Position numbers and translations under genes: made by a program. A stretch of DNA of 64,000 bases from Nitrospirota bacterium (GTDB lineage Bacteria; Nitrospirota; JACRHJ01). Positions 1-64,000 of this stretch are shown one piece after another; position 1 is the stretch's first letter, and every line of letters starts with the position of its first letter. Below the pieces are notes generated by a model. That model was not told the origin of the DNA. It searched no databases and saw nothing but the letters and a program-made list of their open reading frames with translations. The stretch spans positions 256,001 through 320,000 of the forward strand of contig CAVTDB010000003.1 of assembly GCA_963733375.1 (NCBI GenBank), read 5' to 3'.

Positions 1-754
1 GTTATTGATAAAGAAGTCCCTGACGGTGCGGCTTCCTTCGCCGTCGAAGTTTATGGCGTCACCCCACGGGGTCTTGTGGCGGCTGGTGAAGAACTGCGGC
101 GCGTAGAGGTGCAGGCAGTTTCCAAGCGGGCCGAAGTGGTTGTAGACGACGTCCAGAAAGACCATGAGCCCCCGCGCGTGCGCTTCGCAGATCAGGGACT
201 TCAAACTCTCCGGATGGCCGTAAGTGTCTTCCGGCGCGAACGGGAGCACTCCGTCATAGCCCCAGTTCCTGCGGCCCGGGAAAGCTGTTGAGCGGCATCA
301 TCTGGATGGCGGTCACTCCCAGGTCCGCTATGTAATCGAGGCGGCCCATGAGCGAATCGAACGTCCCGCGCGGCGTGCACGTGCCGACGTGCAGCTCGTA
401 GAATATCGCCTCTTCCCACGGCCTGCCTTGCCACTCTGTGTCCGTCCAATCAAATATTTCAGGGTCTATTATCTGGCTCGGGCCCAGCGCGTCCTCCGGC
501 TGGAAACGGGACGCGGGGTCGGGCGCCAGGGTATCGCCGTTTATCCTGTACCAGTACAGCATGCCGTGGCGGGCTTCATCGTTCCTTGTCCCCCGCCAGC
601 CGCCGCCCAGGTCGTCCATCTCGAAGAATTTTTTTCCCAGGCCGTGCTGGAGGCAAAGCTCCACTTTTTTTGCCGCCGGCGCCCACAGCCTGAACTCGGC
701 CCCTCCCCCGGGCAGGACGCTTGCCCCGAACTTCATCTCGTGTCTGCGCTTCAT
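1..754 (-). CDS. treZ: Malto-oligosyltrehalose trehalohydrolase (GH13); runs off the window, frameshift near 260
   Basis: ORF 254..754 has [25 protein letters not shown] and [10 protein letters not shown]; it lies directly downstream of glgX. Confidence 0.85.
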
Positions 755-2931
755 CCTTTGGCTTTACCGTTTACCTCCGGTACTTCCGGCTCGGCGGGGG
801 ATATCAGAAGCGCAAGAGAGCGCGCCTTCAGGAGATAGGAATCTCCCTGCCTGCATACGTCGTTTCCGTCAATGCCGAGCGGGTTATCCGTATCGATTAA
901 GGGTACCCAGTTATTCCGGAGCGGGTAGCCCGGTATCGTGAACGGGATGTCCTCGTGATGTGCATTGATGAGGAGCAGGAAGTCGTCGTCCTTGATGGGG
1001 TTTCCATGCTCGTCCCTCTCGTTGGGGGCCTTGCCGGCGAGATACATCCCCAGGCTGCGCGCGAAACCGTCGTTCCACTGCTCTTCCGTCATCTCAAGGC
1101 CGTCCGGGTTCAGCCACATTATGTCCTTCACGTCCTCGCCCCGGATCTTCCTGCCCTGGAAGAAGTGCCCTTTACGGAAGGTCGGATGTTCCTTGACCAC
1201 CCGGATAAGCGTCTTAGTAAACTCCAGTATCCGGCGGCTGTTTTCATCCAGTTTCCAGTTAATCCATGAGAGGTCGCTGTCCTGGCAGTAGGTGTTGTTG
1301 TTACCCTGCTTGGTATGGTTTATCTCGTCTCCGTGATGCACCATGGGGATGCCCTGCGATAGAAGAAGCGTGGCCAGGAAGTTCCGCTTCTGCTTCTCCC
1401 TGAGGGCGTTTATCTCCGGGTCATCCGTCGGCCCCTCGGCCCCGCAGTTCCAGCTCTGGTTATTGTTATCCCCGTCCTGGTTGTCGTCTTTGTTAGCCTC
1501 GTTGTGCTTATCGTTATAGCTGACAAGGTCATTCAGACAGAAGCCGTCGTGCGCGGTAATGAAGTTCACGCTGGCGAACGGCCGTCTCCCGTCGCGCTCG
1601 TAGAGGTCGGACGAGCCGGTTACCCTGTAGGCCAGCTCTCCTATCTTGCCCCCGTCCCCTTTCCAGAACGAGCGTATGCAGTCGCGGTATTTCCCGTTCC
1701 ATTCCGCCCAGCCCCCCGGGAAGTTCCCCACCATGTAGCCGCCCTCGCCGATGTCCCACGGCTCGGCTATGAGCTTTGCCTGGGAGAGGACAGGGTCCTG
1801 GTTTATGATGTCGAAAAACGCGCCCAGCTTGTCCACGTCGTGCAGCTCCCTGGCCAGCGCGGCGGCCAGGTCGAACCTGAACCCGTCCACGTGCATCTCC
1901 AGCACCCAGTACCTTAAGGAATCCATTATAAGCTTCAGCGCCATCGGCTGGGTCATGTTAAGCGTATTCCCGGTACCCGTGTAGTCCATATAGAAGCGCT
2001 TATCGTCTTCCATCAGGCGGTAGTAATTGAAGTTGTCCATGCCCTTGAAGCAGAGCGTCGGGCCCATCTGGTTCCCTTCGGCGGTATGGTTGTAAACCAC
2101 GTCTAAAATTACCTCCAGCCCGGCCGAATGGAGCCTTTGCACCATCTCCTTGAACTCACGCGGGTCGCCAGACGACGAGTAGCGGCGTTCCGGGGCGAAG
2201 TACCCGATGGAATCGTAGCCCCAGTAGTTCTTCAGTCCTTTATCGAGCAGGTTCCTGCTGTCCACGAAGGCATGCACCGGCATAAGCTCCACGGTGGTGA
2301 TGCCCAACTCCTCGAAGTATTTGAGCATGGGGTCCGAGGCCAGCCCCGAATACGTGCCGCGTATATTTTTAGGCACATCCGGATGCTTGATAGTCATCCC
2401 GCGCACGTGGGTTTCGTAGATTACGGTGTCCTTCCAGGGAATTTTAAGCAGCTGGTCTTTCTTCCAGTCGAACGACTGGTCGATGACCTTGCATTTGGGC
2501 ATGTCCGGCGCGCTGTCGCGCTGGTCGAACGAGAGGTCGTCCTTGCCGATCTCATAGCCGAAGCAGGCGTCCGTCATCTTGAACTCGCCCTCTATCGCCT
2601 TGGCGCAAGGGTCCAGCAGCAGCTTGTTCGGGTTGAACCTGTGGCCGTTATTCGGCTCGTACGGCCCGGATATGCGGTAGCCGTAAAGCGTACCCGGCTT
2701 TAGTTCGGGGATGTAGCAGTGCCAGACGAGGTCGAGGCGCTCGATGAACTTTATTCGCTGGGTTCCGAGTCCCGTTTCCGGGTCGAAAAGACATAGCTCC
2801 ACCTTCTCCGCATTCTCCGAAAAGACGGCAAAATTTACGCCTTTACCGTCCCATGTGGCCCCCAGGGGATACGGATTTCCGGGATATATTTCCAGGTCCG
2901 GTTTTTTGCCCTGCGCCTGTGCCTTTTTCAT
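751..2931 (-). CDS. glgX: Glycogen debranching enzyme
   Basis: PYPLGATWDG, NYWGYD, DVVYNHTAEG, DGFRFDLA, EPWD and NFITAHDGF motifs. Confidence 0.95.
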   Translation of the reverse strand: MKKAQAQGKKPDLEIYPGNPYPLGATWDGKGVNFAVFSENAEKVELCLFDPETGLGTQRIKFIERLDLVWHCYIPELKPGTLYGYRISGPYEPNNGHRFNPNKLLLDPCAKAIEGEFKMTDACFGYEIGKDDLSFDQRDSAPDMPKCKVIDQSFDWKKDQLLKIPWKDTVIYETHVRGMTIKHPDVPKNIRGTYSGLASDPMLKYFEELGITTVELMPVHAFVDSRNLLDKGLKNYWGYDSIGYFAPERRYSSSGDPREFKEMVQRLHSAGLEVILDVVYNHTAEGNQMGPTLCFKGMDNFNYYRLMEDDKRFYMDYTGTGNTLNMTQPMALKLIMDSLRYWVLEMHVDGFRFDLAAALARELHDVDKLGAFFDIINQDPVLSQAKLIAEPWDIGEGGYMVGNFPGGWAEWNGKYRDCIRSFWKGDGGKIGELAYRVTGSSDLYERDGRRPFASVNFITAHDGFCLNDLVSYNDKHNEANKDDNQDGDNNNQSWNCGAEGPTDDPEINALREKQKRNFLATLLLSQGIPMVHHGDEINHTKQGNNNTYCQDSDLSWINWKLDENSRRILEFTKTLIRVVKEHPTFRKGHFFQGRKIRGEDVKDIMWLNPDGLEMTEEQWNDGFARSLGMYLAGKAPNERDEHGNPIKDDDFLLLINAHHEDIPFTIPGYPLRNNWVPLIDTDNPLGIDGNDVCRQGDSYLLKARSLALLISPAEPEVPEVNGKAKG

Positions 2932-3070
2932 GGCGGAATACCCTCTATTTAATGAATAGTTAAGGACTTGCCACGGACTTAGGCTAAGCGTGCTCTTTTG
3001 GTTGGGTCGGTTTAAGAAAATTATAGCATAGATAAGATTTTCCCGTCATCGGGCCCACGTGTCCGAAAAT

Positions 3071-3161
3071 TGCCTAATATTTAATCACAATAACCTCGAA
3101 AGCCGATTTATTGCGCATACAAATCTATACACCAGTCTTTACCAAGCACACATTATAGGCA
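3071..3161 (+). promoter_or_regulatory. Degenerate NtrC-type enhancer sites
   Basis: TGCCT-N7-AATCA (3071-3087) and AGCAC-N7-AGGCA (3145-3161) resemble TGCAC-N7-GTGCA and lie upstream of a sigma54 motif. Confidence 0.5.
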
Positions 3162-3216
3162 ATATTTTTGCTGATTAATCAGCGTATTAGCGCTTAAAAA
3201 CGAAAAATGCGGGATA

Positions 3217-3232
3217 TGGCATGAGTCTTGTA
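3217..3232 (+). promoter_or_regulatory. sigma54 (-24/-12) promoter
   Basis: TGGCATGAGTCTTGTA has correct -24/-12 spacing and lies upstream of the first amt-glnK unit. Confidence 0.7.
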
Positions 3233-3305
3233 AAGCTAATAATCAGGAAGCGCATTCAGCGCGAGTCAGTTGTTTGGGATTCTTTTTACTTAGAGAGGAG
3301 AAGGG

Positions 3306-4055
3306 ATGAAGAAAAGAGCAGGGATTTTATTGATGAGCGGTCTTTTTATAGCTCTTGTTTCGGGCACGGCGCTGGCCACTCCCTCCACCCAGATCTGGAT
3401 ACCCTCCACGGACATCCAGGCATTCAAAACGCTCCATCTGGGCATCGACGATTACGTCAGGACACAGAAAAACCCGGACGGCACGTACTCGCCGATAGCT
3501 TATGACGCAGGCCTCACGGCTGGCGTCCTGCCATTCGACAAGATTCAGGCGGAGATAGGCGTGGATTACATCCGGGGCCTAAGCGCCGCGGCCGACGACA
3601 GGCCGGTATTCTTCAACGCCAAGCTGGCCACGCCGGAAGACTCGATAGTCAAGTGGTCGCCGGCCCTGGCGATAGGCTCTTACGACCTGGGATACGACAG
3701 CAAGACGAACTACGCCATCTCGTACGTCCTCGCCGCCAGGACGTTCCCGGTCATCGGCAGGCTCTCCGCCGGCTGGTATATCGGCAACGCCGCCCTTTTG
3801 AAGGACCAGAACGGAAGCACCGACAATAACGGCGTCCTGCTCTCCTGGGACCGCACCATGACCGAGATATCCGACAAGCTCTGGATGGCGGTGGACTACC
3901 AGGGCGGCGACAACCTCTTCGGCGCGACCAGCTTCGGCGTATCATGGGCGTTCTCCAAGAACGTCTCCGTCATCGTCGGCTACGACATCTATGCAAGGAA
4001 GGCCACCGGCGGCCAGCCGACCTTCACGACGCAGCTTGATATCAACTTCCCGTAA
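3306..4055 (+). CDS. Exported protein, probable outer-membrane beta-barrel
   Basis: Signal peptide (…GTALA), alternating amphipathic aromatic-rich strands, C-terminal TTQLDINFP, AGGAG RBS. Confidence 0.6.
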   Translation: MKKRAGILLMSGLFIALVSGTALATPSTQIWIPSTDIQAFKTLHLGIDDYVRTQKNPDGTYSPIAYDAGLTAGVLPFDKIQAEIGVDYIRGLSAAADDRPVFFNAKLATPEDSIVKWSPALAIGSYDLGYDSKTNYAISYVLAARTFPVIGRLSAGWYIGNAALLKDQNGSTDNNGVLLSWDRTMTEISDKLWMAVDYQGGDNLFGATSFGVSWAFSKNVSVIVGYDIYARKATGGQPTFTTQLDINFP

Positions 4056-4160
4056 AACCGTTCTTTTCTTTCGCGAGAAAGAAAAGAACCAAAAGAAAGC
4101 GGGACTGTTTTTTGGCTAAAAAGTTTTTGGCGTTACCTTTTTCCCAAAAAGGTAACGGTT
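4056..4160. repeat. Family A double-hairpin REP/REPIN-like element, copy 1
   Basis: GTTCTTTTCTTTC-gcga-GAAAGAAAAGAAC-CAAAAGAAAG…AAAAGTTTTTGG-CGTTACCTTTTT-ccc-AAAAAGGTAACG; starts directly after TAA. Confidence 0.9.
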
Positions 4161-4190
4161 TAAAAAACCAGACAAAAAAAGGGTGAAAAA

Positions 4191-5835
4191 GTGAAAAAGA
4201 CGTTCAAGAAGTACATACCAATAATATTCGGGCTTGCCCTTCTTGTAGGGCTTGCCACGGCGGCATTCCCGGACGACAAGCCGGCGGCGGCTCCGGCAAT
4301 GGGCGGCGCTACCACCGCGGCGCCCGCGGCTTCCGAACCCCAGCCTGACCCGTCCGGCGTAAATACCGGCGTCGCGGCCGACGCGGTGGGCGAGGCGCCT
4401 AATTCACCCACTGCCGACGACATGACGAAGCTCGGAAAGACCGAGCCGCTGGCGCTGAAGCTGGCGGACAGCGTCGGCCATAACCGCATAGCCATAAACT
4501 TCGTATGGACACTGGTCACCGGCTTCCTGGTCATGTTCATGCAGGCCGGGTTCGCAATGGTGGAGACCGGCTTCACCCAGGCGAAGAACGCGGGCCATAC
4601 CATGGCCATGAACTTCATGGTCTATCCCCTGGGCATGCTGGGTTATTGGGCAATGGGCTTCGCCCTCCAGATGGGCGGCGTCGGCGGCGTCGCATCGCTT
4701 GGCGCGGGCACGGGAGTGCTGAACCACGAGTTCATCCTGCACATGTTCGGCCACGACTTCGGCCTGTTCGGCCTGAAGGCGTTTTTCCTGTCCGGCGGGT
4801 CTTACGATACCGGCGTCTTCACGCTTTTCCTGTTCCAGATGGTGTTCATGGACACCACCGCCACCATCCCGACCGGCGCGATGGCGGAGAGGTGGAACTT
4901 CAAGTCGTTCGTGATATACGGCCTCTTCGTCGGCGCGGTCATCTATCCGCTTTATGCGAACTGGGTATGGGGCGGCGGCTGGCTTAGCCAGCTCGGGCAT
5001 AATTTCGGCCTGGGCCACGGCCACGTGGATTTCGCAGGCTCCTCCGTCGTCCACATGACAGGCGGCGTCATAGGCCTGGCCGGAGCGATCGTGTTGGGGC
5101 CGCGCATCGGGAAGTTCAACAAGGACGGCTCCCCTAACGCCATACCCGGCCATCACATGCCGATGGCGATAGTCGGCTGCTTCATCCTGGCCTTCGGCTG
5201 GTTCGGGTTCAACCCCGGCTCCACCCTGGCGGGCACGGACTTGCGGATCGGCGTGGTGGCGACAAACACGATGCTCGCCAGCGCGGGCGGCGCGTTTTCG
5301 ACGATGATTTACATGTGGATTCGATACGGAAAGCCGGACATCAGCATGATAGCCAACGGCTTCCTGGCGGGCCTGGTCGCGATCACTGCGCCCTGCGCCT
5401 TCGTCACCGCCCCGATTGCGGTATTTATCGGCGCTGGTCGCGGGCGTTTTGGTCTGCTTCTCGGTATTCTTCGTGGAGCGCACCCTGAAGCTTGACGACC
5501 CGGTCGGCGCGATATCCGTGCACGGGGTTAACGGCGCATGGGGCGTTTTGGCCCTGGGGCTTTTCGCCGACGGCAAATACGGCGACGGCTTAAACGGCGT
5601 GGCGGGTACCGTAAAGGGGCTTTTCTACGGCGACCCCTCTCAGTTCCTGGCCGAAGTGATCGGCACGGCAACGAACATTATCGTTATATTCATAATCTCC
5701 TATGTCTTCTTCAAGGTCCTCGACAAGGTAGTCGGCCTGAGGGTTCCGCCGGAAGTCGAGGAAGAAGGGCTCGACATGGCCGAGGTCGCGGTCAGGGCGT
5801 ATCCGGACTTCAACATCAAGACCATCCACCATTAA
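4191..5835 (+). CDS. amtB: Ammonium transporter 1 (frameshift near 5440, likely sequencing error)
   Basis: FMQAGFAMVETG, DFAGSSVVHMTGG, FGWFGFNPGS and LDDPVGAISVHG, split over ORFs 4191..5495 and 5416..5835. Confidence 0.92.
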
Positions 5836-5850
5836 TCTGGCGGACGATAA

Positions 5851-6201
<351 letters not shown>

Positions 6202-6210
6202 CTCCTCCCT

Positions 6211-6248
6211 GGGGGCCGGGCATGGTGCCCGGTCTCCGTTTTACTTTT
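6211..6248 (+). terminator. Probable intrinsic terminator after glnK1
   Basis: GC-rich stem GGGGCCGGGCA-tgg-TGCCCGGTCTCC followed by GTTTTACTTTT. Confidence 0.5.
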
Positions 6249-6258
6249 AAAGGAAGAA

Positions 6259-7611
6259 ATGACTCCGCAACCGATAGTAATGGACGCCACGTTCTGGATG
6301 GCGACGGCGATATTCGTAGTCGCGTACGCGCTCATTATAACCGAGGGCATACACAAGACCGTGGTGGCGCTATGCGGGGCGTCGCTGGTTATACTGCTGG
6401 GCATCCTGAAACAGGAAGAAGCTTTTCATTCCCTTGATTTAGGGGTGGACTGGAACGTCATATTCCTGCTTCTGTCCATGATGATAATCGTTGACCTGAT
6501 GAAGCCCACGGGCGTATTCGAGTACGTCGCGATAAAGAGCGCAAAGCTGGGGAAGGGCTCGCCCGGCAGGATACTGGTGATTTTCGCGGTAGTGACGGCG
6601 GTAGCTTCCGCATTCCTGGACAACGTGACTACCGTGCTGCTGATAGCCCCCGTTACTATTCACATCGCCGACGTCCTGGACGTGGACCCGATCCCCTTCC
6701 TGATTTCCTGCGCTATTGCATCCAACATAGGCGGCACGGCGACATTGATCGGAGACCCGCCCAACATAATGATAGGCTCCAGGGCGCACCTGGACTTCAT
6801 GGCTTTCATTTATCACCTGGCGCCCGTCATCATCATAGTACTTGTCGCGTATCTGCTTGCGGCCAGGTTCATCTGGGGCGAAGGACTAAGGACGCGCGAC
6901 GACTTGAAGGCGCGGCTCATGGAGATGGACGAGCGGGAGGCGATCAAGGACTTTCCGCTCCTGATGAAATCCCTTGCGGTGCTGGGCGCGGTGATGGCGG
7001 GCTTCGTCCTACACGGCAGGTTAGGGCTCCAGCCCGCCACGGTAGCCCTCTCCGGGGCCGCCCTGATGCTCCTCCTGGCACGCAAAGATGCGCCGGAAGG
7101 CTCTCTGCTCGCGGTCGAGTGGTCCGCGCTCTTCTTTTTTATAGGACTTTTTATAATTATCGGCGGGGTGGTCAAGGTCGGTCTGATAGGGTGGCTTTCC
7201 GTGCAGGTACTGGGCCTGACACATGGTAACACGTTCTGCACCAGCATGCTGGTGATGTGGTTCTCGGCGTTCGCGTCGGCATTTATCGATAACATCCCGT
7301 TCGTGGCCACGATGAACCCGCTCATCATAGACATGGCAAAAGAGATGCACCCGGGGCTTACCGGGACCGCGCTTTTGCACAGCGCAGACCTCATGCCCGT
7401 CTGGTGGTCGCTTGCCCTCGGGGCCTGCCTTGGCGGGAACGGCACGGCCATCGGCGCATCCGCGAATGTAATCGTCGTGGGCATGTCGGAGAAAATGGGA
7501 AGGAAGATCACTTTCGGGCGATTCATGCTTTACGGCATGCCGGTCATGGTGATGACCGTGGCGATATCCGCCATTTACGTCTGGCTCAGGTATTATGTGC
7601 TGAAGATATAA
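6259..7611 (+). CDS. ArsB/NhaD (IT superfamily) permease
   Basis: SAFLDNVTT, SNIGGTATLIGDPPN, SAFIDNIP and LGGNGTAIGASAN; multiple TM helices. Confidence 0.85.
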   Translation: MTPQPIVMDATFWMATAIFVVAYALIITEGIHKTVVALCGASLVILLGILKQEEAFHSLDLGVDWNVIFLLLSMMIIVDLMKPTGVFEYVAIKSAKLGKGSPGRILVIFAVVTAVASAFLDNVTTVLLIAPVTIHIADVLDVDPIPFLISCAIASNIGGTATLIGDPPNIMIGSRAHLDFMAFIYHLAPVIIIVLVAYLLAARFIWGEGLRTRDDLKARLMEMDEREAIKDFPLLMKSLAVLGAVMAGFVLHGRLGLQPATVALSGAALMLLLARKDAPEGSLLAVEWSALFFFIGLFIIIGGVVKVGLIGWLSVQVLGLTHGNTFCTSMLVMWFSAFASAFIDNIPFVATMNPLIIDMAKEMHPGLTGTALLHSADLMPVWWSLALGACLGGNGTAIGASANVIVVGMSEKMGRKITFGRFMLYGMPVMVMTVAISAIYVWLRYYVLKI

Positions 7612-7616
7612 TGACA

Positions 7617-7663
7617 TGCACAGTAATTGTGCAACTTGTGACTTGCTGCCCTTTTTATGTGCA
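7617..7663 (+). promoter_or_regulatory. Tandem NtrC binding sites
   Basis: Perfect TGCAC-AGTAATT-GTGCA (7617-7633) and TGCCC-TTTTTAT-GTGCA (7647-7663), 30 bp apart and about 100 bp upstream of a sigma54 motif. Confidence 0.8.
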
Positions 7664-7765
7664 GTGAAACAAAAATGTATGCCAATTTTGTAGTCATGCT
7701 CAAAAATTAGATTTATTCTTGTTTTCCCGTGGGTTACGCGGGTAACACACTGGTGTGCCTCCTCC

Positions 7766-7781
7766 TGGCACGGACTTTGTA
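7766..7781 (+). promoter_or_regulatory. sigma54 (-24/-12) promoter of amtB2-glnK2
   Basis: TGGCACGGACTTTGTA. Confidence 0.8.
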
Positions 7782-7858
7782 ATAAAGCCCGACAGGGACA
7801 GGTTTAACTTCGGCCGGCAAGACGCCTTGGCTGAAATTAGCGAGGAGGAGAAAAAACA

Positions 7859-9542
<1,684 letters not shown>

Positions 9543-9544
9543 AA

Positions 9545-9652
9545 ACCTTGTTACTTTCTTTTGCGAAAAAGAAAGTAACACAAAGAAAACGGGACTTAAA
9601 AACAGTCTAAAAGTTTTTGGCGTTACCTTTTTACCAAAAAGGTAACAAAGGT
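9545..9652. repeat. Family A element, copy 2
   Basis: GTTACTTTCTTTT-gcga-AAAAGAAAGTAAC…AAAAGTTTTTGGCGTTACCTTTTT-acc-AAAAAGGTAAC, after the glnK2 TAA. Confidence 0.9.
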
Positions 9653-9688
9653 CTAAGATGCACGTAAAAGAGATCATCCGGCGTAAAG

Positions 9689-10027
9689 GTGGCCATAACG
9701 GAGGACCGGGCCTACAAGCCCGCGTCCCCCGGCCTCCCCGCCAGAAGATACTATCTGGAAACCGAGTCCTACAGGTGGAGCGTATTCCTCTGGGAGTACG
9801 AGCTGAAGGAAACCGGCACGCCTCTTTTTTGCGCGAAGGCGGACGAAGGCTTCTCCGCGTACGGCTTCACGAGGAACGAGGCCATAAACGGCATAGCCTC
9901 CATCATGGGAAGGCAGGTCCGCGCCTTCGCCTTATCAAAGCAGGAAATCAGCCTGGAGAAGGTGCGGCACTACCTGGACAAATCGGACGTGGAACGCGAA
10001 TCCAAAAAACCCCGCCGCAGGAAATAG
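9689..10027 (+). CDS. Hypothetical protein
   Basis: 112-aa ORF filling the gap before tpiA, with host-like codon usage; no motif recognised. Confidence 0.55.
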   Translation: MAITEDRAYKPASPGLPARRYYLETESYRWSVFLWEYELKETGTPLFCAKADEGFSAYGFTRNEAINGIASIMGRQVRAFALSKQEISLEKVRHYLDKSDVERESKKPRRRK

Positions 10028-10074
10028 CAATCCCCCGCCTCCTTATGCAGGTTACTGTAACACGTTGTTTTGTC

Positions 10075-10103
10075 TTGACAGAAAACCCCAAAAATAATAG
10101 ACT
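10075..10103 (+). promoter_or_regulatory. sigma70 promoter of tpiA
   Basis: TTGACA-N17-TAGACT ending 8 nt before the ATG. Confidence 0.6.
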
Positions 10104-10111
10104 CAACCGTT

Positions 10112-10873
10112 ATGGTCCGAAAACCTGTCATAGCCGGAAACTGGAAGATGCATCTTACGGTCCCAGAAGCACTGGAGCTGGTTCGGGGCATTATTTCCTC
10201 GTGTTCCGGGAAGACCGGGGTCGAGGTGGTGATAGGCCCGCCCTTTACCGCGCTCCACGCAACTTCTTGCGAGATAAAGGGAAAAGGCATAGGCCTTGCC
10301 GCCCAGAACATGCATTACGAGCCGAAAGGGGCGTTTACCGGCGAGATTTCCGCCCCCATGCTGATAGACGCCGGATGCACGCACGTCATCATCGGCCACT
10401 CCGAGCGCAGGCAGTATTTCTGCGAGACGGACGAAGGGGTAAATAAGAAGGTAAAGACGGCGCTCGCGGCTCGGTTGACCCCAATCATGTGCGTCGGCGA
10501 AACCTTGGCCGAGAGGGAATCCGGCTTAGCGTTCAAGGTAATAGAAACCCAGTTAAATGGCGGCGTTGCCGGGCTGACGCCTGAGCAGGCCGAGAAAATA
10601 ATCGTGGCCTACGAGCCGGTCTGGGCGATAGGGACGGGCAAGACCGCGTCGCCCGAGCAGGCGCAGGAAGTCCATAAGTTCATCCGGGAAAAATTATTGG
10701 GCACATTCGGAGAGAACGCCGCATCCAGGGTTCGGGTGCTGTACGGCGGGAGCGTAAAGCCCGATAATGTCAAGAGTTTAATGGCAATGGAAGACATCGA
10801 CGGCGCCCTGGTGGGCGGCGCATGTTTAAAGGCGGACTCCTTTTCCGCCCTCGTTAATTATTCGGAGGTATAG
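10112..10873 (+). CDS. tpiA: Triosephosphate isomerase
   Basis: IAGNWKM, IIGHSERR, AYEPVWAIGTG, YGGSV and LVGGA. Confidence 0.97.
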   Translation: MVRKPVIAGNWKMHLTVPEALELVRGIISSCSGKTGVEVVIGPPFTALHATSCEIKGKGIGLAAQNMHYEPKGAFTGEISAPMLIDAGCTHVIIGHSERRQYFCETDEGVNKKVKTALAARLTPIMCVGETLAERESGLAFKVIETQLNGGVAGLTPEQAEKIIVAYEPVWAIGTGKTASPEQAQEVHKFIREKLLGTFGENAASRVRVLYGGSVKPDNVKSLMAMEDIDGALVGGACLKADSFSALVNYSEV

Positions 10874-10879
10874 GGTATA

Positions 10880-11207
10880 ATGGTTACTTTTCTTATGATA
10901 ATTCATGTAATTGTCTGTCTGGCTGTCGTGCTGGTAGTCCTTCTCCAGCAAGGTAAAGGGGCCAGCGTCGGCGCGACTTTCGGCACGGGCGGCTCTCAGA
11001 CCGTATTCGGAAGCCGTGGCGCGGGCAATTTCCTGACGAAGCTTACGGCGGCCGCCGGCGCGATATTCATGATTACCTCTCTTGCGCTTGCAATACTCGA
11101 ATCGCACGGCACGAGTGCCTCGATAGTCAAGGACGCCTTCCGGGAATGCGGCGACGGCTCCCTCCACCGCCGGTCAACCGGCCCCGGCGCAGAAAGGCGG
11201 CAAATAA
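10880..11207 (+). CDS. secG: Preprotein translocase subunit SecG (C-terminal frameshift)
   Basis: VLLQQGKG…FG.GGSQTVFGSRG; tpiA-secG synteny; likely true stop TAA at 11205-11207. Confidence 0.85.
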
Positions 11208-11303
11208 GCCGTTACTTTTCTTTCGCAGAAAGAAAGGCGGCCAAAAGAAAGCTGGACAGTTTAAAAGTTTTTGGCGTTACCTTTTTACTAAAAAGGTAAC
11301 GGT
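11208..11303. repeat. Family A element, copy 3
   Basis: CCGTTACTTTTCTTTC-gca-GAAAGAAAGG…AAAAGTTTTTGGCGTTACCTTTTT-act-AAAAAGGTAACGG, after the inferred secG TAA. Confidence 0.9.
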
Positions 11304-11306
11304 TTT

Positions 11307-11336
11307 AGGGGGCTCTGATTTCGAGTCCCCTTTTTT
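11307..11336 (+). terminator. Intrinsic terminator after secG
   Basis: AGGGGGCTC-loop-GAGTCCCCT followed by a T-run. Confidence 0.6.
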
Positions 11337-11354
11337 GTCCTTGGGAGGTAATCA

Positions 11355-12953
11355 TTGAAAAGGGTTGCCGTATTGGCCTTGGGTTTATTTCTCCTGCTCT
11401 CGGCATGTGGTAAAAAACACGAAGAGGGGCTGGTCAGGGACCCGGATTACCTCACTGTCGCAATGGGCGCGGACGCCAAAAGGTTAATCCCGATGCTGGC
11501 GACCGATTCCGCCTCCGGAGACATATCCGGCCTGATTTTCCAGGGCCTGACGAAATACGACAAGGACATAAAGATTACCGGCGACCTGGCCGAAAACTGG
11601 GACGTATCGAAGGACGGGCTGGTGATAACCTTCCATCTGCGCAAGAACGTGAAGTGGCAGGACGGAAAGCCTTTTACCGCGGACGACGTACTCTTTACCT
11701 ACAAGGTCCTGAAAGACCCGAATACGGCGACACCTTACAGCGATACGCTGGGGCCTGTCGATAAAGTCGAGGCGCTGGACCCGTACACCGTCAGGGTAAC
11801 GTACAAGGAGCCGTTCGCCCCGGCCCTGGAGGCATGGGGGATGGGCGTCATACCGAAGCACCTCCTGGCGGGTAAGGACATAAACAAGGACCCGTTCAAC
11901 CGGCATCCCATAGGGACGAACATGTTCAAGTTCGGCGAGTGGATTACCGGGAACAGGATAGTCCTGGACGCATATGACGATTACTTCGAGGGCAGGCCGC
12001 ATATCGACAAGTACGTCTCCCGCATCCTCCCGGAACAGGCGACGCAATTCCTGGAGTTAAAGACCGGCGGGATAGATCTTATGAACCTCACTCCCATGCA
12101 ATATTCAAGAGAGACCGATACTCCGGAGATAAAGCATCGGTTCAATAAAATCCGCTATCCCGCTTTTGCCTATGATTACCTGGGCTATAACCTGACCAAT
12201 CCCCTGTTCAAGGACAAGCGCGTACGCCAGGCGCTATCATACGCGATAGACCAGAAGGGTATAATACAGGGCGTGCTTTTAGGCCTTGGCACGCCTTGCA
12301 CCGGCCCGTTCCCGCCGGAGTCCTGGGCGTTCAACAAGGACGTGAAGGGATATCCCTACGACCCGGAAAAGGCTAAGGCTATGCTGAAGGAGGCTGGCTG
12401 GACGCCTGGGCCGGACGGGGTGCTGACAAAGGACGGGAAGACTTTCACGTTTACGATACTGGTGAACCAGGCGAACAAACAGCGCCAGATGGCGGCGGAG
12501 ATTATCCAGCAGGACCTGGCCAAGGTCGGCGTCCACGTGGAAATAACCGCGCTGGAATGGCAGGCGCTCCTGCACGACTTCATAGACAAAAAGCGATTCG
12601 AGGCGCTCATCATGGGCTGGGGATTAGGCCGAGACCCCGACTCCTATGATATGTGGTATTCCAAGAAAACCAAGGAAGGTGAATTCAACTTCATAAGCTA
12701 TAATAATCCGGAAGTGGACAAGCTTTTAATCCAGGGCCGGCAGACGTTCGACATCGGGAAGCGGAAGGAGATATATCACCGCATCCACGCGATATTATCG
12801 GACGACGCGCCCTATACCTTCCTGTACGTACCCGACGCCCTGCCGATAATCCATAAACGCTTTAAAGGCGTGAAGAAGGAGCCGCTCGGGATATTCTATA
12901 ATTTAAAGGACTGGTACGTGCCGAGGAACCCGGGAGAATGGTATACACAATAG
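11355..12953 (+). CDS. Peptide ABC transporter substrate-binding lipoprotein (SBP family 5, AppA-like)
   Basis: Lipobox LSAC; LAENW…TFHLRKNVKWQDG.PFTADDV; KRVRQALSYAID. Confidence 0.9.
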   Translation: MKRVAVLALGLFLLLSACGKKHEEGLVRDPDYLTVAMGADAKRLIPMLATDSASGDISGLIFQGLTKYDKDIKITGDLAENWDVSKDGLVITFHLRKNVKWQDGKPFTADDVLFTYKVLKDPNTATPYSDTLGPVDKVEALDPYTVRVTYKEPFAPALEAWGMGVIPKHLLAGKDINKDPFNRHPIGTNMFKFGEWITGNRIVLDAYDDYFEGRPHIDKYVSRILPEQATQFLELKTGGIDLMNLTPMQYSRETDTPEIKHRFNKIRYPAFAYDYLGYNLTNPLFKDKRVRQALSYAIDQKGIIQGVLLGLGTPCTGPFPPESWAFNKDVKGYPYDPEKAKAMLKEAGWTPGPDGVLTKDGKTFTFTILVNQANKQRQMAAEIIQQDLAKVGVHVEITALEWQALLHDFIDKKRFEALIMGWGLGRDPDSYDMWYSKKTKEGEFNFISYNNPEVDKLLIQGRQTFDIGKRKEIYHRIHAILSDDAPYTFLYVPDALPIIHKRFKGVKKEPLGIFYNLKDWYVPRNPGEWYTQ

Positions 12954-13032
12954 AAGCGGGCATATTTGCGAGCGGACATTTACCCGAAGGACCCTTCCGA
13001 GAGCGAGCAAATGATGCCTGCTTTAAATAAAT

Positions 13033-14010
13033 ATGTCTAATATCTCTGTAAATTCGTTAGTCAAAAAGTACGGCTCCCTGACCGCGGTGGACGGCATATC
13101 GTTCGAGGTCGCGCCGGGCGAGGTATTCGGTTTTCTCGGGCCGAACGGGGCGGGGAAATCCACCACCATATCCATCCTCTGCACGCTTCTGTCCCCCACT
13201 TCAGGCCATGCCTCCGTGGGGGGTTTCGACTGCGTGAGGGACGCGGACTCCGTGCGCCGCTCCATAGGGATAATCTTTCAGGACCCGACGCTCGACAACG
13301 GCCTGACTGCTTATGAAAACCTTCTTTTCCACGCATACCTCTACGGTCTGGACAGGGTAACGGCGAAAAAGAGAATAGAGGACGCGATTTCGTTAGTCGG
13401 CCTCTCCGCCAGGAAGAACGAGCTTGTGCGGAGGTTCTCCGGCGGCATGAAAAGGCGGCTGGAGATAGCGCGCGGCATCTTGAATTACCCCAAGGTGCTG
13501 TTCATGGACGAGCCTACTCTGGGACTCGACCCGCAGACCAGAAACATGATATGGGAATTCATACGCGAGCTGAAAAAGACCACCGGCATTACCGTATTTA
13601 TGACCACCCATTACCTGGAAGAGGCGGAGTTCTGCGACAGGATTGCGATAATCGACCTGGGTAAGATTATCGCGTCCGGGACCCCGGCCGAGCTGAAGTC
13701 CGGGCTTCACGGCGATACCTTGAAACTCTCCGCCGACGACCCGAAGGTCTTGGCGTCGGAGCTTCGGGAGAAATTTCAAATGGAGCCGAGATTAACCGAC
13801 GGCGGCGTTACCCTCACGGTGGAGAAGGGGGAAGAGGTGCTGCCGGTACTGATAAAAGGACTCTCCACCCGGATTACCTCCGTCAGCATGACCCGGCCCA
13901 CCTTGAACGACGTATTCTTAAGCCTGACGGGCAAGAGCATACGCGAAGAGAACTCCGACCCTTACGGCCCCATGCGTTCCTACGCCCGCAAGGCCTCCGG
14001 GAGGCATTGA
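13033..14010 (+). CDS. ABC-2 exporter ATP-binding protein (DrrA/NodI-like)
   Basis: GPNGAGKST, FSGGMKRR, DEPT and TTH. Confidence 0.92.
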   Translation: MSNISVNSLVKKYGSLTAVDGISFEVAPGEVFGFLGPNGAGKSTTISILCTLLSPTSGHASVGGFDCVRDADSVRRSIGIIFQDPTLDNGLTAYENLLFHAYLYGLDRVTAKKRIEDAISLVGLSARKNELVRRFSGGMKRRLEIARGILNYPKVLFMDEPTLGLDPQTRNMIWEFIRELKKTTGITVFMTTHYLEEAEFCDRIAIIDLGKIIASGTPAELKSGLHGDTLKLSADDPKVLASELREKFQMEPRLTDGGVTLTVEKGEEVLPVLIKGLSTRITSVSMTRPTLNDVFLSLTGKSIREENSDPYGPMRSYARKASGRH

Positions 14011-14780
14011 TGGCTAATCTTTCGCACGAGCTTAAGGCGATATACGTCATCTCCTTCCGGGAGCTTCGGAAGTTCATCCGGGAAAGAAGCCGCATAATGG
14101 GTACGATGGCCCGGCCAATATTGTGGCTTTTCGTGTTGGGCGGCGGGATGGGCAGGATAGTCACCCTCCCCGGCGGCGGCATAACTTACACACAGTTTCT
14201 TTTTCCCGGGATATTGGGCTTTACTATCCTCTTCGCGTCCATATTCTCCGCCATATCGATTGTCTGGGACAGGGAGTTCGGATTTTTAAAGGAGATACTG
14301 GTCGCGCCCATCTCCAGGTTTTCGGTCGTCGCCGGCAAGGCTATGGCCGGTACGTCCATATCCCTGTTCCAGGTATTGATCATGTCTGTTTTTATCCCGG
14401 TACTGGGAATAAAAATAGGTTTTGTCCAATTCCTGCTGCTGTTGATGTCGGCGGGACTGCTTGCTTTTTCGATGACCTGTTTCGGGATACTTGTAGCTGC
14501 GAGCATGCGCTCCTATGAAGGGTTCAACGTAGTAATGAATTTAATCGTCATGCCGATGTACTTTCTGTCAGGCGCGATGTATCCGATAAAGCGTCTGCCC
14601 TCCGTGCTTAAGGAGCTTACCCGCGCAAATCCTTTGACATATGGAATAGACGCGATGAAGAACATATTGGGCGCTTCTTTCAGGCCTGAGTATCCTATCT
14701 TTGTTGACCTTGCGGTGTTAATAGGGTTTTTGGCCGTAACCGCCACATTGGCTAATTTATCTTTCAGGAGAGCGGCCTGA
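14007..14780 (+). CDS. ABC-2 type permease
   Basis: Six TM helices, DREFGFLKE, FLSGA.YP, NPLTY; overlaps the ATPase stop. Confidence 0.9.
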   Translation: MMANLSHELKAIYVISFRELRKFIRERSRIMGTMARPILWLFVLGGGMGRIVTLPGGGITYTQFLFPGILGFTILFASIFSAISIVWDREFGFLKEILVAPISRFSVVAGKAMAGTSISLFQVLIMSVFIPVLGIKIGFVQFLLLLMSAGLLAFSMTCFGILVAASMRSYEGFNVVMNLIVMPMYFLSGAMYPIKRLPSVLKELTRANPLTYGIDAMKNILGASFRPEYPIFVDLAVLIGFLAVTATLANLSFRRAA

Positions 14781-14783
14781 GGA

Positions 14784-14812
14784 TTGACTTCCCGTCCCCG
14801 GTGGCTTACAAT
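14784..14812 (+). promoter_or_regulatory. sigma70 promoter of thiF
   Basis: TTGACT-N17-TACAAT, 9 nt before ATG 14822. Confidence 0.6.
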
Positions 14813-14821
14813 TTTAATATC

Positions 14822-15628
14822 ATGGTTCGATTAAAAGTAAATGAGCGGTTCGTGGAATTCAAGGAGCCGCCGAAGCTTATGGAGGTCCGCGCCAAGTATA
14901 AACCCGGCTCGGACCTTACTATTTTAAACGGCTTCCCCACCCAGGAAAACCCTGTCCTGCACGATGGAGATAACATCGTGTTCATAAGGAAAGGGGCCAT
15001 GCCTTCCAGGGAAGAACTGGAGGCCCTTATGACGGCGCGCCATACCCCGGGCGTGCACGAGGTGGTCAAGAAGGCGCGGGTCGGGGTAGCGGGGCTCGGA
15101 GGGCTTGGCTCGGTCGTCGCCGTGGCCCTGGCAAGGCTTGGAGTCGGCGAACTGGTCATCGTGGACTATGACATGGTGGAACCGAGCAACTTGAACCGGC
15201 AGCAGTATTTCATAGACCAGATAGGGAAGCCCAAGACGGAGGCGATGGAAGAAAACCTCCGCAGGATCAATCCCTACGTAAAGGTATCGTCGCACAAGAC
15301 GGTCCTGACGGAAAAGAATATCCCGGAATATTTCTGCAAGGTAAGCGTGCTGGTCGAGGCGTTCGACAAGGCGGAGGCGAAGGCGATGCTCTTGAATACC
15401 ATGGCCGAGCACTGTCCGGACGTGCCGGTGGTGACCGCCTCCGGCGTGGCGGGGCATGGGCCTTCCAATTCGATAAAGACAATGCCGTTCGGCAAATATT
15501 TCATAGTCGGCGACCAGGAGTCGGAGGCGGCGGCAGGCCAGGGGCTGATGGCGCCCAGGGTAGGCATCGCGGCGCACCACCAGGCAAATTGCGTGCTTAG
15601 AATTTTATTGGGTGAACCGGGAGAATAA
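14822..15628 (+). CDS. thiF: ThiS adenylyltransferase with N-terminal ThiS-like domain
   Basis: ARHTPG, GLGGLGS, DYDMVEPSNLNRQ, MAPRV…HQAN. Confidence 0.9.
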   Translation: MVRLKVNERFVEFKEPPKLMEVRAKYKPGSDLTILNGFPTQENPVLHDGDNIVFIRKGAMPSREELEALMTARHTPGVHEVVKKARVGVAGLGGLGSVVAVALARLGVGELVIVDYDMVEPSNLNRQQYFIDQIGKPKTEAMEENLRRINPYVKVSSHKTVLTEKNIPEYFCKVSVLVEAFDKAEAKAMLLNTMAEHCPDVPVVTASGVAGHGPSNSIKTMPFGKYFIVGDQESEAAAGQGLMAPRVGIAAHHQANCVLRILLGEPGE

Positions 15629-15728
15629 ACCGTTACTTTCTTTTGCGAAAAAGAAAAGTAACACAAAGAAAACGGGAACAAGTTTAAAAGTTTTTGGCGT
15701 TACCTTTTTCCCAAAAAGGTAACAAGTT
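15629..15728. repeat. Family A element, copy 4
   Basis: Same two hairpins, directly after the thiF TAA. Confidence 0.9.
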
Positions 15729-15750
15729 TTAGGTTTTTCGGAGGCGGTTT

Positions 15751-17108
15751 GTGAAAGATATTTTAAACGACGTGGAGGCCGCGCTTAAAGAGGCGAAGGC
15801 TCCTTCCCGTCTGGAAGTTGACGCGATCCTCGCTCGCGCGGGTGAGCTTAAGGGGTTGTCCATCCGGGACGCGGCTGCGCTTTTGATGGCCGAAGACGAA
15901 GACACGGTAGCGGCCATCCGCGAAAAAGCGGCGGAAGTGAAGGAGGCTGTATTCGGCCCGCGCGTGGTGCTTTTCGCCCCGTTGTATTTATCGAATTACT
16001 GCTCCAACGACTGCCTGTACTGCGGTTTCAGGAAGTCCAATTCCCTGGCCCGCAGAAAAGCCCTGTCTCCGGACGAAGCGGTGGAGCAGGCGAAAATCCT
16101 GTCACGGATGGGTTTCAAGAGGATTATCCTGGTGGCGGGCGAGCACCCGCGCCATTCCGGGGTCGATTATTTAGTTGAAGTCGCGCGCGAAATTTACTCC
16201 CGGACGGACGTGAGGATACTGCACGTGAACTCCGCCCCGGTTTCGGTGGAGGATTTCAGGAAAATCAAGGCGGCGGGTTACGGCGTGTATCAATGCTTTC
16301 AGGAGACCTACCACAGGGAAAGCTATAAATTTTTGCACCCGACCGGCAAAAAATCGGATTTCCTCTACCGGCTGTCCGCGATGGACAGGGCGCTCGAAGC
16401 GGGTTTCGGCGACGTGGGGATAGGGCCGCTTCTGGGCCTGTACGATTACCATTACGACGCCCTGGCGGCAATAGCCCACTCGAAGCACCTGGAGGCGACC
16501 TTCGGCGCTAGCGCCCATACCATTTCCGTGCCGCGCCTGCGTCCGGCGGAAGGCGCCGGGATTAAGGACGCCCCTTATCCCGTCAGCGACGAAGAGTTTA
16601 AAAAGGTAGTCGCGGTATACCGCCTTTCCGTCCCGCAGGCGGGGGTGGTGATATCCACGCGCGAACCGGCGAAGCTCCGGGAAGAATCCCTGTCTTGCGG
16701 CGCGTCCCAGATATCCGCCGGCTCATCGACCGAGCCGGGAGGCTATGACAAGGGCGACCATAGCACGGCGCAGTTCGACTTAGCGGACCACCGCCCGCTT
16801 AATGAAATGGTGAGGATAATCGCTGAGGCGGGGCTTCTGCCGTCGCTTTGCACGGCCTGTTACCGGAGCGGAAGGCAGGGGCCGGATTTTCTGAATACGG
16901 CCTCGTCCGGGAAACTGAAAGAACTCTGTACGGCAAACGCGCTTCTGTCGTTAAAGGAATACCTGCTGGACGTGGGGCCGGACGGGCGGGAGAGACGTCG
17001 AGGCCGCGCTTGAAAGTTTCCTGGACGGATTCACAGGACCTCTTCGGGAAGACCTGAAACAGAAAATGGAAATGATTCAAGGAAGGCAAGAGAGATATAC
17101 ATTACTAG
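15751..17108 (+). CDS. HydG/ThiH-family radical SAM tyrosine lyase with HydG-type C-terminus (frameshifts near 16990-17075)
   Basis: APLYLSNYCSNDCLYC, FQETYH, HTISVPR, and CTAC-X22-C; GKRDIHY* in another frame ends at 17108. Confidence 0.85.
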
Positions 17109-17143
17109 AGCCCGCGGCTTGACTATCTGCCTTTCAAAAAGAC

Positions 17144-17172
17144 TTGATTATCTCAAAATCGCCAATTATAAT
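17144..17172 (+). promoter_or_regulatory. sigma70 promoter of thiS
   Basis: TTGATT-N17-TATAAT, 7 nt before ATG 17180. Confidence 0.6.
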
Positions 17173-17179
17173 CCAAGAC

Positions 17180-17383
17180 ATGAGAATTTCCGTAAACGGC
17201 GAGCCGCTTGAGACCAGCCCGGACGTGGGGACGGTGGGGGAGCTTTTATGCTCCCTGGGGCTATCCGAGCGGCGTGTGGCCGTGGAGCACAACCGGGTGA
17301 TACTCCCCAAAAACGCTTACGCCGAAACCGCGATAAGCGAGGGAGACGCGCTCGAAATCCTCAGCTTCGTCGGCGGCGGCTGA
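17180..17383 (+). CDS. thiS: Sulfur carrier protein
   Basis: MRISVNGE…VAVEHN…EGDALEILSFVGGG with C-terminal GG. Confidence 0.92.
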   Translation: MRISVNGEPLETSPDVGTVGELLCSLGLSERRVAVEHNRVILPKNAYAETAISEGDALEILSFVGGG

Positions 17384-17486
17384 CCGGCTGAGCCGGGGGG
17401 GGCCGGGGGCAGGGGCGCGCGTGGATGCAGGCATGGCGCTGACACGCACCGCCTGAAAAATCCTCAGCTTCGTCGGCGGCGGCTGA
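17355..17486. repeat. 29-bp direct repeat (thiS 3' end / rlmD-like 3' end) flanking a 74-bp G-rich spacer
   Basis: AAATCCTCAGCTTCGTCGGCGGCGGCTGA at 17355-17383 and 17458-17486. Confidence 0.9.
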
Positions 17487-18699
17487 GCAGGGCGAAGGCC
17501 TCGATATGGTACGTCTGCGGGAAGAAATCCACCATCCGTAAAGATTCCACTGAATAGTCGTCTTGAAATTTATTTAAGTCTCGGGCTAACGTCGCGGGGT
17601 TGCAGGATACGTAGGCAATCATGCCCGGCATAATTGACAGAATTTTCCCGATACCCGCCTCCGATATGCCCGCGCGTGGCGGGTCCGCTATAACGGCATC
17701 GAACTTCTCACGGATGTTAAAACCGTCCACGCTTACGCTGACGAACTGGCAGTTCTCAATTTTATTCAGCTTCACGTTCTCTTTTCCGTCTTTGACGGAA
17801 GACCGCCCCTCCTCCACCGCGACCACCTTCCGGGCTAGGCGCGAGACGGGCAGCGAGAAATTTCCAGCGCCTGCATAGAGGTCGAGCACGGCCTTTCCCG
17901 CAACCGGTTTCAGACTTTCAAGTACGAGGTCAACAAGGGCGCGGTTAAGGCTCCAGTTGGCCTGGAAAAAACTCTCGGACGAAACGGAATATTTTATACC
18001 GTCCAGTTCGAGGTTCAATTTACCGGCCCCGAAATGCAGCGGCTGTTTCCCTTCGATCTCCACGCGGACTCCCGAAAAACCCCCGCCCAGCAAATCCTTC
18101 GAAACATCCTTCCAGACATGCCTGGTGGAGGACGGGACTTTTATCAGCGCGAGGGTTTTATCACCACGGCAGATATGCAGCTCCTGAGCGTCCGTGTTTT
18201 TAAGGAGCCTTTTCGCATTTATGAAGACCTCGTTTATCTCATCGACCATCAGCGGGCAGGAGCTTATGTCCACCAGGTCCCGCGAGTGCTCCCTGAAATA
18301 GCCGACCCGCCCGCCTGATATTTTGAACTGGCCCCTGTGCCGGTAGTTCCAGGCTCTCCCCGTCAGCGGCTCGGAAAGGGATAACTCCATTTTCCCTATC
18401 CTCTTAAGCGCCGATTTCAGGACTTCCTCTTTCAGGCCTACCTGCATCGGGTATGAGGCATACTGGACCTGGCATCCGCCGCAGACGCCGAAGTAGGGGC
18501 AGGGAGGCTCCACCCGCTCAGGCGAGGGCTCCAAAATCTTCCGTGCAATGGCGACCGAATAGTCTTTTTTCTCATCGAGTACCTCCGCCTCCACGGTCTC
18601 GCCGGGGATAGCGCCCTTGAGCATCACCACTTTGCCGTCCAGCCTCGCCACGGTATAGCCGCCGTACGCGGGCGGACCTGCTGTAAGTTTTATTTTCAT
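17464..18699 (-). CDS. RlmD/TrmA-family RNA m5U methyltransferase
   Basis: TRAM domain, CPYFGVCGGC Fe-S motif, SFFQAN, DLYAGAG, DPPRAG, YVSCNPATLARD, DFFPQTYHIE. Confidence 0.9.
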   Translation of the reverse strand: MKIKLTAGPPAYGGYTVARLDGKVVMLKGAIPGETVEAEVLDEKKDYSVAIARKILEPSPERVEPPCPYFGVCGGCQVQYASYPMQVGLKEEVLKSALKRIGKMELSLSEPLTGRAWNYRHRGQFKISGGRVGYFREHSRDLVDISSCPLMVDEINEVFINAKRLLKNTDAQELHICRGDKTLALIKVPSSTRHVWKDVSKDLLGGGFSGVRVEIEGKQPLHFGAGKLNLELDGIKYSVSSESFFQANWSLNRALVDLVLESLKPVAGKAVLDLYAGAGNFSLPVSRLARKVVAVEEGRSSVKDGKENVKLNKIENCQFVSVSVDGFNIREKFDAVIADPPRAGISEAGIGKILSIMPGMIAYVSCNPATLARDLNKFQDDYSVESLRMVDFFPQTYHIEAFALLSRRRRS

Positions 18700-18735
18700 G
18701 GATTTTTATATACGATTAAATCGCCGGATTTCCGT

Positions 18736-18865
18736 ATTCCCGAATGATTTAATCCTATTTGTCCGTCATTCCCGAGATGATTTACCTGTCCAGAGCGATA
18801 GCGAAGACAGAATGATTTAATCGGGAATCCAGGGTTTGATTTAAATTCCCGGATTCCCGCTTTCG
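18736..18865. repeat. CGTC-type REP cluster with a 36-bp insertion (18775-18810)
   Basis: CGTCATTCCCG[36 bp]AATGATTTAATCGGGAATCCAG; an uninterrupted partial copy at 18736-18754; inverted half GGATTCCCGCTTTCG at 18851-18865. Confidence 0.85.
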
Positions 18866-18880
18866 TCCGAGTTTGCTGTC

Positions 18881-18984
18881 GGGGGGAGCATTCTCTCCGA
18901 AAAATTATTATTCACAATTTCGCTTTAAGCCGCGTGAGTTTTATTTTACGTTCAAGATAATTTTTCTCCGAGAACGCTCCCCCC
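18881..18984. repeat. Family C ~100-bp inverted-repeat element, copy 1
   Basis: GGGGGGAGCATTCTCTCCGAAAAATTAT…ATAATTTTTCTCCGAGAACGCTCCCCCC; homologous copy at 47428-47522. Confidence 0.8.
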
Positions 18985-19749
18985 TCCCTCTTGCCTCTTC
19001 CTTTGCCGCTCGTCGCGCATATCTTTTCGCCGGTCCCAGGCGGACGGGTCTTCCGAGGCGGTAAGCGCCTTCCCCACCACAATTATTTTGAAGGCGTCCT
19101 CGTCCGCGAACCACTCCGGGTCAACGTCCTTTGCAAGCCTCTCGATTGTGGTATTTATAATCCCCTCGCCCGGCAGGGAAATCCGCGAGACTATCGCGAC
19201 CGGCGTATCGGAGTTATATCCTTCCAGCAGCTCGTATGTCAACTCTTCCGGCCTTTTGTTATTCATGAAGAGCACCATCGTTGCCTGGTGCCTGGAGAGC
19301 GCCCCGATAGTATCGGGACTGCCCTCTACGGTCTTTGGGGATGTTGCGATGACGGAATGGGCTGCGCCGGAGATGACGAACGTCCTTTTAAGCGCCGCCG
19401 AGGCCGCGTTAAGAACGCCGACGCCCGGGATTACTTCCGCGTCCGGGTAACGCGCGATTATGGACTGCACGGGCGAGAAAATGGCCAGGTCTCCGGGCAC
19501 TAAAAATACCGCGTCTTGCCCCTTCGCCAGCACGGAATCGATCTTCTCTGTCAGCTCCTTAAAATGGAAATCGAACGGGTCGTAATATTCCTTGCCTTCA
19601 AGCAGCGCGGCATAAGAGTCCTTGAAATGTCCCGGCGCGAACACGAGCGAGGCATTTTTCAATACCTCCATCCCGCGCAAAGTCAGAAGCTCCGGGTCCC
19701 CCGGCCCCCCGCCCACGAACCACAGCTTGCCGCATATGCTGTCAGACAT
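18952..19749 (-). CDS. CobM/CbiF-like tetrapyrrole methyltransferase
   Basis: FVGGGPGDPELLTLRG, PGDLAIF, IPGV…AASA, TPVAIV. Confidence 0.75.
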   Translation of the reverse strand: MSDSICGKLWFVGGGPGDPELLTLRGMEVLKNASLVFAPGHFKDSYAALLEGKEYYDPFDFHFKELTEKIDSVLAKGQDAVFLVPGDLAIFSPVQSIIARYPDAEVIPGVGVLNAASAALKRTFVISGAAHSVIATSPKTVEGSPDTIGALSRHQATMVLFMNNKRPEELTYELLEGYNSDTPVAIVSRISLPGEGIINTTIERLAKDVDPEWFADEDAFKIIVVGKALTASEDPSAWDRRKDMRDERQRKRQEGGGSVLGEKLS

Positions 19750-19783
19750 TAAAATTTTCCTCGATTTTTATTTCCTTAAAGCA

Positions 19784-19883
19784 CGTCATTCCCGCGCACG
19801 CGGGGAAAGATTTACCTGTCCAGAGCGAAACGGTTTACCTGTCCAGAGCGGAAGCGAAGACAGATAGCGAAGACAGAATCCAG
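19784..19883. repeat. CGTC-type REP containing two nested 36-bp elements
   Basis: CGTCATTCCCGCGCACGCGGG[GAAAGATTTACCTGTCCAGAGCG[AAACGGTTTACCTGTCCAGAGCGGAAGCGAAGACAG]ATAGCGAAGACAG]AATCCAG. Confidence 0.9.
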
Positions 19884-19890
19884 CGACTTT

Positions 19891-19918
19891 AAAAATAGGG
19901 GATGTGTCCCTAATTTTT
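19891..19918. repeat. AT-flanked palindrome (REP-like or terminator)
   Basis: AAAAATAGGGGATGTGTCCCTAATTTTT. Confidence 0.5.
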
Positions 19919-19938
19919 CTAATTTCTAAATTTTCTTG

Positions 19939-20757
19939 TTAGATAATTTTCACGTTAATTTTAAAATATGGATAATAGCGGTCGCTTTTTTCTTGAAAAT
20001 CGATAATTGACGTGCCTGGTTTCTCTCCAATAAAAACCCATTGCCAGACGAAAGAGTGGGGTGATTTATATGTTCCGAGCAATTTTAATTGTTTGTTGTC
20101 ATAACTTTTTAATTCAAGATCCATAGCAGCACCTAAATGAAGTTCTAACATTAATCCCTGTCCCGGCTTAATTGCAACATTCTCTTCTCCGTCTTCCGCC
20201 CGTTTTTTAGTTACTACTAATGGCGGCTCGCTTAACCCGTATTTTTTTGTTTCTTCCAATTTGATTGTTTCAATATTTTTTTCTTCTGCATTAATTAGCT
20301 TGTTTAATAGGGGTGTCTTTTTTTCGGGGGCGTCAACATCCAGAGATTTAATCTCATCCAAATTTTCCTGTCTTTCAATTTTTTCCTTTAATTCAGATAA
20401 TTCAACAGGTATAAATTTTTGCTTAGGCCATTGTGGGACTGTTTGATATCCATAACCTGGTTTAAAAATTCTAAACATCGGCGCTCCTATTCCATCGATT
20501 AAAGGAATACTAAAACCTATAAACAATGGTATTTTAAATTCACCATTCTTGTCAGTCAAAGTTTCCTTTGCATCATAGAAATCTGTAAACCCGCTGCCCA
20601 AAGCTGCATGGAACTCATCCCAAATAGCTACGACTACTGCCCCATCAATAGGCTCTTTAGTCTTTGCGTCTATTACTTTTCCCTTCCAGGGGCCTTGTAC
20701 ACTAGCGCAGCCAAAAAATAACAAAAGGACAAACAGAAGAAGTACCTTTTTCCCCAT
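19939..20757 (-). CDS. AT-rich lipoprotein with carboxypeptidase-regulatory-like N-terminal domain
   Basis: MGKKVLLLFVLLLFFGC lipobox; GKVIDAKTKEPIDGAVV…TDKNGEF…KPGY; visibly lower GC than its neighbours. Confidence 0.7.
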   Translation of the reverse strand: MGKKVLLLFVLLLFFGCASVQGPWKGKVIDAKTKEPIDGAVVVAIWDEFHAALGSGFTDFYDAKETLTDKNGEFKIPLFIGFSIPLIDGIGAPMFRIFKPGYGYQTVPQWPKQKFIPVELSELKEKIERQENLDEIKSLDVDAPEKKTPLLNKLINAEEKNIETIKLEETKKYGLSEPPLVVTKKRAEDGEENVAIKPGQGLMLELHLGAAMDLELKSYDNKQLKLLGTYKSPHSFVWQWVFIGEKPGTSIIDFQEKSDRYYPYFKINVKII

Positions 20758-21137
20758 GATTACCTCATTTGTTTTCCTGCTCTTAATAGCCCTTCCTGTT
20801 TTCCGCCCCAACCCATCATTCCTTAACGCCAATCAATATATAAATGGCTCATGCGCCGAATTTTATCGGGTATCAAAAAACGGCCATTTTTACCGGTTTT
20901 GACGCTATTTCTGGGGGTCCGGGAGGGGTTTTGGAGGCATCGTTTTTAAAAGGGAGTTGCGCCATTTTACCTTTATTTAACAAACAGATACGCCTCTAAA
21001 AACGTCCATTTTCAGGGTGCGTGGAAACACCGTTTCCGTTTTTGCAACCGGCTGATTTTAAACGAATTTTTTTCCGGCCTCGACGGACTTTCCGGCAGCC
21101 GCATCCCTTTAATCAAAGATTATTTATTTGAGCGAAT

Positions 21138-21907
21138 TTAAGTACCCGCCCAAATTACTGGACCAACCCCTGCACGATAAAGGGCCTTACCGGGTTTCTC
21201 CAGGAGTTGGAGCGGATGGTCAGCACCTCCTGGAAATTGCCTTTCTGGATCTTGGGAGCTATCGTCACATCCATTGTTCTTGATTTCGCCGGGTTTGACC
21301 GTCACGGCGGTCTTCGTCGTCTGGCCGCTTTCCGCCTTCACGCCGTCGATATCGGCCTGTATGCCCGGGGTGGCGTCTATCTGGTTTATTACGAGGTCCA
21401 TCTGCCCGGGATTTGAAATTGTTATGCTCCTCTGCGCGCTGCCCCCCGGCGGGAACCTGAATGTTTGCAAGCATATAGACGGAGAGGGCGATGTCCGGGC
21501 GCAGGCTTGGCCTTTACATTTGCGCTAAGAATAAGGCTGACATTTCCGGTTTTCACGTCGTTTGTCTGGACGTTTATGAACTTCCGGATCTGGCCGCTGG
21601 CGTTTCGCGAGTTATAGATCGCCTGGACAGTCGCGGTCTTGCCGGGGGCTATGATCTTGGAGCTTAAGTTTGCTATGGTGCAGCCGCAGGTCGGCCTTAC
21701 ATCGTAAATGATAAGGTCGGCATCGCCCGCGTTTTTTATGGTGAATGTGGCATTCGCCTTTACGCCTTCGTCAATCGTCCCCAGGTTAACCGTCGCGGGC
21801 GTTATCTCGACTTTGGGCATGGCCTGCCCGGCGGTCGCGGTCGCACAGAACGAAATTGTTAAAAATAAGGCCGCAACCGCGCAAATCAATGCCGCTTTCT
21901 CTCTCAT
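21138..21907 (-). CDS. DUF1573 Ig-like exported protein (frameshifted)
   Basis: Signal peptide; LGTI…F.IKN.G..L.I..V.PTCGCT…I.PG; second Ig-like repeat in ORF 21138..21470. Confidence 0.75.
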
Positions 21908-21963
21908 GCCTAAACCCTCCTGGTTATTGTTACCCGGCCATAACGCACGGATTAAAATTATGA

Positions 21964-23342
21964 TTACAGCAGCCCGAACTTCTTCATACGCCTGCGGAAA
22001 GCGTCTCTCTGCACCCCCAGCAGGTCGGCCGCCTTGCTCTGGTTTCCGCCGGCTGCCGCAAGCGCCTGCTTTACGAGCTCCTCCTCGACCTTCTCGAGGG
22101 ACATCCCCTCCGTCGGGATATTTATGGAGGAAGCGGCCGATGAAGCGGCTGGCAGCATCCCGCCGACAAGCTCCACGGGCAGATGTTCGAGCAGGAGGAT
22201 ATCCTCGCTATTCGAGTATCATTGCGCGTTCTATGACATTTTTAAGCTCGCGGACGTTGCCCGGCCAGTCATAGCGGATAAGGAATTCCCTAGCCTTTTC
22301 CGATATCTCCTTGACGTTTTTTCGGAATTCCAGATTAAAAGTCTCAATGAAATGCCTTGCCAGGGGGAGTATATCCTCCTTGCGCTCCCTCAAGGGGGGG
22401 AGGTATATGGGCACAACCTGGAGGCGGTAGTACAGGTCCTTCCTGAACTTGTTCTCCATCATCAGGGTCTTTATTTCCTGGTTGGTGGCCGATATGATCC
22501 GGACGTCCACCTGTATGTCCTTCACGCCGCCGACCCTTTTAAAAGTCTTGTCCTCCAGTATCCTGAGGAGCTTGGCCTGCATCGGGTAGGGCATGTCCCC
22601 TATCTCGTCCAGGAAGACCGAACCGCCGTCCGCCAGTTCCAGAAGGCCCTTTTTCTGCGCCTTCGCATCGGTGAAGGCGCCTTTTTCGTGCCCTAACAGC
22701 TCCGACTCCAGGAGGTTCTCCGGGAGCGCGGCGCAGTTGATTGCCATGAACGGCTTTGTCCGCGCGGGAGCTGCCTGCATGGACCGCCCTGGCCACCAGC
22801 TCCTTTCCCGGTGCCGGACTCGCCCTGGATAAGGACGGTGCTGGCGTCGGACTGGGCTATCTTCTGGATCATGTCCAGGACGCCCTGGATGGCCCGGCTC
22901 TTGCCGATGATGTTATAGGAGCGGGCAGTGGTTCTTCTGCTGTTCCTTTAAGAGCTTTACCTCTTCCCGGAGCGAGACGGTCTCCAGCGCCTTATTTATG
23001 GTCAGCGTTATCTCGTCTAAGTTAAACGGCTTGCTGATATAGTCGTACGCGCCCAGTTTCATCGCCTTCACGGCGGTCTCCGAGCAGGCCGTGCGCCGTA
23101 ATCATTATGACGATGGTCTCTTTGTCTATCTCCTTTATCCTGCCCAGGACCTCAATCCCCTGGATGCCCGGGAGCTGGTTGTCCAGCAGCACCAGGTTCG
23201 GCATCAGGTCCGCTACCATCTGAAGGGCTTTTTCTCCATCCTCCGCGGTGTATACCTCATACCCCTCATGCCCTAGGTGCTGCTCCAATGTCCACCTGAT
23301 GAGGTGCTCGTCATCGACTACCAGTATCTTGGCTTTTTCCAT
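21964..23342 (-). CDS. sigma54-dependent response regulator (REC-AAA-HTH), frameshifted
   Basis: ILVVDDE…LLD REC domain; [40 protein letters not shown]; GNQSKAA..LG HTH. Confidence 0.88.
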
Positions 23343-23359
23343 TCCAGATCCCTCTTGCG

Positions 23360-24915
23360 TTAAACTGTCGGCGCCGTCATCCTGTCCTTTGCCAGCGGCA
23401 GATAAATCGTAAAGGCGGTCCACTTCCCGGGTTCCGAGTCGACGGTAATCCCGCCTCCATGCTGTTCTATTATCTTCTGGGTTATGGCCAGGCCAAGGCC
23501 AGTCCCCTGCTGCCTCGTAGTGAAGAAGGGGTTGAATATCTTCACCATGTTCTCCGGCAGGATCCCTTTCCCGGAATCGGTTATCCTGATCGTTATGGCG
23601 TCGGTACGGGCATCCGATGCCATAAAAGGTTCTCCGTCTTCCGCGGGGCCTACTTTGTGCATTATCGGGGCGGCGATCGAACTGATGCTCGTCTCCACCC
23701 GTAACTCTCCCCCTCCCGGCATGGCCTGGACGCCGTTCAGGATTATATTCAGAAAAACCTGCTGGAGGAGTTCCGGGTCGCCCAAAACTTCCGAGACTTC
23801 CGGCAGAATAGTCCTTGCGCACGGTGACCTGGTTCTTCGAGAACTGCGGAGAGAGGAAGGCGATTATCTTCTCCAGGAGCGCGTTTATCCTTACCTCGGT
23901 CAGGTTCGGCGCGGGCGGACGGGCGAAGGAGAGCAGGTTTTTAACTGCCTTGTCCAGCCGGTCTATCTGCTCCAGGACCTCTTTTATTATTTTGTGCCTG
24001 TCGTCTTCCGGCGGGATGCCCCTGCCGAGGATCTGTATCACCCCCGCTATCCCGGTGAGAGGGTTCTTTATCTCGTGCGCTATGCCCGCCGCCATCTCGC
24101 CGACGGTAGCCAGCCTGTCCGCCCTCTTCATCTGCTCGTAGTGGAGCTTCTCCACTTTTTTCTTTGTCTTGTTCAGTTTTATAAGCATCGAGTTAAAGCT
24201 ATGGGCAAGCCTCCCAAGCTCGTCTTCGGATATCACCTTCGCCCGGACGTCAAGACCCTCCTCGGCCTTCGCCATCGTATTCGTCAGGTCTCTTATGGGA
24301 TTCGTGACTAATTTGGAAAGGAGAGTGGACAACGCCAGCGCAAGGAGGGCCGTTATGGCCACCGCCCATATTATCATCGTCTTCCTGAGCCTTCCCACGT
24401 GCTGCTGCATCTCGGCCAGTGAGACGTCCACCTCCAGCACGCCGTTAATCCTTTGGCCGGCAGTATGGCAGCGGAAGCATTCCGGGTGATTTAATATGGG
24501 ACGGAGGTTCCGCAGGATTACATCCCCGAACTCGTTTTTATCCTGGATTATGATGTTCGACTGGTCCTCTATCTGCATGGCGGAGAAGTCGAGGTTCTCG
24601 CGTCATGCCTATCTCTGCCGCCCTTGACGACCGGAGTATGATGCCGCCGACGCCAAGGACCCTGATGGCGTGTATCTTGTTATGCGTCCCCACCATCTCC
24701 ACTATCCTCTGCACGTCCTGGCTGCGGCCTTCCAGCATGGCGGTACTGAGGGAGCGCTCGATAGTATTGGCGAGGATGGTAAGTTTATCCTCCGTCAGCT
24801 TCCTGAGCTCCATTATCTGAAGGTCGATAATAACCCAGGTGCCGAGGCCAATGGCTACGATGAGGATGGCGACCATGAAGACGATTATCTTCGTCCTAAG
24901 GCTCTTATAAAACAT
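23360..24915 (-). CDS. Membrane sensor histidine kinase with periplasmic CxxCH heme motif and HAMP domain (frameshifted)
   Basis: ECFRCH before TM2; DELGRL HAMP; AHEIKNPL H-box; QVFLNIILNGVQA, DSGKGI, PFFTT and GTGLGL. Confidence 0.88.
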
Positions 24916-24956
24916 TTAATACCCTCGTATAACTAAGGACATGTAAAAGAGTTCCA

Positions 24957-25722
24957 TCACTTAAAAGCCGCCCGCGCCCGCGCTGGAGCCGGTGTCGCCT
25001 CGGTCCGCTGGAGGTCGTTCCGCCGGCGGGGGCCGGTCCACCCGCTGGGGCCGGTCCGCGTCCGCCGGTCGGAATCACGACGTTTGCGCCGGGTGCGGGT
25101 GCGTTCGGGTCGTAATCGAACAGCCATTCGGAATAGCGCGCCTTGCGGCCCGCACCGGAAATATTTGTGAACTTTATATCCTCCAGGTCGAAGTTGTCCT
25201 TCTTCAGAGGTTCCGCATCGCTTACGCTGTGCACCCCCCCGATATGGTTCGCCAGACTCGACAGTGCCGCCCGCTGATGTTACTGCCGCCGGGCGGCGGC
25301 GGGGGATCCAGCGCCCAGTCGGCCTTTCCCGGTCATGGGGTCGGTATATATCTTCCTCAGGTACCTTATCGTGTTCCAAGCTCCGGGGTCTTCAGGAGGT
25401 CGCCCAGGTGAGGTCGGATAATGGTTCGCGTTCCGGGCCTGTGGCCGGCCGCAGCCTGACCCTTCTGCCTGGCCTGATAATATCGGTTTATCGCCAGGCG
25501 GAACTGATGCCCGCGCCAGAGCAGTTCCTTCTCTTTCTCCCTTTTCGCGGCAATCTTCCAGGACTGCCCCACGACGGCTGAGGTTATCCCAATGATCATA
25601 ATGATCACCAGCATCCCCATATAAGTGAAACCGGCCCTGCCCGACAGGGGGCGAAATATGGATTTTATACCCGCCAGCCTCCTGCCCCCCGGCCCATTTT
25701 CCTGGCCCTTACCATTCCGCAT
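24957..25722 (-). CDS. Minor pseudopilin, PulG-like (frameshifted)
   Basis: GFTYMGMLV type III signal; KREKEKELLWRG; YSEWLF. Confidence 0.7.
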
Positions 25723-26109
25723 AAGCTCTTACCGTTCAGCCCTGTTTTGTCGCTCCCGCTGTGGACGTCGCAAATACCGCCGGAAGTCTCCCCGGAGGAA
25801 CTGTCGTCGCTCGTGAAATATTCAGGACGCCAGTCTTTCGTCCCGGTGATCGGGTCGGGCGGGATGGAACGCATGTAGCCTTTTGTCACAAGGTCGTCAA
25901 GCGAGTCCGGGTACTTCCCGTTGTCGGCGTAGTACTGGTCCAGGACGTTCCGGAGGTTGAAGAGGTCCTCCTTCAACGCGGCCTCCTTGGACTTCAGGAC
26001 GAGCCGTCTTGAACATGGGCTGGGCGAGCGTCGCGAGTATGCCTATTATCGCGATGACTATCATCAGCTCCAGCAGGGTAAAGCCTTTTTTTTCTTTTAA
26101 AACATTCAT
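25709..26109 (-). CDS. Pseudopilin, OxpG/GspG-like (frameshifted)
   Basis: KKGFTLLELMIVIAIIGIL; DQYYADNGKYPDSLDDLV…DPIT. Confidence 0.8.
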
Positions 26110-26117
26110 CTTCACCT

Positions 26118-26643
26118 TTACCAGTCTTTGTATTTCGTCCCGTCCAGCGCGGTCCCGTCGGAAAGCGAGTAAACGTCGAACACGTCCTGTCCGCCCCATA
26201 CGGTGCTGTCCGGGTCGTCCGCGTTGCTCCTCATGCCCCATTCAGCTTTTCCGGTCATCGGGTCCACCGGGATTTTCCGCAGAAGCCTTATCTTCGCCGG
26301 AAGCTGCGGAACGCTGGAACCGGTGGTGGTTATCGCGACTGTGGCCACGGGCACAAGCGTCTGCAGCTTGGTCAGTTCTCCGAGGGTAGGAGGATACCCC
26401 GTAGGCGCTGCTTGCCCCCAGGTTGAATTCGGCATTCACCGTTGAAATCCTGCCGTCGTCATGGAGCTTCTTATATGCATCGATGGCGTCCCGCATCTCC
26501 CGGAGGTCAGCCCGGAGTTCCGCCTCTTTTGTGCGCTTTACGGATATGCGGTAAATCGGCATCGCCACCGACGCCAGAATCGACATCACGACCATCACGA
26601 CGACGAGTTCGGTCAGCGTGATGCCTTTTGTATTATTTAACAT
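26118..26643 (-). CDS. Pseudopilin, GspG/PulG-like (frameshifted)
   Basis: KGITLTELVVV; KEAELR…AIDAYK; LRKIPVDPMTG…DVFDVYS…DGTKYKDW. Confidence 0.8.
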
Positions 26644-29252
26644 ACAACGTGCCCGTCTTCAGATCCGCGGGGACTGTAGCATGGTTTACATCTTTCAAGT
26701 CGTTCTGCTTGAAGACCAGCGGGCTGATGCCGGGGGCCACGCCCTTAAAGGTCAGCGAGAAAAGCCTTCCGGAGCCCGCTACCCCCGGGACGCCCCCCAC
26801 CCTGGTCAGCATGACGTCTATCAGCCCGATCTTTTCGTTAGCCGTAGCCATGAAGGAGGTCGGTTTCTTGTCCACGTTCATGTAATTGCCCTCTTCCGCC
26901 TTAACAAACTTTACGAGCTTCGGGTTATAGATAATCGAGAGCGGCGCCTCGAATACCGAGTCTAAATCCGTCGCCATCACGTCCACGGTTATCTCCTGGC
27001 CCACATTGACCGGGATGACCTCCGGCGCGAACGAGAGTGTGCCCACCCGGCCAATCTTGCCGGGCGTGGGCATGGCGGCCGCATTTTCGCCAGTCCCGGC
27101 TGGCGGGGTTACCGGCTGCGCTGGCTCCCGGCTGCAGCTGGCGCTCCCGGCTGTACTGGCGTTCCCGGCTGTGCTGGCGCTCCCGGCTGTGCTGGCGCTA
27201 CCGGCTGTACTGGTGCTCCCGGCGCGGGCGCTGCCCGGCTGCAGCGGGTTGAACGGTTGCGCCCGGAGCGGGCATTACCGCGACGGGCCCGGCCGGCGCC
27301 GCCGGAGCCGGCGCCTGCGCGGCTTCGCCTTCGGGCGCGGCTTCAGTTTCCGGAGTCGAGAGGTTTGCCTTTTTCTCCTCGAACAGCGGCTTCGTATCGT
27401 ACGCCTCTTCCGTCCCGGACCAGAAGGAAGTATCCTGTGTCCCCGGAACCTCCAGCGGCCGGATTATGTGCGGCGTGAGCGTCATTACCAGCTCGCGCTT
27501 GGAGTTCGGGCCGACGACATTGCTTGAGAATAGCTTGCCCAGGATGGGTACGTCCATCAGCCCCGCGATTCCGCTGGCCGATGTGCCGTCAACGTTCTCC
27601 AGCAGGCCGCCGATTATGACGGTCTCGCCGTCTTTCAGGCTCAGGGTGGTCTCGGCGGTGGTGGTGTTGAAGGTCGGCTCGCTCAGGCCGCCTACGCTTA
27701 TGCTGGCGCCCAGAGAACTGACTTCCAGCGTCGTCTTCAGCTTCACGTCGTCGCCAAGTCCTATATCCGGCTCGACGGTGAGCTTGATGCCGATGTCCTT
27801 GTACTCGAAGGTGCTGACCGCGCCCACTACCGCGCTCCCGACCGCCGTGCTGGTCTGGACGGGTATCCTGCTTGCCGATAAGTATCTTCGCGGGCTTGTT
27901 GTTCAGCGTCCTTATCTGCGGGTTGGTAAGGGTCTCGGCATTGGCCAGCTGTCTCACTCACATGGCAGTGGCACGAGGGATAGCTGAAGACGAGGTTCTT
28001 GCCAAAGCTGTGCAGAGCGTCTTTCAGTCCCGGTATATCGTTGCATTAGCGTCAGTGCCACCTAACCAGTTCGTTGTCACCGAAGTCGGTATCGAGGCGG
28101 CGTCGTGACGGTATTACCGTTGGTGTCCGTTGATGGTGGAACTCGCGGTTAAACTGCTCAGGCCGCCCGGCAAAATCGTGCCCGTAACCGACGTGGGCCA
28201 GGCAATCCCGTAGTCTGTCTCGTCCGGCCCCTTGTCCACGGACATCACCTTGAAACGTCTATGATGACCTCGGAGTCTTGCCGGTCGTTCGCCGCGATAA
28301 GCTTCTCGGCTAACTTCAGCTTGTCGGGGGTCTCCCGGAGCGTAATGGAATTCAGGGTTTCGTTTATTATTATCTTCCTCGTCTCCAGCATCGTGCGCAG
28401 GATGTTCACCATGTCCTTCGCCTGGATATGGGAGAGGTAGAAGGTCCTGATCATCAGGTCCTGGTACTGGTCCAGCTTCGACTTTGTCTTGGGTATTATT
28501 ATTATCGCGTCTTTTGCTATCTTTTTCATAAACATCTTGTTCGTGGCGAGCAGCAGGTTCAGCGCCTGCTTGAACGAGACATCCTTGGCGAAGACGGTAA
28601 CGGGCTGGTCCTTCACGTCTTCGTCGAACAGGATGCTTATGCCGGAAATCTTCGAGAGAAATTCAAAGACCTCCTTGAGCTTCGCGTCCTTAAACGATAG
28701 CGTAATCGGCTCGTTCGATGCCAGGTCGAGCTCGTCGATTTCCTCCGCTTGCGCCTTCTGCTTCGTTATCCTCTCCACATACTCCGCGGCGAGCTTGTTC
28801 TTCGGGTCCAGCTCAAGAGCTTTGTTAAACTGGTTCAGCGCCTCGTTGGGCCTTCCCGCGGCGAGGTAGCTTTTGCCCGATGCGAGGGTCTCCTCGACAT
28901 CCTTAAGCTTCCGGGCCTTTTCTATGAGAATGCGCGCCTTGTCGTTGTTCGGGTCGTAGATATTCGCCTGCTGGGCCTCGTATATCGCGGCTTCGGGGTT
29001 CTTCTCCTGCAGGTAACGGGCGGCCCGGTCGATATGGTTTAACGCCGCCTGGTTCTGGACCTTGGTCAGCCGGGTAAGATAATCGACATTTTCCGGGTCC
29101 TGCTGCAATGCCTGCCGGTAAAACGACACCGCCCGGTCCAGGTCTCCATTCAAGGCGGATTTTTCTCCCTTCTTGAAAGCGACGTCTCCGGCACAGCCCG
29201 CGAGGACTACGCATATGAGGAGCGCCGCGCAAAACCTGACGAGATTGAACAT
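26633..29252 (-). CDS. gspD: T2SS secretin (lipoprotein, TPR, secretin, Pro-rich linker, cohesin-like C-terminus), frameshifted
   Basis: Lipobox VLAGC after ATG 29252; TPRs; YKDIGIKLTVEP, LKDGETVIIGGL, GLMDVPILGKLF; Ig-like tail at 26633..27073. Confidence 0.85.
27138..27223. repeat. 18-bp tandem repeat encoding a QPGAPA/V linker in the secretin
   Basis: CTGGCGCTCCCGGCTGTR, about 5 units. Confidence 0.85.
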
Positions 29253-29260
29253 GTTCCCCC

Positions 29261-30135
29261 TTTCAGGAATAAGGCTAAAATATCGTCCCATCCTTGTCGA
29301 AAAATTATTCAAAGGATCAGGCAATGCCCCCTGCGCGCTGCCGGGCTGGGCGGCCATGCCCTGAGGTCTCGGCATGTTCCCGGACTGGCCATGCCCTGAG
29401 GTCTCGGCACGTTCCCGGGCTGGCACATAGTTCCCGCCCGGAGGCCCCGGCGGCCTTCCCCCGTACGGATTTGGATAGCGCTGCGGCATTCCGCCCCCTG
29501 CTCCCATCCCCCCAAATCCGGGAGAAGGGACGATTTTGGAAGAGGCATCCCTGGTGAAATCCGTGTTGAGTTTTACCGCGATGCCCGTCTTCCTGTCGGA
29601 TACGGTCAGCGAGTCCTTAGCCACGTCCGTGAGATAATATTGCTTCGTTATGTTATCCCCTTTGGCCACTACATAATTTTCCGGGCCCAGGGATAAAAAG
29701 ACGTCCATCCTCCCCTTCCTTTTCAGGAAACCCAGGACCTTGAGCTTATTCATCTCCTCGCGCGCGTTCTCCATGTCTATCTCCGCCTGAGACTTCGGCG
29801 GCGGAGGCGGCGGAAGCGCCTTAAGCGGAGTTACCGTAACCGTGTTCCCCCCTGCCCCTCGTTTTCGCGGCGCGTTTCGGCAGGGACGGCTTTTCATATA
29901 CCGGGTTGAATATGTTCTTCGACGCCAGGTAGCCCTCCTTCGGCTTCCCCAGCAGGTCAAGGTCCACTTTAATGGCCGTCTTCGGCATTCCCGCCCGGGC
30001 GGCTTTTTTGTCCGCGGCGCGGACGGGGGCCGGAGCGTTTTTCGCCGGGCCGGAAGACATCAATTTAGTAATAATCAATATCCCCGCCAGGACGGCCAGC
30101 ACTGCTATAAGTACAGTCGTTCTTTTATCTTTCAT
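29261..30135 (-). CDS. PulP-like T2SS accessory protein (frameshifted; 3' end approximate)
   Basis: N-terminal TM, KNIFNP, Pro-rich tract, KVLGFL…VFLS…VVAKGD; lies between the pilO-like gene and the secretin. Confidence 0.6.
29352..29424. repeat. Tandem ~35-bp duplication in the PulP-like tail
   Basis: GGCCATGCCCTGAGGTCTCGGCAYGTTCCCGG twice. Confidence 0.8.
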
Positions 30136-30689
30136 CAGGATCTCGCGTAGGTGGTAAGACCGAGGGTAACCGCTATCTCCCCCGTTCCCTCGTTACTGTC
30201 AAGGCCCAGATCGTCTATATTCAAAAACAAGGAAGAGCTCTCCATGTCGTGGATGAACTTCCTGACGTCTTTGTACCTTCCGGTGACGGGCATGGAGAAA
30301 GATATCTGCACTATGTCTTCCTCCTGGTTGTGCGCCACCTCTTTCTTCATGGCGGAGATGGTATCGCTTTTCACCCCGTCTTCCTTTGCCATTTTAAAGA
30401 CCTCCCTGAGTATCCCCGTATAATCGGATTTTGCCGGGAGCATCTTCTTGAAGGTCTCCAGCTGTTCTTTCCCGCGGCCGAACGAGGCGTAAAGCCGGTA
30501 CTGGTCCTGCTTTGCCTTCATGGACCGCCTGTTATCCTGAAGCCTTGTCTCCAGGCCGGACGCCTTGAGCGAGGCCGGCTTCGTCCTGAACAGGTAAAAG
30601 CCGCCATTCGCCAGAAGCAGGCCGGTCAGAAGCAGCGTCAGAAGCTGCGCCTTCCGGTTTTTTATCAAAAGTTCAACCAAAGCCTTCAC
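30135..30689 (-). CDS. PilO/GspM-like protein
   Basis: TM plus coiled coil; VTGRYKDVRKFIHDME. Confidence 0.75.
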   Translation of the reverse strand: MKALVELLIKNRKAQLLTLLLTGLLLANGGFYLFRTKPASLKASGLETRLQDNRRSMKAKQDQYRLYASFGRGKEQLETFKKMLPAKSDYTGILREVFKMAKEDGVKSDTISAMKKEVAHNQEEDIVQISFSMPVTGRYKDVRKFIHDMESSSLFLNIDDLGLDSNEGTGEIAVTLGLTTYARS

Positions 30690-31319
30690 TGCGCCCCTCC
30701 CTTAAGCTCCGTAGATTTGTAAGGGCTTTTTGAGGAGCGCGTCCCGTCCGGGTTATATTTTATTATCAGGTTGAATTTCTGCACCGTCATCCCGATATCC
30801 TTGTCCACCACCACTGAAGAGGTATGGAAGTCGGGCGGTATCTCCTCGAAGTATTTGGATTTCGTAAGCCGTTCCACGAACTCCATCAACTGGTTCGACG
30901 AAAGCGACGTGCCGGAGATATTCATTTCGAGCGTCTGAAAATCCGGCTTTACATCGGTTATCCCCACCCCGTCCGGCACTACCTCCTCAAGCCGGTTCAG
31001 GAACGCCGTCCACGAAAAGACTCTCCTGGCAATGGCGTTGTTGGCGAAATCCGCCTCCTTAAGCGCCGCTTTTACATCCGCCGTGCCGCCCACCTCTTTT
31101 TTAATCTGGGCCAGTTTCTGAGTCCATCTCGGAAGCTATCCTCTGCTGCAACGCCAGCTGCGCTGAAAAAGAGCGGACCTTCTGGACCGAATTCCTGTAC
31201 TCGCCGTAATTATAGGCGAAGAGCAGGACCGCCGCCGCGATTGCGACGGCAAGCGCCAGATAAGCCTTCCTTAACAGCTGGTATTCTCTTGAAGCGAAAT
31301 TTATTTCTATACGCATCAT
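30686..31319 (-). CDS. PilN/GspL-like protein (frameshift near 31100)
   Basis: IEINFAS, TM, RRVFSWTAFLNRLEEVVPDGV. Confidence 0.75.
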
Positions 31320-31356
31320 TTAATTTCTTTGGTAATTTCTTTGGTAATTTATCTGG

Positions 31357-32304
31357 TTAGATCTCCGAGGCCGCGCCGCAGGCGGCCGAGAAACAGGCGG
31401 ACATGCCCGGAACGGCACCCTGCCGCACCGCGCTCTTCAGTGAAAGCATCCGCGCGTCTATCCCCGATTTCGCGCCGGCCTCCTCCGCCAGGCTCTCTAT
31501 CCCTCCGGCGTCCCCGGAGAGATATACGGTCTTGATGGACGAGGAGGAAAAGTTTTCCCTGTAATAGACAAGCGACGCGTTCAGTTCCCGGAGCACCCGG
31601 ATAATGTCCATGCGGCCGTTTTCCGAAGACTCATCCAGCTTCCCCAGGTCCTTCAGCCTCATAAAATGCGGAGAGCCTTCGTGGAATATTATTACCGAGA
31701 GCTTGCCGGCCGCCAGGTTCATGACGGCGAAATTGGCATCCTCGCCCAATTCCTTAAGGACATTGGCCCGGAAGAGGTTCCACACCGAAAAAGAGGCTAA
31801 TCCAAGCCGCTCCGCGTTAACGCCAGCCTCCGCGAGCGCCGCCCGGTACTGCGAGAGTATCTCCGTTTTTATTATCGAGGCAAGATAACGGTGCTGCTCC
31901 TTTTCGCTTGCCTGAAATTTCCCAAGGTACTGCCACCGAAGCGTCGCCAGGTCGATCTCGAACGGCAGTATTTTTTTCAGCCGCCACCGCAGCATCTGTT
32001 CCGTTTCGTTCACTTTCGGGGCGGAATCGAAATCCAGTACCTGCACCCTCGCCACGTAGTCCGGGAGCGTGACAGACAGCCGGGTCCCGCGCGTGTTCCC
32101 ATCCAGAAGGCCCCGGACTCTCGCCGCGAACTCCGGGATGTCCGAGATGTTCGGCTCCGTGAACGAGTCCTGCAGAAGTCCCGCCGGAAGCGGCGCTTCC
32201 TGTAGCCACTGGACCTCGAACTCCCCGCGGTTTTTTTTGAGTTTCGCGGCCCTGAGGGCCCTCTGGCCTATCTCAAGACCCAGATTTTTCCTGAAAGAAA
32301 ACAT
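31357..32304 (-). CDS. PilM-like cytoplasmic actin-fold protein
   Basis: LGLEIG…VTLPD…VYLSG; lies between the ATPase and pilN. Confidence 0.75.
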   Translation of the reverse strand: MFSFRKNLGLEIGQRALRAAKLKKNRGEFEVQWLQEAPLPAGLLQDSFTEPNISDIPEFAARVRGLLDGNTRGTRLSVTLPDYVARVQVLDFDSAPKVNETEQMLRWRLKKILPFEIDLATLRWQYLGKFQASEKEQHRYLASIIKTEILSQYRAALAEAGVNAERLGLASFSVWNLFRANVLKELGEDANFAVMNLAAGKLSVIIFHEGSPHFMRLKDLGKLDESSENGRMDIIRVLRELNASLVYYRENFSSSSIKTVYLSGDAGGIESLAEEAGAKSGIDARMLSLKSAVRQGAVPGMSACFSAACGAASEI

Positions 32305-32306
32305 CT

Positions 32307-34502
32307 TTACTCCACAAACGTAACCCTGTTTATCTCGCGCAGGGTAGTCTCTCCCTTGAATGCCTTCTGAAGCGCGGACTGCCTCAGCGTACTCATGCCC
32401 TCCTCGACGGCGGCCTTCCTCAGCTCGGAAACCGGCCTTCGCTCCAGCATCATTTCCTTTATGCGGTCCGAGAGGTCCAGGAACTCCGTTATGGCCTTCC
32501 TGCCCTTGTAACCGGTACCGTTGCACTCGGCGCAGCCCTTGCCCTCGTAAAAAACTATGCCCCGGTTGACTATGTCGTCGTAATCAAGGCCGGAGTCGGC
32601 GAACGCCTCCTTGGAAAGCTTGACCGGACGCTTGCAGTTAAGGCAAATAACCCTGACCAGCCTCTGGGCCAGGATGCAGTTCAGCGAGCTGACGAAGTTA
32701 TAGGGCTCGACGCCCATGTTGGTGAACCGGCCTATGACATCGAAGGCGTTGTTAGCGTGGACCGTGGTAAAGACCAGGTGGCCGGTCAAGGCCGCCGCCA
32801 CGGCTATCTGCGCGGTCTCCTGGTCCCGGATCTCGCCGACCAGTATCTTGTCCGGGTCATGCCTGAGGATGGAACGTAACCCCCTTGCGAAGGTGAGGCC
32901 CTTCTTTTCGTTAACCGGTATCTGGACCACGCCCGCGAGCTGGTACTCGACCGGGTCTTCGATGGTTATCATCTTGTCTTCGCTGGTGTTTATCTCGCTT
33001 ATGGCGGCGTAGAGCGTGGTAGTCTTTCCGGAGCCGGTAGGGCCGGTGACAAGCACCATCCCGTAAGGCTCCAGTACCGCCTTCCTGAAGCGCTTCAGGT
33101 CGTTATCGGAGTATCCCAGGCGGTCCAGCCGGAGCTCGTGGAGGTCCGCCGTAATGGACTCCTTGTCCAGTATCCTTATCACCACGTCCTCGCCGAATAT
33201 GGACGGCATTATGGACACGCGGAAGTCGATCTTCCTGTCCTTGAGCTTTATCTTGAAACGCCCGTCCTGCGGGATGCGCCGCTCGGCGATGTCAAGCTCG
33301 GACATGATTTTTATTCGCGAGATGATGGTGGTCTGAAAACGCGCGTCAATCGGGTCCATCGCACGGTAGAGCACGCCGTCTATCCTGTATTTCACGATCA
33401 CGTGGCGCTCGTCGGACTCGATATGGATGTCGGAGGCCCGCTTCTGGATGGCGGAAAAGAGAATCGTGTCCACAAGCTTTATGATCGGGCTTATCTCCTC
33501 GCCCAGGCGGTCCATGGAGAGGGTCTCTTCGCCCTCCTCCGTCTCCTTTACCAGGTGGAGCTTGAACTCCTCGGTCACCTCTTTCAAGACCCTCTGAGAG
33601 CCTTCGCTCCTTTTCAGGGCCTCGGCGATGGAAGCGTTCGTCGCCACGCATATCCCCAGGGGCCGTCCCAGGAGGAGTTCCAGTTCGTCCACCATTATGA
33701 TATTCGTGGGGTCGGAGACGGCGATGATGAGCCTGCCGCCTTCCTCTTCGTACGGCACGAACTGGTAGCGGTCCATAAGCTCGTAGGAGACGGTCTCGAA
33801 GAAGCGGGGCTCGATATGGAAGTTGAACAGGTTTACGAACTTGACCCCGTGCTGATAGGCGAGGCTCCTGGAAAGCTGCTCTTCGGATATGACCCCGTTC
33901 TCCATGAGCACCTGGCCTATCCTCTTTTCCGTACCCTTCACGCCCTCCAGGACGCCCTCTATCTCCGCAAGGCTGGCGTACCCCTTGGAGACCATGATCT
34001 CGCCGATACGCTGTTTGCCGACCATCCGGGATATTTTTACTATCTCCCGGTCCTCGGCCGCCAGACGCTCCCCGCGCTCGTTTAAGGCGCGCCTGACCGC
34101 GCCCAGCAGGCTGTCCCTGTCAAAGGGCTTGGTTATGTAGCCCACGGCGCCCATTTTGATGGAGTCCGCGGCGGTGGTCTCGCTCCCCCGGCCGGTTATG
34201 ATGATGACCTCGGTATCCGAACGGAGCTTCTTTATCTCCTTCAGGACGTCCAGGCCGTTCAGCCCGGGCATCATGTAGTCCAGGAGCACCAGGTCCGGAG
34301 AGGTATCCTTCACCTTCTCTAAAGCCTCCATGCCGTTGGAGGCGGAAAGGACGGAAAAACCGTTCGAGGTCAGGATCTTCGAGATTAATACGAGGATATC
34401 CCGCTCGTCGTCCACCACGAGGATGGTAGCTTTTTCCGTTGCCGGTCCCGGCTCTACCCCCGCAAGGACTTCTTTTCCCGCAGTCTTCAATTCTTCTTCC
34501 AT
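32307..34502 (-). CDS. gspE: T2SS ATPase with N-terminal receiver and MshEN-like domains
   Basis: REC (VVDD, LLDYMMP, ITKPF); RIG..L…G..…Q motifs; ASDIH, PQDGR, GPTGSGKTT, EDPVE, LRHDPD, CxxC pairs. Confidence 0.92.
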   Translation of the reverse strand: MEEELKTAGKEVLAGVEPGPATEKATILVVDDERDILVLISKILTSNGFSVLSASNGMEALEKVKDTSPDLVLLDYMMPGLNGLDVLKEIKKLRSDTEVIIITGRGSETTAADSIKMGAVGYITKPFDRDSLLGAVRRALNERGERLAAEDREIVKISRMVGKQRIGEIMVSKGYASLAEIEGVLEGVKGTEKRIGQVLMENGVISEEQLSRSLAYQHGVKFVNLFNFHIEPRFFETVSYELMDRYQFVPYEEEGGRLIIAVSDPTNIIMVDELELLLGRPLGICVATNASIAEALKRSEGSQRVLKEVTEEFKLHLVKETEEGEETLSMDRLGEEISPIIKLVDTILFSAIQKRASDIHIESDERHVIVKYRIDGVLYRAMDPIDARFQTTIISRIKIMSELDIAERRIPQDGRFKIKLKDRKIDFRVSIMPSIFGEDVVIRILDKESITADLHELRLDRLGYSDNDLKRFRKAVLEPYGMVLVTGPTGSGKTTTLYAAISEINTSEDKMITIEDPVEYQLAGVVQIPVNEKKGLTFARGLRSILRHDPDKILVGEIRDQETAQIAVAAALTGHLVFTTVHANNAFDVIGRFTNMGVEPYNFVSSLNCILAQRLVRVICLNCKRPVKLSKEAFADSGLDYDDIVNRGIVFYEGKGCAECNGTGYKGRKAITEFLDLSDRIKEMMLERRPVSELRKAAVEEGMSTLRQSALQKAFKGETTLREINRVTFVE

Positions 34503-34519
34503 CTTGGTTTAGACGTCCT

Positions 34520-35725
34520 TTATTTAATGGTCCCCGCCATCTCGAATATAGGCAGGTACATTATTATCACGATAGACCCGACAATAAGCCCCAGGGTAGC
34601 GATTATGATGGGTTCGATAAGGCTGGTCAGCCTCTGCAAGCGGACGTTGACCTTGTCTTCGTAGAAATTGGATATGTCGTCCAGCATGGCTTCCAGGGCG
34701 CCCGTCGCCTCCCCGACCTCTATCATCCTGATCGTCATGGTGGGCATTATCTTCGTCTCTTCGAACGATCCGGCCAGGCTTATCCCCTCCCGGACCCTCT
34801 CCTGGACATATTTCAGCTTGTTCGATACTTCGCGGTTCGTGATCGACCTCGACACCATCTCCAGCGCCTGGAGCATAGGTATGCCGCCCGAGAGTATCGT
34901 GGACAGGGTCCTGGTCATGGTGCTTATGATATAGCCCTTCAGCGCGCCGCCGATTAAAGGCACTTTGAGCAGATACTTGTCCACTGTCAGTCTTCCGTTG
35001 TCAGTGCGGTACCAGGCCCTGAAAGCGTAAACCGCACCCACGGCCAGGGCAACAAACAGCAGAAAGAATTTTCTTAAAATGTGCGTAAAATTCATCAGCA
35101 TCAAGGTAGGCAACGGGAGGGAAGCTTGCGAGTCCGCGTATGTCTGCGTAAAGGCGGGCACTACATAGGTCAGCAGGAAGATGAGGAGTAAGATGGTAAA
35201 CCCTACAATGAAAGTCGGGTAGGTCAGCGCGCTGACCATCTTCCTCTTCACATCGAGCAGCCTCTTCTGGTAAATTATGAAGCGCTCCAGCACGTCAGCC
35301 AGGGCGCCGGTGCGTTCACCCGCCCGAAGAGAGTTGCAGAAAAGTTCCGAGAAGAAGCCTGGGTGCCGGGACATGGCATCCGAAAGGGACTTCCCTCCAC
35401 GGACTTCCGTCTTTACATCCACAAGAGCGTCTTTGAATGCTGTATGGGAAGTCCTCTCCGCCAGGATGTCCAGCGACTGCACGATGGGCAGACCGGCCTT
35501 TATCAGCACCAGCAGTTCCTGGTTGAAGACCAGAAAATCTTCGGTCTTCAGCTTCTTCCGGCCCGACAGGGCCCCAAGCCCCAGCGCATGCCGCTTCTTG
35601 AGCTGGAGTACGAGATATCCGCTCTCCTCCAACTCTTTCCTGAGCGCCTCCGGGCTGTCGGCGTCCGCTTCCTTTATAAAGACGCTTCCGTCTTCTCGCC
35701 CGGCCTTATAAACAAAAACTGGCAT
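34520..35725 (-). CDS. gspF: T2SS inner-membrane platform protein GspF/PilC
   Basis: AGLPIVQSL, AGERTG, ALTYP, VGEATG, IEP…MYLPIF. Confidence 0.92.
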   Translation of the reverse strand: MPVFVYKAGREDGSVFIKEADADSPEALRKELEESGYLVLQLKKRHALGLGALSGRKKLKTEDFLVFNQELLVLIKAGLPIVQSLDILAERTSHTAFKDALVDVKTEVRGGKSLSDAMSRHPGFFSELFCNSLRAGERTGALADVLERFIIYQKRLLDVKRKMVSALTYPTFIVGFTILLLIFLLTYVVPAFTQTYADSQASLPLPTLMLMNFTHILRKFFLLFVALAVGAVYAFRAWYRTDNGRLTVDKYLLKVPLIGGALKGYIISTMTRTLSTILSGGIPMLQALEMVSRSITNREVSNKLKYVQERVREGISLAGSFEETKIMPTMTIRMIEVGEATGALEAMLDDISNFYEDKVNVRLQRLTSLIEPIIIATLGLIVGSIVIIMYLPIFEMAGTIK

Positions 35726-35785
35726 CGATACCTTTCAGAGTGCGGCGAAGTGCCTCCCGCCTTCCCCGAGGTTCATCAGTCCGTC

Positions 35786-35815
35786 ATTATATATTAAAGA
35801 GGCCCATTTGTTCAA
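35786..35815 (-). promoter_or_regulatory. sigma70 promoter of the T2SS operon
   Basis: TTGAAC-N18-TATAAT on the minus strand upstream of gspF. Confidence 0.5.
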
Positions 35816-35953
35816 GTTAATTCTCGCAAAAATGCGCACCCTTATTCTTTATATTCCTTAAGCTTTTTTAATTTTAGAGAGTTTTCGGGGCGGGGGAATG
35901 AGCGATATTGAGATAGCTTAAAAAACCTGTTTACAAGCGCGCAAGGGCTCTTC

Positions 35954-35992
35954 GTAACTCCCTTGACTCCCCCCTTACCTTAAAGAGGGGGG
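35954..35992. repeat. Purine/pyrimidine-tract hairpin (REP-like)
   Basis: GTAACTCCCTTGACTCCCCCCTTACCTTAAAGAGGGGGG; loosely similar to 46762-46794 on the minus strand. Confidence 0.4.
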
Positions 35993-36002
35993 CGGAAACG
36001 CA

Positions 36003-36212
36003 TTACTTTCCCGCAAGGGCGGCATTAATCTCGTCAACAATCTTTTGCGGGTCGAGGTTGTGCATAAGAGAACCAAAGCCAATCGATTCCATGTTTATCC
36101 CGGGGCAGGTAAAGCACCCGGTCCCGAAATGCTTCTCGATTATCTTCCTGACTTCCGGGTCTGCATTTATGGCTTCGCCTATTATGGTATTCTTGTCGAC
36201 GGTGAGGGGCAT
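36003..36212 (-). CDS. DUF1858 small protein
   Basis: I.E.I…PE….GCFTCPG..ESI…H.LD; upstream ATGACA-N17-TATAAT at 36251-36279. Confidence 0.75.
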   Translation of the reverse strand: MPLTVDKNTIIGEAINADPEVRKIIEKHFGTGCFTCPGINMESIGFGSLMHNLDPQKIVDEINAALAGK

Positions 36213-36433
36213 CGCTTCAGACCTCCGTTTTTATAGATTTAATTCTTCATATTATACATCTTCCGGCGGACGGTGTCATGATTTTTGTCATTTTTTAAAA
36301 TAAACGGAGTTGACATTTTAATATTTGGATAGTATTTTTAGAATTACTGTCAACCTTTTACGATGCAAGCCGTCTAAAGCCGAGAGGTTTTTTTCTCCCT
36401 CAAAGCGCTCCAAAATAGAAAGGAGGTGAAAAG

Positions 36434-36766
36434 ATGAAAAAACTTATTGTTCTTATGATGGCGGCTGTAATGGCCTTCGCTTTCGCTGGTATCTGCTTCG
36501 CAGCTCCCGCGGACTTCGCGTTCAAGACGGTCGGCAGCGAGGGTGCTGTCACCTTCTCGCACACGGCCCATCTGGCCCAGAAGGTGGACGGGCAGGCTGT
36601 GACCTGCAAGAACTGCCACACGAAGCTCTTCAAGATGAAGAAGGGTGGCGACGACATAACGATGGCAGCCATAAAGGAAGGCAAGTTCTGCGGCGGGTGC
36701 CACGACGGCAAAACCGCGTTCGCAGCGACTGCCGCTGAAAACTGCGCAAAGTGCCACAAGAAGTAG
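36434..36766 (+). CDS. Periplasmic triheme c7-type cytochrome
   Basis: Signal peptide; FSHTAH, CKNCH, ITM, CGGCH, CAKCH; AGGAGG RBS. Confidence 0.92.
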   Translation: MKKLIVLMMAAVMAFAFAGICFAAPADFAFKTVGSEGAVTFSHTAHLAQKVDGQAVTCKNCHTKLFKMKKGGDDITMAAIKEGKFCGGCHDGKTAFAATAAENCAKCHKK

Positions 36767-36795
36767 TTTTAAAAGTTTCTGCTGTTTTTTTAAAG

Positions 36796-36828
36796 AGGCC
36801 GCGGGGAAACCCGCGGCCTTCCTTTTTT
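36796..36828 (+). terminator. Intrinsic terminator
   Basis: AGGCCGCGGG-gaaa-CCCGCGGCCT followed by a T-run. Confidence 0.8.
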
Positions 36829-36944
36829 GCCCCCGCCCCTCATCCGGCCGCCTTGACAGCTTCCCGGCCTGTTGCTAAATTTAATGATGGGGGTATAACC
36901 ACTTAAATAACTTGTCGCCCCCATCACTTAAACCGGGAGGGAAA

Positions 36945-37734
36945 ATGAAGAGATTATTATTGGCGGCGTTTATGGCAGTTCTTGTCGTCTCCGGGATCGC
37001 CTATGCCGACGACGCCGGCTATATGATCAAGGGGAAGGTGGTCTCCGTCGATATGGCTGCAAAGACCGTAGTGGTCGACACTGACCAGGGCCAGAAAACT
37101 ATCCTTTTCCAGGGTGCGGAGGGCTTGACAGGGGCGGAAGGGGCCTGTTCGCCTAACGTGAAGCCCGGCGACAACGTTGAGATCAGCTGCGTTGACGTGT
37201 CCGGAAAAGCCTGCGGCAAGAACATTAAGGTCATCGCTATCGCCCAGAAAACAAGCGTTTTTGAAGGGGAAGTGGTATCGGTTGACCCCTCGGGCAAGAC
37301 ATTGGTCCTGAAAAACGACCAGGGCCAGGAGATGACGCTGAGGATTGAATCTTCATCCGCCGAAAAACTTACACCAATGCCGGGCGGGACGTATAAAGTC
37401 CGAGCCGGTGCCCATGACGGAGCTTCAGCCCGGCACAAAGGTACGGGTGGACTGCTTCGACAGCGAGGGCAAATTCTGCGCCAACAGGGTAACTGTCGTC
37501 GCCCCCGGGGAGCCGGCTGCAAAGGTTTATACGGGTCAGATCGTATCGATAGACCCGGCTGGCAAGACGATCGTCATCAGCACGACCGAAGGCCAGAAAA
37601 CTCTTTATTATCAGGAGTCCACAACCGGTATGCCTCTGACTAACGAAGAGGTTGGCAAGCGCGTGAAGGCGTATTGCCTTGACGTGGAGGGCAAGAGCTG
37701 CATCCGGGACATAACGGAAGAGCCCGCGCCGTAG
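36945..37734 (+). CDS. Exported protein with three OB-fold-like repeats (frameshift near 37400)
   Basis: Signal peptide; three repeats G.VVS(V/I)D…KT.V, each ending in Cx7C. Confidence 0.7.
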
Positions 37735-37762
37735 CTTAAGACTGGTTATCAGAAATCAAGAG

Positions 37763-37790
37763 AGGCGGCGCATAATGCGCCGCCTTTTTT
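37763..37790 (+). terminator. Intrinsic terminator
   Basis: AGGCGGCGCAT-a-ATGCGCCGCCT followed by TTTTT. Confidence 0.8.
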
Positions 37791-37928
37791 ATCGCCTTCT
37801 CCCACTCCCAACGCCTTTCAGGCCGCCCTGTTTCAATCCCATAAATTTATTGACTGCCCGGTTGATTTATGAGCAAATGTCAGCGGCTTTGAAATGCCGT
37901 CCATCTGAACCCGGGAGACGAAAAGGAA

Positions 37929-38645
37929 ATGGCAACGAAAAAGGGAACTGGCCGCGTAATATGCCAGATATGCAAGATGGAAAAAAAGCCGGCGGAGATG
38001 ATACCGGCAGTGCTGATCCGCGGTCCCGTGACAGAACGGATTAAGGCTGCGTATCCCGACTGGTCGCCAGACGGCTATATATGCCGTCCCGACCTCAACA
38101 GGTTCAGGGACGAATATGTCGAGGATGCAATAAAGCAGGACAAGGGCGAGCTTACGGAGCTTGAGAACCAGGTCGTAAAAAGCCTCCGAGACCAGGAGCT
38201 TCTGACCAGGAACATCAACGACGAGTTCGACCGGCAATCCACCCTGGGGGAGAAGCTCGCGGATAAGATCGCGGACTTCGGCGGGAGCTGGCGGTTCATA
38301 GGGATATTCGGGACGGTGCTGTTTGTGTGGCTCGGAATAAATACGACTCTATTTTTCCTGAAACCGTTCGACCCGTACCCGTACATTTTTCTAAACCTGA
38401 TCCTTTCCTGTCTTGCCGCGATTCAGGCGCCGGTTATAATGATGAGCCAGAACAGGCAGGAGTCGAAAGACCGCTTAAGGGCGGAGCATGATTACAAGGT
38501 CAACCTGAAGGCGGAGCTTGAAATCCGGCACCTGCACGAAAAAGTGGACCATCTGCTGGTGAACCAATGGCAGAGGCTCCTGGAAATACAGGAGATTCAA
38601 ACGCAGCTTATGGAAGAGCTTTCAGAGAAGCGGCCGCGGCCGTAA
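37929..38645 (+). CDS. DUF1003 membrane protein
   Basis: ADFGGSW.FI, FDPYPYIFLNL, AIQAPVIMMSQNRQ. Confidence 0.9.
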   Translation: MATKKGTGRVICQICKMEKKPAEMIPAVLIRGPVTERIKAAYPDWSPDGYICRPDLNRFRDEYVEDAIKQDKGELTELENQVVKSLRDQELLTRNINDEFDRQSTLGEKLADKIADFGGSWRFIGIFGTVLFVWLGINTTLFFLKPFDPYPYIFLNLILSCLAAIQAPVIMMSQNRQESKDRLRAEHDYKVNLKAELEIRHLHEKVDHLLVNQWQRLLEIQEIQTQLMEELSEKRPRP

Positions 38646-38670
38646 AAAAATCTGGAATAAACCGCTTATT

Positions 38671-40012
38671 TTATTCCACTATATCTTCCTTCTTGAAATT
38701 CGCCGCGAAGATGTCCACCACGCTTGGGTCGAACTGGGTGCCGGAGTTGGCTCTAAGTTCCGTGACGGCCTCCGCGAAGCTCCTCGTGGGCTTGTATGAC
38801 CTGGCGCTGACTATCGTATCGAACGTCTCCGCCACCGCGATTATCCTCGCCCCCAGCGGTATCTCCGTCCCGGAAATCCCTTTCGGGTAGCCTTTCCCGT
38901 CGTATCGCTCGTGGTGGGACAGCACCAGCGGGGCCGTGGGCTGCCAGATGCTGATGGACTTTATCATATCGTATCCCAGGTTCGAGTGCAGTTCGAACTT
39001 CTGTTGCCCCCAGTGTTCGTCCTTGTCGTACTTCAGTAGCCCTATGTCGTGCAGGAGCGCGCCGAAATAGACCTTCTTCTGCTCGTCCTCGTTTAAACCC
39101 ATGTCCTTGGCAATCTTCACCGAGTACCGCGCCACGCGCCGGGCGTGCCCCTTCTTCTCCGGTATGTGGTAGTCCATCGCGGACATGAGTATCTCGGTCA
39201 CCTGGATGAAATCGGTATGCGAGGACTCGTTGCTCTTGGTCCGGTAAATCGACAGGGCGGCATGGTCCGCCAGGGAGAATAAAATTTTCAGGTCCTGCTC
39301 CGAGAACAGCTCCCCGTCCTTCTTGTTCAGCACCTCGAGGACGCCGATGTTCCTGCCGTCCATCACGAGGGGCACGCAGAGCATCGAACGGGTCTTAAAG
39401 CCGGTCTCCTGGTCGTATTTACCGGAGAATCGGGGGTCGTTTTTCACGTCGTTCAGCATGACGGGCTTCCCCTCGCTGAGCGACCCAGCCGGTCAGGCCT
39501 TCGCCCGAGCTTGACCTCCCTGCCCTTCAGGGCCGCGGCGTTCCTGCCGGAGAGATGGACGAACTTAAGCAGACCTGTCTCGTCGTAGAGGAGCACCGAA
39601 CTGGCTTCGGCATTTAATAGCTTGGTCGCGGAGCTGGCGATGGAGTCCAGAAGGACGTCCACGTAGAACCCTTCCCTGAAGTTCTTGGTAAGGTCGAGCA
39701 GCGTATCCATCCTGGTATTCAGCGTCTTCAGCGTACTGATGGACTCGCCCGCGGCGCGGTTCGTCAGTATAAGGCCCATGACGGAGAGGAATACGGTGAG
39801 GACGAGCAGTATGGCTATTACTTCGGGATGCTGGAGTTGCCCCTCTTTTCCGCTTCGGGCGTGATGTAGTCCAGGTAGAGGTAGGTCATCACGATTATCG
39901 GAACGATTGAGGCGATGAAATAGGAGAGTTTCAGCTTGTTGCTTATCCCGGCCCCGGCGACCGGCTTGACTATATTTTTTGGCTGGCTTTTTGGCGGCTC
40001 ACGTCTTGGCAT
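38671..40012 (-). CDS. Membrane GAF + HD-GYP c-di-GMP phosphodiesterase (frameshifted)
   Basis: Two TM helices; TGFKTRSMLCVPL…LNKK GAF; LLHDIG, HHERYDGKGYP and GTQFDP. Confidence 0.85.
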
Positions 40013-40076
40013 CTGTCCCCCCTTTTTTCGTAAGGCTCGTTTTTTTCGCGATTATCCGATAAATTCAGTACGGTTG

Positions 40077-41304
40077 TCAAGAATTAGGATTATTCCCGAA
40101 AATTGCCTGGAATTCGGGGGAGGTGCGGACCAGGTCGAAATCGTGGTCGCGCTCCGCCTCGGCCAGCGCGCCCTTGTCCGACTGGGCGGCCCTCTTAAGG
40201 GCGTTTGCGGAAGACCTTGCGTCCCCTTCCCTGGCATACGCGCAGGCCTTGTTGTAGTTGGCCATGACGTTCTTTTTTTCTATTTTCAGGACCTCGTCGA
40301 AGCACGAGAACGCCTCATCCTGCCTGCCTAGGTGAGAGAGCACGCTGCCTTTGTTGTTCAGCGCGTCCAGGTTCCCGGGCTCCAGGCCGAGCACGCGCTC
40401 GAAGTCGGCCAGCGCCTCCTTATGCCTCCCTAACCTTACAAGGGATATACCGCGGTCGAAATATATCAGCGGGTCCGCGGGAGATTTGAGCGCCTCGCGG
40501 TCGTATATTTTTATAGCCTCCTCGTCCGCCCCCATGTCCCCCAGAATATTCGCCTTCTCAAGGTTCGCCCCCGCAAAGTCCGGGTCCAGCTCCAGCGTCC
40601 GCTCAAGCGCCATGACCGCATCCTCCGGGTGCCCCAGTTTTTCGAGCATTAAAGCGGCGTTATAGGACAGGCCGGGGTTATCGGGGGTGGCTACCAGCGC
40701 CTTCCTGTACAGGTTGCAGGGCCTCCGAGTACCGTCCCATCTGGCTTAAGGAATAGGCGCGGCCTTCGAGGTAAGAGGGCTCGCTCGGATCTTCTTTCAA
40801 GAGCCCCTTGAAAATCGCCTCCGCCTCGGGATAACGCTCCGCGCGGTTCAAGGTGACCCCTTTGTTATACAGCGCGTCTTTCATACCCGGGTCAATCCGA
40901 AGCGCCTCGTCGTATGCCGCGAGCGCGGCTTCCATCTGCCTTGTCTCGCCCAGGGAATCGGCCAGCGACAGATAAACATCCGCCGATTCCTGGTCCAGGG
41001 CCAGGGCTTCCCGGTAAACCTTTATGGCGCCTTTATGGTCGCCCATCCTGGCAAGCAGAAGCCCCAGGTTATGATAGACCTCCGGCGTCTCGCCCTGGGT
41101 TACCAGCGCCTGCTCGTAAAGCGCCGCCGCCTTCTCGTAGTATCCAAGCTTCGTGGCGGCTATGGCCGCGGTATTGAGCGCTTCAAGGTTATAATGGTTC
41201 CTTGCCAGGGCCTTCTCCGCGTAATCGAACGCCTTGCGGTAGTCCCCGGCCTTGAGCGCCTGCCATGCGGAATCCCTGTAATATTTAAAGTACCTGCCTT
41301 CCAA
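40077..41304 (-). CDS. TPR-repeat protein (frameshifted)
   Basis: Many TPR motifs across ORFs 40678..41304 and 40077..40649; YNKACAYA tail. Confidence 0.8.
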
Positions 41305-42575
41305 CTACTGCCCGCCTTCTTTCAGCACGTTGTCCAGCCTGGCCTTCACCTCGCCGGCCATGGCGCCGTCAGGCGAGTAGTAAAGGTACTTGTCATAGGC
41401 GCGGGCGGCCTCCTTGTATTTTTTCATGTTGTTGTATGCGTTCCCCATTATGAAATACGCCTCCGCCATGTTCGGCTCGTACGTCACGGCATTTTTGGCC
41501 TCGGTTACCGCCTCGTCGTAATATCCCTGCCGGAGGTATATCCCGGCTAAGTTGTTATGCGCGACGGCCATGTCCGGCTTCTGGGAGAGCGCCGTTTTGA
41601 ATTCCTCGACGGCTCTGGCCACCGAGCCCCTTTTATAAAAAGCCACGCCAAGGTCTGCATGGGCCTCGGGGAAATCCTTCCGGAGCTGTACGGCCTTCCT
41701 GAACGCCTCTATGCTCTTATCGAGATAGTCGACGCGCTCCCTGGCGTCCTTGGTCTCCGCGCCCAGCACCCCGTAAACAAGGCCCTTGTAATAATGCGCT
41801 TCGGGAAGCAGGGCGTCTAATTTTTCCGCCCTGTCAAGTGCCGCAAGGGCGTCATCGAAATCGGACTTCTTGTAATCGACATACCCCAGCACGGCATAGG
41901 CCAGGGCGTAGTCGGGCCTTAGCTCCAGCGCCCGGTTCAGTTCGGTTTTCGCGCCCTCGTACATGTCCTGCTTCGCGTAGGACATGCCAAGCCCCAGGTG
42001 CGCCTCCTTGTCCTTCGGGTCCTCGTCGAGTGCCCGCAGGTATTTGTCGATTGCGTCGTTGTACTTAAGCTGTTTGAAATATATGTCGCCAAGGCGCGTA
42101 TTCACCTGCGGGTAGTGAGGAGTCCAGCTCCAGCACGCGCATCAAGTCGTGGACCGCCTCGTCATATCTCTTCAGCGCCATCAGCTCTTTCCCGTGCAGG
42201 AACCGGGCCTGCGCGTCGTTTCCGTCCATGGCGATAAGCGACTGGTACAGCTTTAGCGCGCCCAGGTGGTCGCCGTCTTCGGAGACTTTGGATGCCTTCC
42301 TGATTACCTTCTGATAGGCATTGTAGTCCTTGAGGGTCTTCTCCAGGTCTATCTGGTCTTTATTAAACCCGCGTCTCCCCGCTTTGCATCTTCAGGTAGA
42401 CCTTATCTCCCTGGAACCTGTGCGACTGCACTTCCATCGTGGAGCCGTTCTTGAAGTAAACGAGATATGCGTGAAGCGGGGACGGGTGCGGCAACAAGGA
42501 GGAGCAAAAGCGCCGCGAGAAGATACAGGGCAGGGCGCCTCCCGCGCGCCAAAAAGGATAACGGGAGGCGGGCAT
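41305..42575 (-). CDS. Exported TPR-repeat protein (frameshifted, start uncertain)
   Basis: TPRs in 41305..42105; upstream fragments carry a signal-like sequence and YFKNGSTMEV. Confidence 0.7.
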
Positions 42576-42645
42576 GCTGTGCGGGGGCGGCGAAAGTCGC
42601 TGGACGGTTTAGCGCCTTGCGCGTCTGCAACATATTTATAATCCT

Positions 42646-45729
<3,084 letters not shown>

Positions 45730-45737
45730 GGACTGAC

Positions 45738-46754
45738 TCAGATCAGGACTTCCCGCTTCAGCCTCAGGAACAGGTCCTCCGCCATCAACCTCCTGTTGAA
45801 CGTCCTCTCCAGCGCCCTGCCCGTCTGTCCCAGGAGCGAAATCGCCTCCTCCGACCTCCATCCGCCTATCCTCCCAACCCATATCCTTAACTCGGAAGTT
45901 AAGTCCCGGTTGATTGCGAGCGACTCTTTCGCGCCCGCGCTTAATATCATTATGTCTCTAAACCATGCGCTCCCGAACACCACGAGGTCTTCGAGAACGC
46001 CCTCATCGGCGGCCATCTTTTCCGCCGCTTTCAAAACCTGCGGGAGAGTTTTTTCCGGCAGCTTGTTCATGAATTTTATGACGTCCCGCCTTCGCTCCAG
46101 CAGGTCGGAGGGATCAACTCCCAGCGCCTCACCCGGCCTCCCGCCGGTCAGGCGCGCGACAATCAACGCGTCCTCATGCGGAAGCCCCTTCTTCTCCATC
46201 AAAAGGCGCGCCAGCGCCTCCTCGCTTAAGCAGGAGAACCCGACTGCCCGGCATCTGGATAATACCGTCGTGAGAAGGCTGTCCGGCCTCGAGGTCACCA
46301 GCACTATGTGGCTTTCAGCCGGCGGCTCCTCCAGTGTCTTCAGGAAGGCGCTCATCGCCTCCTCGTTCATCAGGTGCGCGCCGTCAACTATCAGCGCTTT
46401 CCTGCCGCCGCCGACGGACTTAAGCGATATAAACTCCTGCGCCGCCCGGACCTGCGCGATGACTATCGCCTGGCGCATCTTCCCCGTGTCCGGGTTCGGC
46501 TCCAGCCCCACCGCCATGATATTCGGGTGGCAGCCGGAATTTATATTCCGGCAGCTCTGGCAGACCCCGCACGAGTCGCCGTCAAGGGTGGGGTTCGAAC
46601 AGTTCAGGGCCTTCGCAAGCGCGAGCGCGACGAGCCTTTTGCCGACTCCTTCCTCTCCGTAAAAGAGGTACGCCGGCGGGAGCTGTCCGGTGGATAAGTT
46701 CCTCCGGATTACCTCCAACTGCCGCTCATGGCCTAAAATAGAAGAAAAGTTCAA
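45738..46754 (-). CDS. holB: DNA polymerase III delta' subunit
   Basis: AYLFYGEEGVGK, CGVCQSC, LKTLEEPP, VLSRC; follows tmk. Confidence 0.92.
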   Translation of the reverse strand: MNFSSILGHERQLEVIRRNLSTGQLPPAYLFYGEEGVGKRLVALALAKALNCSNPTLDGDSCGVCQSCRNINSGCHPNIMAVGLEPNPDTGKMRQAIVIAQVRAAQEFISLKSVGGGRKALIVDGAHLMNEEAMSAFLKTLEEPPAESHIVLVTSRPDSLLTTVLSRCRAVGFSCLSEEALARLLMEKKGLPHEDALIVARLTGGRPGEALGVDPSDLLERRRDVIKFMNKLPEKTLPQVLKAAEKMAADEGVLEDLVVFGSAWFRDIMILSAGAKESLAINRDLTSELRIWVGRIGGWRSEEAISLLGQTGRALERTFNRRLMAEDLFLRLKREVLI

Positions 46755-46767
46755 TTTATATTTACCC

Positions 46768-47415
46768 TTAAGAGGGGGACAGAAGGGGCGTTACTACTTT
46801 CCGTATCGCCGCCTGTATCTCTTCAACCGTGCCGGAAGCGTCGATAATTTTAAACCTGTCCGTCTCGCAGGAGGCGATGGTCAGATACCCCTGGCGCACC
46901 TTCTCATGGAACTCGTCCGGCTCTTCCTCGAACCGGCCTTCGTGCCCCTGCTCATTATCGCCGTTTCTCTTTCGAGCGCGTTTAAGGCCTTCCTCCACCG
47001 GCAGGTCGAGCAGAAGCGTCAGGTCCGGCGTCAGGCCGTGCGTCGCAGCCTCCGTCAGGTCGGCGATAGTATCCATGTCAACCCCTCTGCCGAAGCCCTG
47101 GTACGCGGCGGTGGCATCGACGAACCGGTCGCATATCACGACCGCGCCTCTCGTCAGCGCGGGTTCTATCACTTCGGCGACGTGCTGTGCGCGGTCGGCG
47201 AAGTAGAGCAGAAGCTCGGCGCTTCTGTCCATCCCGGCGCTTTTCGGGTCCAGCAGGATTTCCCGAATCCTTTTGCCGATGTCCGTCCCGCCCGGCTCGC
47301 GTGTGGAAACGACTTCGCGGCCCTTCCCCTTCAGGTACTCGCCCAGAAGCTTCGCCTGGGTGGTCTTCCCGCAGCCCTCAATGCCTTCTAATGTGATGAA
47401 AAAACCTTTGGACAA
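46768..47415 (-). CDS. tmk: Thymidylate kinase
   Basis: FITLEGIEGCGKTT, TREPGG, ADRAQH, DRF, AYQG. Confidence 0.95.
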   Translation of the reverse strand: MSKGFFITLEGIEGCGKTTQAKLLGEYLKGKGREVVSTREPGGTDIGKRIREILLDPKSAGMDRSAELLLYFADRAQHVAEVIEPALTRGAVVICDRFVDATAAYQGFGRGVDMDTIADLTEAATHGLTPDLTLLLDLPVEEGLKRARKRNGDNEQGHEGRFEEEPDEFHEKVRQGYLTIASCETDRFKIIDASGTVEEIQAAIRKVVTPLLSPS

Positions 47416-47427
47416 TTTATTGTTCGC

Positions 47428-47522
47428 GTGGAGCATTCTTTCCAAAAATTATTACTTCACAATAATGCGTGGACGGCAACGTCCATTTACGTTCAACGAT
47501 AATTTTTCTACAAGAAGTCCAC
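47428..47522. repeat. Family C element, copy 2
   Basis: GGAGCATTCTTTCCAAAAATTATTACTTCACAAT…TTTACGTTCAACGATAATTTTTCTACAAGAAGTCC, with central TGGACG-gcaa-CGTCCA hairpin. Confidence 0.8.
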
Positions 47523-47528
47523 CCTCAG

Positions 47529-50041
47529 TTATTTCCGTTCCTTGATTATCCGCTTGAATATCTCTACCGCCTCCATCGCGTCGCGGGAGAACGCCGCCGC
47601 GCCGATGGACTTCGCGTAGCTCTCCGTAACCACCGCGCCGCCAAGGACTACCGGTATATTCAGGCCGCGCCTGTCCCGTTCCTTTATCACCGCGCCCATC
47701 TGCGTCATGGTGGTGGTCATAAGCGCGGAGAGGCCTATAACGTCGGGCTTGTGTTTCTCCGCCTCGTTCAGGACGCTCTCTACAGGCACGTTCTTGCCCA
47801 GGTCGATTACTTCCAGGCCGTGGTTCTCAAGCAGCGTGGCCAGGATGTTCTTCCCGATGTCGTGCACGTCGCCGTAAACGGTAGCCAGCAGCACCTTCCC
47901 GGCATTGCGGGACTGCCCCTTCATCTCAACCTTAAGCCGTGCGAACGCCGCCTTCATCGTCTCCGCGGACTGCATCACCTGCGGGAGGAATATCTCGCCG
48001 GATTCGTATAGTTTGCCTACTTCTTCCAGAGCGGGGATAAGGCAGGTATTGCCGACTTCCATCGGCTCCATGCCCTTTGCGAGGACTTCCTCCACGAGTG
48101 ATACGATATTATCCTTGTCGCCTTCAATAACTGCTTTTTTAATTTTGTCCTCGAAAGTAAACCGATAACAGCTGTTCCCAAGATTGACAGTGCGGTAAAG
48201 CGGATGTTCGACAGCATATCTGACATAATTCCTTATATCCCTTTACGTAACTTCCCCGCGCCCTATCCCGGCCCGTCAGCACCGCGCCAGCCGCCATCGC
48301 GTCCCTTATGCAATGGTCGTAATGATTCACCATCGCCGCGTCCAGGCCATGCGAAGCGCCATCGCCAGATAGGTCGCATTGATCAGCGGCCTCTCCGGGA
48401 GCCCGAAGGAGACATTGCTGATGCCAAGCGAAGTGGTCAGTCCCAGCTTGTCCTTTATGAGCGAGATGGCTTTCAGGGTTTCAAGACAGCCTGGTCCTGC
48501 TCCGCGGATGCGGTCATAACGAGGCAGTCGATCACCAGGTCTTCCTTCGGAATCCCGTGGGCAACGCAGGCATCCAGAATCTTCTCCGCGATTCTCAGCC
48601 GTTCTTCGGCTGTCTGCGGGATGCCGGAGTCGTCAATCGTCAGCCCCACCACCGCCGCGCCGTATTTTTTAACCAACGGAAGTATTGATTCTAATCTTTC
48701 CTTGTCGCCGGTCACGGAGTTCACGAGGCATTTTCCGCCGATTTCCTTCAAGGCGGCTTCTATAGCCTTCGGGTCGGTGGAATCAATGACCAGCGGCAGG
48801 TCCGTCGCCCCTTCAGCCGCGCGCACGACACTCGCCATGAGCGCTTCCTCGTCCGCGCCGGGCAGGCCGACGTTAATATCAATCAGCGCCGCGCCGGATT
48901 GCGTCTGCTCCCTGGCCTCGCGCTTCACGATATTGAAAACTCCATTTGAAAGCTCTTCGGAGAGCGCCTTCCTGCCGGTCGGGTTTATCCGTTCGCCGAT
49001 TACCGCGGGCATGAAGCCCGTCCCGACGGATACGAGCCTCGTCCGGCTGGTCAGGCGGGTACCGGTAGGGCGCGACGCCTGTCGGCGCGCCGTCTGACCG
49101 CCTTTTTCCCTGACGGCGTCCGCTATGGCCTTAGTATGGGCGGGAGTGGAGCCGCAGCAGGAGCCGATCAATTTCACTCCGAGGCCTACGAATTTCCCGG
49201 CCCATTCGCCAAGCTCACCGGGTGACGCCGGGTATATGGTCTTGCCGTCCACAAGCTTCGGAAGCCCCGCGTTCGGCTGAAACAGCAGGTCCACCGTTGC
49301 GGCGGCGGCCATTATCTTTGCCGCCTCGTATATGCCTTCCGGCCCAAGTGAGCAGTTTGCGCCTACGAAGTCCGCCCCGGCCGCTTCCAGCACGGCAACC
49401 GCGACATCCGGCGGCGTCCCCAGAAGCGTCCGCAGGTCCTGCTGGAATGTCATAGTGATGGCGACCGGAAGCCGGTGACCGGCCTCGGACGATGCCGCCT
49501 TCGCCGCTATCACGGCGCACCTGGCCTCTTTCAAATCGGACATAGTCTCAATAAGCAGTAAGTCCGCCCCGGCCTCGGCCAGCGCCTTTGCCTGCTCGTG
49601 GAAATTGGCGTAGGCGTCGTCGAAGGACAGCTCGCCCACCGGCTCGAGGAACTTCCCCGTCGGCCCCATGTCGCCCGCGATGAATACCGGCGTGGCGCCG
49701 GGGCCTCGCTCCCTGCAATATGAATCAGCCGCCGTCCCTGGCCGCCTTACCGCCGCGCGGGATACTTCGGCTACCTTATCCCCAAGGCCGTACTCGGAAA
49801 GCTTTATCCGGCTCCCGCCGAAGGTGTTGGTGGTCAGGATATCCGCCCCGGCCATGGCGTACTGCAGATGGATTTTCGTAACGATATCCGGCCGTTCCAG
49901 GTTCATAGACTCCGGGCACGCCCCGGGCTTAAGCCCGGATTCCTGGAGCATGGTCCCCATCGCGCCGTCAAGGACTAAAATACGGCCTGAAGAGCCCCCT
50001 AACGCATTGATAAAACCTATTTTATCCAAACCCCCTCGCAA
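47529..50041 (-). CDS. metH: B12-dependent methionine synthase (Hcy, pterin and B12 domains; no reactivation domain), frameshifted
   Basis: LDGAMGT, GANCS, GSCCG, IGERIN, GDVHDIGKN and LSALMTTT. Confidence 0.88.
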
Positions 50042-50199
50042 ACTGAAAAAACCAAAGGATGATAAGTATTTGAAGTGGGAATGATACTATAAAAAAGGGT
50101 GCGTTGCAATAAGAAAAGACTTGAGATTAAAAGTGAAAAGGCTTATTATGAAAGGCGGAATCTCGATTTTTATAAGCAGTGCAGGAGTAATTACTAAAG

Positions 50200-50949
50200 A
50201 TGGCTGACGACTATAAAAGTTCCATAAAGAAGAAGATGCTCGCGGGGCTCTTCGTGACCTTCCCGCTGGTGCTAAGCGTACTCGCCGTGGTCTGGCTGTT
50301 CAAGATTTTAGACGGCATACTCGGAGGAGAGATTTACAAACTGCTGGGGCGCGAGTACCCCGGGCTTGGGCTTATCCTTTCGCTCCTGGTCATCTATACC
50401 TTCGGTACCTTAGCCACTACCGTCCTTGGAAAAAAAATACTGGACAGGTTCGAGCGTTTCATGCTCCGCCTGCCGGTTTTCAAAAGCTTCTACAGCACAT
50501 TCAAGCAGTTAGGCGATGCGTTTTCGCCGGAGAACCGCTCCGCGTTCAAGAAGTTCGTCATCGTGCAATATCCGCGCGAGGGGGTGCACTCGTTCGGCTT
50601 CCTCACGAAAGAGTGCAGCATCCAGAACAGCGACGGGGAAAAGGAATGCCACTATACGGTCTATATCCCCACTAACAACCTCTACTTAGGGGACGTGAGG
50701 CTATTTAAAAAGGATCAGGTAATCCTGACGGACATCAGCATCGAAGAGGGGATAAAGATCCTGCTTTCGGCGGGGATAGCCGCGCCGAGCCTAATTATCA
50801 GGGAAGATATGACTCATATAACCCATATTATAAAAGCGCCCTACCGCATACGCCGCGCCCGCCACCCCCTGAGGTATCCCGAAACGCTGCCTTCCGTTAC
50901 TCCCGCCGTCGGACCGGCCCCCGCCGTCCTTAAGGGGGAAGCCGAGTGA
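50200..50949 (+). CDS. DUF502 membrane protein
   Basis: Two TM helices, LP..KS.Y, V.YPR.G…GF.T, VYIPT. Confidence 0.8.
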   Translation: MADDYKSSIKKKMLAGLFVTFPLVLSVLAVVWLFKILDGILGGEIYKLLGREYPGLGLILSLLVIYTFGTLATTVLGKKILDRFERFMLRLPVFKSFYSTFKQLGDAFSPENRSAFKKFVIVQYPREGVHSFGFLTKECSIQNSDGEKECHYTVYIPTNNLYLGDVRLFKKDQVILTDISIEEGIKILLSAGIAAPSLIIREDMTHITHIIKAPYRIRRARHPLRYPETLPSVTPAVGPAPAVLKGEAE

Positions 50950-52367
50950 AGGACCTCTACTGCGTAATCCTGGCCGCGGGGCTCGGGACGAGGATGAAGT
51001 CATCGCTTGCGAAGGTCCTGCACCCGGTGGCCGGCCGTCCCATGCTGATGTACACGCTGGACAACGTACTCGCGCTTAAGCCCGTAAAGACTGCGGTTGT
51101 GGTGGGACACCAGGCGGATAAGGTAAAGGCGCTTTTGCCGCCGGGTGTTGTCCCGGCCTTCCAGAAGGAGCAGAAGGGTACGGCTCACGCGGCCTCTGTC
51201 GGCCTTGGCAGGCTCGGCGCGGCCAGTGGGGCAAAGGGGGGGGCCAAAGGGGGGGCAGGGGACACGCTCCTTCTGGTGTCCGGCGACACCCCGCTCCTGG
51301 GCCACGAGACGCTGAAGGGACTGATCTCATACCATAAACGAAAAAAGGCGGATATAACCGTCCTCACCGCGTACCTCGACGACCCCACGGGCTACGGCAG
51401 GATAGTGCGGGAAGACGGGATAGTAAAAAGGATCGTCGAGCAGAAGGACGCGACACCTTCCGAGCGGGAGATATGCGAGATAAACTCCGGCACGTACTGC
51501 TTCGATATCGCGAGCCTTAAAAAAGCGCTCAGTGAAGTGCGTTCCGAAAACGCCCAGGGGGAGTTCTACCTGACCGACGTGATAGAGATAGTGCAAAAAA
51601 ACGGCGGCAAGGTGGCGGGGCTCCCGGTGGACGACCCGATGGTCGCCATGGGGGTGAACTCGCGGACGGAACTGGCCATGGCCGAGAGGGAAATAAGGAA
51701 ACAAATAAACCAGCGCCTCATGGCCTCCGGCGTAACGATGACAGACCCGGAAAGCACTTACATTTCCGCCGAGGTAAAAATAGGACCGGACACCATAATC
51801 CATCCCGGCAACCATATTACGGGCAATACTTCGATCGGCCCCGGGTGCATCCTGATGCCGGGGAATATCATCTCCGGGAGCGTAATCGGCGGGGGAGTCA
51901 AGGTCAAGGGCTATTCGGTCATCGAGGATTCAAGGATCGCCGAAAGGGCTGAAGTGGGTCCGTTCGCGCACCTCCGGCCAGGAAGCGTCGTCGGGGCCGA
52001 GGCGCGTGTGGGCAATTTCGTGGAGCTTAAAAAGGCGGAGATCGGACAGGGGACGAAGGCGTCGCACCTGACGTACCTGGGCGACGCGGTTATCGGCAGG
52101 AACGTCAACATAGGCGCCGGGACCATCACCTGCAACTACGACGGATTTTCCAAGTTCAAGACGGTCATAGGCGACGACGTGTTCGTGGGAAGCGACACCC
52201 AGTTCATCGCCCCGGTGAATATCGGCAACGGGGCGCTCATCGCGGCGGGCAGCACGATAACCAAAGACGTGCCGGACAACGCCCTGGCGCTTTCCCGCGC
52301 GCCGCAGATGAACCGGGAAAACTGGGCGAAAGAGAACAGAAGCAGAAAAATAAAAAAGAAAAGCTAA
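50946..52367 (+). CDS. glmU: Bifunctional UDP-GlcNAc pyrophosphorylase/acetyltransferase
   Basis: ILAAGLGTRMKS, GYGRIVR, GEFYLTD, hexapeptide repeats, TITCNYDG. Confidence 0.96.
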   Translation: MKDLYCVILAAGLGTRMKSSLAKVLHPVAGRPMLMYTLDNVLALKPVKTAVVVGHQADKVKALLPPGVVPAFQKEQKGTAHAASVGLGRLGAASGAKGGAKGGAGDTLLLVSGDTPLLGHETLKGLISYHKRKKADITVLTAYLDDPTGYGRIVREDGIVKRIVEQKDATPSEREICEINSGTYCFDIASLKKALSEVRSENAQGEFYLTDVIEIVQKNGGKVAGLPVDDPMVAMGVNSRTELAMAEREIRKQINQRLMASGVTMTDPESTYISAEVKIGPDTIIHPGNHITGNTSIGPGCILMPGNIISGSVIGGGVKVKGYSVIEDSRIAERAEVGPFAHLRPGSVVGAEARVGNFVELKKAEIGQGTKASHLTYLGDAVIGRNVNIGAGTITCNYDGFSKFKTVIGDDVFVGSDTQFIAPVNIGNGALIAAGSTITKDVPDNALALSRAPQMNRENWAKENRSRKIKKKS

Positions 52368-52368
52368 A

Positions 52369-52467
52369 CCCTTCTTTCTTTTCGGGTGAAAAGAAAGAAG
52401 CAAAGAAAAGCCGGACTTAAACACCGCTTTCTTTTGCTTCTTTTCTTTCCCGCGAAAGAAAAGAAGG
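52369..52467. repeat. Family A element, copy 5 (two left-type arms in inverted orientation)
   Basis: CTTCTTTCTTTTC-gggt-GAAAAGAAAGAAG-CAAAGAAAAG…CTTTCTTTTG-CTTCTTTTCTTTC-ccgc-GAAAGAAAAGAAG. Confidence 0.88.
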
Positions 52468-52480
52468 AGAATTGGAACTT

Positions 52481-54313
52481 ATGTGCGGAATTGTCGGATA
52501 CATAGGCGGGCAGAACGCGGTGCCCATACTGATTGACGGCCTCAAAAGGCTTGAGTACCGGGGATACGACTCCGCCGGCATCGCCTTCTTTCAGGACGGG
52601 AAGCTGGGCGTACGCAGGAGCGTCGGGAAGCTCAGGAACCTTGAGGCGGCTATACAAGGCGAGCTTTTATACTCGAACCTCGGCATCGGCCACACCCGCT
52701 GGGCGACCCATGGCAGGCCCTCTGAGGAGAACGCCCACCCGCACAGGTCCGGTAAGTTCGTCGTGGTGCATAACGGCATCATAGAAAACTACGTGCAGCT
52801 TAAAGAAAAGCTCGCGGAAAAGGGACATATCTTTACATCTGAGACGGATACCGAGGTGATAGCCCACCTTATCGATGAGCACGCCAGGAAAGGCGCTGAC
52901 TTGGTAAAGGCGACCCGGAAGGCGCTCTCCGAGCTTAAAGGGGCATACGCCATAGGCGTTGTGGCCGAGGACGAGCCGGATATCCTTGTCGCGGCGCGGG
53001 CGGGCTGTCCCCTGGTGATCGGCATGGGCAGGCAGGAATATTTCATAGCGTCGGACCTCCCGCCGATCCTGAACTATACGAAAGAAGCGATATTCTTAGA
53101 CGACTTCGAGATGGCGGTCCTCTCCCGCGAGGGCGTGCAGGTGACGGACCTTAAAGGCAGGCACAAAGAAAAAGAGATATCGAGGGTGCTCTGGAACCCG
53201 GTGATGGCGGAGAAGGGCGGGTACAAGCACTTCATGCTGAAGGAGATTTACGAGCAGCCAAGGGCGATTACGGACACCTTCCGCGGCAGGATATCACCGG
53301 AGACGGGGAGCGTTTACCTCGAGGAGATGGGAATTCCTGAGGCCCAGCTAAAGAAAATAAAGAAGGTGACCCTTGTGGCCTGCGGGACTTCATGGCATGC
53401 CTGCCTCATCGGCAAGACTATGCTGGAGGAGCTGGCCCGGATACCCTGCGAGGTGGATATCGCAAGCGAATTCCGCTACCGGCAGCCGATAATAGACAAG
53501 TCTACCCTGCTTATCGCGATTACCCAGTCCGGCGAGACAGCGGACACGCTGGCCGCGATGAGGGAAGCCGCCAAAAGGGGGGTCAAGAGTGTCGCGATAT
53601 GCAATGTCGTCGGCAGCACCGCGGCTAGGGAGGCCGACGGCGTAGTATATACCCATGCCGGGCCGGAAATCGGCGTGGCGTCCACAAAGGCCTTCACCGC
53701 CCAGCTGACCGCGCTCTTTCTGCTCGCGCTTCATTTCGGCAAGTCGCGCGGCAACTTGAGCGATGAGCAGATGAAGGTGTACCTGGACGAACTGGTGAAG
53801 ATACCCTCTAAGGCGGAGAAGCTCCTTTTAGATACGGAAGAGGGGATAAAAAAGCTGGCCAAGGAATTTTTCAGGAATACCGATTTCCTTTACCTCGGGC
53901 GCGGGTACAGCTATCCGGTGGCTTTGGAGGGCGCGCTAAAGCTGAAAGAAATTTCGTATATCCATGCGGAGGGCTATCCCGCTGGTGAGATGAAGCACGG
54001 GCCTATAGCGCTGATAGACGAGAAGATGCCCGTGGTGGTGCTGGCGCCGAAGGACCCGGTATACGAGAAGGTGTCTTCCAATATCGAGGAGGTGCGCTCG
54101 CGCGGCGGGCGGGTCATAGCATTCGTAACGGACGGCGACAGGTGCCTGAACACTAAGGCGGACTACCTGTTCTGCGTGCCGGAGACGCTTCCCTGCCTCT
54201 CTCCGATACTGATGACGATACCTCTCCAGCTGTTGGCGTACCATATCGCGGTGCTAAGGGGAAGCGACGTGGACCAGCCCAGAAATCTGGCTAAGAGCGT
54301 GACCGTGGAGTAA
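52481..54313 (+). CDS. glmS: Glutamine--fructose-6-phosphate aminotransferase
   Basis: MCGIVG, LEYRGYDSAG, GHTRWATHG, TQSGETAD and PRNLAKSVTVE. Confidence 0.97.
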   Translation: MCGIVGYIGGQNAVPILIDGLKRLEYRGYDSAGIAFFQDGKLGVRRSVGKLRNLEAAIQGELLYSNLGIGHTRWATHGRPSEENAHPHRSGKFVVVHNGIIENYVQLKEKLAEKGHIFTSETDTEVIAHLIDEHARKGADLVKATRKALSELKGAYAIGVVAEDEPDILVAARAGCPLVIGMGRQEYFIASDLPPILNYTKEAIFLDDFEMAVLSREGVQVTDLKGRHKEKEISRVLWNPVMAEKGGYKHFMLKEIYEQPRAITDTFRGRISPETGSVYLEEMGIPEAQLKKIKKVTLVACGTSWHACLIGKTMLEELARIPCEVDIASEFRYRQPIIDKSTLLIAITQSGETADTLAAMREAAKRGVKSVAICNVVGSTAAREADGVVYTHAGPEIGVASTKAFTAQLTALFLLALHFGKSRGNLSDEQMKVYLDELVKIPSKAEKLLLDTEEGIKKLAKEFFRNTDFLYLGRGYSYPVALEGALKLKEISYIHAEGYPAGEMKHGPIALIDEKMPVVVLAPKDPVYEKVSSNIEEVRSRGGRVIAFVTDGDRCLNTKADYLFCVPETLPCLSPILMTIPLQLLAYHIAVLRGSDVDQPRNLAKSVTVE

Positions 54314-54415
54314 ACCGTTACTTTTCTTTCAGGTGAAAGAAAAGTAACACAAAAGAAAGCCGGACAGTTTAAAAGTTTTTGGCGCTACCTTTTTACCAAA
54401 AAGGTGGCAAAGGTT
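54314..54415. repeat. Family A element, copy 6
   Basis: Same structure after the glmS TAA; right hairpin shows paired changes GCTACC/GGTGGC. Confidence 0.9.
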
Positions 54416-54450
54416 TTTTTTTATTGGCATTTGCAGGAAGGCGGCAGTAT

Positions 54451-56633
54451 ATGAAGGCTTTGGGCGACCTAAACAAAGAGCAGAGGGAAGCGGTAACCCA
54501 ATGTGAAGGCCCCCTGCTGATTTTAGCGGGCGCCGGAAGCGGCAAGACCAGGACCATTACCTACAGGATCGCATATCTGATTAAGAAACTCGGGGTGCAG
54601 CCTGGCGAGGTGTTCGCGGTCACTTTCACGAACAAGGCGGCCAGAGAGATGCTGGCGAGGGTGGAGGAGCTTCTTGGCCGCTCCGCCCGCGGAATGTGGG
54701 TATCCACGTTCCATTCCGCGTGCGCAAGGATACTCCGCGAGGACATTGGCCTTCTGGGCTACCCGAAAAACTTCACGATCGCGGACGCGGCGGATTCGCT
54801 GGCGCTGCTGAAATCCTGCATGAACGACCTGGGGATAAGCGACAGGCTTTTCTCCCCACGTCAGGTGGCGGCCAAAATAAGCTCGCTGAAGACCGCCATC
54901 GCCACCCCGGAGGATTTTGCCGGCGCGGCGCAGCAGTTTGGTTTCGAGTCCAAGGTGGCGAAGATTTACCCGCTCTACCAGGAACGCATGAAGAACTCCG
55001 GGGTACTGGATTTCGACGACCTCCTGATGCTGACCGTGCAGCTCCTCAAGGGGCACCGCAAGGTCCTGAACAAGTACCACGACACTTTCAGATATATCAT
55101 GGTGGACGAGTACCAGGACACCAATACCGCCCAATACAAGATGATAAAGCTCCTCGCCGGGAAGAACAGGAACCTCTGCGTGGTCGGGGACGACGACCAG
55201 TCGATATATGGCTGGCGCGGCGCGGACATCCGGAATATCCTGGATTTCGAGAAAGACTATCCCGACGCGAAGGTCATAAAGCTGGAGCAGAACTACCGCT
55301 CCACCCAGGGGATACTGGACGCGGCGTGGTCCCTGGTCTGCAATAACCCGGGACGGCGGCCAAAGAAACTGTGGACGGAACTTGGCCAGGGCGACAAGGC
55401 GGAGCACGTCCGGGTAATGGACGAGGAAGCGGAGGCGTCCAGTATCGCGAAAGAGATTTCCAAGCAGATAAAGGATGGCCGCTCGCTAAAGGATTTCGCC
55501 GTCCTGTACCGCACGAACACCCAGTCCCGCACCATAGAAGAGGCGTTCCGCAGGGAAGGGATACCTTACGTCGTCGTTGGCGGGATGAAGTTCTACGACC
55601 GCAAGGAGGTCAAGGACCTTATAACTTACCTGAAAGTGGTCTCCAACCCGAAAGACTCCGTCAGCCTGAAGCGGATTATAAACACCCCGCCTAGGGGCAT
55701 CGGCGAAGCGACCATGAAGAAGGCGATGGAGTCCGGCGCTTATCAGAGCCTGCCGCTTATCGATAACCTGCACCGGCTCGTTCAGGACGAGGGCATGGGC
55801 ACGGGCCCCAGGCGAAGGATAAGCGACTTCCTGACAATCCTCTCCGAACTGGCGGAGATGAAGGCGGAACACGGCCCGGCATATCTGCTTGATAAAATCC
55901 TGATCAAAACGAGATACCTGGAGCACCTGCGTGAGAGCCTGGGCGCCGAATCCCAGGGGAAGATCGACAACATAAAAGAGGTCCTGTCGTCCATCAAGCA
56001 GTTCGAGGAGGAATCGCAAGACCCCTCCCTGGAGGCTTATCTCTCTCAGGTCTCGCTCATCACGGACTGGGACAGCGCCAAGGCGTCAAGCGAGGCCGTA
56101 ACGCTTATGACCCTGCACCTTAGCAAGGGCCTCGAATTCCCGGTGGTTTTCATCGCCGGGATGGAGGAAGGGCTTATCCCGCACGCCCAGTCGAAGTGCG
56201 ACGAGCGGGAGATGGAAGAGGAGCGCAGGCTCCTTTACGTGGGGATGACGCGTGCGAAGAAAAAGCTCTACCTGTTTTCATCCGTGACCAGGCGGCTGGC
56301 CGGGTTGACCCAGTCGAACAGGCCATCCCGGTTCCTGGACGAGATACCGGCCGAACTGATCCAATGCCGCAAAATGGGCGCATCCGCGAGGAAAAACGTG
56401 GAAACCCATACGTTATTCGGCCCATACGTTCGCGGTAATGCCTTGCGCGACTGAAGAGAGGCATGCAGCCCAGCCCGTTCAAGAGCGGCTGTCAGGTGCG
56501 CCATCCCATGTGGGGATGCGGCGTAATCGAGAAGTCCGAAGGCAGGGGAGAATGTCAGAAATTGACGGTGCTTTTTGCAAGCGTCGGCAAGAAGAAGCTC
56601 CTTGCGAAGGCGGCAAACCTTAAATTAACATAA
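54451..56633 (+). CDS. pcrA: UvrD/PcrA DNA helicase (frameshifts near the C-terminus)
   Basis: AGAGSGKT, DEYQD, GDDDQSIYGWRGA, KGLEF, EERRLLYVGMTRA; VRHPMWG tail in another frame. Confidence 0.92.
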
Positions 56634-56664
56634 AGTGCGGAGGAGCCTCCGGCGCGTCGATAAA

Positions 56665-56708
56665 TGAAACTAAAAAATGCCCGCATTTGCGGGCATTTTT
56701 TAGTTTCA
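56665..56708. terminator. Bidirectional terminator between convergent genes
   Basis: TGAAACTAAAAAATGCCCGCA-tt-TGCGGGCATTTTTTAGTTTCA. Confidence 0.85.
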
Positions 56709-56747
56709 GCAAATTTCATTCCCTAAGAAAACGGGAACCCGGCGGCT

Positions 56748-57470
56748 TTAAGAATTTGCATTCAGTATCGACGGGCTTATCTCGACCTTGTTGCTCTTCC
56801 TAAGGCCTTCCTGGAAGGACGCCACCGCCTTTTCCTGCATGACCGTAGTCAGCATCCTCCTGAGGTTCTCCTTCTGGGTCTGGAACTCTTTTTCGTCGAA
56901 TTCCTTCTTCTGGCTTGCAAGGTGGGCCTTATAAAAATCCCTCAGTTCGTTATCGGTAACGTAAACCGAATCCTTCACCATATTCCGGAACTTATCCGCA
57001 AGCATCTCGTCCCTGAGCTGGTGCTCGTATAATGCCGGCGTCATCCCGTTTGCCTGGAGCACCTGGGCATAGCGAGAGCGGTCAAATCTCCCGCTATCGT
57101 CCTGAAAAGATTTATTCCCCGTAACGGCATCGGAAAGCTCCTGGTCCGTTACGGTAAGACCCTGTTTCTGTGCCTCATCCACGAGGAGCTTCTGGTCCAC
57201 CAGGGCCTGGATTGTCCTCTTGTTTAAATCCAGCCTCTTCAGTACGTCCTCGGGGATATTCCCCTTGTACAGGTTACGGTAGAACTCCTGCATCCGGTCC
57301 AGGGCTTCCTCGTACTGGACCATCGTTATTTTTTCCTTCCCCACCTTCGCGGCGTAGTCCGCTACATCTTCTTTCCCCATCATCCATCCGCCCGTCACGA
57401 CGAACGTGAGGGTGACGACCGCGAGAAGCACCTTGATAAGCACCGGGTGCCGGTGGATAAGCTCAATCAT
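56748..57470 (-). CDS. SurA N-terminal domain protein (PpiD-like chaperone)
   Basis: N-terminal TM; AAKVG.EKIT, GLTVTDQEL, FQ..GRFD..RY…L. Confidence 0.8.
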   Translation of the reverse strand: MIELIHRHPVLIKVLLAVVTLTFVVTGGWMMGKEDVADYAAKVGKEKITMVQYEEALDRMQEFYRNLYKGNIPEDVLKRLDLNKRTIQALVDQKLLVDEAQKQGLTVTDQELSDAVTGNKSFQDDSGRFDRSRYAQVLQANGMTPALYEHQLRDEMLADKFRNMVKDSVYVTDNELRDFYKAHLASQKKEFDEKEFQTQKENLRRMLTTVMQEKAVASFQEGLRKSNKVEISPSILNANS

Positions 57471-57496
57471 GTTTAATAGCTCCTTTAAAAAAAATT

Positions 57497-57606
57497 CGTT
57501 ACTTTTCTTTTGGAAAAAAGAAAAGTAACCAAAAGAAAATCGTGAATTGTTTTAGCTGTACAAGTCCAAAAGTTTTTGGTGTTACCTTTTTCCAAAAAGG
57601 TAACGG
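57497..57606. repeat. Family A element, copy 7
   Basis: GTTACTTTTCTTTT-ggaa-AAAAGAAAAGTAAC-CAAAAGAAAA…AAAAGTTTTTGGTGTTACCTTTT…AAAAGGTAAC. Confidence 0.9.
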
Positions 57607-57648
57607 TCTTTCATAAAAAGAGAATATTAACGGAAAAATGCTTTTGAA

Positions 57649-58138
57649 TCAAGAGTTTTTTCCTGGCCGGGTAAAATGTCCGGAGCGCCCGCCGGACTTC
57701 TCCATCAGGCATATACCCGTAATCTCCATCCCCCGGTCCACCGCCTTGCACATGTCGTATATTGTAAGGGCCGCGACTGTTACCGCCGTCAGGGCCTCCA
57801 TCTCCACGCCGGTCCTGGCCGTCACCTTCGCCTCCGCGCAAATTTCCACCGCACTGGCATTTCTCGTCCAGCTCAAAGTCGATGACTACCTTCTCCAGCG
57901 GCAGGGGGTGGCAGAGCGGTATCAGCCCGGATGTCTTTTTTGCCGCCATAATACCCGCAATACGCGCGACCTCCAGGACGTCTCCCTTCGCCGCCCCTTT
58001 GTCCTTTATCAGCCTGAAGGTCTCCGCCGCCATCAGCACCCGGCCCACTGCCACGGCTACCCGCTCCGTCACGTCCTTCCCGGATACGTCCACCATCCGC
58101 GAGGCCCCCTTTTCGTCGAAATGAGTCAGCTCGGCCAT
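57649..58138 (-). CDS. moaC: Cyclic pyranopterin monophosphate synthase (frameshifted)
   Basis: LTHFD…[21 protein letters not shown] and IYDMCKAVD. Confidence 0.93.
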
Positions 58139-58139
58139 T

Positions 58140-59142
58140 TTACCCCCCGATCCTGCTCATGGTGCGGCGGTATTTATCTTTTACGCCGTCGGCTATGGAA
58201 TGGCCTTCCGGCTTCACGGATAGCGCAATCGATATAAGACGTGAAAGCTCCGCATCGTCACATCCCGCCCTGAGCGGGGTCTTCAAGTCTATCTCCGTCT
58301 CCGAAAACAGACAGGGACGAATTTTCCCGTCGGCCGTCAGCCTCAGCCTGTTGCAACTTCCGCAGAAGTGGTTGGAGAGCGGGCTGATGAAGCCTAATAT
58401 CCCCTTCGCGCCGGGGAGCCGGTAAAGCCTTGCGGGGCCCGCCTGCCGCCCCTTGCCCCCCCTGCCCCCTCTGCTCCACGGGGATAAGCTCGCCCAGGGT
58501 AGAGATTTTCTCCATTATCTCGCCTTCCGTCATCACCTTCGATTCTTCCCACATCGCGCGGTGGCCGATGGGCATAAACTCGATGAACCGGACCTGGTAG
58601 GGCTTCAGGAGAGTCAGGCGCGCGAACTCCCGTACTTCTTCACCGTTAAAGCCCTTGATCGCCACGACGTTTATCTTTATCGGGTCAAAACCCGCCTCTT
58701 CCGCCTGATGTATCCCTTCCAGGACGTCTTTAAGCTCTCCGCCCCTGGTGAGTTCCCGGAACCTGTCCGGGTCCAGCGAGTCGAGGCTTACGTTTATCCT
58801 CCTAAGCCCGGCATCCGCCAGTTCCCGGGCCATCCGCCCAAGCAGGAGCCCGTTGGTCGTAAGGGAGAGGTCCTCTATGCCCGGTATGGCGGCGATCTCC
58901 CGCACCAGGCTTGTTACGCCTTTTCTGATGAGAGGCTCGCCTCCCGTCAGACGCACTTTTTTTATACCGTCCTCCGCCGCCACCTTCACTATCCGCAGTA
59001 TCTCCTCGTACCGGAGGATCGCCTCGTGGGGCAGCCTGGGCACGCCAGCCGAAGGCATGCAATAGACACAGCGTAGGTTGCACCTGTCCGTGATGGAGAT
59101 GCGGAGGTAGTCTATCTTCCGGTTAACCCTGTCGAGCATCAT
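58140..59142 (-). CDS. moaA: GTP 3',8-cyclase (frameshifted)
   Basis: [32 protein letters not shown]; MSRIGG* at the end. Confidence 0.93.
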
Positions 59143-59290
59143 CTTTTTCCGCCTTTATAAGCTATTTTAAGTCCAAAAATGTTTCAAAGCAAGAAGTTTG
59201 GGATTAATTTTTATTGACATGCCCCGGCCCGAGGATATAAACTTCCGCAGTTATTTTTCGTTCTATGGAAACCTGTGCCTTAAGCCTGAG

Positions 59291-61261
59291 ATGGAAACGG
59301 AAAGTCCTGAAATAGCCTCGCCAAAAAGTACCCGGAAGATTTCCAGCGCCTGCTACCTCCTCTATGCCGCCGGATGCCTGGTCATGGGAGTTCTCTCCCT
59401 CAGGGACCTTGTCGGGGGATATGCCTGGACTTTTGCGGTCCCCCTGTCCAGCGTCATGGCCCTGAGCTTCAAGGGGGGCGGGCTTTCGACATACTTCGCC
59501 CTTATACTCTCCGTCCTGGGTTTTGCCGTCTCCGTCTATTCTGCCGGCTACTCCCGGCACTTCAAATCGCCCTGGACCTCCGCCCTGCTTTTCGGAATCT
59601 TTCTGGCCTCCATGTATGCCGTGTTCTTTTCGGCGAATATCCCGGCATTTCTCATCTCCTGGGAGACGATGTCCCTGGCCAGCTATTTCCTGGTCGTCTC
59701 GGATACGGAAAACCAGGAAGCGGAGCGCGCCGGGCTCTTCTACGGCGTCATGACCCATGTCGGCACGGCGTTCATCATAGCCGCGTTCCTGGTCATGTAT
59801 TTCGCCACCGGCTCGCTTGAGTTTGCCGCCATCAAGGCCGGCCTCCACGGCTCCGGTACCTTAAGGTCGGTCATCTTCGTCCTCTCGCTCATCGGGTTCG
59901 GGACGAAGGCGGGAATAATCCCCCTGCATAGCTGGCTCCCGAGGGCGCATCCCGCGGCGCCGTCCAACGTCTCCGCGCTCATGTCCGGCGTGATGATAAA
60001 GTCCGGCATATACGGCATCCTTTTTGTCTCGCTGGGTATCCTTGGCGGTCTTGGCGGAGGCGGAAGCCTCTGGTGGGGGGTGGTAGTGCTTTGCGCGGGC
60101 GCGGTTTCGTCGGTTATGGGGATCATGTATGCACTGATGGAGCGCGATATAAAGAGGCTCCTGGCATACAGCAGCGTGGAGAACGTCGGCATTATCCTTT
60201 TGGGGATTGGCGGGTCCATTATTTTTTCCGCCAACGGTCTGCCCGCGCTGGCTGGCTTGTCCCTTGCCGCTGCGCTGTACCACACGTTAAACCACGCCGT
60301 ATTCAAGGGGCTGCTCTTTATGGGTGCGGGCTCCGCCGTCCATGCGATGGGTACCAAGAACATGGAGAAGATGGGCGGGCTGATAAAGCGGATGCCTTTG
60401 ACCGCGCTTTTCTTCCTGACCGGTTCGGTGGCGATATGCGCGCTTCCGCCGTTCAACGGGTTCGTGAGCGAATGGCTCACGTTCCAGTCCCTCGTCCTGG
60501 GTATCAAGACCTCTGTCGTCCTTACGAAGACATTCATGCTCCTTGCCGGGGCCGCGCTCGCCCTGACCGGGGCGCTTGCCGCATCGAGCTTTGTCAAGGC
60601 GTTCGGGATATCCTTCCTGGGGGTTCCGAGAAGCCGGGAAGCCGAAGATGCCCATGAGGCGTCTATTTCGATGCTTTTCGGTATGGGCATTCTGTCCATT
60701 TTGTGCCTGCTCCTGGGTATCTTCCCCGGATACGTCCTGAAGCTCATCTCAACCGTCCCCCTGCCCGGGCTGGCAAACCTGCCGCAGTTCGCCCCGGGGA
60801 TATTTACCCTGGCCGGCGGAGGCGCGGCCGGGGTCCTGCCTGCCGCAATCCTTATAGCCATGGTTGCCGGCGCCGGGGCAATTTATATCTTCCCGAAATT
60901 TTACGGCGGCAAGAGGAAAGTGACCGAGGGCGACCCCTGGGACTGCGGCCTCAGGAGGCTCACCCCCAGCATGCAATATACGGCAACGGCGTTTACCCAT
61001 CCGCTTCGCCGGATATTCAAAAAAATATACAAGCCGCGGAAAGAAGTGCGGATAGAGTATGTCGTGAAGCCGTTTTTCACCCGCGAGATAGAGTACCGCT
61101 CGGAGATAACGCCTTTCTTCGATATGTATCTCTACACACCGCTGACCCGCACGGTGAACAGTCTGGCGCATTCCGCAAAAAAGCTTCAGTCGGGGAACCT
61201 CCAGCTCTATCTGGGATACATACTGGTGACGCTCGTAGTTTTATTGGTGGTCTGGGGTTAA
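59291..61261 (+). CDS. hyfB: Hydrogenase-4/Ehr antiporter-like membrane subunit
   Basis: PLHSWLPRAHPAAPS.VSALMSG, KRLLAYSSVEN, NHAVFKGLLF, PPFNGFVSEW; start approximate. Confidence 0.88.
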   Translation: METESPEIASPKSTRKISSACYLLYAAGCLVMGVLSLRDLVGGYAWTFAVPLSSVMALSFKGGGLSTYFALILSVLGFAVSVYSAGYSRHFKSPWTSALLFGIFLASMYAVFFSANIPAFLISWETMSLASYFLVVSDTENQEAERAGLFYGVMTHVGTAFIIAAFLVMYFATGSLEFAAIKAGLHGSGTLRSVIFVLSLIGFGTKAGIIPLHSWLPRAHPAAPSNVSALMSGVMIKSGIYGILFVSLGILGGLGGGGSLWWGVVVLCAGAVSSVMGIMYALMERDIKRLLAYSSVENVGIILLGIGGSIIFSANGLPALAGLSLAAALYHTLNHAVFKGLLFMGAGSAVHAMGTKNMEKMGGLIKRMPLTALFFLTGSVAICALPPFNGFVSEWLTFQSLVLGIKTSVVLTKTFMLLAGAALALTGALAASSFVKAFGISFLGVPRSREAEDAHEASISMLFGMGILSILCLLLGIFPGYVLKLISTVPLPGLANLPQFAPGIFTLAGGGAAGVLPAAILIAMVAGAGAIYIFPKFYGGKRKVTEGDPWDCGLRRLTPSMQYTATAFTHPLRRIFKKIYKPRKEVRIEYVVKPFFTREIEYRSEITPFFDMYLYTPLTRTVNSLAHSAKKLQSGNLQLYLGYILVTLVVLLVVWG

Positions 61262-62178
61262 TGGAAAACTTTCAGTTCATACTGATACTTATCCTGTCGC
61301 CTTTGGCTCAGGGGATAATAAAGAAGGTGAAGTGCCTTCTTCAGGGGAGGGTCGGAAGCCCGGTATTGCAGCCGTACTACGACCTGGCGAGGCTTTTTAA
61401 GAAAGACATGGTAATCGCCCGCACCACCTCCTGGATATTCCGTGCCGCGCCTTATATCGTTTTTTCGTCCGTCCTCGCGGCGTCCATGCTCGTGCCTGTA
61501 TTCTCCGCCAGTGGCGCGGTATTCAGGATGGGCGACGTCATCGCCGTAATCTATACGCTGGCGCTGGGCAGGTTCTTCCTTGCGCTTGCCGGGCTTGACG
61601 CCGGGACGGCGTTCGGAGGCGAGGGCTCCAGCCGCGAGATGACCGTGGCGATACTGGTCGAACCAAGCATGATGCTGGCGATATTCACGGCGGCGGTGGC
61701 GAGCGGCTCCACAAGCCTTGCCGCAATCGCCAAGTCCGGGAGCGTCTTCTATTCGCCCGCGCATGTCCTGGCGTTGGCCGCATTTTTCGTGGCGGTTATC
61801 GCGGAAACGGGCAGGATACCGGTGGACAACCCGGACACCCACCTGGAGCTTACGATGATCCATGAGGGGATGCTGCTGGAGTATTCCGGAAAGTACCTGG
61901 CCCTGATGGAATGGGCGCATTACATGAAACAGATGCTTCTTTTCACCCTGGCGGCGGACCTGTTCTTCCCGTACGGCATGGCAAGCACGGGGCTGGGATT
62001 CGGCGCGGTGGAGGCGCTTGGGTATTATGCCGTAAAGATATTGGTTTTATGCCTTGTGATGGCGGTTGCGGAGTCCACGAGGGCGAAAATGCGGTTCTTC
62101 CAGCTCCCGTCTCTCCTGGGCGCGGCGTTCGTGCTATCGGCGCTCTCCATAATAACCTTTATAATGACGGGAAAATAA
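61261..62178 (+). CDS. hyfC: NuoH-like membrane subunit
   Basis: QGRVGSPVLQPYYDL, GSSRE, ETGRIPVDNPDTHLELTMIHE…LEYSG. Confidence 0.88.
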   Translation: MENFQFILILILSPLAQGIIKKVKCLLQGRVGSPVLQPYYDLARLFKKDMVIARTTSWIFRAAPYIVFSSVLAASMLVPVFSASGAVFRMGDVIAVIYTLALGRFFLALAGLDAGTAFGGEGSSREMTVAILVEPSMMLAIFTAAVASGSTSLAAIAKSGSVFYSPAHVLALAAFFVAVIAETGRIPVDNPDTHLELTMIHEGMLLEYSGKYLALMEWAHYMKQMLLFTLAADLFFPYGMASTGLGFGAVEALGYYAVKILVLCLVMAVAESTRAKMRFFQLPSLLGAAFVLSALSIITFIMTGK

Positions 62179-62841
62179 ATGCCAAGGCAGTGGGTAGTAG
62201 TCTATTCCATAACGGATTTCATAACTATCGGGATGCTCCTGACGGTCGTGGCGATGAACTCGCTGAGGAGGATAGAGACCTGCCTTCAGGCGTATACCCT
62301 GAACTCGCTTTTGCTCGCCCTGCTTATGGCCATCAGCGCGTTTTATTTAGGTCTCGCGCATCTTTATATAGCCGCCGCGTTCACCCTTGCCTCCAAGGGC
62401 ATCGCGATACCGCTTCTCCTCAGGAAGGTCGTGCGCTCGCTCAAGATAACCCACGAGGTGGAGCCGAACATCAATACCCCGCTCTCGCTGGTCATATCGT
62501 CCGTCCTGGTGGTGGTAGTTTACTCCTCTCTCTCCAAGGGAATTTTCATAGGCGGCTTCACCGAGAACACCCTCAAGGTCTCCATCTCCATAATCCTCAT
62601 AAGCCTTTTCATCATGATAACCAGGAAGAAGGCCATTACCCAGGTAATCGGGCTTCTGCTCATGGAGAACGGCCTGTTCCTGGCCGGTTTTTCGCTGACG
62701 TACGGGATGTCCACGATAATCGAGCTTGGAGTGGTTTTCGACGTGCTGATGGGCGTGATAATACTGGGCGTTTTCCTTAGCCAGATAAAGAAGGCGTTCG
62801 TAACCGTGGACCTGGACAAGCTGAACACCTTGAAGGGATAG
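62179..62841 (+). CDS. hyfE: Hydrogenase-4 membrane subunit E
   Basis: KGIAIP, QVIGLLLMENG, ELGV.FD, and LKG end. Confidence 0.85.
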   Translation: MPRQWVVVYSITDFITIGMLLTVVAMNSLRRIETCLQAYTLNSLLLALLMAISAFYLGLAHLYIAAAFTLASKGIAIPLLLRKVVRSLKITHEVEPNINTPLSLVISSVLVVVVYSSLSKGIFIGGFTENTLKVSISIILISLFIMITRKKAITQVIGLLLMENGLFLAGFSLTYGMSTIIELGVVFDVLMGVIILGVFLSQIKKAFVTVDLDKLNTLKG

Positions 62842-62843
62842 AG

Positions 62844-64000
62844 ATGCTTCTCCCGCTTATATTGATACCGGCCGCGGCCGCCCTTATATGTCTTTTGGTT
62901 AGCGACCGGCGCGTCTATGAATACGCGACTATCTGCGCCACCGCCGGTATGAGCGTCATATCTTTTTTCATTGTCGGCGGCGCGCTCGGCGGCGAGATAA
63001 TAACGGTCCCCGGCGGCATCATGTACGCGGACGCCGCTCTCGGCGTTCATGCTGATGATAATAACGCTGCTCTCGTTCGCGACGGCCATATACTCGGCCT
63101 GGTACATGGGGAACGAGCTTGACTTCGGCCACATAGACAAGAAGGCGCACCGCTACTACTACCTCCTGTACAACCTTTTCGTTTTAACGATGGCCCTGGT
63201 GCCCATCGCCAACAACCTGGCCGTCCTCTGGATGGCCATCGAGGGCACCACGCTCGTCTCCGCGCTTTTAGTCGGGACATACAGGAAGCGCGAGTCCGTC
63301 GAGGCCGCATGGAAATATATCATCCTCTGCACCGTCGGCATCACCTTCGCCCTGCTCGGCACCTTCATCATCTATTACGCCTCTTCCGGGGCGGTAGGGC
63401 AGGGCAGAGGCGTGCTGGAGTGGACGGCTCTCATGGCGATGGCGCCAAGACTGAACCCGGCGACTGTAAGGCTCGGGTTCATATTGATCCTCGTGGGATA
63501 CGGCACGAAGGCCGGGCTCGCTCCCGTGCATAACTGGCTCCCGGACGCGCACAGCGAGGCCCCTACCCCGATAAGCGCGCTCCTTTCCGGGATACTCCTT
63601 AACTGCGCGTTCTACGGCATACTGCGCTTTGCCGTTATCGCAAGGGCAAGCCTGGGATACCCCTTCGTCCGGGACATGATGTTCCTGTTCGGCATATCCT
63701 CCGTCGCCGTGGCCTCCATATTCATGCTCATCCAGAGGAACTCCAAAAGGCTCCTCGCGTACAGCAGCATCGAGCACATGGGTATCATCGCCCTCTCTTT
63801 CGGCGTGGGCGGGCCGTTTGGATTTTACGCGGCGCTCCTGCACATCTTAAACCACGCAATCGGAAAGCCGCTCATGTTCTTCGTGACCGGCCGCATCAAA
63901 AGCTTCTACAATACCGTGGAGTCCGAGCAGGTCTCAGGCGTCATGAAGACCATGCCGCTGGTCGGCGTCGCCGGTTTTGTCGGGATAATGGCTCTTGCGG
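62844..64000 (+). CDS. hyfF: Hydrogenase-4 membrane subunit F (frameshift near 63040; runs off the window)
   Basis: Read from the DNA: LWMAIEGTT, EAAWKYIILC, GYGTKAGLAP.H.WLPDAHSEAP, KRLLAYSSIEH. Confidence 0.85.

Follow-up and report, generated by a model that had tools for sequence, protein, structure and literature searches.

Within the window (the whole 64-kb stretch of DNA analyzed here), a gene for a HydG-type radical SAM tyrosine lyase lies between thiF and thiS, all three on the plus strand in the order thiF, lyase, thiS. The ThiF and ThiS proteins both score above the curated cut-offs of their NCBIfam models (for ThiF, NF006395 at 278 bits and TIGR02354 at 248 bits; Pfam ThiF gives 122 bits), and ThiF departs from the known family 2 ThiF/ThiS pair (TIGR02354, TIGR01683) by a fused N-terminal ThiS-like beta-grasp (ubiquitin) domain (PF14453, residues 10–65, 64 bits). 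The thiS ORF ends in GGG, providing the Gly-Gly end; it is the only ThiS in the source assembly, and five of five genomes of the same family likewise give one ThiS match each. The lyase ORF starts at a GTG preceded by GGAGG and is separated from thiF by a dispersed repeat, for which blastn with region 15624–15750 returned 138 matches at E ≤ 1e-5 across the assembly; another copy lies in the window at 11203–11309. As originally predicted, neither hydA, hydE, hydF nor thiG is present in the 64 kb, and none was found over cut-off in the whole source assembly (2.39 Mb, 81% complete). No TPP riboswitch was found in the window.

Table 1. Genes and other features of the thiF–lyase–thiS locus, in window coordinates.
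Feature	Position	Strand	Remarks
thiF (ThiS adenylyltransferase, family 2)	14822..15628	+	alternative GTG start at 14801
Dispersed intergenic repeat, ~105 nt, two hairpins	15624..15733		between thiF and lyase gene
HydG-type radical SAM tyrosine lyase ("long ThiH")	15751..17013	+	420 aa as assembled
Displaced lyase C-terminus, ~37 residues, ...EAALESFLDGFTGPLREDLKQKMEMI / KEGKRDIHY*	16993..17108	+	+1 then +2 frame
thiS, sulfur carrier protein	17180..17383	+	67 aa, TIGR01683 70 bits

The lyase carries the radical SAM cysteines C84, C88, and C91 (CSNDCLYC, a CX3CX2C motif; codons 16000–16023), an HTISVPR motif whose histidine is H256 (codon 16516–16518), and a C-terminal CTAC-X22-C motif (C367-x2-C370-x22-C393, counted by eye; codons 16849–16929). 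The cysteines of both motifs and the HTISVPR histidine are invariant columns in the alignment with relatives, and through one of these relatives, P0002, the histidine aligns with that of the HydG structure 4wcx. We take this dangler-iron histidine to be the "His265" of HydG. The protein passes the HydG model TIGR03955 despite its shortened ORF (423.5 bits, cut-off 312.15) and fails the ThiH model TIGR02351 (321.3 bits, cut-off 380); together with the motifs, these scores uphold the prediction of a HydG-type enzyme, not a plain ThiH, between thiF and thiS. In HydG, the histidine binds the dangler iron and the CX2CX22C cysteines hold the auxiliary [4Fe-4S] cluster, according to the review PMC10114646.

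Comparison with solved structures points the same way. P0002 aligns to TiHydG (4wcx) at 428 bits over residues 10–457 and to ChHydG (4rtb) at 362 bits over its full length, while the ThiH structure 7pd1 (Thermosinus carboxydivorans) gives only 189 bits. Common to HydG and the long lyases are the CX3CX2C motif, the HTISVPR histidine, the CX2CX22C motif, a C-terminal G-x-RD-x-Y tail, and the tyrosine lyase core, whereas short ThiH proteins (366–384 aa) lack the C-terminal cluster domain and have I, V, or Y at the histidine site (His in 0/8). The window lyase is not a short ThiH. NCBI records call the relatives HydG, JGI annotates them as 2-iminoacetate synthase, and the HydG model score is a poor discriminator, its values being spread out in a Bacillota sample where a gene scoring 616 bits (L142) is thi-linked, yet genes scoring 438–539 bits are hydF-linked.

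The 3′ end of the lyase gene is broken as assembled. The ORF is ~37 residues short of close relatives, which are 451–459 aa long and end in GKRDVHY, and the lost tail can be read in the shifted frames up to a TAG at 17106–17108. DNA alignment to a related locus (L016, in genome G002) located two extra single bases, near 16992–16996 and 17078, both absent from the contigs of three sequencing runs and from proteins P0002–P0010; the contigs compared, from four runs, come from relatives 88–97% alike and so speak for relatives rather than for the source strain, which was sought among sequencing runs and not found (the best run covers ≤0.16 of sampled words). It is possible, though we think it the less probable case, that both insertions are real, that the last ~37 residues are lost, and that the gene is a pseudogene here: two +1 insertions fall inside 90 bases, the ORFs of the other window genes are intact over the ~10 kb that was compared, and thiG-thiE-thiC is not in the assembly. 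Against this, two other versions from long contigs have their breaks elsewhere in the gene (L016 before the Cys motif, and P0011, on a 776-kb contig, at both ends, including near the N-terminus), versions on short contigs are whole, and many 1-nt indels within other conserved genes set G002 apart from the window, a pattern typical of long-read consensus error. We conclude that the two one-base insertions are probably errors of this kind. Decay of the C-terminal domain in this genus, considered because the three breaks of the window and L016 all fall within the final quarter of the gene, was rejected on account of the N-terminal break in P0011, the G002 indels in other genes, and the intact short-contig versions.

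To place the locus among its relatives, of which 146 were confirmed, genomic context was read in the best 80 loci, chosen by likeness to the query. A thiS gene is present in 68 of these best 80 loci, within ~0.5 kb downstream of the lyase in 62 of them. When ORFs were clustered, a thi gene lay within four ORFs of 68/79 HydG-type ORFs, and 0/79 had hydE or hydF in their neighborhood. Neighbors identified in relatives include ThiG (PF05690, 368 bits), ThiE, ThiC, and ThiS, and a thiF fused to a ThiS-like domain sits directly upstream of the lyase in loci L016–L024, L038, L085, L092, and L094. The long lyases occupy the same operon place as ThiH (TIGR02351; E. coli b3990), by thiS, thiG, thiF, thiE, and thiC; family 2 thiF is also found in Bacillota thiS-thiG-thiH-thiF-thiE operons. 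They also have the radical SAM tyrosine lyase core in common with ThiH. TPP riboswitch control, as known for ThiH, is seen in part of the relatives: a riboswitch (RF00059, above gathering threshold) heads the operon in 11/12 more distant loci. None was found in the seven loci of the close clade, nor near thiG-thiE-thiC in three genomes of the window's family, where the thiF/thiS pair is separated from thiG-thiE-thiC. Because no TPP riboswitch was found there, the thiamine link in the window's family is one of gene content only.

Gene content across genomes is in keeping with the neighborhoods. Among 41 related Nitrospirota genomes, many of them 90–100% complete, HydA and over-cut-off HydF were each found in 0/41, and HydE over cut-off in 3/41, all of another family (0/12 in the window's family); HydA was also absent from five further genomes carrying the lyase gene, of which two are chromosome-type records. 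ThiO exceeded its cut-off in 7/41 genomes, all seven without any HydG/ThiH match, and in 0/12 of the window's family. The source assembly contains one HydG/ThiH-family gene, and each family genome has a single strong match. The search for thiO and thiH suggested by the original prediction yielded no ThiO and no second ThiH in the family, leaving the lyase as the one candidate dehydroglycine source in the assembly. The companion search for thiG gave a divided answer: orthologues of ThiG, ThiE, and ThiC were not found in the source assembly, but full-length ThiG occurs in 37/41 genomes, including both same-genus genomes, where thiG lies with thiE and thiC away from the lyase locus. Since both same-genus genomes carry thiG-thiE-thiC elsewhere, the absence of thiG here is most likely an assembly gap. 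All five Moorella-group genomes hold HydA, a hydE-linked HydG (593–647 bits), and a thi-linked paralogue (424–468 bits), with no ThiH over cut-off in any of the five. Separately, another Nitrospirota family has a HypC-HydE-HydG fusion next to a [NiFe]-hydrogenase and lacks both HydA and HydF.

Phylogeny separates the window lyase from hydrogenase-linked enzymes; it is no canonical HydG. One tree groups it within an 80-row clade (69 thi-linked, 11 with no context, and 0 hyd-linked; SH-aLRT 98), a grouping that is partly by construction because similarity to the query was the basis for choosing the 80 loci; a second tree under a mixture model recovered a 26-row version of the thi-linked clade (SH-aLRT 99). 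These supports, all SH-aLRT values, come from quick searches. Neither tree places the lyase among hydE/hydF-linked HydG, and in the trees short ThiH is split from the long clade by a long branch (support 100). L142, thi-linked and TPP-regulated, nests within the hyd-linked clade, so role does not follow strictly from clade. On these trees, the window lyase belongs to a large, separate, widespread clade, either sister to the hyd-linked HydGs or paraphyletic with respect to them, and is neither a local oddity nor a recently borrowed HydG. The original prediction had offered, as one reading, a HydG repurposed as the dehydroglycine source. The source role is supported by the thi linkage, the TPP riboswitches, the lack of another ThiH or of ThiO, and the lack of HydA, HydE, and HydF; given the position of the clade, however, these data do not show that change ran in the direction that "repurposed" suggests. 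No hydAEF set was found, the lyase lies outside canonical HydG, and the thi linkage is conserved; the reverse of each had been named in advance as counting against the prediction.

Residues that distinguish the clade lie in the barrel. In P0002 numbering, R162, N164, T185, and I306, invariant in HydG, are replaced in the thi-linked clade by I, H, V, and V, and R213 and P169 of this clade are found in 8/8 short ThiH, unlike HydG. The three cysteines and the histidine are kept in 80/80 clade members, as counted by alignment column (a strict regular expression for the histidine motif had matched only 36/79 and was replaced by this count), and the thi-linked and hyd-linked clades alike conserve additional C-terminal positions. 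Because the named channel residues of HydG were not found in the available portions of PMC10114646 or PMC8162317, a structural role for the signature positions can only be suggested.

We consider it likely that the lyase acts as the 2-iminoacetate synthase in thiazole synthesis while retaining the HydG auxiliary-cluster residues. Under this model, thiF, the lyase gene, and thiS would encode one half of bacterial thiazole (vitamin B1) synthesis, the half that provides the sulfur carrier and the glycine imine. ThiF would adenylate the C-terminal glycine of ThiS, which would then become the thiocarboxylate; the lyase, whose chemistry we infer from the known ThiH and HydG reactions, would cleave SAM at its CX3CX2C cluster and convert tyrosine to p-cresol and dehydroglycine (2-iminoacetate); and ThiG, encoded elsewhere, would join dehydroglycine, DXP, and ThiS-COSH to form the thiazole. 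Delivery of dehydroglycine from the lyase to ThiG is presumed, and its release is an assumption because the HydG auxiliary site consumes dehydroglycine. We speculate that, owing to the clade-specific changes in the barrel strands, dehydroglycine no longer breaks down to CO and CN as it does in the HydG channel. In the review PMC10114646, this fragmentation step is called the last grey area of the mechanism, and HydG without its C-terminal domain is reported to release 2-iminoacetate, as ThiH does. Several observations count against the thiazole model: every one of the 80 clade members keeps three cysteines and a histidine that a plain ThiH does not need, the protein scores below the ThiH cut-off, the source assembly yielded no ThiG, ThiE, or ThiC orthologue, the family has no TPP riboswitch at the loci searched, the window copy is frameshifted as assembled, and L142 breaks the match of clade and role.

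That invariance, with the C-terminal positions common to both clades, is what would be expected if the lyase still made CO/CN or an Fe(CO)2(CN)-cysteine synthon, either for another metallocofactor or as a side activity, with or without a ThiH role, and the HypC-HydE-HydG fusion makes HydG-type chemistry beyond [FeFe]-hydrogenase conceivable in this phylum. We regard this as improbable: no linked partner (HydE, HydF, or a fused chaperone) occurs in any of the 79 loci, relatives are TPP-regulated, and the HydG-invariant barrel residues are replaced clade-wide. The more specific proposal, made at the outset, of an unknown cofactor pathway pairing CO/CN chemistry with a thiocarboxylate carrier gains no support: ThiG requires the only ThiS of the genome, and in relatives the clade is under TPP control. 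Finally, that the lyase is an ordinary HydG maturing an [FeFe]-hydrogenase, with hydA, hydE, and hydF in the unassembled 19% and the thi neighbors coincidental, would account for the passed equivalog model, the full set of HydG cluster ligands, and the NCBI name of the relatives in an assembly only 81% complete, but is close to refuted by the absence of HydA and HydF from the 41 genomes, many of them 90–100% complete, and of HydE from the family, by the position of the lyase outside the hyd-linked clade with conserved thi linkage and TPP riboswitches in relatives, and by the separate hydE-linked HydG of Moorella-group genomes.

More tentatively, we propose that the auxiliary [4Fe-4S]/dangler-iron site works in the thiamine enzyme and that the long clade is a living intermediate between ThiH and HydG, an idea we hold to be possible and not the likelier case. 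The C-terminal cluster domain would have arisen or persisted in thiazole synthesis, where it may hold, hand over, or partly process dehydroglycine; a tyrosine lyase that already had two clusters would later have been taken over for hydrogenase maturation, with a few barrel-lining residues determining whether the enzyme lets dehydroglycine go or breaks it down to CO and CN.

A full-text literature search, in which subscription journals are thinly covered, found no paper on thi-linked HydG-type enzymes. Clade proteins pass the HydG equivalog model and occur in genomes without [FeFe]-hydrogenase. Counting HydG matches to trace hydrogenase maturation therefore gives inflated numbers for Nitrospirota, "Deltaproteobacteria" MAGs, and the Moorella group. 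A search limited to short ThiH and ThiO also makes the thiazole pathway of these organisms look incomplete. As a natural tyrosine lyase that has every HydG auxiliary-site ligand but a predicted ThiH job, the enzyme offers a comparison for fragmentation versus release in HydG, and the thi-linked long clade bears on whether HydG grew from a two-cluster thiamine enzyme.

The gene between thiF and thiS encodes a HydG-type radical SAM enzyme, as the original prediction held, and motifs, model scores and flanking genes all bear this out. The protein carries radical SAM cysteines (C84-x3-C88-x2-C91), H256 within HTISVPR, and a C-terminal C367-x2-C370-x22-C393. It passes the HydG model (423.5 bits, cut-off 312.15) and fails the ThiH model (321.3 bits, cut-off 380). 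An intact relative, P0002, aligned over its full length with solved HydG structures (4wcx, 428 bits; 4rtb, 362 bits), while the ThiH structure 7pd1 reached only 189 bits. Database labels for the relatives differ, with the JGI pipeline giving 2-iminoacetate synthase and NCBI giving HydG. On the forward strand the order is ABC exporter pair, thiF, repeat, radical SAM gene, thiS; the exporter pair precedes thiF in the window's family, and ThiF begins with a ThiS-like ubiquitin domain (PF14453, 64 bits). The intergenic repeat has two hairpins and is dispersed, with 138 matches in the 2.39-Mb assembly (blastn, E<=1e-5). Its copy here stands in place of the relatives' N-terminal lyase codons.

Features of the window locus and of related loci (unprefixed coordinates are those of the window)
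Feature	Location	Strand	Remark
ABC exporter pair	13033-14010 and 14007-14780	+	DrrA/DrrB-like by NCBIfam matches of relatives
thiF	14822-15628	+	ThiF family 2: NF006395 278 bits, TIGR02354 248 bits
Repeat element, ~105 nt	15624-15733		between thiF and lyase gene
Repeat element, second copy	11203-11309
Radical SAM lyase gene	15751-17013	+	420-aa ORF as assembled
thiS	17180-17383	+	ThiS 70 bits; C-terminal GG
HypC-HydE-HydG fusion	L106:2700-5417	+	genome G018, Nitrospirota family f8
HypC-HydE-HydG fusion	L107:2786-5551	-	genome G034, f8
HypC-HydE-HydG fusion	L108:2032-4900	-	genome G026, f8
ThiH-like domain + ThiG	L109:863-3172	-	genome G016, Nitrospirota family f6
Self-similar matches	L161:5491-7652 = G000:C3:336.7-338.9 kb		own contig, outside window
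TPP riboswitch	L031, L032, L035, L037, L042, L063, L072, L115, L142		operon head
TPP riboswitch	L038, L094		upstream of fused thiF

To place the protein, we built a 123-row tree of the relatives (quick IQ-TREE, LG+G4, SH-aLRT supports) to which we added hydE/hydF-linked HydGs (Moorella group and 61 sampled Bacillota genomes), short ThiHs with thi linkage from those Bacillota genomes, E. coli ThiH, and Nitrospirota sequences of other families. Rows omitted were duplicate loci, L016 (frameshifted), L110 (odd tail) and the ORF fusions of L106, L107, L109 and L111. The eight short ThiH rows split from every long protein with a branch support of 100. The window's clade (80 rows, SH-aLRT 98) comprised 69 thi-linked, 11 no-context and no hyd-linked rows, and the hyd-linked clade (29 rows, SH-aLRT 95) comprised 23 hyd-linked, 5 no-context and one thi-linked row, L142. 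A 69-row tree (LG+C20 PMSF, likewise a quick search) gave the thi-linked clade 26 rows and an SH-aLRT of 99. Nesting among canonical HydGs, a placement raised with the original prediction, was thus not what we found: the window lyase belongs to a separate clade. The trees separate the long groups but do not order them, and any of these may be ancestral.

For the neighbourhoods, our locus set was the best 80 of 146 confirmed relatives, picked by likeness to the query, so that their context is informative and their clustering is not. The window's ThiS found thiS in 68 of the 80 by tblastn; in 62 of these the two genes are no more than about 0.5 kb apart, with thiS 3' of the lyase. Neighbours were identified by ORF clustering, with NCBIfam and Pfam applied to cluster representatives. 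Among the 79 HydG-type ORFs recovered (L083 yielded none), a thi gene lay within four ORFs of 68, so the thi linkage is conserved in relatives, and none had a hydE or hydF neighbour; the remaining 11 had neither, being on short contigs or having thiF masked by ORF picking. In L018, L020, L022 and L023, thiF is present by tblastn. The usual order is lyase-thiS-thiG-thiE-thiC, with lgt inserted in some 'Deltaproteobacteria' MAGs, and the Moorella group has thiE-thiS-thiG-lyase. A TPP riboswitch over the Rfam gathering score heads the operon in 11 of 12 loci, the exception being L051; none was found in the window, in seven close-clade loci, or near thiG-thiE-thiC in three genomes of the window's family.

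For HydG's partners, we surveyed 41 Nitrospirota genomes (the window's own and 40 relatives; 32 at least 90% complete), and the search for hydA, hydE and hydF elsewhere turned up no complete set: HydA and HydF over cut-off were found in none, and HydE over cut-off in three, all in another family, f8. The own genome, an 81%-complete assembly, has a single HydG/ThiH-family gene, no HydA (PF02906), and neither HydE nor HydF over cut-off. HydA was also absent from five further genomes carrying the lyase gene, two of them deposited as chromosome records. On these counts, HydG's defining partnership does not hold. All five Moorella-group genomes have HydA; each carries both a HydG of 593-647 bits, adjoined by a hydE-like frame in four (ORF context; the fifth is on a short contig), and a thi-linked paralogue of 424-468 bits, and none has ThiH over cut-off. 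In this group, a hydrogenase needing a HydG is apparently served by a separate gene.

Several loci depart from this pattern. L142 (genome G059, Bacillota) has a 616-bit HydG-type gene inside the hyd-linked clade, followed by thiS-thiG-thiC and preceded, at about 1.1 kb, by a TPP riboswitch; the genome has no HydA match. This suggests that HydG-type enzymes came into use in thi operons twice, independently. Two other Bacillota genomes, G064 and G091, encode long HydG-family members at L147/L160 and L154; at 518 and 473 aa and 500-506 bits, these have no CX2CX22C by pattern match and no hyd or thi neighbours, and they group with hydF-linked L153. In f8, HydE (348 bits) and HydG (607 bits) are joined in a single 906-aa ORF, preceded at residues 1-75 by a HypC-like chaperone whose score of 45.8 bits narrowly misses the cut-off of 48. 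Immediately 5' of this ORF are a gene resembling a [NiFe]-hydrogenase large subunit (ShyA-like; 294 bits, under the cut-off) and one for a hydrogenase maturation protease; the genomes have neither HydA nor any HydF over cut-off. The fusion might supply a [NiFe]-type enzyme by a HydE/HydG route; a literature search found nothing obvious on this.

Does the organism need a dehydroglycine source? Of the 41 genomes, 37 encode a full-length ThiG, both same-genus genomes among them. ThiO over cut-off occurs in seven, all without any HydG/ThiH-family match, and in no genome of the window's family; within that family, every genome gives a single strong HydG/ThiH-family match, with no other exceeding about 25 bits. 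Thus, the long lyase is the only visible dehydroglycine source. ThiS occurs exactly once in each of five genomes of the family and, in the genus, adjoins the lyase, so ThiG must use that ThiS.

The ancestral thi operon is split in the window's family, where thiG-thiE-thiC lie together elsewhere (L112, L114, L117), 84 kb from the lyase in the sibling genome G002. For none of about 19 ORFs in G002:C7:31-46 kb does the own assembly (26 contigs, 5% contamination) have an orthologue, the best matches being paralogues 31-49% identical. Synteny with G002 extends to 340.9 kb on the window's contig, which ends at 346.85 kb. The simplest reading is that thiG is absent through an assembly gap. Just ahead of this break, self-matches at an offset of about 435 nt point to a tandem repeat array. 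In f6, one 770-aa open frame of L109 combines ThiG with a ThiH-like domain that reaches 283 bits on the ThiH model, short of the cut-off; this frame is either a fusion or an assembly artefact.

The lyase ORF itself ends early, at 420 aa, compared with 451-459 aa in close relatives ending ...GKRDVHY. Two extra bases shift the tail into the +1 frame from ~16993 and then into the +2 frame from ~17079, where it can be followed to a TAG at 17106-17108. Both bases are absent from contigs of three public runs (related strains, 88-95% alike); no public run containing the window's own strain was found. G002 has another one-base insertion just ahead of the Cys motif, P0011, encoded on a 776-kb contig, has breaks at either end, and versions from short contigs are intact. 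Long-read consensus error is the probable explanation, and real decay of the gene a distinctly weaker candidate. Across window positions 7675-19292, dozens of single-base indels separate the two same-genus assemblies (L016/L113), many within other conserved genes that read through without a break in the window; G002 gene calls are unreliable, and those of the window may be in places.

Position (P0002 numbering)	Thi-linked clade	Hyd-linked HydG	Short ThiH
164	H 80/80	N 27/27	mixed S, G, Q, A
185	V 80/80	T 27/27	mostly G (5/8)
306	V 80/80	I 27/27	mostly T (5/8)
162	I 78/80	R 27/27	mostly S (7/8)
213	R 80/80	H 23/27	R 8/8
169	P 77/80	A 23/27	P 8/8
Signature residues of the three groups.

The window lyase shares HydG's family, model score and ligands but neither its partnership nor its clade; it falls below the ThiH cut-off yet is ThiH-like by context and need, and on those grounds it probably works like ThiH. 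Full-text searching, with subscription journals mostly outside coverage, turned up no publication about HydG-type enzymes with thi linkage. According to review PMC10114646, the C-terminal cysteines of HydG hold the auxiliary [4Fe-4S] cluster and the histidine binds the dangler iron, a HydG-specific channel is the presumed site of 2-iminoacetate fragmentation, and HydG minus its C-terminal domain is a ThiH-like enzyme that releases 2-iminoacetate. The signature positions may line this channel; named channel residues were looked for in PMC10114646 and PMC8162317 and not found. The histidine and three C-terminal cysteines are present in 80/80 of the thi-linked clade and 27/27 hyd-linked HydGs, the histidine being replaced by I, V or Y in all eight short ThiHs, and 78 of 79 ORFs, all but frameshifted L016, keep the CX2CX22C spacing exactly. 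We conclude that the window copy is an ordinary member of a large clade, possibly mis-assembled, and that the interest of this variant lies in its keeping the auxiliary-site ligands in full while the clade differs from HydG at invariant positions.

Follow-up and report, generated by a model that had tools for sequence, protein, structure and literature searches.

Mobile DNA of only a few dozen bases that lacks terminal repeats, a target duplication and a known mover has, to our knowledge, been described only once, in the small dispersed repeats (SDRs) of Nostocaceae. These are 21–27 nt long and nest within their own copies; the set SDR1–8 of Nostoc/Anabaena was reportedly presented by Elhai et al. 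in 2008, in Genome Research (volume 18, page 1484). The known small derivatives of IS200/IS605-type elements are several-fold larger than the 36-nt unit discussed here, and the Rickettsia palindromic elements, which are tolerated in frame within genes, measure about 100–150 bp and are strongly palindromic. SDR5 sits between the third and fourth base of HIP1 (PMC4390886), the cyanobacteria examined in PMC5861425 yielded SDR-like repeats in Nostocaceae alone, and the function of SDRs was still unknown in 2026 (PMC13756078). The IS110/IS1111-type element ISPpu9 inserts into REP sequences (PMC12288879), and classical MITEs have terminal inverted repeats, flanking direct repeats and a length above 100 bp (PMC3184786).

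Here we analyze a family of 35–36-nt repeats in uncultured Nitrospirota. Comparison of the genomes that carry it points to a real, recently active and very small mobile element, for which no mover gene was found in the carriers.

Results

The window, by which we mean the whole 64,000-nt stretch of DNA that was analyzed, contains three units of the family, at 18775–18810, at 19805–19827 plus 19864–19876, and at 19828–19863. Together with their host repeats they are arranged as follows.

18736–18754, + strand: ATTCCCGAATGATTTAATC, an uninterrupted partial paralogue of the hairpin segment that hosts unit 1 (direct repeat D11, inverted repeat I2)
18765–18774, + strand: GTCATTCCCG, the 5′ arm of the REP-like hairpin hosting unit 1
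18775–18810, + strand: unit 1, 36 nt, leader AGATGA, an exact match to the commonest family member
18811–18872, + strand: remainder of the unit 1 host repeat, with the loop and 3′ arm AATGATTTAATCGGGAAT followed by a degenerate second hairpin
19785–19804, + strand: GTCATTCCCGCGCACGCGGG, the REP-like hairpin hosting unit 2, cut within its 3′ arm
19805–19827, + strand: unit 2 (outer), 5′ 23 nt, comprising the leader GAAAGA and the 17-nt core (profile positions 2–26)
19828–19863, + strand: unit 3 (inner), a whole 36-nt unit with leader AAACGG, at GAGCG|AT of unit 2
19864–19876, + strand: unit 2 (outer), 3′ 13 nt, ATAGCGAAGACAG (profile positions 23–36)
19877–19883, + strand: AATCCAG, the rest of the 3′ arm of the unit 2 host hairpin

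Inspection of the sequence bore out the original prediction as to the positions of the units, the splitting of unit 2 by unit 3, the splitting of the hosts of units 1 and 2, and the uninterrupted form at 18736–18754. Unit 1 is flanked by GTCATTCCCG on the left and AATGATTTAATCGGGAAT on the right, and its host hairpin is a component of a two-hairpin, MITE-like repeat with empty paralogues such as GTCATCCCCG|AATGCCTTAGTCGGGGAT at position 39428 of contig C2. Unit 2 lies between CGCGGG and AATCCAG; its insertion point, GGG|AAYCCAG, is reused at C9 60427 and C17 22330 of the same genome. A Logan contig spans 18673–18812, unit 1 included, with 0 differences. The 17-mer core has three exact matches in the window and five with up to 3 mismatches, against an expectation of 0.15; five were reached in 0 of 100 shuffles.

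The genome of the window (2.39 Mb, hereafter G000) has two congeners, G001 and G002, that also carry the family. A census of G000 and G002 with an nhmmer profile returned 39 matches at 33 sites and 14 matches at 13 sites, respectively. A search for the 17-mer core that tolerated 2 mismatches or fewer gave 38, 30 and 15 matches in G000, G001 and G002, and 0–1 in each of 38 other relatives, the level of the reversed-pattern control. Among the genomes searched, the repeat is thus confined to one genus of uncultured Nitrospirota. Each of the three carriers is a metagenome bin (completeness 81, 97 and 94%), in which plasmids or phages may be missing. The sequence-run sources that contain the unit are exclusively Logan contigs (shares of at most 0.15, no RNA), from which allele frequencies are not derivable; these contigs bear out the unit contexts and the nest. 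A search against Rfam gave no relevant match around the units even at E values as high as 10, and nothing in the whole window passed the gathering score.

Forty of 56 non-redundant copies have the predicted length of 36 nt; the others measure 35 nt (13 copies), 33 nt (2) or 37 nt (1). Variable length had been named beforehand as speaking against a defined mobile unit, as had a lack of recoverable empty sites: length does vary between 33 and 37 nt, with one partial insert of 29 nt, and recoverable empty sites are plentiful. The six “variable” nucleotides do precede the core, as described, but they form a purine-rich, subfamily-specific leader that is itself unit sequence; an identical 36-mer beginning with AGATGA recurs in 13 copies across the three genomes. 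These identical copies suggest that the unit has spread recently. Its boundary may slide by 1 nt, since the G preceding the unit equals the last G of the unit. The unit has a single weak 5-bp stem near its 3′ end (−3.1 kcal/mol as DNA, z −2.5), its ends (an A-rich leader and ...GACAG) form no inverted repeats, and neighboring copies are arranged head-to-tail and never inverted. We rejected membership in the MITEs, given the absence of terminal inverted repeats and of target duplication, and in the REP/REPIN–RAYT class, given the weak hairpin, the absence of inverted pairs and the absence of a PF01797 match.

Across 56 non-redundant sites, the target has G at −1 in 46, A at +1 in all 56 and A at +2 in 52, and the most frequent base at positions −2 to −6 reaches at most 28 of 56. 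A perfect hairpin of at least 7 bp is present at 36 of 72 unit sites, compared with 100 of 4998 random G|AA positions. About half of the entered G|AA steps are the border between loop and 3′ arm in perfect hairpins of two other repeat families. Folding energies of reconstructed empty sites were not discriminating (mean −15.0 versus −13.4 kcal/mol for random G|AA). Filled host hairpins retain loop sequences that differ from one another, which disfavors gene conversion between hairpins as the route of spread.

Orthologous sites were compared between the carriers, whose flanks are 91–99% identical. At six of the 33 G000 sites, the G002 counterpart is missing the unit and nothing else (gap of −1 to 5 nt versus 33–40 nt); three sites are common to both genomes, three differ in tandem copy number, three have clean differences that are either partial or larger, 15 differ beyond the unit itself, and three have no collinear match. 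Conversely, 12 of 13 aligned loci have a unit in G001 but an intact, unfilled host hairpin in G000, G002 or both; the thirteenth (L144) is a nest. Over 597 nt around C1 5939, the flanks in G000 and G002 agree at 98.7%, the sole indel being the 35-nt unit. Direction is ambiguous at several sites, among them this one, where a precise loss in G002 and independent gains in G000 and G001 are the alternatives. The window itself has no unit-only empty orthologue for its three units, whose whole host repeats are missing in G002: 2 nt stand in place of 18740–18872, and both the REP module hosting unit 2 and the nest of units 2 and 3 are lacking. The alignments of filled and empty sites contain no target duplication and leave at most 1 nt of ambiguity at most sites, in agreement with the predicted duplication-free insertion, and they supply the empty alleles in relatives that had been proposed as a check. 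Judged from these alignments, units are gained, and probably also lost, as exact 35–36-nt blocks between close genomes.

Self-insertion takes place at one fixed point in the unit's own loop, GAGCG|AN. The same nest architecture is found in G000 contig C17, G001 contig C46, metagenome contig L189 and independent Logan contigs, and because it recurs independently, the nest of units 2 and 3 is not an assembly artefact. In C46, a 36-nt inner unit sits at GAGCG|AC of an outer unit whose G000 counterpart (C26) is un-nested and which G002 lacks. L189 holds the full nest, of which G000 C3 219942 represents a version shorter by 23 nt. Once formed, nests decay via loss of one repeated half. As units enter other copies without target duplication, nests record the order of events. 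The un-nested orthologue and the filled and empty sites together support the original idea that a minimal mobile unit inserts into other hairpin repeats as well as into itself.

Some of the differences resemble ordinary deletions or slippage. At C10 41016 the difference looks like a common deletion between short repeats (ACCT), at C8 52902 G002 lacks only 29 inner bases, likewise as in an ordinary deletion, and slippage could produce the tandem copy-number changes at C10 and C9 96469. The unit might spread without a dedicated enzyme, through template switching during replication or copying mediated by microhomology, in which a fork would stall at a hairpin and the nascent end would pair with the A-rich flank of another copy, copy about 36 nt and return. 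Such a route would account for the enrichment of sites at perfect hairpins, for a right flank that is always A-rich and resembles both the unit leader and the usual flank, for the junction microhomologies (AGAAA at C12 3747, the above ACCT at C10 41016, ATGATTTA at unit 1), for insert lengths of 29–38 nt, for the changes in tandem copy number, and for the failure to find a transposase. We nevertheless consider it unlikely. In most cases the left junction is sharp and shows no more than 1 nt of homology; identical 36-mers occur in unrelated contexts; the self-insertion point is fixed even though it reads G|AT or G|AC and is not A-rich; slippage would hardly produce the precise absence at C1 5939, where the repeat is only 1 nt; and no reason is apparent why this sequence alone should be copied.

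Four unrelated kinds of context harbor units, which point either way with respect to genes. One copy lies 1 nt from a tRNA-Leu gene and is kept in all three carrier genomes. An NFACT open reading frame contains a unit in frame, encoding K-R-[L/I/F]-T-C-P-E-R-Q-R-R-Q, and an OMPdecase open reading frame carries an in-frame variant of this peptide. Contig C25 terminates in an array of units. The copy conserved beside the tRNA-Leu gene and the tolerance of in-frame copies would fit an immobile functional motif, such as a protein-binding site or RNA module, that was original to the host repeats and has since only been deleted in some genomes. We regard this as highly improbable: G000 has 70 host hairpins, 65 of them empty and five filled, G002 has 58, 55 of them empty, and the empty ones have normal loops (2–12 nt in G000, all but a single 12-nt loop falling within 2–6 nt, and 2–6 nt in G002). 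The diversity of contexts and orientations, the nests with an un-nested orthologue, copy numbers of 39, 30 and 14 despite the closely similar flanks, and the lack of an Rfam match also speak against it.

We searched the carriers for a mover. The original prediction had linked the unit to HUH enzymes of the IS200/IS605 type and had noted that TTAC is the target of IS608. This link is not supported: no Y1 gene was found in the carriers, the target has no fixed tetranucleotide, the unit has only one weak hairpin, and TTAC lies inside the unit and not at the target. Y1_Tnp (PF01797) had 0 matches in G000, G001 and G002, all of them bins, and matched in 6 of 14 control genomes. The TnpB Zn-ribbon and the IS110 transposase (PF01548) likewise had 0 matches in the three carriers, as did reverse transcriptase (PF00078), which matched in three controls; a retroelement-derived repeat was rejected on this ground. 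Y2_Tnp (PF04986) gave no match in the carriers, the control genomes being equally silent. As for other transposase families in the three carriers, DDE_Tnp_1 was not found, Resolvase was found in G000 only, and the only matches shared were weak ones to rve. The candidate mover is not a recognizable Y1/HUH transposase, TnpB, IS110-type enzyme or reverse transcriptase in the three assemblies.

Nor did a parent element emerge: neither G000 nor the 8-contig G002 contains a pair of 5′ and 3′ unit halves with cargo between them, and orphan 11-mers of the halves are chance matches in coding DNA, except for relics of nests. A CRISPR relic was rejected, as G000 and G002 hold no CRISPR-like arrays. The unit ends in GAAGAC plus 2 nt, matching the recognition sequence and cutting distance of BbsI-type enzymes; a Type IIS restriction origin was rejected, since with an observed/expected ratio of 1.01 in both genomes the hexamer shows no avoidance and hence no sign of such a system.

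A minimal non-autonomous derivative could in principle be served by a Y1 HUH transposase (IS200/IS605 TnpA or RAYT) on a replicon missing from the bins. Insertion without duplication and probably precise loss, hairpin-forming targets, a single cleavage context (G|A) at both ends and at the target, and the ease with which metagenome bins miss plasmids and phages are all in keeping with such an enzyme. Besides the silent PF01797 and TnpB searches and the missing cargo-bearing pair, however, only the G at −1 is conserved 5′ of the unit, with no tetra- or pentanucleotide, one weak hairpin is present where two subterminal ones are expected, and in G000 the unit strand is split 17:16 against local GC skew (10:3 in G002; numbers are small, some sites are shared, and skew serves as a proxy). 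We therefore hold a Y1 enzyme to be distinctly improbable.

Discussion

The explanation that we favor, with somewhat better than even confidence, is that these are genus-restricted, 35–36-nt, non-coding, non-autonomous mobile repeats moved by a G|A cleavage-and-joining activity acting in trans. This activity would cut one strand after G and before A and paste the unit into the target. We infer cleavage and joining because the unit ends and all targets read G|A and the targets are readily single-stranded; as no mobilizing gene was found, mobility itself is argued from comparisons alone. Among the points against this explanation, the unit's own hairpin is weak, and G000 showed no replication-strand bias of the kind that a fork-dependent single-strand mechanism might leave.

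More tentatively, the family may be a second lineage of “very small mobile elements”, phylogenetically independent of the first, in which a novel activity, possibly a housekeeping enzyme of the host, would cut single-stranded DNA between G and AA in hairpin loops and insert or remove a 36-nt module without a footprint; we rate this broader reading as possible, though short of probable. If true, it would imply a transposition chemistry without a described enzyme family, and would open a tractable route into the SDR puzzle, open since 2008, given its defined target, the roughly 65 empty hairpins in each genome and the many differences among the three genomes. Annotators should in any case be warned of units that lie in frame in NFACT and OMP decarboxylase genes, sit beside tRNA genes and break assemblies.

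Several known systems share part of this behavior. IS200/IS605 derivatives and REP/REPIN sequences with their RAYT resemble the unit in the lack of target duplication, in apparently precise loss and in their association with hairpins; the unit differs from them in having no target tetranucleotide, a single weak hairpin and no inverted pairs, and no Y1 gene was found in its carriers. IS110/IS1111-type elements such as ISPpu9 also enter REPs, but are about 1 kb long and encode a DEDD transposase. MITEs are similarly non-autonomous and intergenic, and their sites may be filled in one relative and empty in another, whereas the unit has neither terminal inverted repeats nor flanking direct repeats and does not exceed 100 bp. 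Like the Rickettsia palindromic elements, the unit is short and occurs in frame inside protein-coding genes; we know of no description of nesting or of a G|AA target for those elements.

The closest analogue of the Nitrospirota unit is the SDRs of Nostocaceae, a likeness in kind. Each is a dispersed, non-coding repeat of some tens of nucleotides that inserts precisely into short palindromic or repeated sequences, nests within itself, is limited to one coherent group of genomes and has no known mover. The Nitrospirota unit differs in belonging to another phylum, in its greater length (35–36 versus 21–27 nt), in its G|AA target and in its fixed self-insertion point. The family thus represents SDR-like behavior in a distant phylum, and, as far as we know, it adds to the SDR case a sharp G|AA rule, a strong preference for hairpin loops, a fixed point of self-insertion and many filled/empty pairs, which together make the mechanism directly testable.

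Copies in the window and anatomy of the unit

The window sequence bears out the original prediction of three units, the third lying within the second, and of an uninterrupted form of the host sequence close by. The features are as follows (window positions):

18736–18754: uninterrupted host string, ATTCCCGAATGATTTAATC
18775–18810: unit 1, flanked by GTCATTCCCG on the left and AATGATTTAATCGGGAAT on the right
19805–19827 plus 19864–19876: unit 2 (outer), flanked by ...CGCGGG on the left and AATCCAG on the right
19828–19863: unit 3 (inner), inside unit 2, with GAGCG before it and ATAGCG after it

All three units are intergenic, and the genes around them, encoding a tRNA-U5-methyltransferase-like protein, a tetrapyrrole methylase and an unnamed ORF, lie on the minus strand. 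The 17-mer core occurs exactly three times; at up to 3 mismatches there are five matches against 0.15 expected, a number reached in none of 100 shuffles. Unit 1 is adjoined by a palindromic repeat of about 115 nt (18871–18986; 28-nt arms, 86% complementary, 48-nt spacer), which has many copies at 77–89% identity in the genome holding the window (G000) and across its family, including other genera (G001, G002, G006, G008, G009 and G011), and has no Rfam match at gathering score.

The consensus consists of a purine-rich 6-nt leader, the 17-nt core, one or two variable bases and AGCGAAGACAG, and it has no match in Rfam. A length of 36 nt, as predicted, was found for 40 of 56 non-redundant copies, the others being 35 nt (13), 33 nt (2) or 37 nt (1). 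The first six nucleotides, previously described as variable, are part of the unit, since an identical 36-mer starting with AGATGA is present in 13 copies across three genomes. The predicted CTGTC/GACAG stem is real and weak (−3.1 kcal/mol as DNA, z −2.5).

Family size and distribution

In the G000 assembly (2.39 Mb, 26 contigs, 81% complete, 5% contaminated), whose contig C3 holds the window at 256001–320000, the core occurs 38 times at up to 2 mismatches, and a profile built from 35 copies gives 39 hits at E ≤1e-3, which merge to 33 sites. Among 41 genomes (G000 and 40 relatives), only the three that make up the genus here, G000 and its congeners G001 and G002, carry the core, with 38, 30 and 15 hits; the remaining 38 have 0–1 hits, equal to a reversed-pattern control. 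A longer pattern searched in 12 genomes of the order yielded 27, 23 and 9 hits in the carriers and a single hit in one other genus.

In public metagenome contigs, the exact 17-mer was found at 39 loci, of which 14 are true units in contexts of the same kinds as in the genomes. The others are chance matches; many lie where UPF0004+Radical_SAM genes are conserved (one such case was checked). Such matches within ORFs of unrelated organisms include contigs L181, L185, L196, L201, L205 and L213; L205, the one tested, encodes a UPF0004+Radical_SAM protein, in whose frame the unit core would encode a similar peptide. This likeness may be accidental, or it may point to where the unit came from.

Insertion contexts and target

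Four contexts recur:

Context (a): a two-hairpin REP/MITE-like repeat, GTCATTCCCGCG...CGGGAATCCAGG...CCCCGACTAAGGCATTCGGGGATGAC, with three distinct entry points: the first loop (GCG|AAGG), the first 3' arm (GGG|AATCC) and a point at the second hairpin (CCCCG|AATG)
Context (b): a second family of perfect 14–15-bp hairpins, GTTACTTTTCTTTC-loop-GAAAGAAAAGTAAC
Context (c): the unit's own loop
Context (d): unique DNA, at the starts of genes and within ORFs among other places

A G precedes the unit at 46 of the 56 non-redundant sites, and the four positions that follow the unit favour A (56), A (52), A (40) and G (32), in a genome of 22% A. Of 72 sites across the three genomes, 36 are no more than 3 nt away from the loop of a perfect hairpin with a stem of 7 bp or longer, compared with 100 of 4998 G|AA positions drawn at random. 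Units point in either direction relative to the genes beside them.

The hairpins of context (b) are the unit's main host. A strict census counted 70 in G000 (65 with 2–12-nt loops and 5 filled) and 58 in G002 (55 with 2–6-nt loops and 3 filled); with looser matching, hairpins of this type hold 12 of the 38 copies in G000 and over half of the hits in G001 (30 in all). The unit always sits between loop+G and the AAAG of the 3' arm, in the unit's orientation, independently of the direction of the larger host element. This hairpin belongs to a longer repeat, roughly 110 nt in size, that has another hairpin upstream, and three empty copies with 4-nt loops lie in the window at about 52435, 54316 and 57497 (contig C3 308435, 310316 and 313497). 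Its outer stem bases co-vary among copies (GTTAC/GTAAC, GGTAC/GTACC, GCTAC/GTAGC), so the hairpin itself seems to be kept up.

Filled and empty sites

The empty alleles in relatives that the original prediction led one to seek do exist. The comparison covered the whole of G002 and the unit-carrying loci of G001. At six of the 33 G000 sites, G002 lacks the unit alone:

Sites lacking only the unit in G002 (gap G002/G000)
C1 5939: 0/35
C8 52902: 5/34
C9 31266: 0/35
C11 15936: 3/40
C12 3747: −1/33
C16 69312: 0/38

Three further sites are common to both genomes; three differ in tandem copy number (2 versus 1 at two C10 sites, 1 versus 2 at C9 96469); and at three the difference is partial, or larger yet clean. 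Fifteen differ beyond the unit, including both window loci, where the host repeat is entirely absent from G002, and three have no collinear match. The reverse case is a unit at G002 C4 293619 opposite an empty hairpin in G000. For G001, 13 of 27 sites were aligned, three-way or two-way, and at 12 of these the unit is missing from G000 and/or G002 with host hairpin or flanks intact. At C1 5939, the flanks of G000 and G002 are 98.7% identical over 597 nt with the 35-nt unit as the sole indel, and the more distant G001 (91.5%) also has a unit there, which implies either precise loss in G002 or two gains. Filled hairpins keep different loops, drawn from the same repertoire as those of empty ones, so gene conversion among paralogous hairpins does not account for how the unit spread.

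Nesting

Nests share one join, GAGCG | inner unit | A-N-AGCG..., found in the window, at G000 C17 22330, on G001 C46, on metagenome contig L189 and on one Logan contig, where the nest continues into a GTTAC-type arm. Every inner unit observed belongs to the AAACG(G/A) leader subfamily. The right flanks of the window and C17 nests are 93% similar over 90 nt, so this pair may not have arisen independently. One informative locus is the start of a lipoprotein-like gene: the G002 allele is empty, that of G000 holds one unit (leader AAACGT, dinucleotide AC), and in G001 this same AAACGT unit contains a 36-nt inner unit. L189 carries a full nest; at the orthologous G000 C3 219942, 23 nt of the nest are missing, which leaves the outer 5' half and then two 13-mers. 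The 'orphan' 13-mers at C3 219942, C25 151821 and contig L207 are thereby explained as decayed nests. At G000 C25 151785–151881, the contig ends within an array of unit, 13-mer and second unit in a REP hairpin; here, repeats appear to break the assembly.

Units within or beside genes

Units in ORFs are read in one frame, K-R-[L/I/F]-T-C-P-E-R-Q-R-R-Q:

G000 C9: between the two domains of an NFACT protein
G000 C10: at the start of a small ORF
G000 C26: ahead of a lipoprotein-like signal peptide
G001: in an OMP-decarboxylase ORF, where the alignment gap measures 36 nt, with the variant E-K-S-L-T-C-P-E-P-Q-R-R-Q as read from the alignment

The NFACT ORF runs uninterrupted through the unit at C9 31266; at the unit-less allele (G002 C2 174975), the frame changes and the net difference is 35, not 36 nt, owing either to a genuine frameshift or to an assembly error at a homopolymer in G002. 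A copy kept in all three genomes (G000 C25 122776–122811), probably the oldest, stops 1 nt short of where a tRNA-Leu gene begins, is antisense to that gene, and may lie within the tRNA's promoter or leader.

Search for a mover

Gene searches covered the three carrier genomes, all of them bins; an enzyme on an unbinned replicon might have escaped them. The HUH/IS200-IS605-type enzymology of the original prediction did not hold up in the tests applied. PF01797, sought as its Y1 gene, matched in none of the three carriers and did match in control genomes, and the TnpB Zn-ribbon had no match. No fixed tetranucleotide precedes the unit at the 56 non-redundant sites, and TTAC, proposed as an IS608-type target, lies within the unit itself, which has a single weak hairpin. 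Set against local GC skew, a proxy for replication, unit strand divides 17:16 in G000, without bias, and 10:3 in G002, on small numbers that include some shared sites. The same searches found no reverse transcriptase, IS110-type transposase or DDE_Tnp_1 match; Resolvase occurs in G000 only, and weak rve hits alone are shared. No parent element with cargo and the unit's halves as ends was found in G000 or G002, nor were CRISPR arrays. Of all 6-mers, the palindromes GTCGAC, CTCGAG and GAGCTC are the most under-represented in G000 and G002 (observed/expected 0.27–0.37), which suggests restriction-modification pressure unrelated to the unit.

Both junctions of the unit, left and right, read G|A, as do its self-target and every other target, and targets are enriched where DNA can be single-stranded. 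From these features we infer that the mover would be a strand-specific cut-and-join activity of no assigned family. The chief rival is that the unit is copied when replication stalls at a hairpin and switches template. This would account for the A-rich microhomologies, the partial inserts seen now and then (29 nt, C8 52902) and deletions between 4–5-nt repeats (C10 41016, C12 3747), but agrees less well with a left junction that is sharp and a self-target that is fixed and not A-rich.

Comparison with known repeats

Overall, the reading of the unit as a nested ('matryoshka') mobile micro-element is supported. Its closest known counterparts in kind are the small dispersed repeats (SDR) of Nostocaceae, reportedly described by Elhai et al. 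in 2008. Full-text searches, in which subscription journals are mostly outside coverage, yielded no nested repeats of such size outside cyanobacteria. SDR5 inserts precisely between the third and fourth bases of the HIP1 palindrome (PMC4390886), and its function is still unknown (PMC13756078). The units of the Nitrospirota family are longer than the SDRs and have both a defined G|AA target and a self-target; their host is unrelated and so, as far as one can judge, is their sequence.
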